In this document: piece by piece, positions 1 to 64,000 of the stretch
How the letters are laid out: every line of letters begins with the position of its first letter
Position numbering within the stretch: position 1 is the first letter of the stretch
Assembly: GCA_020536535.1 (NCBI GenBank)
Contig: JAHLWZ010000827.1
Coordinates: 1 to 64,000 of the forward strand
Direction of reading: 5' to 3'
DNA length: 64,000 nucleotides
DNA from: Pelomyxa schiedti
Lineage: Eukaryota; Protista; Evosea
Made by a program: the position numbers and the translations under genes
The notes under the pieces: generated by a model
Databases searched by the model: none
What the model saw: only the letters and a program-made list of their open reading frames with translations
What the model was told of the DNA's origin: nothing

Positions 1-100
1 GTCAGTCCCAGAAAATTCAAAAAACCCACCTAATTTCTCCTAACCCAATTTATCTGGTGGTTATTGAAAAGGTCACACACACGAACCAATGCAGAGGGGC

Positions 101-375
101 ATGGAGTCGTTCTGCTCGGTCTTTGGGTGATAGTCCCTGGCCATGATGACCCTCATCACCCTCTGCACGTCGACGTCCGCGGGCAGCGGCGACGGCACCG
201 AGTAGAGGCACACGGACCCCAGGATTTGGTCGTACTCGCCCACCAGCACGAACGTGTACGGGTCGGTCACCAAGTCGGCGACCCCGCCCCCGCCCGGGAG
301 CGCCGGCGACGGCGAAGGCGACGCGGCGGGGATGGCCGGGGACTATCACCCAAAGACCGAGCAGAACGACTCCAT
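101..375. repeat. 44-bp inverted repeat (101-144 and 332-375, one mismatch) flanking a 187-bp inverted coding segment
   Basis: atggagtcgttctgctcggtctttgggtgatagtccctggccat is the reverse complement of atggccggggactatcacccaaagaccgagcagaacgactccat except at 138/338. DYHPKTEQNDS is therefore encoded on both strands. Confidence 0.97.
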
Positions 376-3069
376 CGCCAGCTTCCAGAAAGACACCTCC
401 ATGATGACAAATGACCCTCATAACAACACTACATACTGTTACTATGTCCGCGCCACCATCTTATTACTTACCTCTCTGCTTTTTTTTTTTTTTTTCCCCT
501 TCCCTTTCCCCCTACTATTATTCAAACTAAATATTCTCTTATTCAGATACACCGATTTCATTTGTTTGATATCCTTGCTCGTGGCAACGTTCGGCAGCTA
601 TTCATATGCTATTTGTGCCGTGATGTAAGTTTAGTCACCAACAGATTTGCCGAGTTCATACCTCCTTTTAAAAAGGCAAAACCCTCTTGTCAATTCGTTG
701 TTAGTAATTTTTATCTACCCAGGCAGTGGAACTCCTAAAAAAAGGAAACATCAGTGTTGCCAAATCTGATATTTGTAAAAGGCTAGTGGATTTGACATAT
801 ACCTACGAAAAAGTACTCTACTCTTTCCTCTTCTTGAATAGAACTTAATAGTGATAATAAACAGATGACAGAAGACCCTAGCAAAAGGACTACAGGAGGT
901 CCACCCTCACAACCTGGAGAAGGCTCAGACAGAGATTCCACACAAGCAACAACTCCAGTGAGAATACCTCTTCCAACCATTTTTCTTTATTAATTATTCA
1001 CTGTAACAGCCAAATGAGATTAAATCAAGTATAACTGATTTGGAACGGATACTTAAATGGATATGCAGTGTCACAAATTGCCTGCCACCTGTCCCTGCAC
1101 CTGACTACACTGTAGGCAAGAAAAACCATTTGTGACGGATGGGGAAGTGGGTGGTGGGCGGAAGTTAACACCAGAACTCATTTAAAAAAAAAACACGAAC
1201 AGCCTGAACCCATATGGAGATTGAATAAGATTGAAGGCAAACTTAGGCCTATAGAAGTAATTTGTGGACCAGAAACTGTGGCCACTATGAAAAATATCTT
1301 GAAAGACATATTTGTATATTTTTCTCGACCTCATCTTGTACTTGCTGTTGAAGATTTGGAGCGTCAATTCCTTAGTAACATCATACAACCACTCTTATGG
1401 GCTCATACCTTTTCCACCCTTAGGACCGCAGGCAACACATCTAGCTCTTGGGAAGCAAATTGGATGCAACTTTGATGTTGATATATTCGAAGATTCTACA
1501 ATGGCAAGTCAGAGATCAACTGTGCCTCCAATCTCAATTAAACCAACTCCCCTTGCCTTTGGCCCACCCCTTGACGAAGAAGCTCAACATACTAAGTTTG
1601 AAACATTAGCGGGTATGAAAACCTATGGAAGATACCAATTCACTTACCAAGTTTTTCTTTCCTTCTCGAATAGAATCACCCTTCCCTGCCCTCAGTGTTC
1701 CTCATTTTATTAATAGTGCTCCTCCGTAAGTTAACTTCTGATTTGTTCTTCCCTTACTGGGCGTTGTTGTCTTAGATTGCAGTATCAGACATTTGCTAAC
1801 TTGTTTTTACTACAACAAAAACCTGGGTTCCCTTACCCTCCTGGCACCAACCTTCTGGCTCTTTCCCGAAATGTGCCTGAAGTTAAGCATATTATTTATT
1901 CTCTTCTCAAGGGAAGGACTGTGGTTGTTTGTGGGAAAGATATGCAGTATGCACGACCCAATCAATTCAATACTAATGTTTTAAGTACTGTTGAAGCTAT
2001 TGTCCTTGCACTTGCGATTTTTGTGTGTGGTGTGAGTGATACAATTTGCACGTGCAGAAGTAACAAGTTACCTCCCCTTCACATTCCGGACTTGAGCACT
2101 CTCCGCCTTGTTGGTGTTTTAAGTGCACACCAATATGCGCCAGTAAAGGTGTGTGTATTTTCCATCTCTTTTTGTAACACTTTAAATAGGAAAATGTTTC
2201 CTTATTCCTGCTGGATACAAAGGAAATTATTGCCCCACGGTATCCTGAAAAAGCAGTGTACATTGACGATATCCTATTTAAACATGAGTGGCCAGTAAGA
2301 TCTCTGAGTACTTTTCAAAGAAAAAACCCGCCTCATCCAGGATGATCCTACATTCATTTCGCATGTACACAGGGTACTGTTGAATATTGCAAATAGGGCA
2401 TTTTTATATTACCACCTTTGTTGTGTTGCAATTTCGCAGCTGACTGTTGTCCCCGAGATACGGAGGTACTGGTTCTTTTCTTTTTTGCTTTTTAACCTTC
2501 TTTGAAGGAGACGAAGAAGTTCCTCTCCCACTTCCATTCTTCTCCCAGGGGAGATACCTGTGCAACGGCCTGGAGAATTAGCACCCAACCAGAGTTCAGC
2601 AAGTGTACCTAACTTCGATAAACCCTTTGCCGGTAATGCTGAATGCTTTTACTATCATTTTTTCACTTTTTTTTTTATATACTGACCTATCTCGGCTAGG
2701 AAATAACCCCCATCCCGCTCCACGTTCTCGCCAAGCAAATACGGGAGCTCACAAATTTGAAATTAAAAAATACATGTGCACTGACAAGAAGCCCACAGAT
2801 ACTGCCGAACGTGAGCAGGCCTGTACGGATTTCTTCAAGAAGTATTGTATCTGTGATGGAGACAAGGAAATTCTCATTGTATGCAGCACCATCAAAGCAC
2901 AAACAGGGATACACAACCTAACTAACATTGTCACAATTAGAACATGGCCGAAGTTGTAAAGAAACAACAAGCCCAGGAATTGCACCCCACAATGTCCCTT
3001 CCCTGTAAACTTGACCTCTCTCCCTGCACCTCCACAAGGTTTCTCTCCCTACCCACCTTCTACTCATGA
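332..3069 (+). CDS. SMCR8: SMCR8-like longin/DENN protein (C9orf72 partner family), multi-exon; its N-terminal segment lies inverted at 145-331
   Basis: Spliced translation DYHPKTEQNDSIASFQKDTSMMTNDPHNNTTYCYY|IHRFHLFDILARGNVRQLFICYLCRDVSLVTNRFAEFIPPFKK|AVELLKKGNISVAKSDICKRLVDLTYT matches the SMCR8 longin pattern (VHHLTLYDLEARGFVRPFCMAYIS...ASECLKTGN...KLKDLDYT). Also LNKIEGKLRPIEVIC, HIIYSLLKGRTVVVCG and C-terminal DKEILI|NMAEVVKKQ. Stop TGA at 3067-3069. Confidence 0.85.
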
Positions 3070-3144
3070 TGTGTGGCCTTTTTTTGTAGTGTCAAAAGTA
3101 AAAGAATTCATTCAACCCAACTTAAAAGTCCGGACTTCTTTCTT

Positions 3145-4678
3145 TTAGGAATGGCCCTCACAAGGTGGAGTGGGTCCCTGTGTTGCTGCTTGTGATTGAT
3201 CCAACAGAGCCACAGGTCTGGAATTGGGCCGTGCAGTAAATAGGACTGGGTCGCCTATGCGGAGGTGCAACCAATTGGGAGTACATGTGGGTTGGCCTTC
3301 AAGTCTGCCAGCAAGAATTCCACCCTGAGCAGAAGGGCTACATAGGGACCGGGTATGTGGAGTAACAGCAATGCTAATCTAATCAAGTGTCAGTGCGATT
3401 GATTGCTGGTTGGGCTGTGAACATACAGCTTCACCCTCTCCAGAGTTGAATCCAGCTTGGTCAAAGGGGAGAATAACTCTGATGATGTTCTCTTTATCCT
3501 CAGCCCATTTGGCTGGGAGTTCAGTGGCCCATCTAGTATTGGATTCGAAACCGGAAAGAGACTGAGTTCTCTTCTCAGCAAGAGTTACTGGTTTTGGTTA
3601 AATAGAGAGGGTGCATCGTTGAGAACCTCCGAAATTAAACTCGGCCCAGCGTAGCATGCAGTCCAACGCTCTTTTGCATGTGGGAGGATGTCTCATTGTA
3701 TATCCTCGTTTATACATGGCTTGTGATTCAGTTGCCAAGGGAAACAGCTCTGAACGTAACTTTTCCATATTGGCGGTAAAGGGAGGAGCGAACCTCGTCA
3801 CAACCTGAAGGTGTATTAGGCTGGAAACCTGTGCAAAATATCTTCTTACTTCGGCAGTGCCACCGGATACAGTAAGAAAGTGATGCAATTTCTTTCCAGG
3901 TCCAAAGTCCAGAGAGGGAATAGGTTCAGGAGATTTATGTGCCATAATTTCGGCGTAGTGTTCCGGAGAAGAGGGAGGGATATTAAAGGAATGGTCGTGA
4001 CCGTGACTTGTCACAGCTTTTTGGAGTCTAATTGTTGAATAACCATTGTGGAGGGCAGGGAAAAAGCAATCCAAAAGAAAACGCATCTCCTACATTCAAC
4101 ACTAAAGGAGTCCAGGAAAAATAACCAACTTTAGGTTCCCGAAGAAATCCCCATTCAGTACGAGGTATACTTCATCCCTTGCAACTCCAATGCCCACCGT
4201 ATCTCCCACTTCAAAAGTTCCAGGGATTTGCATGTTTTCGCCACACACATTGAGAGAACCATCACTTGACCACACAATTCCAATATCTTTTTGAATCTTT
4301 TAGAGGTATAACAGGAAATACCACAATAAATTTCAGGTACCAGGATCGTCAGGAACACACAACCCAAATGAAAGAATCAACTCTTCTTCTTCCCCTTCTT
4401 TCACACACGGGATCCAACTTTGAACTGTAACCTAATAATCATTTATCACTAGTTTTTACTCCACAAGGAGGCGCAGGCCTCTGCACCCTCCTTGGTTTTT
4501 TCAAAATAACCTCAAAGTATCTTTGTGCCATCCAATCAACTAGGTTTGCCAAATTTTCAGAGGGACAAGGCCACATGGGTTTGGTCGTGGTGTCCATTTC
4601 TTCTTGTCCTAAAATGTTGCGCGTAACCAACACAGTTTCACAGCCGACGCCGCGCGACAACACCGTCGTGCTCGCCAT
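3145..4678 (-). CDS. SPRY/B30.2-domain protein with an uncharacterised C-terminal domain, multi-exon
   Basis: Spliced reading RYFEVIL...ILSFGLC...GIVWSSDGSLNVCGENMQIPGTFEVGDTVGIGVARDEVYLVLNGDFFGNL...CFFPALH fits SPRY motifs (YFEV, GDxVGxG, NG). Last exon ends PPCEGHS then TAA. Confidence 0.65.
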
Positions 4679-4812
4679 TTTGGACAACGAATTTTGGGGC
4701 TGAGAATCAAACAGTAAAGAACGGTTGTTATTGGTTGGGGCTATTGACAAAAAACATGGTATATTGCAGTATAGTTGTAGTATAAAACAAAGTGATAGCT
4801 GGACTGGGCAGA

Positions 4813-7800
4813 TCAAGATTTTTTGGCCACTGCCTTCTTTGCCTCTGCATATTTACCTGCACGGTGCTGTGGACTGTTAGGGAGGATATGAACAAAGGGG
4901 AAAGCAAACTGAGTGAATTTCAAGCCGTGTTTTCCGTAGCTGTTCCTGCAGCTTTTCCATCTTTATTTGCATTTCTATCTCCCGGTTTCTTTGTGCAACA
5001 CGGGACAATCCCGTAGTTGGCTGGAAAGGCGTTAACAATGTACTTGGGAGGCAACAACATACAGCTTGAGTTTCTTCATCATTTTGTTCTAGTTCACGTG
5101 AGGCTGTAGAAATCAGGTCAACCGATGCCTGAAGGACAGTTTTGGCCGCTGCAGCCAAGTCCAGTTGATCCTAGAAGAGATGTTATGACTATTGAAATGT
5201 TGACATATACCTTGCTATTGGGATCGAGAGCCTTCACTTTGGAAGCTGTAACCAGCAAGGTTGTCGCCGCAACCACAGCTCGTGCTGTTGGTTTAAGTTC
5301 TTCTTCTTGTGGTTTGGGCTTGTTTGCTGCTGTGATGAGATCCTGAATTGCTCGGACCACTTTCTAAGATACTGTTACAAGGTTCATTAACAAAAAACCA
5401 GGGAACCTGAGCGGCAGAAATGAGTCCATTGGACCACGTTGGGTCAGCACGGTATTTTGTTCCACCCGAGCGTACATGTTGTGCCCTCATAGCCTGATAA
5501 TTGGATGAGAACACACATCACTAAGAGATGTAACCTGGCACTGTGCAGCGTTTTCTACTAGGTTACTCCCTGCCATAGCAATTGCATGAGCACCATCTGT
5601 AATGAGGGCATTGATGTCGGCATCGTCTAGTTTCACTCCCGACTAGAAACGGTATTATAAAAATGAGAAAGAGAGATAAAGATGATCACAGGTTTCTTCG
5701 TCACAACGGGTCTTGATGCCATCAGCCGTTCAGCCGCTTCTTTGATCAATCTTGCACACTGAGACAGTTCACTAGGACAGTGCATCAGCAAGTTAGCGGA
5801 CGAAAGCATTGACTTACTTTTCTGCGATAGTTTCTAACTCGGTTGAATCCTTCTCCTCCTCTGCAATTTGAAGGGACTCCCCACCTGGAAAAAGTCTTAT
5901 TGCCTTCTCTATCCCTTTAAGAGATTCCAGAAGAGTGCCAGAGAGTTGCTCAAACTAAAAGGGTGCCTTGTTATCCACAGTGACAAGTGTAAAGTAAAGT
6001 TACATTCGCTTTGCTGGCAGTTTTCTCTGACTCCGGGCAGGTTATTAGCATAGAGCCAGCAGAAAATATACTCTGGATATGCCTTGCAGTTTCTTTCACA
6101 GCCATATCAAGTTGTGTATTGGAATCTGGGTTTGTTGCTAGACTGTGAAGCCCCTTTTTATTGTTTTATTGTAGTGGTAAAATTGCATTGAGCAATCCAA
6201 CCTTCGCCCCAGACATCAGACTAGAAATTGCAGCTGACAGGAAACCAGCAGCTCGGCTTATTTCGTCCTGATCACCAGAAGCAATACCAGAAGAGAGTGT
6301 GGAAACAGCAGCTAGAAAGAGAATGTTGATGATAGTCCCAGAAGTAAGGGGTACCTATAATATTTCGAGCATCATCAACAATGTGCTGTGGCTTTGCCTC
6401 TTCGTTTTCACCAAGTGTGGTGTCGTATCTGACTCAATTAGTGCGCAGTTGTGGTTGGCTTATTAATACCTTGAAGACAAATTTGCAACATTCGCACGTG
6501 CTAATTCAAGGTTCCTTGTGCCCTTGGATAAATCGGAGAGTGCACTTTCAGCAATTTTTAGGAGTTGGTCTTAGTGAAATGAGTTCGGTTTATCTCATGT
6601 AAAGCCTACCCAAAGTTTCATGTAAGCTCTGTTTACTGATCTCTACTGTTGTGAGTGTTTGCTCTGTATGTACTCGTTGAGCATCTTTGACAGACGTAGC
6701 AAGGGCCTGGAGAGCAATGGATGCGGCTTTACCTGTGTTCAACATTTCAAGCTGTGTGGTCATCTCCCTATTAATAATAAGGCTCGTAACAAATAGGAAA
6801 ATAACACACCTTATTTGGCCGGCACACGTCTTCGTTGTTTCTGCCAGAAGAAGAGAGGTAGAAGACATCGCCTTGCATGCCTCTCCTAGGGCAATTTCTG
6901 TTCCTCCCACGGCCCCCACTACAGACTGCTCAGATTCCTCAACCTGCGAGATGACTTCCCTCAGCTGTGTGAGAGAGTCAGCGGCTGATTTCCCAGACGT
7001 ATCTTCAAGCTGTCCAGCAGAAGAAAAGAGTACTGCTTGATCCAAACTGTCTATAGCCTGTCCAACTTCCTCAAGGGCACTTTCAATGAGAATTTCCCCT
7101 TTGGCTCCTTGCTTGAGAGTTTTAAGGAGCATGGCAACACCCGAGGAAACGCAAGTAAAAGCTTCGTTCATTTTCATTACGAGACTTTCATTTGAAGGGT
7201 CTACTACCATATCCTATTAATGTTTTTAGTTTGCAAACCAAAGAACACCTGGTCTCATACCTGGCCGATTGAAATTTGACGTTTTACAGCAGAAATAACA
7301 GCTACAGAATTCTCCTTTATTTCGGCAGCAATGCTTGGATCAGGAGCAAGGGGAACAAGTTGCTTGATCTGTGTAACTAGCGATGTGCACATATCAGCCT
7401 CAACCTTGGTTGTGCTTCCAATCTTTTGAAATTAGTTTACAATCATTTAACTAAAGTTAGTAAACCTGAACAAGATTTGTTTTCTCGGTGGTGAGTAAGG
7501 ATTTGGAACTGGCAACCAATCCTTTGCATATTCCAGAGATTTCATCTTTGCATTGTTGGTAAGAACATCCTGATTCTCCGGAAATTGTGTCATCTGAACA
7601 TGCTGCAAGTGCTCTGATGGAAATGAGTAAGTTTTGGATTTGTAATTGCTTTATAGTTGCAACAGACTTGGAGACCCTTCTCCTTGCTTCCTCCAGGTCT
7701 TGAACCAGAGAAGAACTTGCTGAGAGCTTAGATACAAGCTTCCCAACTGATTGTGACAGTGCTTGGGAGTCCACTGATACAGCCTTGTTTCCTATGGTTG

Positions 7801-10800
7801 GTACTTGTCCCAAAAAGAAATTAAAGGAAAACCTGGAGAAGATCAGTGGTGGTGTTGCAGGCGCATGAAAAAGCATTCTGAACAAGTTGAAGAGAGGTTT
7901 CTGCGATTTTTTGTGCATTGGTCACGAGGTCATTTTGAAGATCAGTGTCTGGGGTAGTGGCGGCTGCTTGAATCGCCTGTGTGCAAAGCATCCTGACTGT
8001 TCAAGTTAGAGGAGAAATGAAAGCTAAAATGCAACCTGACTTGGTGCATAATTCTATTTCATTGGCAACAGCACCGGTTGTCAGTCGGGCACTTCCCTCT
8101 ACATCACTAACGGAGACAAGTAACTCTTTAGCTTGTGTAACAAGTTCTTCCTGTTCCAGTGGGTTACGGTAACAATGCCATTACATTAGCTTTTAATGGA
8201 TTATAGAGTCAGTCTAGAAACCTGAAGTGCAAGGTGAGGCTTATCAGGGGGATTTTCAGTTATTGTTCCAACAGCCACAGCCATCACTGCTGAAGCCACA
8301 TCGTTTATTGTTTCACGAAGAATTCCGCAACATCGTTCAGCTGTGTCCGTACCAGCAATGCACCCCCTTCCTTTCAGGTGTTAAAGAAAAAGTTTATAGT
8401 ACAACCTATACCAAGTTGTAAGACATTTTTTATTGCTTCAGAGACTGCCATTCCATTATAGTTGAGGCTGGCTCCAAGGGTTTTGTCTTGTGGTTTAGCG
8501 GAAACCGCAAGTGAACTGCCTAACAATTGAGAAGTGGCACTACAGACAGTAGTGACGGATGTTACAATTTGTTCCCGTTTGTCAGTAGGAAGTGCCTCTC
8601 TTGGAAAAATGGTGAAAAACGTACTTGTGGTAGAGGGCTTGGCTTACCCAGAAGTGCTGTGAATAGCGAATTGAGACATAAGTTTGTCGGCGGTCTTTTG
8701 CAATACTGTGCCAACTTCTTGGAGTGCAGCCTTTCCTTCTTGAGAGCCAGTGGCTGCTGCCTAGTACTCGCATGAAAAAAGGAGGAATGGACTGAAGAAC
8801 TAACGGACCTTGGCTGTCCTGGCCAAGTTTGATGTTGCCTTTTTAAGCTCTGCAATTCTTCTTTGAAGAGTGTGAAGTTTCGGCTCAATTGTAGTTTTCT
8901 CCGCCGCCCTTGATATGGTGAGCAAACAGTGTGGCCAAGGAAAAAAAAATACATGGCATAGGTGAGTAACGCATTTGTGGCACCCTGTATGCCTTTGGCA
9001 GCATTCACCATTTGGACAGGCTCATCACGAGATGAAATCAACAGTGCAATAGAGTTTGTTAATTGCTGGGAGATTTGGCTCAAAGTTTCAGGTAAACGCG
9101 ATTCCTGCAATTATAAGAGGGAAAAGTGTGGTGAGCAGCAACCTTAGGTGCCACCATGGCTCGCGCTACATCGACCAACTGGCGAATGTCAGAAGCTGCA
9201 GCTCTTGCATGGGAATTCATGGCATCTTGAGCTTGGTTCAGTTTCTGATTTTGAACCCAGAAACATACCTTGATTCACCCTGGCTTTTGACATGCATCCC
9301 ATGGTATTATCATTTAGTATTTTACATATCCTTGCCATTTCTCGTACGGCTGGAGCGGGAGCAAGAGGAACTATCCCTGCAAAATTGTCTAAATCATTTT
9401 GAGCCTGTCCTATAATCTAGTTGTGTTAAAGCAGTATCTTATGTTGTGACAACGTAACTTCAATTGCATCTTCCACATCTCTATTTGAAACAGTACCAAA
9501 TACACGCATAAGCCGATTAAGTGCAGTGGAAACGTTTTTAACCGCATCCAGTAAAGACCTGTTATGTTTGTTTATGTGTGAAAAAGGAAATTATTGATGA
9601 AGAGTACCTGTCTATGCCACTCTTGCCAGCACGTTTTTTTGATACAACAATAGCATTTAGGCTGGAATTAAGCATATTTTTCGCGTTTCTCATTATTTCT
9701 TCTTGTGTTGCTGTACTTTTTGTGGCACCAGCTGTATGAATATATAGTTAGAAAGGCTGCAAAGCAAGAAAGATATGCTACCAGCAATATTGGATGCTTC
9801 AACAAAACTTGCGACTGCACTGACAAGGACTTGAGCAGTTGAAGCAACACCAGACTGATTCGACTGGATCATAGTGGCAATCTAGGAGGGGTTAAATTCT
9901 AACACCACACACAAAATCTCTTCATAATCTCAGACACACTTGAGTGATTCCAGCACTGAGGGCCTTCGCACAGGCATTGACATTTTCGACTGCCTGTTGC
10001 AGTGGCACAGTTATTCCGATAGAAGGCTTGAGTAACTCGGTTTGCAGCTTAATTTTGCTTATCACTTCTTCAAGTTCGGCAGACTCTTTCTAGGCAATAG
10101 TCAAACTTGCACAAAGTTTGAAAAGAAGATTTTACTGGTGTCTGGAAGGTGAGAATTTGTGCCAATGAGGCCTTCAAATCAGATAAAGATTTATCTATAG
10201 CCATGGATGCTGATTCCGTAGGCCTGGTAGCCATTACAGTTGCCGAGTTCATCAGTTCTACATACTGTAAATAGTTTTAGGTGTAACAAGGAAAAACCTC
10301 TGAGTGTATTCCCGAGGTGCTTGGACGTATTGAGTAGCTTAATTTGCTGTGCTGAATCTGGCAATGTAGGAACAACACTCTTTACTGCATTTATGACTTG
10401 AGCCGCCAATGAAGTAGCTTCACGAAAATGTGTTTGAAGCTGAAAGTTTTTACTTGCTTGATACAAAATGTAGGGCTAACAAACCATCTTAGGCTCTGTT
10501 TTACAGCACTCAGCAACAGCTGTTGCTGCGGCATCAAAGTTTCGTACAGATAAGGAAAGAAGGGCAAGTGCATCTTCAGCAGCACGTCTATCTTCACTTT
10601 TAGGAATTTGGTTATCTGTATTTGAAGTTATATACCCTGAAGCGAAATTAATTTCTTACTTTGGACCTGAGCAAGGAGTGCATCTATTTCATTAAGAAAA
10701 GTTGCCAATTCTTCTGTTACACGTTCTGCTGCTGTTTGCCCTGAGAGGTCCTTCAAAATTTGGCATGCTTTGAGTAACCCTTGTATCGCTAATTTGGTCC

Positions 10801-13800
10801 TGAACAATTTCGTTAAATGTGCAAAACTAAATCTGCATACTTCTCTGAACTGGATAGCAAATGTTGTTTGTGAGGTAAGGACTTAATTTTGGGGGCAGAT
10901 TTCATGGCTGCTACCACTGAGCTCATTGCGGGTATGCAAGTCTTTTGAGATGTAACTAGCACTCTTTGTTGTAAGTCCCCTGAGAAGGGATCCTTGACTG
11001 AGTCCTGAAAAAAAAGTGAGCCACAAATCTAGTTACACAAGGCAAAAGTACCACAATAGAAGACACTAGCTCTGATATAGAAGATCCTAGATCAGAAGAA
11101 GCTCTTTCTAGCTCCTGTTTCATCAAGTCACCTGCAACCATGGGGATACTGCTCTTGCTTTGGTCCATCAGTTGAAGGGCGTTTGAAATAAGAAGCTGGG
11201 AATAGAACAAGTTAGCCCAAGTATTGTTGACAACAAGATACCTTCCCAGCATTTCGAAGATTGGCGCTTGCCGTCAAAGTTCCCACAGTTGATGCCATTT
11301 CTGAAGTTAAAACTTGCAGTTTCTGGGCAACTTCAAGGAATCCTTCTTTTTTACTGTCATCATCTGGATTTTCTGCTATTTCTTGTGCTTTTTGCAGAAG
11401 GTCTGTTTAACAGAATTAAGATGAAACTGGAGTTGTAATATCAGAGTCTCACGGTTAAATTCGTCTGATACTGCTTTTACAGCGTCTTCCATTCTTCGTC
11501 GGGCTTGTGGGTCTTTGATGCCAACAGCTAGAGTTCTTCCATGAGCAACTACTTTGGATACCGACGAAACAAGCCCTTTGCATGCACCACTGATGGTGGT
11601 CCTGCTTCCCATGGACTTCCTATTTTGAGAAAAAAAAATCACTTTTATATTCGACTTGATTGATGTGGTACCTCAACTCTGAGAAAGCTGTGTTGAGTGC
11701 TCCAAAAGCTTCAGTAAATGTGTCGATAGTCTCTGGGCTTGCTCCAGAAACATTTCCAAGGGGTTCAGCACAATCGGAGGCAGAAAAGAGTCCTGCCATT
11801 GCTTCCATCAACATCTTTTACTTGTGGTTGAGATATGTGTATAACAATGTTATCTGTCTTACTTTAGCACCCAGGCGGAGTGAGTCGTCAGGACCCAGTG
11901 CGTAGCCATCACAAAGTGCAATAAGTTTACCTACACTTCCTCGTAGATTGTCACAGGAGGTAAGTATCTTGTTGTTTTAGGGGAAAAAAGTAAACCAAGA
12001 TAACAGTACTTGATTCTTACAGGGAGGCACCAGGATTGCGGCGCCCATAGCTTCGAGAGATTCACTGGTAGCAATTCCCCACTTGTTGATATTATTTGCG
12101 GCTTCCAGTATCGCAACACGCTGACTCTTAGTAGCTTCATCAATATTTTCTTCTAATAGGCCAGCATTTGCTAAAGACAGGAGTTCATTTGATAAGAATG
12201 GAATATGCTACCCAACATTAGAATAATGTGCTACAACTAAAAAGGTAACCTTTGAGTATTGTGTTAACAAAGCCAAAGAACTGGCCTCCACAACACCTTG
12301 TCCACTTTTTTGTGTTGATAGTAGATTATTTGCGGGTGTAACTCACGTTAATACTGCATTCATATATGCCACTGAGGCATTGTATCGCTCCTGCACTACT
12401 GTAAACTGTTGCTGCTGCTCACTTGTTAGTGTCAGTGAGTCGTCTAAGGTATTTGCCAGGTCAAATAAACTAGTTCAAACTCAATTGGAAACTAATTCAA
12501 GTACAAAGTGACTTACCCAGCAATAGATGAAGTCAAATTCCTAGAAGCATCCAAAAGGGATAACCCAGAATTTTCTGCTTCGACAGTTGCAAATTTAGCT
12601 GATGCTCCAAGTTGCACTGCTTGAAGCATTAGTTGCTGTGCCTTCCCCACGATAACAGGCTTGGAAGCTGAGTGAGTGCTTATCCCCTAAACAATGTTGT
12701 TAAGAATAAAACCAGTGGGGAGGGAAGAACAGAGGGACCTTAGCAATTTCTTCAGTCGAAATACAAACTGCCTGATAAGCAGAATTCAATTGACTGCGCC
12801 ATTTTTGGGGAGTAAGAGAACTATAAATAAGGTTTTAAGCCCATTTCCAAATGATTTCTCGGGTGTACCTTTGTCTGTTGATTGGAGTTGGAGCAGCTGC
12901 AAGTTCTTCAGTAAGCACCATAGCTGCTTTATATGCACTGCCAAGATCCTCTATACGTATTTGGGATGCGGGCAGGTGGGTGGTGGAAACTTTTTTAAGC
13001 CTGGTAATGATAAATCACGGGTGCTGTCTGCTCATGGAGGGGATTACCCTGAATCTGGATCCAAGGAACCGGGGTTATAGATAAGCTTCATTGTTTGCTT
13101 TCGTTTAATTTTTCCAAAAGGTGCTACAATGTCAGCTAATTCAGCAAGTGTGCCAGCATTTTCATCCAAAGGTTGCTCAATAGCTAAAAGAGAATGAGAA
13201 AGGAGGGTGTGTTACATGCAAGGTACTTGTTCTTTTGCGGAGAATGATTCTTATATAACCGGCAATTAATTGTTTTATCTCATCGGCATGGGGAGACTCG
13301 CAGGAGAATTCACTATCCCCGAAGTCAATAGTCAGCTTTTTGCCAAATGCTTTGTAACGTTTGGCAGACAGAAGAGGCCATTGTTTTTCTTGTTCCTTTT
13401 GGCGGTGGGGATTAATGCCATTTGATGTTGGATACACACAAATTCGAGGGTGCAAAGTTGTAAAGTATCCTTTTGGATTCCAAACATTTTCTCCTTCCCT
13501 TGATGCTTTTGTGGTTTGTATTTATTTCTAAGCATTGAGTAGAATACCATAATTGGAAAGAGCTGTATGCCATAAGTCTTGATAGTCCGTGCAACTTGTA
13601 TGTACCTATATTTTGCTTGGAGTTCAGTTACTCCTTGCAAATCTTTATATTGTTTCAAAACATCATCTACTATTCGTTTGACCTTAGCCCATTTTGGAGG
13701 AAGAAAACTCTCCAGTTGCCTATCATGTTGTCACTTGTGCTAAAAATATTTTTGACACACTTTCCAATCTTTTTTTTGTCATGTTTAGCAGCATTAAAAT

Positions 13801-14690
13801 CACGCAACTCCACTTGGGCAGCCATTGCTGCAAGTAAAATGGCTTCATCTCTCGTGCATGGATACATTCCATCTGAAATGGCTGTGCGGATCTATGGCAC
13901 GCTTTGAGGTTCAAGTGATAGTTATATAAAATACCTGGAGATAGAGGAGGTGGACTTGAATAGGGTCACTTGTGTCAAGAGAATCATCAGAAGCAAAAAA
14001 GCGTTTTTTAATTATCAGCATAGTTTTCTCAGGTATAGATTGCTCATAAAGAGTTTTGTCGAGAGGAATCCATGCAACTTGGGAAAATCACCAATGGAAC
14101 ATAATGATTAGGCTGGTCACCTTCCCCTTCTTTTTGAAGAGCAAACTCTTGCCAATTTTGGATGTTCAGTCTGCTACACATAGTCTCAACAATATTCTGA
14201 TGCACTTGTTACAACAATCCCTTAATGAGGGCAAGCTCACAGAAACAGGTTTACTGTCATCAACGGGGATGGTGCGCACATTCCCATCAAGTGTTTGAAC
14301 CTTTTGTGGGCGCGTTTTCTTTCTAAATATGACCTCTTCATCCTACAGAGTAAGGGTAACAACAGATTGCCAAGCAAACCACTTACGTTACGCAAGTCAT
14401 AAAACCCAACAGTTTTCGTTGGTTCTAAGAAACGAGGTGGTCGAGTTGACAAACCAGTAACAGTCAATTCCTGGAACAAACCATGGTCCATAACCATTGC
14501 TTGAAACTACCCAACGAACAGCATAAGTGACAGTGCCAGGGAAAAAAAAAAAAAAAGTGGAGGTGAGCAAGGGAAAAAAAAAAACCTTTTCGGCAATGTC
14601 TTGCAGCACTTCTCCTATGGACTGCTGTCTGTTGTATCGCAGTGACCGAGTGACACCCTTCTCAGGACACGACACTCTAAGTGTCAACAT
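4813..14690 (-). CDS. TLN: Talin (FERM head, helical rod, I/LWEQ tail), many short introns
   Basis: N-terminus MLTLRVSCPEKGVTRSLRYN (F0); FERM motifs YPCTRDEAILLAAMAAQVE, AKYRYIQVARTIKTYG, EIKQLIAGYIRIILRK; Ala/Ser-rich rod helices; I/LWEQ motifs DPTWSNGLISAAQ, VVAATTLLVTASKVKA, QIKMEKLQEQLRKTRLEI. Ends HRAGKYAEAKKAVAKKS; no villin headpiece. Confidence 0.95.
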
Positions 14691-14968
14691 GATTGTTTGC
14701 TTTTATGGTGGGTCTCCTGGCAAACACGCAGCAAAGCAGCTTGGTTTGGTTTTTTTTTTTATTTCCTTTAATGAGGCCGTGATTGACGTCGAAAACCAAA
14801 AGGCAGGTAATTTAACGTTATTGATTTCTGTTACGAGAACGAGAGGTAGTACAAAACAAGCAAGATTTGAGGGCGAACCGAAACCTTGTTTTTCATCTGA
14901 AACTCTTGAAGGCATTGGTAGTGGAGTGAATCGCAATTGGGGGAAGGGCTTCTTCTTCTATTCTTTCG

Positions 14969-16411
14969 CTAGTGGAGCGTTTGGGGTTGTTGGCTGGTTT
15001 TCGTTTTGTTTTGTTTGCAACACAGTGCCACCAAATCAGCATCCACTATCCAAATGCTTTTAATGTTTCTCACATTTGCAAAAAGAGCACCACATAGGAG
15101 TAGCACTATTCCCAGCCCTTCACTTGGGGATGGCACCAGATCATTCAAGCACCAATCCAGAAACACACTGCAGCCAATTGACAGTGACACAGTCACAACT
15201 GTGGCAAAGGTGGGTTCACCAGTGGTAATGGAGAAGACGTAGAAGACATAGTAGAGAACAGAGAGCACAGCATTGATCATAAGGAATCCAAAAACACCAT
15301 CTTTGTCCATAACACCAGGGGGAGGTTCCAGGCCAAGTAATGTGATGGGCAAAATAGGTAACCACCAGACAGTCAAAACGAAGAGTCCAAGAATAGTCTG
15401 TGATAGCAGAACCATGGCCGCAGTGTTCAATCCAATCACCTTCTGGTAGAGAACAACAAATATGGCGTAGCACAGTCCTGAACCCACAGCCATAAGGCTC
15501 CCTAGTACAAGATAAAAAGCTGAATCAGACGATGAAGAAGCTGATGAAGACTGTGATGTGGAACCCATAAATGGGCTCAAGCATAGCAAGGCAGTGCCCA
15601 AAAGTGAAAATAGAGTTGCAACAAGCTTCGGCAGCGTGGCTACCTCTGCTCCAACACATACTCCAATTAAGAAAGTAAAGGCACACACAGTAGTGAACAG
15701 TGCTTGATTCAAGGAAAACGGAATGTACGCCAGTGATGTATACCACAGGTATCCACTTGCCAAGTTGAGAGTGGCCAATGCAAACATAGCCAGAACGATT
15801 TTCCACCTCACAGCCCCAATCCAAACATATAAGGTACCATTCCTCCTGCTGCCATCACTACCTTGTTGGTTCTTCAGAAACAGACTTCTTGTGTCTTCCA
15901 GGGCCAAAGTGAATGAGCTCTTGAACTCTCCCTTATTCAAATCAGTGGATGAAGGTGGAGCAGATGAGGAAATAGAAATAGAAATAGAACTGGGATCAGA
16001 ATCAGGAGCAGAAGCAGATCGACGAGATAGAAGCTTCCTCTCACAAGGTGCCAGGGGTCCGGCAAAGGCCAAAAACAAAGGAAACGAGACGAGGAGGAAA
16101 GACTGCGAAAACCAGCACAGAAAGTAGTAGGACGAGTACTGTATCCTGTCATACGTGGCCTGTGAGTACAACCCCTGCGTGCACGCCACGGCCACCGTCA
16201 GGACTGCGAAGACGACGGCCCACACGTGGCGCCCCTTGGTCCCACAATACAGTTTGTCCGCGGCGCGCCCGCCCTCGGGCCCGGGCTGCGCGACCTGCCC
16301 CGGGTCGGGCTGCCCGGCACCCATAAGTAAGGAACGAGACTCAACGTCGGACGCAGGCCCCCGCGGACACCCCTCGCCCCCGCTACAACATGCCCCAGAA
16401 CGTTCCTCCAT
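14969..16411 (-). CDS. SLC35F-like DMT/EamA-superfamily transporter, apparently intronless
   Basis: One long ORF with about 10 hydrophobic segments; YLWYTSLAYIPFSLNQALFTTVCAFTFLIG, KLVATLFSLLGTALL, GSGLCYAIFVVLYQK. First ATG (MEERSG) at 16411. Confidence 0.8.
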   Translation of the reverse strand: MEERSGACCSGGEGCPRGPASDVESRSLLMGAGQPDPGQVAQPGPEGGRAADKLYCGTKGRHVWAVVFAVLTVAVACTQGLYSQATYDRIQYSSYYFLCWFSQSFLLVSFPLFLAFAGPLAPCERKLLSRRSASAPDSDPSSISISISSSAPPSSTDLNKGEFKSSFTLALEDTRSLFLKNQQGSDGSRRNGTLYVWIGAVRWKIVLAMFALATLNLASGYLWYTSLAYIPFSLNQALFTTVCAFTFLIGVCVGAEVATLPKLVATLFSLLGTALLCLSPFMGSTSQSSSASSSSDSAFYLVLGSLMAVGSGLCYAIFVVLYQKVIGLNTAAMVLLSQTILGLFVLTVWWLPILPITLLGLEPPPGVMDKDGVFGFLMINAVLSVLYYVFYVFSITTGEPTFATVVTVSLSIGCSVFLDWCLNDLVPSPSEGLGIVLLLCGALFANVRNIKSIWIVDADLVALCCKQNKTKTSQQPQTLH

Positions 16412-16524
16412 CACACATGATACCGCCGAGTTCCCCTTTCCCTTGGGAATCAACACACAAGACTCTCGAGTGATTCCCGGAAGAGGCGAAAGCCGCACGA
16501 AACAAAACACCGAAATTTTCCCGG

Positions 16525-19181
16525 ATGGCGTACGACCCCACGGTTGAGCGTAGTTTCAAAGGGCACAAGGACGCAGTCACGGGGGTGTGCTTCAACCCCA
16601 ACATGAAGCAGATCGCGACGTGCTCCCTGGATGCATGCATCATGCTGTGGCACTTCAAGCCCCAGCTGCGTGCTTTCAGGTTTTCGTTTGGAAAACCCCT
16701 TGATATTTCGATGATAGTGTTTGGCCTTCGTGTGTGTCTGATGTGGTACATCTGTGTGACTGGTTTGGCTTGAAATTCTCAACTTGTATTTTGTTTGGGC
16801 TGAAAAAAAAAAATTAGATTTGTTGGGCACAAGGGGCCTGTGCACAGTTTGGCTTTTTCACCCACTGGGCACCTCGTTGCTTCAGGCTCAAAGGATTGCA
16901 CTGTGAGGTTATGGATACCAAACGTGTATGTTTGTGAACTGGATTGTTGATAGACTTGTCTACTTTTGTTTATTGGAACTTCACACTTTTCTCCCTCTCT
17001 CTAGGAAAGGAGAGTCGACTGTAGTAAAAGCTCATGCAGGTGCAGTGAGGTCAGTTGACTTTTCTAAAAGTGGAAAACTTCTACTGTCCGCTTCTGATGA
17101 TAAATCTATTAAAGTTGTACTCTCAGTATCATTTAATTTACAACCAACCAGCAAATAAAAGTTATGGGCACTCAGTGGGTTGCGTTTCCAGTACACTTTG
17201 AGTGGACATATTAACTGGGTCAAGTGTGCCAAGTTTAGCCCAGATACAAGGTTTTGAACCGTGAAGCAATGTTTCATTTAGTCCCATTCAGGATCATTGT
17301 TTCTTGTGGCGATGACAAGACTGTGAGAATTTGGGATGTGGAAAGAAAAGTAAACATTCAGACATACTCAGAACACACAGGGTCCATATTGCCTCTTCCC
17401 ACAAAAGTTCCTTTCTCAGTGTTTAGGTAGGGTTGTGAACAGTGTGTGTTTCAACCATGATGGTACCACTATATCCTCCGCAAGTAATGACCAAACCATT
17501 AATATTTGGGATGTCAGGTCTGCAGTTACCGCTAATGGTCCTTATTCAACCTATTTTCAAATAGGACTAGTAAGCTGATGCAACACTACGACGCACACAA
17601 ATCAATTGTAAATACTGTAGAGTTTCATCCTTCTGGCAACTACTTATTGTCCTCTTCCTCTGATAACACACTCAAGGTATGTTGTCAATTATTCCTGTTG
17701 ACTGCGTTAAATATTTAAAGATATGGGACCTAAGAGCTGGGCACCTCTTTTTTACTCTTTACGGGCATGAACGTGCTGCACTTACAGCCGCATGGTCCCC
17801 TGCCGGAGACTACTTTGTCAGTGGAGGGGCGGACCGACTGGTGATGATCTGGCGTGCCAACTTCGATCAATTGGGTATGGGCTCATGTGAAAGTCGCCAC
17901 TCATAATTCTCTTTAAGACTCGGAACCAACGTTACGAGACCAATTCATCTCTTCCTGTGAAAGGTTACTTGATATAACATTTTTTGCCCAGGACTCACAC
18001 GCTTCTCAAAGGCAACCACCAACGCCACTACCGACGTTTTCCGGGCTTAAAGAATCACTGCACACTGCCAGTAATTCTACTTTTTCTAAATCTGCTTCAA
18101 AACCGTCATCTACCACATCTCGTCTTCATCACACGCGGGTGGATCCACGGAACACTCTTTCTCGGGTACCACAAAGAGAAAATGTTATAATTGCTGATTT
18201 TTCCTCCGGAACTACACAAGTAAAATCCAAACCACACTTTCTCTTGTGACAATAGTAGCCTGATATCGACACTGGCCAAGGGTTACCGCAGACCATTCCT
18301 CTTGGTCAAGAGAACTTGCCAGAGAGATTAGCCTCGACATTAGATTTTCTCATCAGCAAGGTTTACTCATAGGTCTTTTTTCGTTGCAGTCTAACCGAAA
18401 TAAAAATAGCTTGAAATGATCACGCAAGCACTCACAGTTTTAGAAGCTCGTATGACTACAACTGAAGACAAACTCACAGCTTTGGAACAACAACCACTCA
18501 TTCAGTCTTTCCAGGCAGCAAGCACTTTAGGAATGTCAGGTTTTTTCATAGGAATTCCTTTTTTCTACAGAGTAATCAAAAGAAATTATCGATCTCTCCT
18601 TCAGATAGACATGCGAATTTTGAAGGTGGCGCAGAGGAGATACCGTTATACAATCGCGCACGGGGTCCCCCCAAGCACACATTTTCCACGCCAAACCACC
18701 CTAGTACAATGACCAATAGACCGGTACTACAAATCTCCCGCAATTGCGGTTTTACTCACATCAAACCGAGGTTCCGCATAGAGCAAACACCCAAAGTGAA
18801 TACCCACCCAGTGCACCCAAAAAACGGGATTCTCCTACCGGCTTTGACACCCCAGCACAAACCAAAACCTTCCACACTGAACCCAGCACAACCACACAAT
18901 CACCCCCATTACAAACCCAAGAATCACCATACCAATCCCCACTGCCTTCACCTCATTCACATTCACACTCCAATTCAAACTCACACTCACCATCCCCATC
19001 ATCAGTACCCAATCCCAACAACAACACTTTTGTCCTCAGTAACAACCAACAACACCACAGCAGCACAGCAGCTTCCCATAATGACGGCGGCGCGGCTCTT
19101 CACGATGACGCCAACGAATGGGGAGGCAACTGCACAAACGTGGACTACACGACCCCTGACGAGGGCGACGAATTTCCCTGA
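16525..19181 (+). CDS. POC1: POC1 centriolar WD40 protein with Poc1 coiled-coil motif and low-complexity C-terminal extension
   Basis: [52 protein letters not shown]|FVGHKG...VRLWIPNV|[19 protein letters not shown]; Poc1 motif [22 protein letters not shown]. The end at 19181 is inferred by splicing; the alternative stop is 18712. Confidence 0.93.
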
Positions 19182-19476
19182 GCAATTGAGAGAACCACAA
19201 GGAATTTCGTTTCGCGTATCTCCGTCTGAGACAATCGCGCATCTTTTTTCTGTGCTTCCTTTTCGGAGGTTCCGATGCCCTGTAAAAAATTTCCAGGACA
19301 AAGTGAAATAAATCACGACACTTCATCAACAGAGACCACCAAAAAAAATGACAGCAGTACCCGGCTGAACAATATAAAATATTTCGTCAACAAAGGGACC
19401 GTGACTCCCACAACAAAAAATAAAGAAAAGGAGCCGTGGAGTGGTTGTCCCCATACCCCAAGATCTTCATCGTATC

Positions 19477-21101
19477 ATGGCCCAAGATCACGACCATTGC
19501 ACCGCGAACACGTCCGCCCCCGATGCGCCACAAACAGCGATAACCGTGTCGACCGTGAAGATCCCACTCGCCGCGAATTTCGTAAGACGACTACGGGTGG
19601 CCGTCGTTTACAACACCAAAGATCGCGCTCCGCCGCCTCCTCGGCAGTCACAACTCGCGATATCCACCACGGCACAAACAGGCGCGACCAACCCTTCTTC
19701 GGAAAATATTGTCATGAGTATGGATGATCGTTTGGCGGAGCTGGACACAATGGACACAATTGCTGCTTATGGGGACTCGATCGGCGCCTTGGGACACGAC
19801 GCGGAGCTGGTGCACGGCGATCATGACATCGGCAACGAGATTCTGAGGAGAAGGCGAGAAGCCGGCGGCGCCATGGCATTTGATATTGCCTGGAATACTT
19901 GTGAGGGTTACACAGGCATGTCTATCTTGTTATCTCGCTGTATTCCTCTCTACTTTTTCTTTTGTACCCTTTCCCTCTTCGTTGTTCTTCGTTTTGAACG
20001 TGTATGTTTAGTGCGCAACTTACGCTGAGGAATTCTTTAGGGGAAGGAAGAGAGGCACAAGTTCCTGCTATTTTGGAAATGGTGGGATTACCGTATACTC
20101 TTGGGAAGGTCTTGTGTATGGCTGTTACTTTAGATAAAGCTATGACCAAAAGGATTCTTTCCTTTCACAATCTCCCTACACCCAAATTTCAGGTTTTTTA
20201 GTTCCTATTTCTCCAAACATTTAGTCCACTCATTAGGAAATTTTCGACCCTGAAGAACCTTTTGATCCCCATCTTAGATATCCTTTGTTTGTAAAACCGT
20301 GCAGTGAAGGAACCGGCATGGGGATTACCCGTAAATCATTGTGTAAAACCGAAACTGAAGCAAGAGCCATGGTTCGAACACTTCTATCGAAGTACGCCAA
20401 CCTCTGCTTTTCTTTTTTCAATATATTGATTGTTGCAGATATAAAAATACGGTTATAGTCGAGGAGTACATTTCCGGGATAGACGTAACCTGTGGACTAG
20501 TGGGAAACATTGGCCGGGACGGGAACACTAACAACATCCACGTATTCCCAATAAACTGCGTCGATTACGAATCCATGAAAAAGACTGTTCCCGAACTTTT
20601 TGGTTTGATTACCCACTGCATACGTCTCTGCTTACTTTGGCAGTTGGAGAGGATGAAAACGAACTATTCTATCACCGATTTTTTAAAGCTCTAACCCTAA
20701 ATGAATGGGCTTTGAAGTGTCCGGCACCACTTCCAGATAAGCTTACAAGAGAAGTGTGCACTAGGCAATAAATTCAAGCTAAATCATTTCTCCCAGATAC
20801 GGCGATTGACTGTGGAAACTTTCCGGGTTTGCCACTGTCTGGACACATCCAGAGTGGACTTCCGAATCGATTCTGAGGGGAACCCCTTCATTCTTGAGAT
20901 CAATGCCATTCCTGGAATGTCTAAAGATTCCGACCTCTCAGTACTCCCTCCACGCAATGCCTCTTTCTAACAACATAACAGTTATCTTGCTATGCTGAAG
21001 GTTGGACACTGGTTGACTTGCACCAAGAAGTTTTCAAGGCAGCCTGTGCCCGATACAACTTACTTACAGAGTGGAGGGTGAAAGACCCTAACTACCCATA
21101 A
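19477..21101 (+). CDS. D-alanine--D-alanine ligase-like ATP-grasp enzyme (bacterial Ddl-like subfamily), 6 introns
   Basis: Spliced: RVAVVYN...FDIAWNTCEGYTG|EGREAQVPAILEMVGLPYT...TLDKAMTKRIL...YPLFVKPCSEGTGMGI...VIVEEYISGIDVTCGLVGN...CPAPL...SRVDFRIDSEGNPFILEINAIPGM. Stop TAA at 21099-21101. Confidence 0.9.
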
Positions 21102-21154
21102 CCCAAGCAGCAAACAAAGAACATTTATTCACTACACAATTTCAATACCCTATC

Positions 21155-22213
21155 CTAGCAACACTTCTTATCCCCAGATTGTGTCATCTTCACGGTGTCT
21201 GTCTTTGCTGGGGGAGGGTTGTTTTTTAACTTGACAGCCAAAGTCCTTGCAAGTGATTCAAAGAGGGTATCAATTCCTTTGTGTATGTTGTTATTTCAAT
21301 TTGTTCCACGGAGGATATTTTACCTTCACCAGTTTTGGCTGAGGTTTCAAAATAGGGTATCTTTGTCGAGTATTGCAAGCTACCAACAAACATATTGCCT
21401 TGCTCTGGTGTCACAACTCTGTGTGGAGTATCAATTTTATTCCCCACGACGGCAATGGCTATGTTGACATTAGTTGCAATAAGCTTGTGAGGGGACCGTA
21501 CCGATATCAGTGTTAATATGTTGCTTTAAATCTTTGAAGTGATGTTAAGTGAAAAAGGAAAAGGAATACTGAACATATTAACCTGTGAACCAGTCATTCA
21601 CATCATTGAAAGATGTTGTATCAGATACATCGAACTGTCAGAATATGGGAAAATGGTGGCTAGTAAGTAACGCATACAACAATAACAGCTGCTTGAGACC
21701 CTCGGTAGTACCTTGTGATACAGCATCGGTAGGAAAAATAAAGGTATGGTTTTAGTAAGTAAAGTTACATGGGAGTCATAGATCGAAATCTCTCTTGCCC
21801 AGCAGTATCCCACTAACGATAACAGAGTAAGAAAAAAAAAAAATCAAAGAAAATGATACACACAATCTGGTGCGATAAGGTTATGGAATAAAGCAGTTAG
21901 TGAATATCATCCCAGGTAAAAAAAAAAAGTCTTACCTGCAACTTCACTTGTATATCCCCAACGGTTCTATTTAGCACGTTAAGCTTTTTTTTGGCGAAAA
22001 AACACAAACATGTTTTTAGACAAAAAGGAGGCCCCAATGGTGGCACTGTACTCTGAAGTGAATGACGCATTTACAAATCTGTTGCTCACGCTCGTTTTCC
22101 CAACACCTTAACAATCAATACTGATGAGATTATTTGTCCAATTCGTTCCAGTTGCACCAACCTGAGCTGCCAATCAAAACAATTTTTGCGGCTACGCTGT
22201 TGGAGTGCGACAT
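21155..22213 (-). CDS. Rab GTPase, Rab5/21/22 endocytic group
   Basis: MSHSNSVAAKIVLIGSSG|VGKTSVSNRFVNASFTSEYSATIGASFLSK...LQ|I|WDTAGQERFRSMTPM|YYRGSQAA...VGNKID...FETSAKTGEG; ends GDKKCC (prenylation motif). Confidence 0.93.
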
Positions 22214-22588
22214 CTTTGATGGCGGCGACGAAGGAAAATAACTGAACAAAATCAAAGAGTGATGGATGCCTAAGTTGGAGCAGTTGATTCTGTGCTAGAT
22301 TCTCCCCAAAACAAAGTTGTCTGCAAATGTACATAACTCGGTCTGACACACTCATTGTCTTTCGGCCCATGTCTCACCTAGAGGTGGCACCTTGGAGGGA
22401 ATTCCACTGCACATCAACTGATTGGAAAAGCTGTTGAAAACGGTGTTTTTAGGCTCTTCTGTGGAAAAGAGGATAGAATCTGAACTAACACCTGCACAGA
22501 CCATGTGAAGCTCGCCAGAACTTCACAAATAGTTACCAAATATTTTAAACAAAGCGCAGCGCAACAACCCCCAACTCCCAACGCGCTC

Positions 22589-24659
22589 ATGGCCCAGAAA
22601 AGTGGAACTCCCGCCAAGAAAGCACGAACCACGGCTGTTCAGGACACAACCCCCAAACCCACAGCCACAGCCTCGCCGACGTCCACCAAGGTTACTACTA
22701 GCAGTAAACCAACTGATTCTGTGCCTCCTTCAGCAACCCCGGTTTCTGCCAAGGGTAAGCACTTCTCTATTACAAACCCTTTCTTGTTATTTTTTTTGTT
22801 GTTTGTAAACTCCCCCTCGGATCTCGTTTGTGCTCGACCCCAAACTTTCACTACGACTCGATTTTTTCATCTCACACACGGCCGTACCGTGCCATCGCAA
22901 TCACCCGAAATGCAACTCTCCTTTGTGCAACAAACATCAATCGGTTCCTTGTTTTAAAAGCAAATCAACACACGTTCATCTTCTTTTTCTCTTTTTCTAC
23001 AAACTTACCATCGGATCTACATCTATCATGGCAGCCACCCATACCACCGGAATTTCGACACGATGCCTCCACGGCGATTGTCACGAGGACCACGTCGGCC
23101 ACGCTCACACATACCCCATTTTCCAGGTTTTTTTTTTTTTTCCGACCTCCTTTTTTCCTCGCCACCTTACTACACTCGCTTTTTCCCCCCTTTTTTTTTT
23201 CTGAATTTCTGACTGTGCTGTTTTTGCTTGTGTCGAATTAGACCTCTACATTCGTGTTTGATTCCGCCGACCATGGAGCCGATTTGTTCGGTGGTCGAGC
23301 TCAGGGACACATCTACTCCAGAATTGGAAACCCCACAGTTCAGCAATTTGAGAAGCTCGTGTGCACACTTGAGGAGGGTCAGCACGCTGTAGCCTTTGGG
23401 TATATATATATTTTTGCATATCATTCTTCTTCACTACCCGCTTCTCGCGTGTACTGACTTGATGCAGCTCTGGTATGGCTGCCGTAACAGGAGCACTTCT
23501 TCCCTTCCTTCAGAGTGGAGACCACGTCATTACTGGAGACACACTCTACGGTCCATCCACCCACGTCATAACGAACCTCTTCGCTAGGTACGGAATTCAA
23601 AGCACAATTGTGGATTGTGCCAACTTGGAGGTAATCTATACACAGTAACCTTACCCTTTGTGCTTACTGTGGAATTTAGGCAGTACGTGCTGCTGTCAAG
23701 CCAACAACCAAGGTCATCTACCTCGAGACTCCAGCAAACCCCACCAACAAGATTTCTGACATTGCAGGCGTTGTTGCAATTGCCAAAGGCTGCGGTAACG
23801 AGTTCCCCCATGGCTGTCCTCAATTGACTCTTTGTCATAGGTGCCATAGTTGTGGTTGATAACACTTTCTCCTCGCCCATCTTCCAGAAGCCCATTGTTC
23901 TCGGTGCCGATCTTGCACTTCACAGCCTTACCAAGTACATCAATGGACATGGTGATGTGGTGTGTAACTACAGTTTCGCAGATCAAACTTAATTTGCGTT
24001 AAGGTTGGTGGAGTTGTTATTACCAAGACAAAGGAACAAGGACGACTTGTTCAGAAGTACAGACAGGATACTGGCGGTATTCTTGGCCCCATGGATGCCT
24101 TCTTGGTACTTCGGTTGGTTTCCTTTCTAAAAAAAAAAAGAGGTTTTATCCATTTTACTGATTACACACAGTGGCATGCGCACCCTTGCCATTCGTATGG
24201 AGAAGCACTGCGTCAACGGTCTTGCTGTTGCCAAATTCCTGCAGAGCCATCCTAAAATTGAGACTGTCTTGCACCCTGGCCTTGAGGGTGCCCAAGGTTA
24301 TGAGCTCGGCCGAAGGCAAATGACCGGCTATGGTGGCACCTTCTCCTTCCTCGTGAGGGGTGGTTTCGAGCCAGCCAAGAAACTTATTGAGAGCTGCAAG
24401 CTTTGCACCCTTGCCGTAAGCCTTGGGACAGTCGATACACTTATCGGTACGGCGGTTTAAATATTCCTTTTACTTCTCGCTCTCAATGATCCTAACCCCA
24501 ACCTCAGAGCACCCCGCCTCCATGACCCATGCCTCAGTCCCAGAAGAACTCATGAGGAAGCAAGGCCTTACACGCAACCTCGTCCGTATTTCTGTTGGTC
24601 TTGAGGACCCAGCTGACATCATTGCTGACCTCACCCAAGCCTTGGCCCAGTGCCCATAA
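22589..24659 (+). CDS. Methionine gamma-lyase-like PLP enzyme (Cys/Met metabolism family); alternative start ATG at 23028
   Basis: PIFQ|[56 protein letters not shown]-lysine motif [26 protein letters not shown]|[22 protein letters not shown]. Confidence 0.9.
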
Positions 24660-24742
24660 ATTGATGAAAAAAAAACTCGTGTTCCTGGATTCTGTTTTGA
24701 TGGGGGAAAAAAGGCAACAACGTTCACAAGAAACAAAGATTT

Positions 24743-26146
24743 TTAGTCTCTCCCACGCCAAACAGTTACTGGGAATTTTTTGGATATTAAGTGATTGTCC
24801 TCGTAAACCACTACCACGTTGACCTGAATTGGTTGTAGGTTTTATGTTTTTTGTAACTCAGGGTGAAGAGCAGATTACCTCAAATTCTACTTTGAATGTT
24901 CTGCTAGACATAGTGCAACAGGTGAAAAGCCTAGGTAAGATCATATACATTGGTATTTCCATTCCTCTGGCTATGTCACCGTCAGCAATTTGAATGTTCT
25001 GTGATAAGGTAAAGGCTCAGTAGAGGAAAGAGCACCTAGCCTACTTGGATTTCGGTTTCTAAACGGCAATTAGAGTAATTAAGGAGAAACTTAGAGATGA
25101 ACCTTCAGTGGCGTAACCATCACCACAGCCTTAAAAAGCAAAGTATTTTAGAACGAACCCTACAAAGAAGACAATTACCGCAAGTTTCAACTCTTACTAG
25201 TTGCAACTCAATTGACTTGATTACTGCGTCGCACTCAGAAACAGTAAGTACGCCAGTAAAAGGTTTTCTAATGTCAACAGCCGCATTATGTAAGGCACCA
25301 GTCATCTTAAAGTTTGGAACAGCCCGCTTTGCAATTGTCTGGAGGGCTGACTTAGAAATTAGCTAAAAGAGGATATGTTACTCTTTTGTCGAAATCGGCA
25401 TGCGTGAGTGTGAAACTCACTGGTTTTTCTTTGGGTACTTCAGCACTCTAAACCATTATCAAAATTGCAAGTTGGATAGAAAATGTACCGGAATTTCTAC
25501 GATGAACTCAACTACTTTACTCATATCCTTTGCCATAACACCTCGCTTGATGTCACACTGTGGGATTGCAGTGAGACTTTTGTGATAGATTTTTCTTGTA
25601 ACCTTAATAGTATATGCGGAATTAACAAATACACCATGATAGGTTTCAAAGAGTTGTTGAGTGGGAATTGGTTCCAATCTGAATTCGAATGGAAGCTCGT
25701 TTGTTCCGTCAGGCCTGCAAAGGGATAATGAGACACACATAGTATAGTGTCTGGGGTTAGTCATACAATTTGCCTGTTGGCCATCGGAACGTAGCCATCA
25801 ACATAGAAACTGGCTTGATGCTATTGTAGAAGGCTTCGAACAAACCCACGCTCTTGGAGCTCATCTAAACCTGCACGTGAGCATTCGCGGAAAAGAAACC
25901 AAGCGACACACCTGGAGTTGTACAACACCCTCGCATACCAAGTTGATTCCTTGGTGGCTAAACGCCCCTTTGCTCGTCACCACAACGACACCAGACACAA
26001 TTTCCTGCAGAGAGGGCGTTGTTAAAGTAAGAAAGAAAAAAAACCACTCCACTCGAACGACAACGCACCCCAGGGCGATAGATCTTGTCTATCCTCTTGA
26101 TCCTGATGTCCAGCGCGGGACCAGTCGATGCAGGAGAAGCACTCAT
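24743..26146 (-). CDS. VPS26C: VPS26C/DSCR3, retriever complex subunit
   Basis: ALDIRIKRIDKIYRPG|EIVSGVVVV...SHQGI...SSKSVGLFEAFYNSIKP, LFETYHGVFVN, IKSIELQLVRVETC, TEIQ|NIQIADGDIARGMEIPMYMILPRLFTC. Confidence 0.95.
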
Positions 26147-26362
26147 TCCCTCTTTGAAAGGTTTTTTTTTTCTTTTAAGCATCAAAATCGATCATTTTTT
26201 CTTTCCGCAGAGACCAGATCTGAGTGAAGGGCATGTTGCCACACGAAAATCCTTTGGCCTCCGAGCTTGGAGGCCCGTGCTCCGTCAAGAGAAAAAGGAG
26301 CAAGTGGTTATCAACAGAATGCTCTGAAAGGAACAAACGGGAAGAAAAAAAAACGAGGGGAA

Positions 26363-29300
26363 ATGGACGAGTACCCCGACGAAATACGACGACAACCGTT
26401 GCCCGTTGTCGGGATTGTGGGCGGTGCTATTCAAATAAACGGGTTGAGTCTGGAATCTCTGTTGGTGGCGGCCACGTGCCAGGCCCAGCTAGCCCAGTTC
26501 CAGACCACCACCCCCACCGCTCCCATAACTCTTTCCCAGCAACCCACTTCTTCTTCCTCCTCCTCTTCCCCGGCGACTTCTTCGTCCTCTCCTCCTCTTT
26601 CCTCTGTGTCCTCGACCCAAGCAAGCCAGACGTCGTCCTCGTGTCCCATAATTCCCTCCCCAAGCCCCTCCAACCTCTCGCCGGCAGTCGTCCCTCCCTC
26701 GTCCTCGATCTCGAGCCCATCCTCAGTCGCCCCCAGTCAACCCACAATGATTCACACTCTTCATCACTCGCTTCAGCACCTGGCCATCTGCCAGCAAAAA
26801 AGAATCGGCGTCTCTGGGGAGCGTGGTCTGGCTTCAGACCAACAACTCAGCCTGCTTCAGTCTCTCATGCCGCCGGCGACAAAGTCCATCCCCCAGGCTC
26901 TGCAGTTGCAATTAAATCAAATGCAACTGCAGATTCAGACACAACAGGCACTTCCTTTGCCAACTCCAATTCATGGAAGGCTGACTGTGCACTCTTTACC
27001 TGATTTGGGAATGCTCCCTGGTGAGAGGAAGAAAAAGGAAATGGATGGCTATGTGGCTAAGGGTTTATTCAAGTCATCTTGGCTGTTCAAGATGAGGGGA
27101 AGGGGACCACAACAGGAACCTGGAAACACTACAGAAAGTGAGGAACCTGCTAATTTGGCTTCTTCTCTGCAGAGAACATTCACACCTGTGGTCCGGATAG
27201 CTGACATTCGCACTGTTGAACCAAACCAGGTACTGAAGGAAGAAGAGCCTGAGGAAGGTTTATCAGCAGCCTCTAGCTCTGAACAGTCTTCTCCACTTCC
27301 TGGCTCACTTGCAAGTGGCAGTGCCTCAGGAACTGCTTTAGGTTCTCTTGCTGGGACATCATCTGCATCATCCTCCTCAGAGTCACCACAACTTTACCTT
27401 TCTACTGGAAGTGGTGCTATTCCTGCCATGCCAGTTTCTTCCCCTCCTATTCCAGTTGTATATGGTACACACAACTCCACAAACAGTCATGCCATCAAAT
27501 CTTCCCCGGCTTGTGTTATCTTGTTCTTCCACCTGACTGATGAGAGACAGTGGCCACAAAAGCAAACAGAAATTCTCTCTGCTGTACAACAAGTCAAGTG
27601 TGCAAGTTTCTTTCTCCTTTGACCCACTGAAGTTATCTAGGCGAAGGATGAGAGGCCGCTCCACAAAAATTATCGTTTCCCTTATTTTAAATACATCCGT
27701 TGGTGAGTTCAAACTTTTTATTGCTTTCCTCAATGCCTCTCTTTTGGGAAAAAAGCTGATGTAAATGATGAGCATATTGCCCTTCTTAAAAAAAATAACG
27801 ACCATGATGCCCTCTTTCTTGCCTGTGGAACTGCTGAAGTGAAAGTATCTTTATGCACCCCGATTTGCCCTCATTGAGAAATTTTCTAAGGCACATATCT
27901 CTCATGTGGAGAAATCGGCTTATGAAGCTGCTCTTTCTCATTACTCCAAAGAAGTACACAAAAAAATAAGCCGACTGTCTCATGTCACTAAATCTGCAAC
28001 TGTATGTTGAAGCACTTCGTTTTCGTTACTCATTCTTATTTAGCCAATGGCTGTGAATGCTCGACTGTTATTTAAAATTGCACATTTGAATGAATTCCGC
28101 CAAGATGCTTCCCAAGCAAGCAGGTACCGTATCAAGTTGACTTCACATTGACCAAGAATTAACCAAAGATACTACCAACAAGCATATATGCAGATGCGAG
28201 AATTGAAGCTAACGGAAGAAAAGAGGCAGGACCAACCAGGCTCAATCACATTAAACGAAATTAAACACTGTAATGGAACTTTGTTTCTTGAAAACAATAA
28301 CAAGTTTTAGTGGCTGATTGGATTAACTTCAAGCTTGTAACTATGTACTACCTGCAAATGCAAAACCTTACAGAAGCAGTTCAGCAGTTTCACAAACACA
28401 TGGTATTATTCAGGAGGGTAGTCAACCTGCCAGAGATAGAGTTTGAGCACTGGGGTTGGGTGGCCAAACAGTAAGATTTTCCACTGAAATATTCTTTATT
28501 TTGAACGGGACAAAGGTACAAAGCATTTGCTGAACTTCTGCAATTAATTCCTACACTGGTACCAGCTTGTCGTGGTCAAAAGCATCCAAGCTTTTACTAC
28601 CAGGTCGGCCCTCTAGTTTGTGTGGCTATCTGATCTATGTCATAGGCAGCAGCACAGTACACAATGGAACGTAGAAGGCATGCTTGTGTATCATGTGAGG
28701 TACTATTTAGTTAGCACCCTCGGGGTCAACCACTATTCACCTTCTCCAGCCACTACGAGAATCTCCCCTCCTACCAGAGGTTAGGCACTTGCCAAAGTCT
28801 CCATATATGAAATTGGATTACAGCACACAATTCTACTTAGGCCAACTTGGCAGCTCCAGTGTGTATATTGCAACATCAGATAACACGTTTATTCACTCTT
28901 AGATATTGCTTCCCCTGATTCCAAACTTACACATGCACATACTGATAACCTATACACTCATGTTTATACCCTTATTGCGTATGAACTTTCTTGTGTGGAA
29001 CATACTAGATTCGCCCTAAGTCTTTACAATGCCGCCTTGGCAGAGTACATGGTTCTCTAATTTTTTCCTTATCGAAGCTAACAATCCGGACAGTCTGTAC
29101 CACACGCAAAACGTGCAATGAGCTCTCTGTCGTGCCAAATTGCTATTTGCCACTACCAGTTGGAAGAGTGGGAGAAGGCCAAAATGTATTCCCTTTTTTT
29201 GTATCCTGACCTGTATCTGACTTTGTGGTAGGATTGCCGATAAACTTGCAGATAATTACCGTAATGAGCAGTGGTGGGATATGCTAGTGTTGGTCCTGGC

Positions 29301-31876
29301 AATATCTAGAGATTGTGCTCGGAGAATAGGAGGAGATCGCACTCCAAATTTTATTTCAAACAGCTTGGAGCTTCTCCTCCCTTGTATGTGTGTGGACCAG
29401 TTGCCCAACATTCAAAATCTCTCCAGGTCTGCCTACAACAGAGACCGAGAAGAAGTGCATACAAAGCTCTCTCACTCGAATTATTGATGTATAGTAGCAT
29501 CTTAAACAATTATTCATAAATAATTAATAAATAAACAATAAGAAATTTTTTGCCAGAAAACAACAGCAGCTTCAGAGCCAGTCCCTTCCAGAAAACCATT
29601 ACTTCATTTTGGGAAGCCAATGCCCGATTTGACAATAACTGATGTTGACAAGCTGACTCTTCAATCCTCTCTGCGTCTTCATTTAGCTCAAAATTACTCC
29701 CTATGTACTTCGACTGAAGCTTTTTACCAGCTCAACAAATTGTAGTGTCTTGTGAAGTACATTGGAAGAAGACATTGGCTTGCGCTGGAGAGCCCCTAGT
29801 TTTTACGGTCAAAATTACTTCGCGATTTGTTTCGGAAATACGTTTTACCTTGGTAATTACATTAATCTTATTATTTCTAATTCCACTGCAGCTGCGGGCT
29901 TCTTTCCATGACCCACGCTTTTCTGTATCTTGGATTAACCCTTCATCAGCTCCTCCCAATCCATCTTCTGTGTGCACCGAACTTGTTTTGGCACCAGGAT
30001 TACCCAAAGTGTTTTCTTATGAAATTCTCCCAAAGGACTTGGATCACATAGAGGTACTAAATGGTGTTGTATCTCGTCTAACCTAAGTTAGTGCACGGCA
30101 GTGTCCTTGATATTTGGAAGTGAAACTGGACCATACCTGGAATTTTCTTGGAAAGTCTGTGAGTGGACCCCAGCCAATACTGACCCTAGTTACAAACCTG
30201 TAACATCTGTTAGGTACGTCTTATGACCAATTAACTGAATTTCCCACACTCCACAGGATCACAGAAAGGCCACCACAGCTCAAGATTTCCGTTGTGCACA
30301 CGGCACCAGCATTAATCGATGAACTGTACGAACTGACAATTTCTTTGAAGAATGATGAGGAACAACCCATACAAGGAGGTTCCATCACGTTCGATATTAG
30401 TAGGTTCCTGATTCTACATCTGCACTCTCATCCATCCAAGGAGAAAGCCCAATCTACTTCTTTGATGTGCAAGGAAACAAGCAGCAAGGTGTCTCCCTCA
30501 CTTTCAATCAAATTCCACAAGCAGGGATATTTACTACCAGGGTGTTCGTACACTGCATCGAGATAACGGAGAAAACCTTACAAATCAAAGTGAGTAAAGC
30601 TAAAAACAGTATTCCGAACTTAAAGCTGCAGGTGGCCTATACTACGGCAGACGGCTACCGCTCTTGTGTGGGCCACTCTGAGTGCCTAACACCACAAAAA
30701 CCTTTCTCCATTAGGTTCAACTTTTTTGATGCCGATACTCTTCTTCCAGTACTCCCACTTGCACAGCCACAACCAATCAGTCCTCCCTCCCCAATTCCAG
30801 GTGCAAACAAAACAGCATTCAATTTGCTTGCTGCCAATCCCACAACTTGCTTGTCCCTAGCCAAACCCTTTCTCGTTAATGTTGTGCTCCAACCACACCC
30901 TTCCATCAATTTTCCTTTGCATTTGCATGAATTAAATCTTGACATTGTAAGTATTTTTCACGATACTGTTGTTGTATTCACAAAATCTTCAGGCACCCCC
31001 CACAAGTAACAGTGATAATGTGGTTCAGCTTCTTGCAGTGACACCTTCTGTAAGAACCAAGGCATCCAATGGTATAGAGTAGACCGATTGGGTTCCACAA
31101 TGCTAATTATTCTCCTCTGATTACAGACGTTCTATTTACTATCACGAAAGATCAGCAACATAACTCCTGGTTCATGCTTGAAGCAAAACCCCCAGAAATT
31201 CCCCGCTGTTCTTCACCCACAATTGGATCCCCAGGCCCGGCAACAACCACAGGCACAGCCATGACACAGACTCCAATCAAGAAGTTGACACTTCTGGGGA
31301 CTCTCCACGTTGTCTGGTCTCGGTCACCATCCAGTCCTCACAGAGTCACCACCAGTGCCTCATTCCCCAAGGTAGAATTCACAAACCCGCCTTGGAGATG
31401 GCACATTGGTAATGCTCAATCACTCTTTCTTCTTCCTTTCTCTCCTAAGTCATATCCTACAAAATAGAGAATGACACTGAAGGTGTAGTTGGTGTTCCTC
31501 TACATGCCATTTTGACAATATCCAATTTTTCTACCCAGCCTCAGGTAAGCAACTCTAACTCCGTAATCGACCCATTTACCAATAACCAAAGGACTTCATT
31601 CTTCAAGTCAAGGATTCTGGCAAATTCCTTGTATCCGGAATAGTGTCATGCAGCACAGTCAGTGTGCCCCCCCACAGCACCCTGACCCTGCCACTGTGGT
31701 TCATTCCACAGATATCAGGAAGCCAGTCACTCCCCCCGCTGTGCATAGCCCCAAGGTCACTGGCGGACCTAATGCCCAGTGTGTCTGTTGTGTTCTCAAG
31801 CTGTGCACCTCCTGTGGTCTACCCAAAGCCAGTTTTCATCAGGCCCTGTGCTTCCCCTTGCTACTATCTGAGGTAG
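26363..31876 (+). CDS. TRAPPC11: TRAPPC11 (foie gras), TRAPPIII subunit, with large Ser/Pro/Gln-rich N-terminal inserts
   Basis: MDEYPDEIRRQPLPVVGIVG, YVAKGLFKSSWLFKM, ARLLFKIAHLNEFRQD, ADWINFKL, EFEHWGWVAKQ|YKAFAEL, HPSFYYQ|AAAQY, YRNEQWWDML. Confidence 0.9.
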
Positions 31877-32079
31877 GTCGTCAATGCCCAATCACCCAAC
31901 ATCCCAATTTTGTGTTCTTCGATGCAACAGGAAATGAAATGTATGTAACAAGGAAGTGGAATGACTCCTTTTTTTTTTTCATTGGCTGTGAGGTGATGAA
32001 TATCCTAATAGTATTCCGCTGTGCCACAGTGGTACTCACTTATACTTTTTCTTTATGTAAGTTGTGCGAAGTTTTCCAT

Positions 32080-32821
32080 TTACGAGTGTGAGCTAGCCCA
32101 GTGCTCACTGAATTTAATAACATACTCCTGAGAATGTTCCAAATGTAAAACAGAGGGTTAGGAAATCTAACCCAAAAAAACAGAAAACACTCACCTCTTG
32201 GGGGTCAGTAAGGACCCTAGAAGTTTCTTTGTGACAGAAACTCCTGGCCTTGTTCACCATCCTAATTGCCTGATTTGGATTCTGAGCTATCCCACAAGCC
32301 ACAGCGATGCAGGCCAGTGCCATCGAAGTGCGACCCCGCCCCGCCAGGCAATGACACACGACTGCGCGGCCCTGTGCTAGGGACGCCGCGGCCGCCTCGC
32401 ATACCGCAGTTATGGGAGCATAGAGCTCCCGCATCCGAGCCTGTAACATGTCGTTTTGCGCTTGTTGGTCAAGTGGCTCTTGTGTATGTTGTTGGGTTGT
32501 CGATGTTGTTGTTGCATTGAGACGAGGGCGTGGTGGTTGTGGGTTACTGGGGACTGAAGTTGGCGGGGCGCCGTAGTCGGGGGTTGGGAGGTGAATGAAC
32601 CGCGTGGAGTGGGGATTATGGGTCCCGTCACCCGGTGGGGAGTGGAATTGGTCCCAGAACGACGGGGTGGTTTCGTTGAGGCACACAACGAGGCCAAACG
32701 GGGGAGCGGTGCTTCCCACAATGGCGTCGTACGCCGACTTTCTTTCCGGGAATGGCATTCCTGCTATCTTTCCTTCCACACACCACCAAAGTCCATCGGG
32801 TAACCCCGTTGCATTTGCCAT
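32080..32821 (-). CDS. Dual-specificity/tyrosine protein phosphatase (DUSP23/CDC14-like), one 3' intron
   Basis: WWCVEGKIAGMPFP, HLPTPDYGAP (general-acid loop), VVCHCLAGRGRTS (CX5R), AIRMVNKAR, TDPQE|EYVIKFSEHW. Confidence 0.88.
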
Positions 32822-33362
32822 TATCTTCAACGCGAAAAAGAAATGGGCCTTGAGGACTCCCAAATTCGGCCCACAGTAAAAACAACAAAGAAAAAAATTA
32901 TATCTGTTGCACTTTCCCTTTTTTTTCTTTTTCCATCCCAAAAACAAAAAATCTAAAGAGGGCCACTTGTGTGAGGCCGCGCCAGCGTAAACAAAATGCG
33001 GAGCAACAAAATGAGGCCGGATGACCGCGAGCGCAGTGACGAGGAGGAGAGTGGCAACGAGGACGACGACGAGGAGGAACCCCCTGCCCCACCGGTGTCC
33101 CAGAAAAGAACACCCACGCGGTCGAGCTTCTAGTGTGACACCTCCTCCGACTGTGTTTTGACACATTACTTTTTTTTTTAAATATTGTGTGATCAAGATG
33201 CCTGCCATTTTTATTATTATTATTATTTTACTTGTTCATTTATAACTTGTGTCGATCTTGCTTCTTCTACGTTTGTGTTTTATTTCTTTATTTATTTCCA
33301 ACAAAACAACCCCCAGTTTGAATAGACGAAAGAAGGGAGAATGGGTGTCCCCAACTGCCCAG

Positions 33363-34473
33363 ATGTGCATGGCTATAAACGATAGATTGAAAGGACTCGC
33401 GCAGAAAGTGTGCACAGCATTGCAACGGCAGATCCCTGTTGGCTCAACTAGAAGCATTTTTGAGATTACATTCGTTTTACACACTGGAATAGAAGGTACA
33501 AGCGTGGCATCTAGGCTCCCTTGCCACAATCTGGTTTTGTTTCCAATCTTAACTGCTTTGTAGAACTCGAAACACAACATTTGCCTATGTCTGTCACAGT
33601 TTCACTGGAGCAGGGAGCAAACGACATCACACGCGGTCCTGTGCCTCTGATAACCGGTTCGAAACCAGTGCTCTCTGGTATACTGAAGAATCCTGGCATG
33701 AACGAAACAAAAGCAAGGGCTCTGATTTTTAAAGTGATTGCTGAATGGCTCTATCGGTGCTGGGAAAAAGTAACTGTACTCTCCCTGTCGTGCTTGTTAC
33801 TCAAAACTGCCTAGATAGCTGCGAACGAGAAATTGGGAGTGTTTCCTGGTAGATCATTTTCGGCATCCATACAAACTACACCACCTGTTCCTGGGGGTTT
33901 AACTTTTGACCTCAGGCTTGGTGAGTGGGTTGGGGAAGGTGTATCGTACTTCGCTGGTGTGCTCATTGTTTTTACTTTTACTTCTTCTGATTCAAACAAG
34001 AAGAAGAAGAAGTCAAGGCTTCCTCTCCCGATGATACTAAGTCACCATCAACAGTGGAAACAGCATACACAGCGGGAGTACCTGCTGAGGCTAATAAGCC
34101 TTCTCTGCCAAAGGTAGCCTATTCCCTTCCTGTGCTATCCTTTAATGCATTAGAAGCCACTTGTTTGTGACAAGGGACACCTTCTTCTTCCTCTTGGGCG
34201 AGACGAAATGCTGCACGATGAGAGCTATGATTCAGGCTACACCTGTGATCAGTGCCAAATAGCGTACCAAACCATAGCAGACAATGAAGTTGTTAGACAC
34301 TGTAATCAATGTTCATATGACTTGTGCCCTAAATGTGCAGCTACAAGAACGGTGACCTTCCCTATTTCTTGCCATTTCGTTTGCTGATTCTCAACAAATA
34401 GCCTCCTAAACCTCAAGCCGAAGTCTCAAACACCACAACAGTAACCGGAACAGACCCAACAAACGCAACATAA
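33363..34473 (+). CDS. Hypothetical protein with C-terminal Cys/His zinc finger (DC1/ZZ-like), 5 introns
   Basis: Open spliced frame through GT-AG introns; CDKGHLL...YTCDQC...RHCNQCSYDLCPKC. Start codon uncertain. Confidence 0.65.
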
Positions 34474-34619
34474 AGATTCCGTCTCAATTTCTATTTCGAG
34501 CAACTGTAAAATTCTATTTTTCTTTTGGGAAAAGAACCAACAACAAACAAAGAAGGCGCGCGTCAGGGTAACACCCCATCGAAAGGGAAAAGCAAAAAAA
34601 AAAAAAAAAAAAAACGAAA

Positions 34620-35404
34620 ATGGACCCATCATCACTTCTGTACACAACCGAGGAGACCATCGAGGAAGTAAATGTGATCGAGGAGAGCCCATTATCGTGA
34701 GTGGTCGTCGACGTTTAATGTTGTCGTCCCGTGCAGCCGCCAACATTTTTTAAAATGGAAAAAACCGACGTTGTTATTGTGGTGAAAGTGTGTTTAAATG
34801 TGTGTTTTTATCTTCATTCTACAAGTGGGCTAATTTACCCTTTTGTAAGCAAATGGGAACGAGAGCACCAAGAAATGTTATTGGCTAGAGCACAGAAGTC
34901 TGATGATATGCACAGAGCACTTTTAGATAAGGCCAGGGAGGACATTGCTGCCATTTATGCTGATAGGGAGAAGGCCATCAAAGCAAAGCAGGCTCAGAAT
35001 GAGTGTGTGCACCATATTTATAACCTAACAAACAATACCACGTTTATGTTCATATTGCGAGACGCCTTTCTTTCTTGTTGCGTATTATAACCGCAACAAA
35101 CCTAATTGGGATACACAGTGAAGCTGAGAAACAATTCTTACAAAGCCAGGAAACACTGTTCACTCATGGTACTGTTTGGGAGCAAGTAGCATCAATGGTT
35201 GACTTTAGTGGCAGTTCCCAAATGCTCTCACGCAAAAAGTTGGCTGCCGCAGCCGCTGCAGCAGAGAAAGAAAAATCGAACACAACAAGCACCTCTGCCA
35301 CATCACCCTCTGCTACTGCAATTCCCGAGATGGAGAAGGAAGATACCACAAGAATGCGTTCTGTTCTCATCAGCCTTAAGGCGGAAGGAGCACAGAAGGA
35401 TTGA
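34620..35404 (+). CDS. Clathrin light chain, 2 introns
   Basis: ESPLS|KWEREHQEMLLARAQKSD...AREDIAAIY...WEQVASMVDF...DTTRMRSVLISLK (diagnostic CLC C-terminus). Confidence 0.9.
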
Positions 35405-35541
35405 GAACATGAGGAAACCCACACACTACCAAATAAAACACATACAAAAAAAGAGGATAAACTCACACCTTTTTGTTGCACGTCCTTTTTGTTATGACCA
35501 CAAAAAAAAGAACGGTGCTGAAAACCAAAAATTTTCATTCA

Positions 35542-36652
35542 CTACAACAAAAAAGGCAACACAGCTTTCCTGGCTGATGGGTAGTCGGAACCAAACTTGG
35601 ATTTGTAGTACTGGTGTGTATGAAGTGCTCTGGGAAGGAGGTTTGCAACAGTAAGTACTGCCCAAGACCAGCCAACACTATTTGGGTGAATTAAGTACTA
35701 GACACTTTATTTTCCCCTATCTTACCTTGACCATAACAAGCAAGCCCATCCAAACCACTCTACAATTTCTCCAAAATAATTAGCCCCTGATACGTATTCA
35801 AATAGTCCACCCTTTTTTGGAGGCATTCTTTCATTTTGGTTGGCATACTAACATATTGTATACCTGCGGTATCTTATATTTGCCTGGCGGGTCATCTGGA
35901 GATCTAAGATTTCTCAAGCAATGATCAGAGTGCAAGTTGATAACCCAGCCTGAGAGGTACACGACAACTCCGAGGAAGAATCTCGGGTCAAATAGCCAAG
36001 AAGAAGGGTATTCAGGCCCACATGTTAGGGTCCTGCAACACATCTTAGCGAAATGAAATTATGGGCAGCCGCTTAGTACCACCCAAGAGTGAATCCAAAT
36101 GTAGAGGTAACGCATGCTCCCATAAAGATAATAGATAAAGGCATGGGCTTTCCTGCAAATTCACATGCACATTAACTACCAGAAGAGGATTGAAGAGACA
36201 AGCATACATACCTCCCCTAATCAAACACGGATAGATAACCACTCTGTTTACATAGTGCAGGCAAAATAGCACCAAGAAGGCAGTGTAAAGAAGTCCTTGC
36301 TGTGACCACGATAAAAACCTATCTGGGTAAATAATGTGCCACCCAAGGAATGAAAGTAAGACTGGGGATTCCATTAGTCTCCATCCCACCTTTACATCCC
36401 ACAAGTTAGTGAAAGTCACCCCCGAGTTCGGGCTCTTTGTCACCCACGCACCTTTGGGGATACTGAAGCAGATAGGAACAAGAATCTGTTAACTTTGGGC
36501 TGCAGGGAACTGCCTTCACTGGGGGAGCCAACAAATTTGCCGTATGGAGCATGGACGGAGCTCATCAACATGCACTGCATCACAGCAAGGCTGATGAGTG
36601 TCATCAAAGGTGGCACAGCCCACAACCACGCTGAGACTGTGAGAATCGCCAT
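35542..36652 (-). CDS. 3-oxo-5-alpha-steroid 4-dehydrogenase (SRD5A/DET2 family)
   Basis: APYGKF, GWRLMESP, HYVNRVVIYP, GWVINLHSDHCLRNLR, YKIPQ|GGLFEYVSGANYFGEIVEWFG, YPSARKAVLPFLL. Confidence 0.92.
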
Positions 36653-36904
36653 GCAGTGTCTGTGCTCCTCGTGTTCCACAAGATTTAAAAAAGAAGAATG
36701 GAGGGAAAAAACCAAAAGGTTCATCATCGCCTGTGTACCAAAGGTTCAAAGCCAGATGATCGAAGTGTTGTCACTCACGCACTCTGCCAATTGGATACAA
36801 CCCTTCCGTATGGCGGTCTTGCTCCTATGGAGAGATATTTTCCTTTGGTTTCCCTTCTTTCAGAATGAACGCGTTCCCCTCCAATCCAGATCTGTTAGAC
36901 AAAA

Positions 36905-39900
36905 ATGAGCGGTGCCGCGCCCCTCAACATCAACAGGCCACGGTCGACACCCACACCCGGCGTGCAGCAGCGGTCCCAGGACCCTCCGCCTCCCACGCGC
37001 GAGTCCCCGATTAGGCCGCCATCATCTCGGCGGAACCCCCCGCCCCCGCACTCCCCCGGCGCAGCTGCCCTCGCGGCCCCCCTCACCACCGCCACCGCCA
37101 CCGCCACCACTCCTCCCTCTTCCGCCGCCCGCCGTGGCGCCCACACGCGGTCGCCGTCCCCGCCGTCGTCTTACCTGCCGCGGCCGCCGAGGGACCTGTC
37201 CCCGGCCCGCCGCGGCAGCCTAGGGGGCTCGTGCGCCGACACCGAGAGCGGCAACGACGACTGCTACGATGAGGACGACGAGGCCCGGCTTCCCCTCGAC
37301 CAACGGACCAGCGGCCGCCACTACGACTACGACAACGACGACGGCATAGACTGGCTGATGAAGCCCAGTCCGTGTCGTGATATCGCCTACGCCGACCCTG
37401 GTGACGACGACGGCGGCGGCGGCGAGGACGGCGATGGCGATGGCGACGGGGATGGGGACGAAGAGGCTTTTCTTACTTCTGATGAGGTCACTGTGCCTGG
37501 TCGCCGTGGTGGTGGTGGTACAATGACGAAGAAGACGGAGGGTGGCGCTGGAGGCACCGCCCCGGCGCCGAAGGAGAGAGACGACCCCGTGTACAATGTG
37601 CTGATGGCTCCTGAGGATAGCAGCGAGGAGTCATCCTCTGAAGTCCAAGTGGGGAGTGTGTGGTGCGGCAGTGCGCCGCAGCGCAACTCTTGCTATGCTA
37701 CCCTTCCGAACCAAGAAAGCCCACATAAGCAAAGCCATCCTTTGAGAGAGCAAACATTGGAGACTGCAACTGACCAAACTCAGAAGGACACAGCCAAGTT
37801 AGAGCCACAAATGTCTCAAAGCCCTCCTGAAAAAAAACCGCCAAGTGCCGTGGGGGAACAATACATTCACAAGGACTTTTCGGCACAGAAAGACATTGAT
37901 AAAGACGACGTAAAGCACTCTTTGTCTTCAGTACAGCCACCACTTCCAAAAAAGCCCAGAATCTCAACCAGCTGCACACCCAAATGTGGTTCTGTAACTA
38001 GTCATCCTCAACCTCAACGTTCTCCTATCAATCCTGAAGAGGGCAAAAAGCCGTGCCAGAAAAGCTTGCTCTTGGCTGAAGATAAGATTCAGTGGTTTTG
38101 TAGACAATTCAAATGTGACAGACCCGGTTTCCTTAAAATATTGACGACATGCAACTCCTCAGAAGAAGTACTTCAAAAATTACAACGACGTGGCCCTGGC
38201 AATGTGGGCACATCTTCAAAACCCCCTGAGCCCCCCCCAGTGGAGAAACAAGACTCAGATGGAATGGATAAGGTCGCACAACCAGAAGTACACAAAACTG
38301 AATTGAAGGAGTCTACCACAGAGGCCCCAGGTATCAGCGACCTCGACCCATCCACAGAGGCCACCAGTCCCAGTACCATGGAGCCACCCTTAAAAGTCTA
38401 CTGTGATAGTGTCAGCAATTGTGTTCCAGATGACTTCGCTGATGTTTGTGCAAGTAGCAGTGATGATGGAGATGCTGTACCCAGTAACGATGTTATTACT
38501 TTAAGTGATGACTCAGATTGTGCTGATAACACACACAATAAGACTTCCATACATACCGTCTCTTCTATCCCTCCAATAGTGAAACTTCACACAATTCCAG
38601 GTTAATCCTTTCTTTTGTATCTCCTACTGATATGTAAAAGCAGCAAAGCCACCTACCTCCACTGCCTCAAGAAATGTCACTGAAGAGGTACTTACAAACG
38701 AACATTATTCTTAACCAATAACTGCAGGAAAGGCATAAGATGTGCGCAACATCTAAAGAGCCTCTTATCCTCAGTGAATTGGGAGAGCCAATTATAAAAG
38801 TCCCTGATACACTCGCTTTCCAACTTATGAATTACCAGAGGGATGGAGTCAGATTCTTGTGAGTTACTGTTCTCTATCTCCCTTGCTTAAATATTGCACA
38901 GATACTCACTTTATACCAAAAATATTGGTGGCATCCTTGCAGATGGTAAGGGAGTTTTATGAATATTAAAGGATGACACATAATAGATATGGGTCTCGGC
39001 AAAACTATCCAAACTATAGCTTTTATTTCATCCTTAGCCAGTGAGCAATCTAGTGCTTTCCTCTTGGTGGTTCCAGCATCTATGCTTGAAAACTGGAGTC
39101 AAGAATTTAAAAAGGTACCAATCCATGCAACTGCACCTCTAATCGATTAGTGGGCCAAGATTAATCCTTCTATTTTACACGGAAAAGATAAGCAATGTTG
39201 TAGTTAAAGTTCTTTACAATTTCCTTACTTTTTATGAAGCACTTCTTAACACTGCGAAGAGAGGGCGAGTGAAAGTACTACTTGCCAGTTACGAGACATT
39301 CAAGTCAGTCACACTCTTCCTTTACCCCCCTCCCTTAGTAGGTTTTTTCTAGATTAAACCTTGATGAACTCAACACTATCAATTGGAATTGTATCATATT
39401 CGATGAAGTACACAAGGTAATAACTCTGACCCATACCATGGATTTTCTCATCTCTCCAAGATTAAAAATAAGGATACTACTTTGACTAAAGTATGCAAAA
39501 GCATTGCTTCCCCAAGGAGATATGGTTCTTCTCCTCCACTTTGTTTGCCTCATCTCATTTCCTCCAAAAGGTCTTACTGGCACGGTAATGCAGAACAGTT
39601 TTGAAGAGTTGTGGACTTTGATTGACTTCACAAATCCAGGTTTTTCCTTTGTTTCTCTTTTTAATGTTATCTCATGGAATTAGGCTACTTAGGCAGTCTC
39701 GACGAATTCAGAAGGAACTTCGTGGCACCAATCAAAACTGGCCAACGCCGCAATGCTACACCTTATGAAGTCAATAGAGCCAGAATGTGCTCAAAAGAAC
39801 TTGGGGCCAGGCTTCACAAGATTATTTTACGGCGGGACAAGTCTATTATTCAAGAAAAGGTATTATTCAATCAGTTTTGGATTTGTTGAACATTCCTATT

Positions 39901-42755
39901 AAGTTACCGGGGAAAGAAGATAATGTTGGTGTGTACCATCTTCCCGCTTCGAGAAAAAAAAACTAAGTAAAAAACACTTTTAGTCTTTTGCAAACTGACT
40001 GAGGTTCAAACCAGGTTACCTCCAAAACCTCTCTCCATTCTAACACCCTGAAGATGTTACCGAAGGGCCCTCGAGTCACCTGTCCTAGATAGAATCCGCC
40101 GCCATGTTGTAAAATGCCACTGTGGGTGTGCAGTGCTGCTCTCTGTGTGACGTGACGTCATATGCCACAGATCCAACAAACCTGCCAACTCTTGTCCATG
40201 CCAAGGTCTGCGAGACTCCCTTGCCCCACAAGAGAATGATTGGAAAACTGAAGGTTCATTTTTCTTTTACTTTGCATCATATCATGGGGAAAACACATTG
40301 TAGTTCTCAGGGCCATTACCCTCCTCCAGAAAACAGCCAGTCGTAAGTTCACCTCCTTTCCTGTTGGCCGCCAAAGGCGTTCAAACACTTCTTCCTCAGA
40401 TCCTTCTCTCCTCTATGCCAAAGCAGGCCAGGCAGAGGAAAAGCAAATACGGGACAAAGAATTTCAGAAAGTTGCTTTTGGGACTGATGCCGAGTTCATT
40501 AATAAATGCCATGAATGTGCCGATTTTGCCCTAATTTGTGGAAAACTGAGAGTTCTTCAGTGCCTGCTACGCAAGTGGAAAGAAGCTAGGACAAAAGCAG
40601 GCAACTTCACTAAATTCGTTTGTTAACCCTCAGCAGGTTATACTATTTTCGCACTCCACCAGAATGCTCGACATATTGGGTGAGGTTTTTTCCCCTTTCA
40701 TCTCTTCTAAGTGGTTTTTAGAGCGTTTCTTGAAAAAGTGAGCCACGTTTATGTGAAGCATTTTGACCCACTTGCAGAGAAGTTGTTACTTATAGTAGAC
40801 TTGACGGCAAAACACCTGTTGGTTCACGGCAAAGAATTGTAGACGGCTTTGAAAACGACTCACATAAACTGGTAACTTGGGTATAGTTTTTAGTCTAGTG
40901 ACCCGAATCATGTAGGTATTTCTGGCCAGTATCAAAGTTGGTGGTTTGGGACTTAATATAACAGGTACCCCTGTTTGATTTCGTTTCCCTCACTCACATC
41001 TCTTGTCAGCTGCGAATGTCGTGGTTATTTTTGAACCCGACTGGTAAAATTGCTTTTTGGGATGGAAAAATAACCAACTTACTGTAATTAAATATTCCTC
41101 AAGGAACCCCTCAGTCGATCTCCAAGCCCAAGATCGGTATTTTAAACTTCCGCTTCAGTGTTATGTGTTACACATTAATTCTCTTCAGCGCATATCGGAT
41201 TGGCCAGGACAAATTTACTTCAATATACAGACTAGTAAGTGCAGGTAGGAACGATAACTATTGGCTTTCAAGTACTCAGGAGAAACCAGGAACTATAGAA
41301 GAGAAAATATACCAGCGGCAAATTTATAAACAACAATTGGCAGGAATTGCTGGTGTGTTGCATACAACTACTTTTTTTTTCTCACTCCCCTTGAAGTTGA
41401 AGGTAATCACCTCCTGTGGGCTATTCCTTTAATCTTCCTAAGGTCAATCAGCCCCCCGCTATTTTGACGGAGTTGCAGGGGTTAAAGGCCAAGAGGGAGA
41501 ATTATTTGGCCTTGCCAACCTCTTTGTATTTAATACAGAAGAAGGGGAGGAAAATTCCCTTACCAAGGCAATTCTTAAAGGAAAAAGCAAAGAGCTTGAT
41601 TTTCATATTACCCCCCATACTGAAGTAGGTGTTAAACGACGGAAATCTATGGACAGCCTCTTTTCTGACATGTATATCTTACACAACATTTAGTGAAATT
41701 ACTAACGCAGATGAAGTGAGGCTGCCAAAGACAATAATGGCGTGTCCGTACCTGACACAAAGCCTGTGCCCAAGTCTGTGACAGTCTGCTCAAAACCCCT
41801 AGACCAAGAGGGATTACGAGCAGCAGGAGTTATCTTTAGCAGCAACCACTCAGAACTGGTTGGTGGCGAAAAGAACAGCACCCAAAGCTCCACCCCAATT
41901 GACTCCTCTCCAAATCCACCAACATCAACCACCACGACCACCACCACCACGAGCTCAACCACTCCCACAACAACGCCAACCTCGCTGCTATCACCCCAAC
42001 CCCTGCGCCACTCCCCGTTCTCCCCATTGCCGCTTTCAGCCAACAGCAACAACAACAACAACAACAACAAGCCACATTCACCAAGAGCAGCAGCAGCAGC
42101 AGCCCCACCAGGGCCGCCGCCGCCTATCGTCCGACAATCGCTCTCACCAACGTCGCCGGTCAAGCACAGGATCCCCGGCCCCGCCGGCGACTTGTACCAG
42201 CCCCGCGGCGGCGGCACGGGCACGAGCAGGCCCTCTGTCGGCCGGTTCTCCGCCGCGGACGACTACGACTACGACGACGACGAGATCATCGAGGACGACT
42301 GGTCATCATCCACATCCACGACGGCCCGCGGCCGCCTCGCCCCGCCGCCTCGGCGCTCCTCAGTCAGGGGGGGCTCGTCGTCCGCCTCGGCCGCGGCGTC
42401 GTCCTCCCTGTCACACAACCTGCTCCCACCACCAAAAAGCAAGCTCTCACTGCACCTTGGCTCACAGCAGCAGAAATCCGCCCCCCTCCTTTCCTTTTTT
42501 GCATCATCATCAACAACAACATCGTCGTCATCGCGCAGCCGGCACACAATCCAGCGCCGCACTTGCGCATCAACATCAGCAGCACATACAACTCGGCATG
42601 ACGATATCGAAGAAATCGAAGACGCCTCAGACGATCCTGACGACGAACCCTGCCGGCTCTTGGGCAAAAGGCCACACACTTCCCCTGCCAAGCCACACTC
42701 GCCCCCCTCGGCACTCACAATGACCCACTCCCCGTCAAAACCAAAAAAGCACTAG
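36905..42755 (+). CDS. ERCC6L2: ERCC6L2/RAD26L-like SNF2 ATPase with long disordered termini
   Basis: QLMNYQRDGVRFL, GGILAD|DMGLGKTIQ, IFDEVHK, G|LTGTVMQNSFEELW, CGKLRVL, VILFSHSTRMLDIL, GGLGLNIT, W|NPSVDLQAQDR|AYRIGQ, and the subfamily motif RYFDGVAGVKGQEGELFGLANLF. Confidence 0.88.
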
Positions 42756-42850
42756 TGCAATGCCACTCCACTCATTGCCCAATGTGAGATCAGCCGGTTT
42801 CCGTGAACAAAGCCAGCACTAAAAACAAACTTTTTTCCCCCCCCCCTTTA

Positions 42851-44684
42851 ATGCGCACGTACCAGCACACGTCTTTGTTCCCCGACTACGACGACGAAGA
42901 CGACGGCGACGGTGACGCGTCGTCCCCTATTGCTCGCAACAACGCCGCAAGTGGCAGCAATTACTTTCACATCCCATCATCGTCGCCATCCCCACTCACT
43001 CTACCAAGAACAACGACTACCACCACCACGACATCAACAGGTAGTAGCAGGGGGGCAGCGGCGTCGATGGCTATCTCTGGCACCAACAGTCCCATAATTG
43101 AGAGCAGGAGCCCCACCGGCTGCGGTGATGGCGGTGGTGGTGGCGACGGCGAAGGCGCCTCTGAGTGTTTGATGGCGTTGGCGACTCCAGGGGTGTTGAC
43201 GGACCCTGAGAAATACATCGCGGTGGCGGCGGAAACCATCGTAGCCGGCATCGTGAAGCCCGGCGTTGGTACTGACCAACTCATGCACGACGTGATCGCG
43301 TTCGCCTCTGCTCATGAGGTATTATGGGTGGTTTTGCTCTTTTATTGTTGCTACTATGCTGTTATTTATGGGCATTTTATTTTTATTTTATTTTTCTCCA
43401 CGTCGTTCTTGGTAACTCACAGCCTGTGAAAGAAAGAATGGACAGAGGCACTGGGAAAGAGAGCTCCACGAGTGCTACAGTCAATGGCTTCTATGATGGA
43501 AGCCACAAGCTCTTCAGAAGAGTCACAGTCACTTTGTGCAAACGTGTTATGCTCAATGTGCTGCCTATCTTTGAAGGTTTTTCTCGAAACTCATTGTCCA
43601 CGAGCAAACATCCTCGTAGATACGAGATGCTTTACCTGACTCACCTGCTCTTCCTGCTCTCTTAAAGTCGACTGAAAATGCCATGAATTCTCCAAGCCTA
43701 GTTGGTTTCACAATGGTTGTACTTGCTCGGTTGAGTACAAACGATTTCACACGCCCAGTTTTATTTACAAAAGACTGGGCTATTGTTGGAACTGTTTTGA
43801 GGGCAATGTCATTGCACTCAAACACAAAGGACATACAATCAGCTGGATGCCAAATCATTGGAAACATTTCATATGTTGCCGTTAAAAGAACAGCACAGGA
43901 CATGTCAAGCAAAACTCCGAACTTCCTCAACTCTGGCCCATTGGACATGGTGATAAAAGCAATCCAGCTGCTAATTGCAGCTCTCTGTACTCACAAATCC
44001 GACAACGACGTTCAGTATCGCGGCTCCAGTGCCTTGGTCAATGTAACATACCACCCGGAATGGTGCTGGTTTGCTCACAGGCTAGGTGCCCAGAACGCCC
44101 TATACGGCGCACTCTCCAGCTGCTCAGCGAATCCCGTGGTTGTGTCACGCGCACTTTCAGCATTGGTGAATATTGCCATCGATGGCCGGACAACAACCAG
44201 GCCGATAACGGCCCAGATACCAACAACGGGCGCCTCCCACGCGTCCGTCGAATCAACGGCAACTGCAACAGCAGCCGCTTTGGTAGCCAAAACCCCGCCG
44301 CCGCCGGTCGACACCTGTGCGGCTTTCACGGCGGTGATTGCGGCCCTAAAGCAGCACATGGACAGCGCCAACATCATTACGCAGGGAACGCGGCTGATCC
44401 GGCTCACTGCACTACAGGACCCCAGCCACCTCCGCATACTCCAGAAGGTGGGGGCCGTGGATTGTATGATAGAACTGATAAACAGCCCGATATGTGATGA
44501 TTCCAAGGTGAGGGTGTATGTGGACCGGGCATTGGAATCCCTGCAGGACCCGGTGAGCAGCACAGGCTGGTTCACCTACATTGTGGCAAAAATCATTGGT
44601 GGGGCTGATTTGAGCGGCATTGGCGTTGGCGTTGGGCCGGCTGTCGAGGACTTGGAGTTGAACTCTTTCGCTGTAATAAACTAG
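42851..44684 (+). CDS. Armadillo-repeat hypothetical protein, 2 introns
   Basis: Repeated ARM-like units: VLRAMSLHSNTKDIQSAGCQIIGNI, LIAALCTHKSDNDVQYRGSSALVNV, VIAALKQHMDSANIITQGTRLI. Confidence 0.65.
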
Positions 44685-44804
44685 GTTTTAGAGAATTTCG
44701 AGCATTTTCTATTTTTCTTTTTAATTGTTGGTGTGGCTTTGATGCGTATCTACTACACGAACATATCACAGAAAACCAAACACAAGAAAGGGGAAAAAAA
44801 AAAA

Positions 44805-47800
44805 ATGAGTGGAGGAGATCCGAGACCCGCATCGCTTATCACCGAATGGGTGACGGAGATCCAGACGTGCACCGGCGATCCTGTTTTTGCGATGAAGAAG
44901 CTGGTTGTTGCGTATGCCGCGGACATAGACGCGAGAAAGAAGGCGAGAGCGACCAAAAAGAACGCGTGTGCAAACGCTGGAGGCGATAAAGAAGATCCTG
45001 AGCCTAATCTCTACTCGAAAGCATTTGATTTTTTGCGGCAGCTTTGCCCCGAGAGGTTATTTACAGCGCTGTTTTCTGTTTTGGAAGATACCAGCCTTGG
45101 GGTTAACGTTTGTGCCAACAGTAGGCACCGTGCTTCCTTGTAACATCGCACTCTAGGTTAGAAGAGTTGCGGGCAATGAACTTGCTACTGCCATAGCAGA
45201 TGAAGAGTTTCCGTGCTGGGAGGCCATTAGCCGGACTACTCAAGAGCAACTCAAGGTGACTAAATCCTTGGAAAGCCAATGTTTTTTACAGGAGAAAAAA
45301 AAAGCCCAGGTTGCTCCACCTCATCAAGTCAGAAAGGTCTCTCAAAGTCCTTGACCTCCTATGTGAAATGTCTGCTGCTCTGGCTGTTAAAGCTACCCCA
45401 CCAATTCAAGGGCTATTGCAGCTGGTCCTGCACTTGACAAAATCTGCAGTCAGTTCCATCAATCATTTATTTTTTTTACCAAAGTGAGCTCAGGATCAAA
45501 ACCACCGTTATGCTGCCTTCACAATGCTGTCCTGCCTAAGCCTGGCAATGGATGATACTATTGCTCAGCCTTTTCTTGGTCAACTTGTCCCATGGTTTCA
45601 TCTGGGAATGAAAGATAAAAGCCCATTGGTTTCCTCTAAAAAAACCCCAACAGTATTTTACATCTTTAGGTCCAAACTGAAGCTGCTTGTTGCATATGCT
45701 TTTTTGCAGAATTGTTTTCTGGAAATCACAAGTACTTCCCACAATTGCAGAGCTTCTACCCAATTATCATGGAGGTGCATTGCTGTTCATTTTTTTAGAT
45801 GATCTGACTTCAAGATAGTTTTTGACCACATCAGTTTGGCAGAAACAAGAAAAATATGCACTGAAGGTTCTGAAGCAGTTCAATTCAATGTTACCTAGTG
45901 TTCCAAACTTTTTCACTCCAAATTTAAATGATTTTGTTTCTTCACTACTGCTTGTTGCCTCTTCTCCCATTCAAGATGGCAAGTAAAGTTCTCTGGCTTA
46001 GTTGCCTTGTTCACGTTCAATTCAAAAGATGTACGATTTGAGTCTATTGAAGTCCTAGTTTCATTGGCTGAGACTGTGCCAAACATAAAACGGTATCATT
46101 GCACATGCCATATTATCACTCAAGTTCACAGCCGTTATCCTACTTTTGTGTCAACGTTTATCCCTTTCCTTTTGGAGCAAGTCAGTGCAATTAAGGAGGA
46201 AGAAAATTGGGACACGACTTTCTCTAGAGATCCAGAGTCCAACCCAACAGTGGCTTTAGCTGAACAGTCACTAGACAGGATGGCTCTTGCATTGGGTTTC
46301 TCTGCTCTTATTCTACTTTATCTTACAGACAATTCTTTCCAGGAGGGCGAACTGTAGCCCCTGTAGTTTTATCTGTTGTTCAACCCATGCTAGCAAATAA
46401 AGGAGACTGGAAGCAAAGAGTTGGAGGACTTATTTCTCTTGCCGTTTGTGCTGAAGGGTGCCGAAAAGCCTTTTCTGCACGCATGGGTGAAGTAATAAGG
46501 TACTTTTTCCCAACTACGTTTGGAAATTCAATATTTCAGGCCTGTAATCGAGGGATTCAGTGATGAGCACCCACAAGTACGCTGGGCTGCCTGCCATTGC
46601 ATTGGATGCTTTGCTAGCGATATCGTGTGTATTGCGTTCAGTAACTTACTTATGACACTTTGGGAAAGCCTAGATTCAATGTAGACTTCATGCACGATGT
46701 TATGCCACCTCTGATGAGGTGCACTAATGATACTTCTTTACGGTTATCCACAAGAAATGTATCAGATAGTTCTCTACTAACAAACTGACCAGTGTCAAAG
46801 TAAATTGCCTAAATTCATTGGCCGAATTCATTAGAGATAGTCCTTATGAAATATTTCTGCCATACCTCCCTGGTCTCCTGCAACAGCTCCTTTTATTTCT
46901 AGGACATCAGTGGGTCAACTCTAGAAAATATGTACAAAAACCTAAGAAATTTAAGGCACGCGGTAGTGGTAGATGCTTCCTTAGTTCTCTTATCAGAGGT
47001 TGTAAGAACATGTGAAACCCGCTTTGTTGAGGTAAGTTTGAGTTGCCAGTTGTATCTCAGAACTCATCCTTGTAGTTTTATGATCAATTTTTACCAGTTT
47101 TGAAAAGGTATTTGTTTTTTCCTCTTTGGTTCTCATTATTTGCAGTTTACTGAAGTCTGTAAGTGGTTGTCCTGAAAAAAGTCACATACGGTATACTGCT
47201 ATAGAATGCATCAGTTTGATTGGTATTTATGGCACTTTCCAGTTGTAGAGATCTCATATTGGCTTTCCTTTAGCTATTGCTGTTGGAAAAGAAAAATTTC
47301 GCAGTGATGTACCAGAAATTATCCCTGAATTACTCCACCTTTTTGGGGTACGGCTATTGCTAGTTCTAATTTCTCAATTTCCACTAGGATATGGATGTCA
47401 CTGCAGACCACGAGAAGGCATCCTATCTCCACACAGCATTATGCAGGCTTGCTGAGTGTTTGTCTAGGGATTTCGTGCCATTTATGAACATAGTAATGCC
47501 ACCCCTGCTTAAAACAGCCTCTCAATCAATTGATCTGGAAAATGCTACTGCAATAGGTAAACATTTGAAACGTTGAGTATGCAAATAGATGTTGCCTTTA
47601 GGAGATGATTTCCAAGAAAGAGTTGATGCTAAAGCAGAAGCCCTCCAATTACTCGCCATTTATGCTTCTGATTTGAAAGAAGACTTCTTTCCGTACATAG
47701 AGCAGGTTATGCCGTTAGTGGAGGATTCTATTGGGCATCCCTGGAGTATTGGTGGGCCTGTGGTAGAAATTAATTAAACTCTAAGGACTTATTGTAATTG

Positions 47801-49309
47801 CATGTAGAAATACGAAAAGCTGCTGCCCTACTAGTCCCTGCTCTCATACACTGCCTAAAATTCCAACCCCAAAGTGATGATTCCGCCCCCCGTCCTCCCC
47901 CTGATCAAAGCCCGGCATCGCCAACTGGTGTAGCTTCTCCTAGATTCCGTATTTGGAATACTCTCTTCCGATGTCTTATCAACACAACCGAGAATGAAAG
48001 CGAAATCGAAGTTTTGAATGAGCAAACTAGTGCTCTGTCGGAAGTATGATGGATTAACCCTTTGGCGATTTACATTATTCAGTCAATGTCTGCAGTTGAT
48101 AGTCAGCTTTTTACTACTCAACATGCCGAGATGGTTGTGTCTTTGGGTATTAGTCTTCTTTCCTCTTGGCAGAGAACCAATGATCGGAAACAAGGTCTAT
48201 TCTCTTCTGTTGTTGGACACTTTTTTTACAGACAGTAGCTGAGAGGACTGTCCCTGGTCTCACAGCAGAGGAACTTGCCGAGATTATTGAAAATGATGAT
48301 GATGAAGAAATCTACGATGCTATGTCATCGGTAGGAATGGACTATGTGGCAAATACGTCTTTCTAATATTCATGAAAAAGGTTGTAGACCTCCTGAGGAA
48401 GGCTGGCCTACTTCAAAAGGAGTACTATTTAGAACATTTTAGGTCAAGAATACACGACACAGCCATGTTATTACTGGTATCTACCCCTCACTTTATTATC
48501 TGAAATTAATTGAAACAGGACCCAGCTCGTCCAGAGCGTGAGAAGTGTGTTTCTATCTGCCTTTATGATGACCTCGTTGACCTGTCATGGTAGCAGAGAT
48601 GCTAATACCGCCATCCATCCTAATTCATGTCTTTCAAGGGAATGTGCAAGTGAGATGTTCGGCCAATTCATTGAGCCATTGCTTACATATGCGAGAGCAG
48701 AAGACTCGCTGCTGCGACAGTCGGCAGCATATGGCCTGGGTAAATTTACCGACTCTTTACACGAAGTTAACGGAGGCATAGGTACCATTGCACAAAAAGC
48801 TGGGGATGCTTTTGCTCCTCATGCAATGCCGGCAGTCCTTGCTCTCAGTGGTTCTGTTAAGGAGCCAAAGGCAAGAAGCAAGGAATATATCTTTGCCACT
48901 GAAAACGCCATTTCTTCTATTCTTAAAATATGCATATCACAAAGTAGTACCACTTTTCTTTAAACCCACCCCTAACAAGATCGATTTCAGGCAAGCATGT
49001 TCCTGCGGAACAAATACTCCCAGTGTGGTTGTACACTCTTCCTCTTCTGAGAGATGAGGAAGAAGGTCATTATGTTTATTCCACTCTTTGCACTTTACTT
49101 GAGAGGTATCTCAATACGTTGGACTCGTGTAACTATGTGCAGTTCTTGCCCGTTTCTACTTGGACCTAACTTTGAACACCTGGAACACATTGTGAAAGTA
49201 TTTGCTGCGGTAGCCAATACAGACTTGGTGACTCCTGAAACAAACATGCGGATGGCGGCAATTCTCCAAAGATATTTGACTCAGGACCCTTCCTCCACAC
49301 CGCAAACAC

Positions 49310-49361
<52 letters not shown>

Positions 49362-49381
49362 GCCAACGCCAACGCCAACGC

Positions 49382-49419
<38 letters not shown>

Positions 49420-49566
49420 ACACAACCAACAAGCAAGCCCAACACGCCTAGCAAGTTGCAAACCGCTATCACACACATTTTCATGCAACTTCCAGTACCA
49501 GCCAGGGAAAATTTACACAAACTGCAGGAGGAATTCCTCAAAAGCACAAGTAAAGGTGGTTGTTGA
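44805..49566 (+). CDS. IPO5: Importin-5/Kap121-like karyopherin-beta (HEAT repeats)
   Basis: LAEQSLDRMALALG, DWKQRVGGLISLAVCAEGC, DEHPQVRWAACHCIG, AIECISLI|AIAVGKEKF, DFVPFMNIVMPPLLKTAS, LRQSAAYGLG, ATENAISSILKI, WLYTLPLLRDEEEG. Confidence 0.88.
49312..49413 (+). repeat. Coding hexamer microsatellite (ACAGCA)n/(ACGCCA)n encoding (TA)n(TP)n
   Basis: Directly visible tandem hexamers in the last importin exon. Confidence 0.95.
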
Positions 49567-49630
49567 CCCGACTATGAACAAGAAAAGCTTTTTTTTTAAA
49601 TGTTACACCACGAATTTCCTTGACTTTTTG

Positions 49631-51106
49631 TCAAGGGAACAACCCAAGTGCACGGTGGTACTCTATCTGTTCACGAATAAGTGCCTCCGTGATAAGTGGA
49701 TGCTGGTATGCAAAGCCGGTTCTCTCAATTGCAGTGCCGTCAACGTGGGTGTGATTGCTGTAGAGTACTTCTTGGTCAAGGTACGGCGTAAGTGGTGTGT
49801 TGGCAATGTGGGCGGCCTGTGATGCCATTAAATAAATTATGGTGAGTGTGTCCCTGTGGAAATATACCTTACATAGCTCAGACCACGGTTTAAGGTGCTT
49901 GTCATTGACCTCTTCCGCGGTGGACTTGAAGTTCATCTTCGCCAAGTTGGACATAATGGTGCCAAAGAATCCAGTCTTGATGCCAAAGATTCCTTCTAGT
50001 ACTGCGTTGAACTTGCCTTGTGCTTTATTTGTTTTTTGGTTGGTTGTCAAGACATGCACAGAGGTTTAGAGATGATTACTTGTATCGTTTTTGTCACATA
50101 AGTTATAAAGAGCACCGACGGGCAAAGTGGTTGCACCATGCCACATTGCACGACATACATCAAGAACGTGAACAGTATTGATGCCTAGGCCCTCCCCCTT
50201 TCAATGTGTGACTGGAGTGTTACTTGGATAAAAAAAAACTCACCCACAAGAACTTCATCTTTTCCCCTAAGTGTTTATATACCGCTGCACAAATTACACG
50301 AGGTTCTGGAATGGCTGGTTAAAAAAATGAAGATTTGAAACAACACACCCAGTCCTGTAAGATCTCCAGGTCCATACACAATAGCAGGGCGGAAAATAAC
50401 CAATGGAAGGCTACAAGTTCAATGTTAACCACAGACTCGTGAAGTGGTGTATTACCCAGGAATGGCTTTCAGGGTAGCCTCAGTCTGTAGATGTACCTTG
50501 GCCAGAGTAGTCCATGGGGAAAGTTTGGTATCGGTCTCTCTGCCAATTTTTCCTGAGCCGTCATAAACTTGGGCAGAGGAAAGTTGAATGAACTTCTGGA
50601 CCTATAGCCCGATTTACACATAATTATTACACTCTAAGAAGGAACATGGTTTGTCATTGCGGCGTTGGCAAGTTTGACACAGAGGTCACGAGTCTTTTCA
50701 AGGTAAATGTCTTCTTCCTGGCCGTACTTTGTTTCCGCGGCACAGTTGAACACATACTGGTATTGGTATCCTCCCTCAGCAAAGCAGTTTGCAATCGAAG
50801 CTGAAGTAAAAAAAAAAAAGTACCAGATATTTAAGTCATGCAGCCCCACCATACAAAAACAAAACTGTATTCAAACACAAGACCAAAGAACACACTTGGA
50901 TTAGTCAAGTTTCCTTGTTTGAAAAGCACATTAGGTCGCTCATAAACAGAGGCGTGTGCAGCGCTCAGGTTAGCCGTCTGTGGGAACACCTTGTCTACGA
51001 CCCGCACGTAGTTGCACAGATCTTGCGTGACCAAGAAATGGACGAGATTCCTCCCTATAAACCCCGTTCCTCCAAACACGATCGCATTTGGCTTGGTTGC
51101 TGCCAT
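49631..51106 (-). CDS. NAD-dependent epimerase/dehydratase family protein (atypical extended SDR)
   Basis: AIVFGGTGFIGRNLV Rossmann motif, VRVVDK, YVFNCAAETKYGQ, FRPAIVYGPGD, INTVHVLDVCRAMWH, TPLTPYLDQEVL. Confidence 0.88.
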
Positions 51107-51343
51107 CTCGTCTCGCGTAGGTTTTTTTTTTATGGTTATTTTACCGGATGTAGATCTTGCACTTCGCCGTTTGAAGGGTTGTTTTTTTTTTCCCTTCGTC
51201 GATCTACAAGGTTTTTGTGTTGCAACTGCTACACATAAGAATTTGCCGGGGTCCGTTTTTGGTGGGCATTGATAATTAATTAAATAACATTCAGATAAAG
51301 AGTATGTGGAGAAACCACAGGGTGCTTTTTACATAGCTATGGC

Positions 51344-53742
51344 TCATTGTTTGGTGGGAAACTGTATCACACATAGTTCCCCAGTGGAAAAACTAGCCGC
51401 GAGTTTATTTCCCAGAGAGTTCCAACATACTTCAAAAATGCCACCATTTGCATTATGGGTAGCTACAAGGTTTCCCGTCTATGTGGAGTGAGCAGCTTTG
51501 TTATTTGGTGGTAGTTTTGAACCTTAGTTGACCATATATGAATACAGCGGTCAAATGACCCACTGGCAAGAAATTCGCCATTGGGGCTGAAGCCAATAGC
51601 ATAGACAGGTTCACTAATTGGATATTTAGAGGGGGGACAGCTAAGTGATACATACGCGTGCCGGGCAAGAGTGTGTAAACAGGTTCCAGTAGAAACATCC
51701 CAAAGCTTCACAGAACAGTCAAATGAAGCCCTGCCGGAGATGAGATTAATTCAAAACTGTGGATACAACGTGGCTAATAATTGGCTGTGTGGAACTGGGC
51801 ACCACTTCAATGTGTAAACCTCTTTGGTGTGTTCTGCGAAGGAATGTATACATTCACTGGATTTGGCAGGATCCCATATCTAGAGCGAGATCACCAAAAC
51901 TTGAAGCTGTTCATTTAAAAAGAAACCTTAGCAGTTCTATCATCTGAGCAAGATGCTAAAAGGGTACCACTTGGATCCCATTTTATTCCATTCACCTCGT
52001 TTTTGTGTCCCTTGAGCTCTGCCAAGGGTCTCACCTGATAGAGCTGGCATACGTATATTGTACAATCAGTTGAGCAGGTTGCGAATGTGTTAGGATCTCT
52101 CCAGTCCACATCAAGAATAGCTCCAGTATGAAGACGAAATGTAGTAATTTGCTCGCCAGTACTTGTATCCCAAACAACGACAGTGTGATCAGCTTAAGGT
52201 TTTTTCCCAGGGGGATGAGTTACGTTTTTGTCTTGCAATAATATAACTATTCAGGGATAATAAGACATTTGCATACTTGACCCAGTCAAAAGAAAATTGC
52301 CAGTCTGGTTCCACTTGATAGTGAAAATAGGTCCCGTGTGTTGTTGCAATGTAAGGGCATTTGTCCCTGCAGAAATGCTTTAGGAGGAAAAGATTGGTCA
52401 AAAAGAGAAACCATCTTTTTTCCATAATCTGCCTACTCCATCATATGATCCAGTGGCCAAAAGTGTGCCAGACATCTCCCAAATGTAAACAAAAAAAAAC
52501 CATTTCACTAACTTACATTCCAGTCAATTGCTGTCACGTCTTGTAGAGCTGGCACAGAAGGGTGCGGGAGTATAAGTGGTTTGTTTACGTCGGCACTTCC
52601 CAGGTTCCATATTCTGGCAGTGGAATCCCCAGCTCTAAGTACTTAGCCAGGGCCAAAGGGAAGTGGAATATACCCAGAGGCGAGAAGGTCAGATACTGGG
52701 TTCCAAGAACAAACAAACACCTGTGACACGAAATTAAAACCAGTGTAACAGTAACGTTTTTCCACACTTCATGTGTATGCCCAGACAAAAGGGTTATGCT
52801 GGACTGAGGTATGTCAATGGCATCAGTATCCATTGCAGTGGGTGCAGTTGTGGCAGGCTGAGGTAATGTTGCTTGAGGGGTATCATGTGCTTCCTTTGTA
52901 TGTGAATCATTACCTACCGCCTCTTCCATTGTTGTGGTGGTAGACTTGGAATTTTCAGTTGATGCAGTGGCATGTGTATCACGGGATTTCACAGGGGTTG
53001 CTTGAACTTGAGATGATTGTGTTGGTTGTGATGCCGATTGGGTGGAAGTAGAGGATGTCTCATGTGGTGGGGAGTGTTTGCGATTGTTATTGCATTTGTG
53101 AGGTGACAGAACAGAAAATAGTTCATCACAGTCCGTAATTTCAGTACCATCCTACAATGTTGCATTGATTTGAGTCAATCGCAGTGTAACAAATGAGGTA
53201 CTGGTCTCAGGTGGCACTCTATTGCGTAATATTGCAGCCCTTTCAAAAGAAACGAAATCAAGGCACCAAACGGTGGCACAGGTCCAGGTGTCCCTTTCAG
53301 AACCTCCATTCTGAAAGTATAGGCGGAGTGCTTGAAACCTGCCAAAACAAAACATTCCGTTAAGTAGGGGGGAAAAAAAAAAAAGCAAGCCCAAAGGCAA
53401 AGGCAAAGGCAAAGGCAAAGGCAAAGGCAAAGACAAAGACAAAGACAAAAGCAAAAGCAAAAGTACACAAGTAAAAGTAGAAGTACCGGCTTCTTCCATA
53501 TAAGCATAAATAAGAGTGTTGACCTGCTCGCTCGTCAGACGTAGTGACACGTCGCCCTCGAGGGCTCCCGACGCCGACGCCGACGCGGACGCCGACCCAC
53601 GCAGTCTAGGGTGAACCCCCCCAGCCGACGACGACGACGACGACGTCGTGGCGGACGCAGACGATCCCCCGCACTCCGACGCGTCGTTGCTGGTGGGTCG
53701 CTGGTGCACAGTGGACAGCCACGACAAGTTGGGCGACAGCAT
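51344..53742 (-). CDS. TBL1X/TBL1XR1 (Ebi/HOS15/Sif2)-like LisH + WD40 corepressor subunit
   Basis: [18 protein letters not shown]|FKHSAYTF...[15 protein letters not shown]; LSGHTHE|VFVCSWNP; [11 protein letters not shown]; [28 protein letters not shown]; [17 protein letters not shown]. Start codon uncertain. Confidence 0.9.
53392..53464. repeat. Intronic hexamer microsatellite (CAAAGG)n(CAAAGA)n(CAAAAG)n
   Basis: Directly visible; lies in intron 1 of the TBL1-like gene. Confidence 0.92.
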
Positions 53743-54197
53743 GCTCGGGGCCGAGATGTTTTGGCTAATTAGGGGAACCAATACTAGATGACGAAAAATC
53801 ACAATCACTTGTTCCCAGTCCTTTTGGAACTCCAATTCGAACTCTTGTTCTCACCAACCTGCTTTGTTGCTTTTGCATTACAACAGCCTCATCTGCCGAG
53901 TTGCTCTGAGCCCAGATCAACTAAGGGTTTATTCCCTGCTGTACATGCACAGATGCCTTCGAATTGGGGGTGCTTCTGCTCTTTTGCGTGTTGGGTTCCC
54001 GTTGTTTAATTCCTAATAAAGAAAGTTCTTTGGGAGGGTAGGAGATGCAGCTTCTTCCTTAATTATTGGGAGTTATCCTTTATCCCAATCAACATGATTG
54101 GTTGGTGTCCCTCATTTTACCTCTATTAAAGAGCTGGCAGTATTTGACGAGGTGATGAAACTACGAAACGGGATCTGCGAGGTGGCAATCGTTTTTC

Positions 54198-56194
54198 TCA
54201 GTGAGTTGCAGTGAGATAAGGAGGTCTGTGGAGAACGATTCCAACCCAACCACAGATGACCACTGACAAGGCTCCAAAGGCCCCGTTGATGTAAAGATAG
54301 CACCCGAACTTGAGTGCCACCTTGTTGAGAAGGAGTCCGGAGATGATGATGCTCACTCCTGCAAACGTGAGCGCCCCATACGCAACTCTTCCGAAGATTT
54401 CCTGTCAAGGGGAGGACCATGTTCGTCAGTTGAGTGGATAACGTAATTGGGGTGAGAGCCAGCAAGATACCGCAGGGAAGAATGCGTTGACTGTGCAATA
54501 AAGAAGCGAGAAGAGAGCCAGCCGAAGGGGTATCAAAAGGATGAACGTCAAGTATCTGTGGATTGGAGTACATCAGTAATTACGGATTAATGACTAAAAA
54601 TGCACACTGAAGGTTAAGAACCGGAATCAATGAGAAGCCGGCAAAGAGTACAAATAAAACACCTTCCACGGTCCAAGCAATCCAAAGCCAGTGCTTCTTT
54701 GAAAGCGGGTATGATAACGGAAAGTTGGAGAGGAAACCCCACAGAGGAAGCATGACGGAGAAGGCTGTTAGCAATGGAGTGATCTGATCACCCTGAGCCA
54801 TCATGTTCAGTTGCTCCATCATAGTGGCCATGTAGAAATATACGAAGGAGGTACCACTCATCATGGCCGCGTAGAGCGGAATGAGCAACCCCAAGTGGGA
54901 CTTGAACCATTGCAAAATCACATCCTTCCTTGAACTTTGAGGATTTGAGATCAAACTTTTATCTTGTAATTCATTTGGTGCTGTTTCCAGTTCAACTTGC
55001 GGCGCATCAGTCTTGTATTTTGGCTTTGAAGAAACAACGAAAAAGCAAAACAGGGGTCCAAGGCAAGCCAGGTAGTATCCTCCAAATAATGCCCAGAGTG
55101 GAGCGTGAGTGGCATTGTAAATCAAATACAGAATCCAAGCAACCGCTGTGTTGCTAGGTATTAGACCTGACATTCTTTTCAGGTTTTTGAATTACCTCCA
55201 CATAAGTTGACACAGGCTTGAATGAAACTGGAGACAAATCCGGAATTGAAAATGATGTGGCCTTCAGGAAAGGCAAGGTCAACATCATTCATAAGTTTGA
55301 GACCAACAACGAAAGAAAATCCACCACCAACTCCTGACTTTGTTTGTGAGAGTTACTCATCGCAAAAAGGAGGATTTCCAACCAAAATGAAAGTCAAAGG
55401 AAGTGCCCAGATTTGGATATACAATGGAATCTTGTCTGATGTCAAGAATCCAAACACAGGCCAGAAGCTCAGCAAAACAAAGGAAATGATGATGCACTTC
55501 CTCCGTGAGAGCTTGTCAACGATTAAGCCATACAGAAATCCAATTGAGTTAAGAGTTCCAGAAAACCTGTGAAGGGTGAGAGGTTAAAAAAAATAGAAAA
55601 AAAACCAAACCTAAACCTCTCGATACAATAATTTATAGTTGTACGATTTCCTTCAAATAAAGGGAAATTATCCATCTACGCGAAAATGTATCGTGGTTGG
55701 TCTCCATTTGAAACAGCAGAGAGAGGACCTCACGCTATAAACAGCGAATTGAGCAGCGCAAGTTGCCTCTCGCACACGGCGCCACTCTCCAACTCAAAAC
55801 CCTCGCTGTCACTGCGACTCCCCCTCCCACTCTGTTCTCCCATAATCCCATCGCTGCTCCCCTCCACCTTCCTGTTACCGCCGATTGCGGTCGCCTCCGC
55901 CTGAAACACCCGACCCTGTGAGCCCAAAGTCGAAGCCGAAGCAGAAACACCCGACTCAGACATCCGCGACTGCGAAGACGGCGACGAGACAGATTCAGAC
56001 GTGCCGGGACAGGAGTTGGCGAAAACGCCCTCGCTGAGCAGAATTGGTTTGAGAGCGCTGAAGTTGAAGTGTGGGTCCATCACCAGTGACACAACGCACG
56101 CTGCAACGAACACCTTGACCACCACGGCCCTTCTCGTAGTAGTCGTGGAACCGTCTCCGCCACCACTCGATGAGCAACACCCCCGTGCCTTCAT
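54198..56194 (-). CDS. MFS transporter, SLC43 (LAT3/4)/FMP42-like
   Basis: FNFSALKPILLSEGVFANSC...CERQLALLNSLF, GFLYGLIVDKL, multiple TM helices, LIPVLNLQ|YLTFILLIPLRLALFS...FPA|EIFGRV. Confidence 0.8.
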
Positions 56195-56837
56195 TTGGCT
56201 GAAGAAAAAAAAAACACCAGACCGCCGATCCTGCCGATGATAACGAAAAAGTCGTTGATCATTGTTACGGAAACTTGTCCCCAAGTCGGTAACATGGTGA
56301 TTTGGTGCAGGTGCACCCTCGTGAGTGCTGTTGCTTCCTCGCAACGGTACTGAACATAGTGCCGCAATTCATTCACAACACACACGGCCAGCAGGGACTG
56401 TGTACAATGGTGAAGTCCCTTACCGTACAATATTTTTATCGGCTTCCACAGGCCAGGAACACACACTGTGTGCATAACAGGATGGGTACACATTGCAACC
56501 TTCTGAGGCAGTGGAGCATCTTTTTAATACATATTCACATTAACACCCATCAGCTCACAAGTATAAATTGGAAGTAGCTATTGGCATCACTTTTGTGAAG
56601 AAAACAATTCACTAAGTGGGTGAACATTGTGGGTTTTTCACTGTTGTCTCCAGCAAAAAGAGTAGGGAAAGGGGAGAAAAAAGGGAAACCACCCAAATGT
56701 GGGAGAGCGAAGCGAACCACATTTGGGTGGATATGGGCACATGGTGGGCATTTGAAGTTCACATTTGCGAGACACTACCTCTTGTCTTCATGATATTTTG
56801 TGAATGGCTTTTCTGGAGAAAAAAAAATTAAAAAAAA

Positions 56838-56937
56838 NNNNNNNNNNNNNNNNNNNNNNNNNNNNNNNNNNNNNNNNNNNNNNNNNNNNNNNNNNNNNNN
56901 NNNNNNNNNNNNNNNNNNNNNNNNNNNNNNNNNNNNN
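56838..56937. other. Assembly gap (100 N)
   Basis: Run of 100 N, probably a placeholder of unknown true size. Confidence 0.99.
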
Positions 56938-56999
56938 TCAAATGGTAGAACGCTCGCTTAGCATGCGAGAGGCACGGGGATCAATACCCCGCACCTCCA
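56938..56999 (+). tRNA. tRNA-Ala(AGC) copy 1, 5' end hidden by the gap
   Basis: Identical to 57324-57385 and followed by the same T-run. Confidence 0.85.
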
Positions 57000-57312
57000 C
57001 TCTTTTTTTTGTTTTGTTTTGTTGGGTTTTTCCCCCTTCATTTTCCTCCCTTGTTGTGAGGCTTTCTATCTTCCTCTTGTTCTGGGTTGGTAGCAATGGT
57101 TGTGTGGTTCGCTTCGCTCTCCCACATTTGGGTGGATATGGGCACATGGTGGGCATTTGAAGTTCACATTTGCGAGACACTACCTCTTGTCTTCATGATA
57201 TTTTGTGAATGGCTTTTCTGGAGAAAAAAAAATTAAAAAAAAAATTAAAAGAAAAAAATACACTCCGTGCCCCAGTACACACCAACAGAGGTCTCTAGTG
57301 ACAACTGTGGAA

Positions 57313-57385
57313 GGGGGTGTAGTTCAAATGGTAGAACGCTCGCTTAGCATGCGAGAGGCACGGGGATCAATACCCCGCACCTCCA
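57313..57385 (+). tRNA. tRNA-Ala, anticodon AGC
   Basis: 73-nt cloverleaf: acceptor GGGGGTG/CACCTCC with the G3:U70 Ala determinant, anticodon arm CTCGC-TTAGCAT-GCGAG, eukaryotic Ala-type T-loop GATCAATAC, discriminator A, downstream oligo-T Pol III terminator. Confidence 0.97.
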
Positions 57386-57477
57386 CTCTTTTTTTTGTTT
57401 TGTTTTGTTGGGTTTTTCCCCCTTCATTTTCCTCCCTTGTTGTGTGGTGCTTTTTTTGCTGCTGGGCTGTTTTATTG

Positions 57478-60400
57478 TTACCCAAATAATGTGTGTATTC
57501 TTGTCTGTGTTACTGGTGTGGTTTTTGTTGTTTTTTTTGTTTCTGGGCCTGGTAGGGTAATTGGAAATGGTAATGGAATTGGTGCTGGATCCTCTTCTTC
57601 CTCGACTCCTTCATCATGCTCTCTTCTCTTGGTGAGACCAAGGCCGGCAAGGTCTTTTACAGCTGGGCATCGCTTCAATCCCTGGGTGTATCATTAGCCT
57701 TGATCAATCTATTGGATATGCCATACATTTAATCTGCCATGTCCACAGTCACAGAAGAAGTGACTGAACTTTGGCAAAGACAAGTGGTGATTATGGTGAC
57801 ATGTTTCTGCACAAACAGCACAGACACCATATCCTGTGCGCAAGTTGCATGTATAACAGTCGTACCATGGCTGTAGCAAGAAAGTCTTTTGTTCTTAGTT
57901 AGTGCTGCGGGTCTTAGAGTGGTGGGACACCTTGTCACCCGTGGCACTAAATGTACAGGCATTACTGAGGATGCACTTTTCTATGAGTGGGTCCATGGCT
58001 ATTGCAGTAGCCAGTTGCAGGTTTCTCAGTGCAACATCGCATGTTTCCCTCACCTAAGGAGAGTGAGGCAATGGGAAATAAAAAAATTTGGCATTACTTC
58101 CACATTGGCATAATGTTGGGTTGAGGCCCTATTGATAACTTCTGAGGCATTCAGATTATTGAGTGCTTCTCGTACACCCAGGTCACATGAAAGGGACCAA
58201 AGCAGAGATACCTTGATGTGAACTGAGATATTTTTTTTGTGGTGAGGTAATTAGGTACTGCCGACTTGACAAAGCCCTTTTCAGCCTTGTACTTATTCAA
58301 CATTTGGAGTATCAGGGAAAGGCAATCAACTTCATGGAACAGAATACGATTCTCCCGGAAAAAAGCTAGATGTGTCAGCCTATTCTTGTCAGTAGAGTGA
58401 CACAGAAGCACTTGTTAACTACAAACATTGTCAAACTGGATCCTACTAAGACCTCAGATTCGATATTATTCTTGATGAATCCCATTACAGTTCGCAGGAG
58501 CCTTTCTTGATTAATTTTCACGATTTCATATAGCGGCTATTACCTTTTTACATCTGTTTCTAACTTTGTTACTTTGATGGTAGATTTAGACGTTATTGAC
58601 AACGTATAGTCTACACTCTGAAACTTCACATTGCTTATACAGGCCGAAATGATGATGATATAATGCTTTCCAGGAGGCAGTACTTCGAGATCAACCTCCA
58701 TTGTAACTAGGGAAGCTTGGGTATTGGGGGTGTATTCCTTAAGTTGAACCTTCTCGTCGAGGGGTATCAGTTGTGCCACAAACAGTTTCGAGAATGCCAG
58801 TGGACTCGTCGTAAATTACCAGATAAATACCTTGCCTATTGTCCACATCTATTTGTGGAATGTAAAAAAAAAAAAAAAGAGAAGCTGTATGGTGTGTTAC
58901 CTGCTCCACAACTGAAACGCAGGTCTCTCTTTTGGATTGTAATAAACGTGTGGGTAGCTTCAGTTACTTCAAGTTGAATTTGGGGACCATAAACACTATC
59001 AGGGTGTGAGTACTTCCCAAGGATTTTCGTTTGTTGCCATCCCTGTTAGGTGAATGGAAGACGGTTTGGGGTTACTATCGGAAAAAAACCTCAGTTGCTC
59101 CAACCATGCAAATAGTAATCTCCCCAAAGAATTGTTGGAAATCCTCCCAACACATCCAGAAGGCTCCCACATGTTCAGAATATCCAACAATTCGTTTTAG
59201 ATCAGGAGTCCATTGTGACGACCCTGCAGACCACCTTCCGCACCAGGTGAAGGATCCCCACTGCTGGGAATAAGTGCTAATTCTCAAAGCTCAACTGTAC
59301 GGGATTTCGTAGGAGGAGAAGTTTATTTCCCGCTACATTACGAACGTCCAATATGCCATATGCATGTAAACTTACTATCCCTTCATTTTCAAGCCTCAAG
59401 CTTCATAGGTATTAGTGCTAATTGAAACGTTCCTACAATGTAATACCCAGCATCTTTTTCGGCTTGTGTTTCCTTACGTGAGGAGCAGCCAAATAATTGA
59501 TTGGCCGCCTAAGAAAAACAGTGGGTTTTTCCTCTTCTACAGGAGGAACAAGTACCTTGGCTTCCAGCAGTTTAAACCAAAGATTTTCTTGCTGTAACCT
59601 GGAAAGCAACTTGAAGTTGTACGTAATGCAGGGAGCACCTGGAGCATCGTTATGTGTGAGCTTGAGGATCTTTTTTTTTTCAGGTAAAAACCTGTCAAGT
59701 CTCGTAGACTTTCGCCAAGGGTTCCAGCTGTAAGTGCTTGGTATGACTTGTTCAGTTTTGCATAACCCTTTTCTAAGTAGCAGACCCAAAGGGATTCGTC
59801 TCTTGATCTAATTTTGCATAATTAGCAGAGATTGAACAACGAGAAAATAGGTTGCCTGGAATAAACAGGACCATGGCCTGCAAGAGATGTTTGCAGCTGT
59901 GTTTCGTAATCAAGCTGAGAGATTCCAGTAATTGCCGCACATGGAAGGTATCCATCAACTGTTACAGTAACCCATTCATCCCCTCGTAGAAATCTATTTC
60001 CCATCAAGTTATTCTTACTCAGATCTCAGACTATTCATTACCTCAAACCATAAACACCTTGGGGATTGTATTCTGTATTCAGAAATAATCGTAGAACTAG
60101 CTCAGGTCGTGTAGAAATCATGCAGAGAGCACCAAGAAACCAGCAGTCACCAAGCAAACCCTGGGCAATAGAACGTGAATCAATGTCACCTGATTTGGAT
60201 TATAATGCAACCAAAAGCAAAAAAAAAAAGTAAAAGACCTGGAAATAGCTTAGGTGAAACTTTTCTATCGAAAAACTCAACTGGGGTTTTCCAGTGGATT
60301 GGGATTTGTTGTTTTGGTTTGTCATTTGGGTCAATATACAAGGATTTCTAAAGAAAACTCAGGAAACTAAAAAAAAACAAATAGACAAGTCCATACTTCG

Positions 60401-61950
60401 GAAGGAGGGAACTGGGAGTCCAAAAAAGTGAGTCCCCTGGATGAGCACCACGCAATTAGTTCTTGAATGTCTTCAGTAGAAGATGGGGTTGTTGGTGGAC
60501 TCAACTTCGAAAAGACTGATAGTTTATGCACAAACCTTGATAAAGATGAGTATTTGGTTTTTTTATAGTGGTACATCATTACGCACTGAGCATCCCAGAT
60601 ACGTGAAAAGTCCCAGGCAGATTCTATGGCTTTCCACTGGATCTCATATTCCAATTTCCATGGCTTGCCAGAATCGATTGCTGTTAGGTGAAGAATATTT
60701 TCTGTCTCTGGAGAATGGGTGAGTGGGATGAATTTTGAAACTTTACAGACTAGACTTTGCTAGATATCCCTGAAGAAGTATTGGCAGAGTATCAACAGGA
60801 GAAGCAAAATTGGAAGAAGATTGGGGAGCCAAATTTTCAATATGGTTGACATTCAGAGTGTAGGAAATGGGAAGAATCGACGCAGTGTTGTTATTTGCAA
60901 GTTGAAATGTAACGGAATTTTCAGTGGTCGTTTTGAAAAAATAGATGTTTTCAGTTAAATACTTGGCCTCATCAATGGTTACCTGGAATAAGTTATTTCT
61001 CTTTCAGGTATGATGGGACATTTACAATTGAAGGACCACCACAAATAACTCCACTATCACTTTTTTTATTGAGATCGCTTTTGTATTCCAGTGCTTGTCT
61101 TAGCCTGTCAAGAAACTTTTTTGAGTACTATTAAATGGTTTTTGCATACCTGGAAATCTGATAGTCGAGTTCCCTTTGGCTTTTTATGTCAGAAATGGCA
61201 ATTGTGTCTCTAATATCTCTTGGAGTGAGTGTGACGAGTTTGGCACCATCTACCCCATTCTGAAGAAAGGAAGCTATGTAAGCCTAAACTTTCCTTGGTC
61301 ATTGGTTGCTATTTGAAAGGGATTTTAACCTCCTGCCCAACGCTTCTCAGCCACGCTGACACAGTTTCTCGGCTCCATAAATTTGGGGGCTGGGCACCAC
61401 TTACAGAGGGTGTTGGAGTTTCATCACTTTGCCTGGATTCGGTAATATTTGGATTCTTGGCAGGTGCAACAGCTGCAGCTGTGTCAGGTCTTCCAGTTGT
61501 TTGTTCTATCCTTAGCATCTTCTCAGCAATGAGTGTCTCCCTTTCACGTAACTCGGCATCATCTTTCTTCTTCTCCTCCGCTTCCTTCAATTTGTGGAGA
61601 GCGTATTCGAGCTATTGAATAGATACAGTGATTTAGAGCAATGTGAACAACTATGCAGTACCTTTCTTATTTGTGGAAGTGGTAGATCGAGCAGGGACAG
61701 TTCCCTTCGTCCCAATGCCAACAATGTATTCCCATCACCAAGTTTCCCCTTCAAGAACCCACCAGGGTCTGCCAAACCAAAAAAAAAAAAAAAAAAAAAA
61801 ACGGGCAAAAATGAATAAAGACCTTGGTTACCAAGCGAAACTAACTCAAAGATCAACCAACGACAAACCTCCGTCGTGTTTCATCGACAAAACTTCACAA
61901 GCCCACGCCACGACTTGCGCAGCGTTCCATTCCCCAACCGTCGCGCTCAT
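57478..61950 (-). CDS. Calpain-family cysteine protease: SAM-SAM-linker domain-CysPc-domain III-ARM-like-UBR-type zinc finger
   Basis: SAM1 VGEWNAAQVVAWA...DGNTLLAL; SAM2 LWSRETVSAWL...FLQNGVDGAKLVTL; CysPc FLDSQFPP, QGLLGDCWFL (Cys), LWVCYLEKGYAKL, LHAYGILDV (His), LLRNP|WG (Asn), FWMCWEDF; UBR box CTFSATG...WYDCYTC...VCAVCAETCHHNH...FFCDCG. Confidence 0.9.
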
Positions 61951-62037
61951 TTTTTCTTGGTGCAAATCGATAGGGCCAAACCAAATCAATCTCTTATCTC
62001 CTGTACAGCAAAAGTGGGATTGCGCTTGACTCTTCTC

Positions 62038-63378
62038 TCACTGCAAGAACACGTGAAGAACGAAAGAGGACATGACGGGGAAGTGGTCAGAAGGAAACCG
62101 CGTGCCCTCGTGGTCAGTTATAATGCAAGCCCGACTTATTCTTTCCACAACGGTTCTGCTTGTTGCTGTTCCGCCTCCGGTTGTTGGTGCTGATGCTGAT
62201 GATGATGATGATGCAGAATCCGCTCGTGGGGTTGATGCCGATGTTGCGGTTGTTTTATTGCTGCTTGCACTGGTACTGCTATCTTCATCATTGGCACTGA
62301 CAGGGGGGTCGCGGTACACAACCCAGTCAATGAACTGTGACCCGTCGTTCTCCTGGCGCGAAGAGGGCTCTAGGCTGGGCCTCCAGCCATGGAACGTGGA
62401 GAACTTGCACCCGTTGTCCTCGCGCCTCTGGGCCTCGGTCCACGTGTCGACGAATCCCTCGGTGCACAGAAAGGGGAACACGGCCTCGCGGGTCTTGATC
62501 GTGTTCATGTCCCCGACCAGTATGTTCACGCAGTCCCGGCATTCCGGCACCTGCAGCATTAACGCGGTTAAGTTGGAATGATGGGAACGGAAAAGGGCAA
62601 AGGGAAAGGGGGAATGAAGCCGTACTTGCTGCATCATCTGTACAACGACTCTCATGCCGTTCTCTCTTGCCAGGGCACTCTTGTGGTCAAGGTGAGTGTT
62701 CCAAACACAGAATCCGGCGGCGGGAACGTGGGAGCGAGGCAAGCCACTGTTGCTGTCCGGCCCCTCAGCTTCAACCGCGTCAAAGCGGGCCCAAGTTACC
62801 ATCCTAGGCAAAGCTGATTTCCAGCTGCTGGAACCAGGAACATCAGGAGTCTCAGACAGCCAGAAATCGCCATGTGCCCTCAGAACGACTCTTGAAGGGT
62901 CGTGAAATATAGCACAGTGTTCATCACCCCCACTCTTGTTCGCAGTCCCAGTCCCATTATTCGGATTCGCAGCCCCAGTCTTGCTCTTACTTTTGTTGTT
63001 CTTGTTCTTGTTGGCGTTTTTGCCGTCGGCCTTTGTTGTGGGTGGTGCCGCTGCTGCCGTCGTCCCACAATTTGGTAGCAGACGGCACACTGGGGGCAAA
63101 GCGAACCACGAGTCGCCGCGGCGGTCGCGTCCCACCGGTGGGCCAGGGTAGAGGTCGCCCAGTCTGGTGGATATGCACCTGAGCTGGGAGGGCAGGCCCT
63201 CCTGGACACACAGCACGGCGGGCCTGTGCCTCCTCAGGAGGGCCAGCGCCACGTCGCATCTGTTGCCGGGCTCGAACCACGCGTTTTCGCCGTCCGCTGC
63301 GTTGGCGTACCTCAGGTTGAACGTCATCACGCTCACCTCCGCCGCGGCGCTACTTATGGGTGTCGCGGCCGCACTCAT
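62038..63378 (-). CDS. Endonuclease/exonuclease/phosphatase (EEP) family hydrolase
   Basis: VMTFNLRY, LCVQEG, GDEHCAIF, FWLSETPDVPGSSSW...LPRMVTWARF, WNTHLDH, GDMN, FIDWV, PSDHFPV. Probable 75-nt intron at 62551-62625. Confidence 0.92.
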   Translation of the reverse strand: MSAAATPISSAAAEVSVMTFNLRYANAADGENAWFEPGNRCDVALALLRRHRPAVLCVQEGLPSQLRCISTRLGDLYPGPPVGRDRRGDSWFALPPVCRLLPNCGTTAAAAPPTTKADGKNANKNKNNKSKSKTGAANPNNGTGTANKSGGDEHCAIFHDPSRVVLRAHGDFWLSETPDVPGSSSWKSALPRMVTWARFDAVEAEGPDSNSGLPRSHVPAAGFCVWNTHLDHKSALARENGMRVVVQMMQQVRLHSPFPFALFRSHHSNLTALMLQVPECRDCVNILVGDMNTIKTREAVFPFLCTEGFVDTWTEAQRREDNGCKFSTFHGWRPSLEPSSRQENDGSQFIDWVVYRDPPVSANDEDSSTSASSNKTTATSASTPRADSASSSSSASAPTTGGGTATSRTVVERISRACIITDHEGTRFPSDHFPVMSSFVLHVFLQ

Positions 63379-63549
63379 TCGCTTCGATTTCGGTTTTTGG
63401 TCAAGTTCCTTTTGGAAAGTCGCATTGAAATGCTGAAATAGAGTTTCAACTGTCGAAGTGAGAAGGGTGCGTTATAGCTGAATTGTAGAAGTGTTTATTT
63501 TACTGTACTCACATTAGAGATTTGGATGTTGTTGCCAACTTGCAGGATT

Positions 63550-64000
63550 CTAACTGGCCTTGGAAGGGATTTGTTTGTGTCCACTGGCGAGGAACAACTA
63601 ATTAACCAATAAGTAAAGGCAATGGAAACAATCTAAAATAGACCTGCACTGCACTGAGAAAGTAAGGAATCCCACTGCCCACAGTAAATATTACGGTGGC
63701 CCACAAGATAACTGACATATGTTAGATGAAGAGTAATAATAAACTCGGAAAGTACAATCGCGGACATAGGTAATCCACTCTCTTCCTGGAGTGTTGGGAT
63801 CCAGCCATACCAAAATAAGGATAGACGGCACAACAATCACCTGCAATAGAACTTTGGTCTTACCAGCAAGTTTTGCTCCAAACTTGATTCCACTGCCTGC
63901 ATTCTATTTCAATATATCGTGCATTAATGTGTTATGTAAACTAAATCATTTCTACTTTCAAGTTCTGCACGTATTCCTGTAACAAGAAGCTCACGGGTGA
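63550..64000 (-). CDS. pgsA: PgsA-type CDP-diacylglycerol--glycerol-3-phosphate phosphatidyltransferase, 3' part only (5' end outside the window)
   Basis: Not in the ORF track. Spliced TRELLVTGIRAELES|SGIKFGAKLAGKTKVLLQVIVV...WITYVRDF|ILWATVIFTVGSGIPYF matches the bacterial PgsA C-terminal pattern RExxVTxLR...GKxKxxxQ...TxxSGxxY. The catalytic DGxxAR motif is not visible here. Confidence 0.75.

Follow-up and report, generated by a model that had tools for sequence, protein, structure and literature searches.

The first 338–341 bases of contig C827 in the public Pelomyxa schiedti genome assembly are very probably a composite chimera that formed in vitro during phi29 strand-displacement amplification (MDA) and was kept at a low-coverage contig end. 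These are also the first bases of the window, by which we mean the whole 64,000-nucleotide stretch analyzed here (C827:1-64000), and they cover the start of a gene whose identity as SMCR8 is supported by its sequence. The original prediction held that the start of the SMCR8 coding sequence is flipped between inverted repeats and listed three options for its origin: a real template-switch allele, an invertible switch, or a whole-genome-amplification chimera. The flipped start does exist in the sequence as assembled, most likely as an artefact and not as a biological feature, and it is the last of the three options that our evidence supports.

As assembled, the 5′ end of the gene is built around a 44-nt inverted repeat, a claim that our analysis bore out. 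Its arms, at 101-144 and 332-375, pair at 43 of 44 positions (98% complementary) across a 187-nt spacer, with the sole mismatch at 138/338, and the quality of the repeat is far above chance expectation. The left arm, on the minus strand, is an inverted copy of a native exon 1 stretch that also stands at 332-375. Between the arms lies an inverted piece of exon 1 (145-331, minus strand), whose 62 codons belong to the longin-like N-terminal region of the protein. The minus strand of this piece carries an open frame, ...DPYTFVLVGEYDQILG...RVMRVIM, that extends across the left arm as ARDYHPKTEQNDS (also given as ...RVIMARDYHPKTEQNDS), and the plus-strand translation from 332 reads MAGDYHPKTEQNDSIASF.... 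When 145-331 was flipped by script, a single continuous open frame resulted, confirming that the minus strand of this segment encodes the missing start of the gene and that a flip restores one frame. Again as predicted, the in-frame codons after the ATG at 101 are TGA TAG. GC content is 66-68% in the 5′ region of the gene versus ~40% downstream.

Past the second joint, described below, the gene continues in its native orientation. The remainder of exon 1 (342-445, plus strand) ends at a GT splice donor in phase 0 and is followed by intron 1 (446-546, plus strand, 101 nt), across which the RNA joins 445 to 547 with GT..AG borders. Exon 2 (547-675, plus strand), with Pfam and solved-structure matches, holds the predicted longin-domain stretch with its D..ARG..R motif, and intron 2 (676-722, plus strand, 47 nt) comes next. 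An exon that would encode the DENN part of the same gene lies further on (1777-1946, plus strand), where an RNA contig from run X4 splices 1946 to 1986. At intron 2, the joint in the RNA contig (673 to 721) is ambiguous over 5 letters that fit both sides, and shifting the cut by 2 gives GC..AG borders for this 47-nt intron; the remaining introns seen in the gene are GT..AG and 39-101 nt long. Far downstream, the window contains a run of 100 Ns (56838-56937), a scaffolding gap that fits the RNA-based scaffolder of the genome paper.

Identity searches were done on single exons. Exon 2 (547-675) matched the Pfam family PF11704 Folliculin at E 0.029, below the curated cut-off, and aligned with residues 136-176 of human SMCR8 (6lt0_B) at E 1, while the exon stretch 1777-1944 aligned with SMCR8 residues 707-739 (6lt0_B) at E 0.11. 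For each of the two exons, SMCR8, the longin-DENN partner of C9orf72, was the only solved-structure match. These alignments give weak but specific support for an N-terminal longin domain with the D..ARG..R motif at 547-675, and they suggest that a C-terminal DENN part (1777-1944) is present and colinear with the longin part. Since the two weak matches to SMCR8 occur in colinear order, we consider the name sound. A best match of the exon at 1203-1373 to insulin-like growth factor II (E 0.02) was taken as chance, and a six-frame search of the whole genome with Pfam Folliculin, which is too coarse for short exons, gave no match, even at the SMCR8 locus.

The flipped peptide (103-330, minus strand) was searched separately. 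Against solved structures it returned no SMCR8 at E up to 10, only chance matches. In a feature search its nearest clusters were, weakly, the N-terminal longin regions of the NPR2, DENND11, C9orf72-like and Folliculin families, which may fit a longin start at the level of the superfamily and which we treat as a lead only. The earlier identification of an SMCR8 longin start therefore stands in one part, the identity of the gene, by way of the two downstream exons; in the other part, the flipped peptide itself, the match is to the longin superfamily and not to SMCR8 by sequence.

As evidence from sequencing runs we used Logan contigs from four public runs of one study, two of them DNA-like (X1 and X2, from one sample) and two single-cell RNA-seq (X3 and X4), with the RNA coming from other cells than the DNA. 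A search of the assembly (G000) traced the left flank of the repeat to another contig: positions 1-108 are identical (100%) to C822:107187-107294 on the minus strand, a donor site that is internal to C822, a 109-kb contig. Past ATGGAGTC, C822 diverges from the window. Because C822 matches 1-108 and then differs, positions 1-100 (plus strand of the window) are foreign, and are not the upstream region of the gene. The last eight letters of the match, ATGGAGTC at 101-108, form joint 1, a microhomology that the gene's minus strand has in common with the C822 piece; both source sequences contain these 8 nt but have different letters to the left and right. Across 1-108, the contigs from DNA runs X1 and X2 extend as C822 and unlike the window, and the assembly as well as the two DNA runs show C822 intact across the donor site. 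The 108-nt foreign piece starts exactly at GTCAGT after ...GTTCTAG in C822 (C822:107294, minus strand), and this GTCAGT resembles the 5′ splice site of a C822 gene. That C827 begins at this base may simply reflect the start of one read.

The transcript of the gene is colinear. A 650-nt RNA contig (X3 record 8) spans 1111 down to 339 with zero differing letters and with four introns removed (GT..AG), indicating that it represents spliced mRNA. Beyond 339 it matches the window's other strand at 138-237, which means that in the mRNA sense the "inverted" piece comes first and 339-445 follows directly. Around this joint (138 to 339), 37 letters are compatible with both arms of the repeat. At the lone mismatch between the arms, the RNA has the base of 138, part of an Arg codon, and not that of 338; the left arm thus carries the base of the mRNA, and in the native exon the position corresponding to 338 is A. 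One colinear gene in the mRNA had been named in advance as the mark of an amplification or assembly artefact, and one colinear gene is what the RNA contig contains. A biological flip of the SMCR8 start, as originally proposed, is contradicted by this colinear mRNA and by the foreign left flank.

A DNA contig located the second joint. X1 record 2 (180 nt, depth 2) matches 230-341, after which come 68 letters unlike the window. Its departure after 341 places joint 2 within 332-341, where the only mismatch of the repeat falls, and not at 331/332 as had been assumed, and it indicates that the minus-strand molecule natively extends past 331 via ATGGCCGGGG into the upstream region. Joint 2 is a 9-of-10 microhomology between ATGGCCGGGG, whose letters at 332-341 are those with which the minus strand runs on into native upstream sequence, and the exon's own ATGGCCAGGG (332-345 vs the reverse complement of 131-144). 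Over 30 letters of this upstream continuation the frame stays open in the sense of the gene. With an 8-nt and a 9-of-10 microhomology at the joints, the earlier preference for a double template switch over clean recombination proved well placed. A second partial match (141-159 vs 399-424), put forward as a possible primer of fold-back, was at chance level, as 15% of shuffles yielded such a 14-mer pair, and it lies at neither joint.

Coverage is low throughout this region. Word depth in the DNA contigs is 0-2.9 over 81-480 vs 17-22 from ~1100 onward, and the joints 108/109 and 341/342, where depth is 0-2.9, were absent from all Logan contigs of X1 and X2. Intron 1 contains a T run at 481-496, and the DNA contigs of X1 and X2 break nearby. 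The stretch 470-513 combines this T run with a CT-rich tract, and the contigs of both DNA runs begin only at 514; the stretch is a likely cause of the break.

In the native gene, all on one strand, the upstream region is followed by the 187-nt piece, which leads into the 44-nt stretch and the remaining part of exon 1. The assembly instead begins with the C822 piece, goes on with the minus strand of the 44-nt stretch, of the 187-nt piece and of 10 nt of upstream region, and switches to the plus strand at ~339. The 44-nt "inverted repeat" arises where the last two of these chimeric segments overlap on opposite strands, and the inferred native arrangement contains a 10-nt imperfect inverted match in place of the 44-nt arms. 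A search of the assembly with the 30-letter upstream continuation from the DNA contig gave zero matches, indicating that the true 5′ end of the gene and its start codon are missing from the assembly.

The history of the DNA bears on how such a sequence could form. The DNA of P. schiedti was obtained from seven micromanipulated cells by Illustra Single Cell GenomiPhi whole-genome amplification, sequenced with Illumina and Nanopore on the amplified DNA, assembled with SPAdes --sc (k 21-121) and scaffolded with RNA, giving a genome of 52.4 Mb in 5337 scaffolds (PMC8887013). The assembly that we searched has 52,367,397 bases in 5337 contigs, and its source DNA was amplified by strand displacement with phi29. 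In MDA, 85% of chimeras are inverted and most join segments <10 kb apart, with 2-21 nt of complementarity at the joints (Lasken and Stockwell, 2007, PMC1855051). The start of C827 resembles these inverted chimeras in several respects: it derives from phi29-amplified single-cell DNA, joint 2 links the minus and plus strands of one exon ~200 nt apart, the 8-nt and 9-of-10-nt joints fall inside the 2-21 nt range as expected for priming at short complementarity, and the unrearranged form is present in independent material, namely the colinear spliced RNA contig and the DNA contig that passes 341. It differs in having two joints within 240 nt, the first of them to a different contig, and in being known from an assembled contig and public contigs rather than from counted chimeric reads. 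Joint 2 has the form of a textbook MDA chimera, and joint 1 fits the less common type in which the joined segments are distant or separate.

We propose that strand-displacement amplification of single P. schiedti cells with phi29 generated a chimeric molecule of three segments. The first would be 100 nt of an unrelated locus, internal to C822. The second would be the minus strand of native SMCR8 exon 1, entered at the 8-nt microhomology at 101-108 and followed in reverse across the equivalent of 375-332, across the 187-nt piece and for 10 nt into the native upstream region. The third would begin at the 9-of-10 microhomology at 332-341, on the plus strand of that exon, and lead into the real gene onward. 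Segments 2 and 3 would overlap by 44 nt on opposite strands, producing the apparent inverted repeat, and the single-cell assembler would have retained the chimera as a low-coverage contig end. Several points count against this model: two joints in 240 nt are unusual for one molecule, the DNA contig with the upstream continuation, at depth 2, could itself be chimeric, the RNA derives from different cells, and the contig-end survey described below falls short of significance.

Among the alternatives, a purely computational misassembly, in which no chimeric molecule ever existed and unrelated paths were linked at the contig end by the assembler or by gap closing with long reads, is improbable. 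The defect does lie at a contig terminus, with a coverage trough beside a T run, neither joint occurs in the Logan contigs of X1 and X2, and the assembly combined Illumina and Nanopore reads of amplified DNA, all of which such an error would accommodate. However, the 8 and 9-of-10 common letters are too short to join paths at k 21-121 without spanning reads, the native gene offers no 44-nt inverted repeat on which the graph could fold, and the geometry is that of a known type of MDA chimera. Since 8-10 common letters are too short for a path in a de Bruijn graph with k>=21, reads that spanned the joints must have existed, and we infer that the joints were made by physical chimeric molecules rather than by the assembler alone.

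A real rearrangement in one cell or nucleus, mediated by microhomology in the manner of FoSTeS/MMBIR, with part of exon 1 inverted and duplicated and an insert from another locus, is slightly less probable again. Complex joints at short microhomologies and inverted duplicated segments are features of FoSTeS/MMBIR events, and microhomologies are present at both joints here. Pelomyxa is multinucleate, and because RNA and DNA were taken from different cells, the mRNA data are compatible with a rearrangement confined to a single sequenced cell. FoSTeS/MMBIR products sit in the DNA of the organism, however, whereas here the mRNA and a DNA contig are unrearranged and the source was amplified in vitro. 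The mRNA is colinear with zero differing letters, a DNA contig from the same sample shows the native continuation beyond 341, and C822 is intact at the donor site, both as assembled and in X1 and X2. Amplification with phi29 yields exactly such molecules, and the defect ends at a contig terminus, as do two others described below, and sits in a coverage trough. On these grounds the option of a real template-switch allele found no support in the colinear mRNA or the phi29-amplified DNA. Its more specific form, a somatic template switch in one of the seven cells or their nuclei that gave an inverted duplication of the SMCR8 5′ end together with 100 nt from another locus, we regard as slightly more doubtful still.

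Recombinase-driven invertible DNA switches, for example those of the bacterial fim or hin type, likewise have an inverted repeat around a segment with the start of a coding sequence, but a programmed switch of this kind, with a recombinase flipping 145-331 between the 44-nt arms to toggle the full-length protein, has next to no chance of being correct: the near-perfect inverted repeat that flanks the coding start is the overlap of chimeric segments, its mismatch marks a joint, the left flank comes from another locus instead of the region upstream of the gene, the native locus holds only a 10-nt imperfect inverted match, the RNA shows a single, colinear orientation, and a plain flip leaves ATG 101 with two stops after it; a native left flank, a second orientation and a working "on" state after the flip are all missing here.

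To place the probable amplification chimera at the start of C827 among other contig ends, we surveyed 1.5 kb from each of 100 other contig ends and 69 internal stretches. A separated inverted repeat of at least 30 nt was found in 3 of the 100 ends vs 0 of the 69 internal stretches, a difference that is not significant (Fisher p 0.15-0.27). At two of the 100 ends, and in none of the 69 internal stretches, unique sequence from nearby recurs in inverted form, with one arm flush with the contig terminus. At the start of C845, positions 1-120 are the exact reverse complement of 1082-1201, and at the end of C805 the last 59 nt are the exact reverse complement of 895-953 (end-stretch coordinates), 490 nt upstream. 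Both have the same geometry as the start of C827. The C805 end is also a second composite contig end, as its positions 1277-1362 equal the first 86 nt of contig C663 at 100% identity. The C845 stretch at 1082-1201 lies within an apparent AAA-ATPase gene.

The third of the ends with a separated inverted repeat, that of C813, was dropped, as it belongs to a dispersed repeat family. This repeat (C813 end, 481-1170), probably a small transposable element, is ~690 nt long and contains a 47-nt perfect inverted repeat (481-527 and 654-700); many contigs carry it, in dozens of copies that are 76-98% identical.

The flipped start of SMCR8 carries no biological weight, and its value is practical. In the public P. 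schiedti assembly the 5′ end of the SMCR8 gene model is damaged, and a protein annotated from ATG 332 would be without its first longin strands. Some 2–3% of the sampled contig ends bear neighbouring sequence in inverted copy. Close to contig ends of this assembly and of other amplified single-cell genomes, fold-backs, inverted repeats and "flipped" parts of genes should be presumed artefacts unless reads or transcripts support them.
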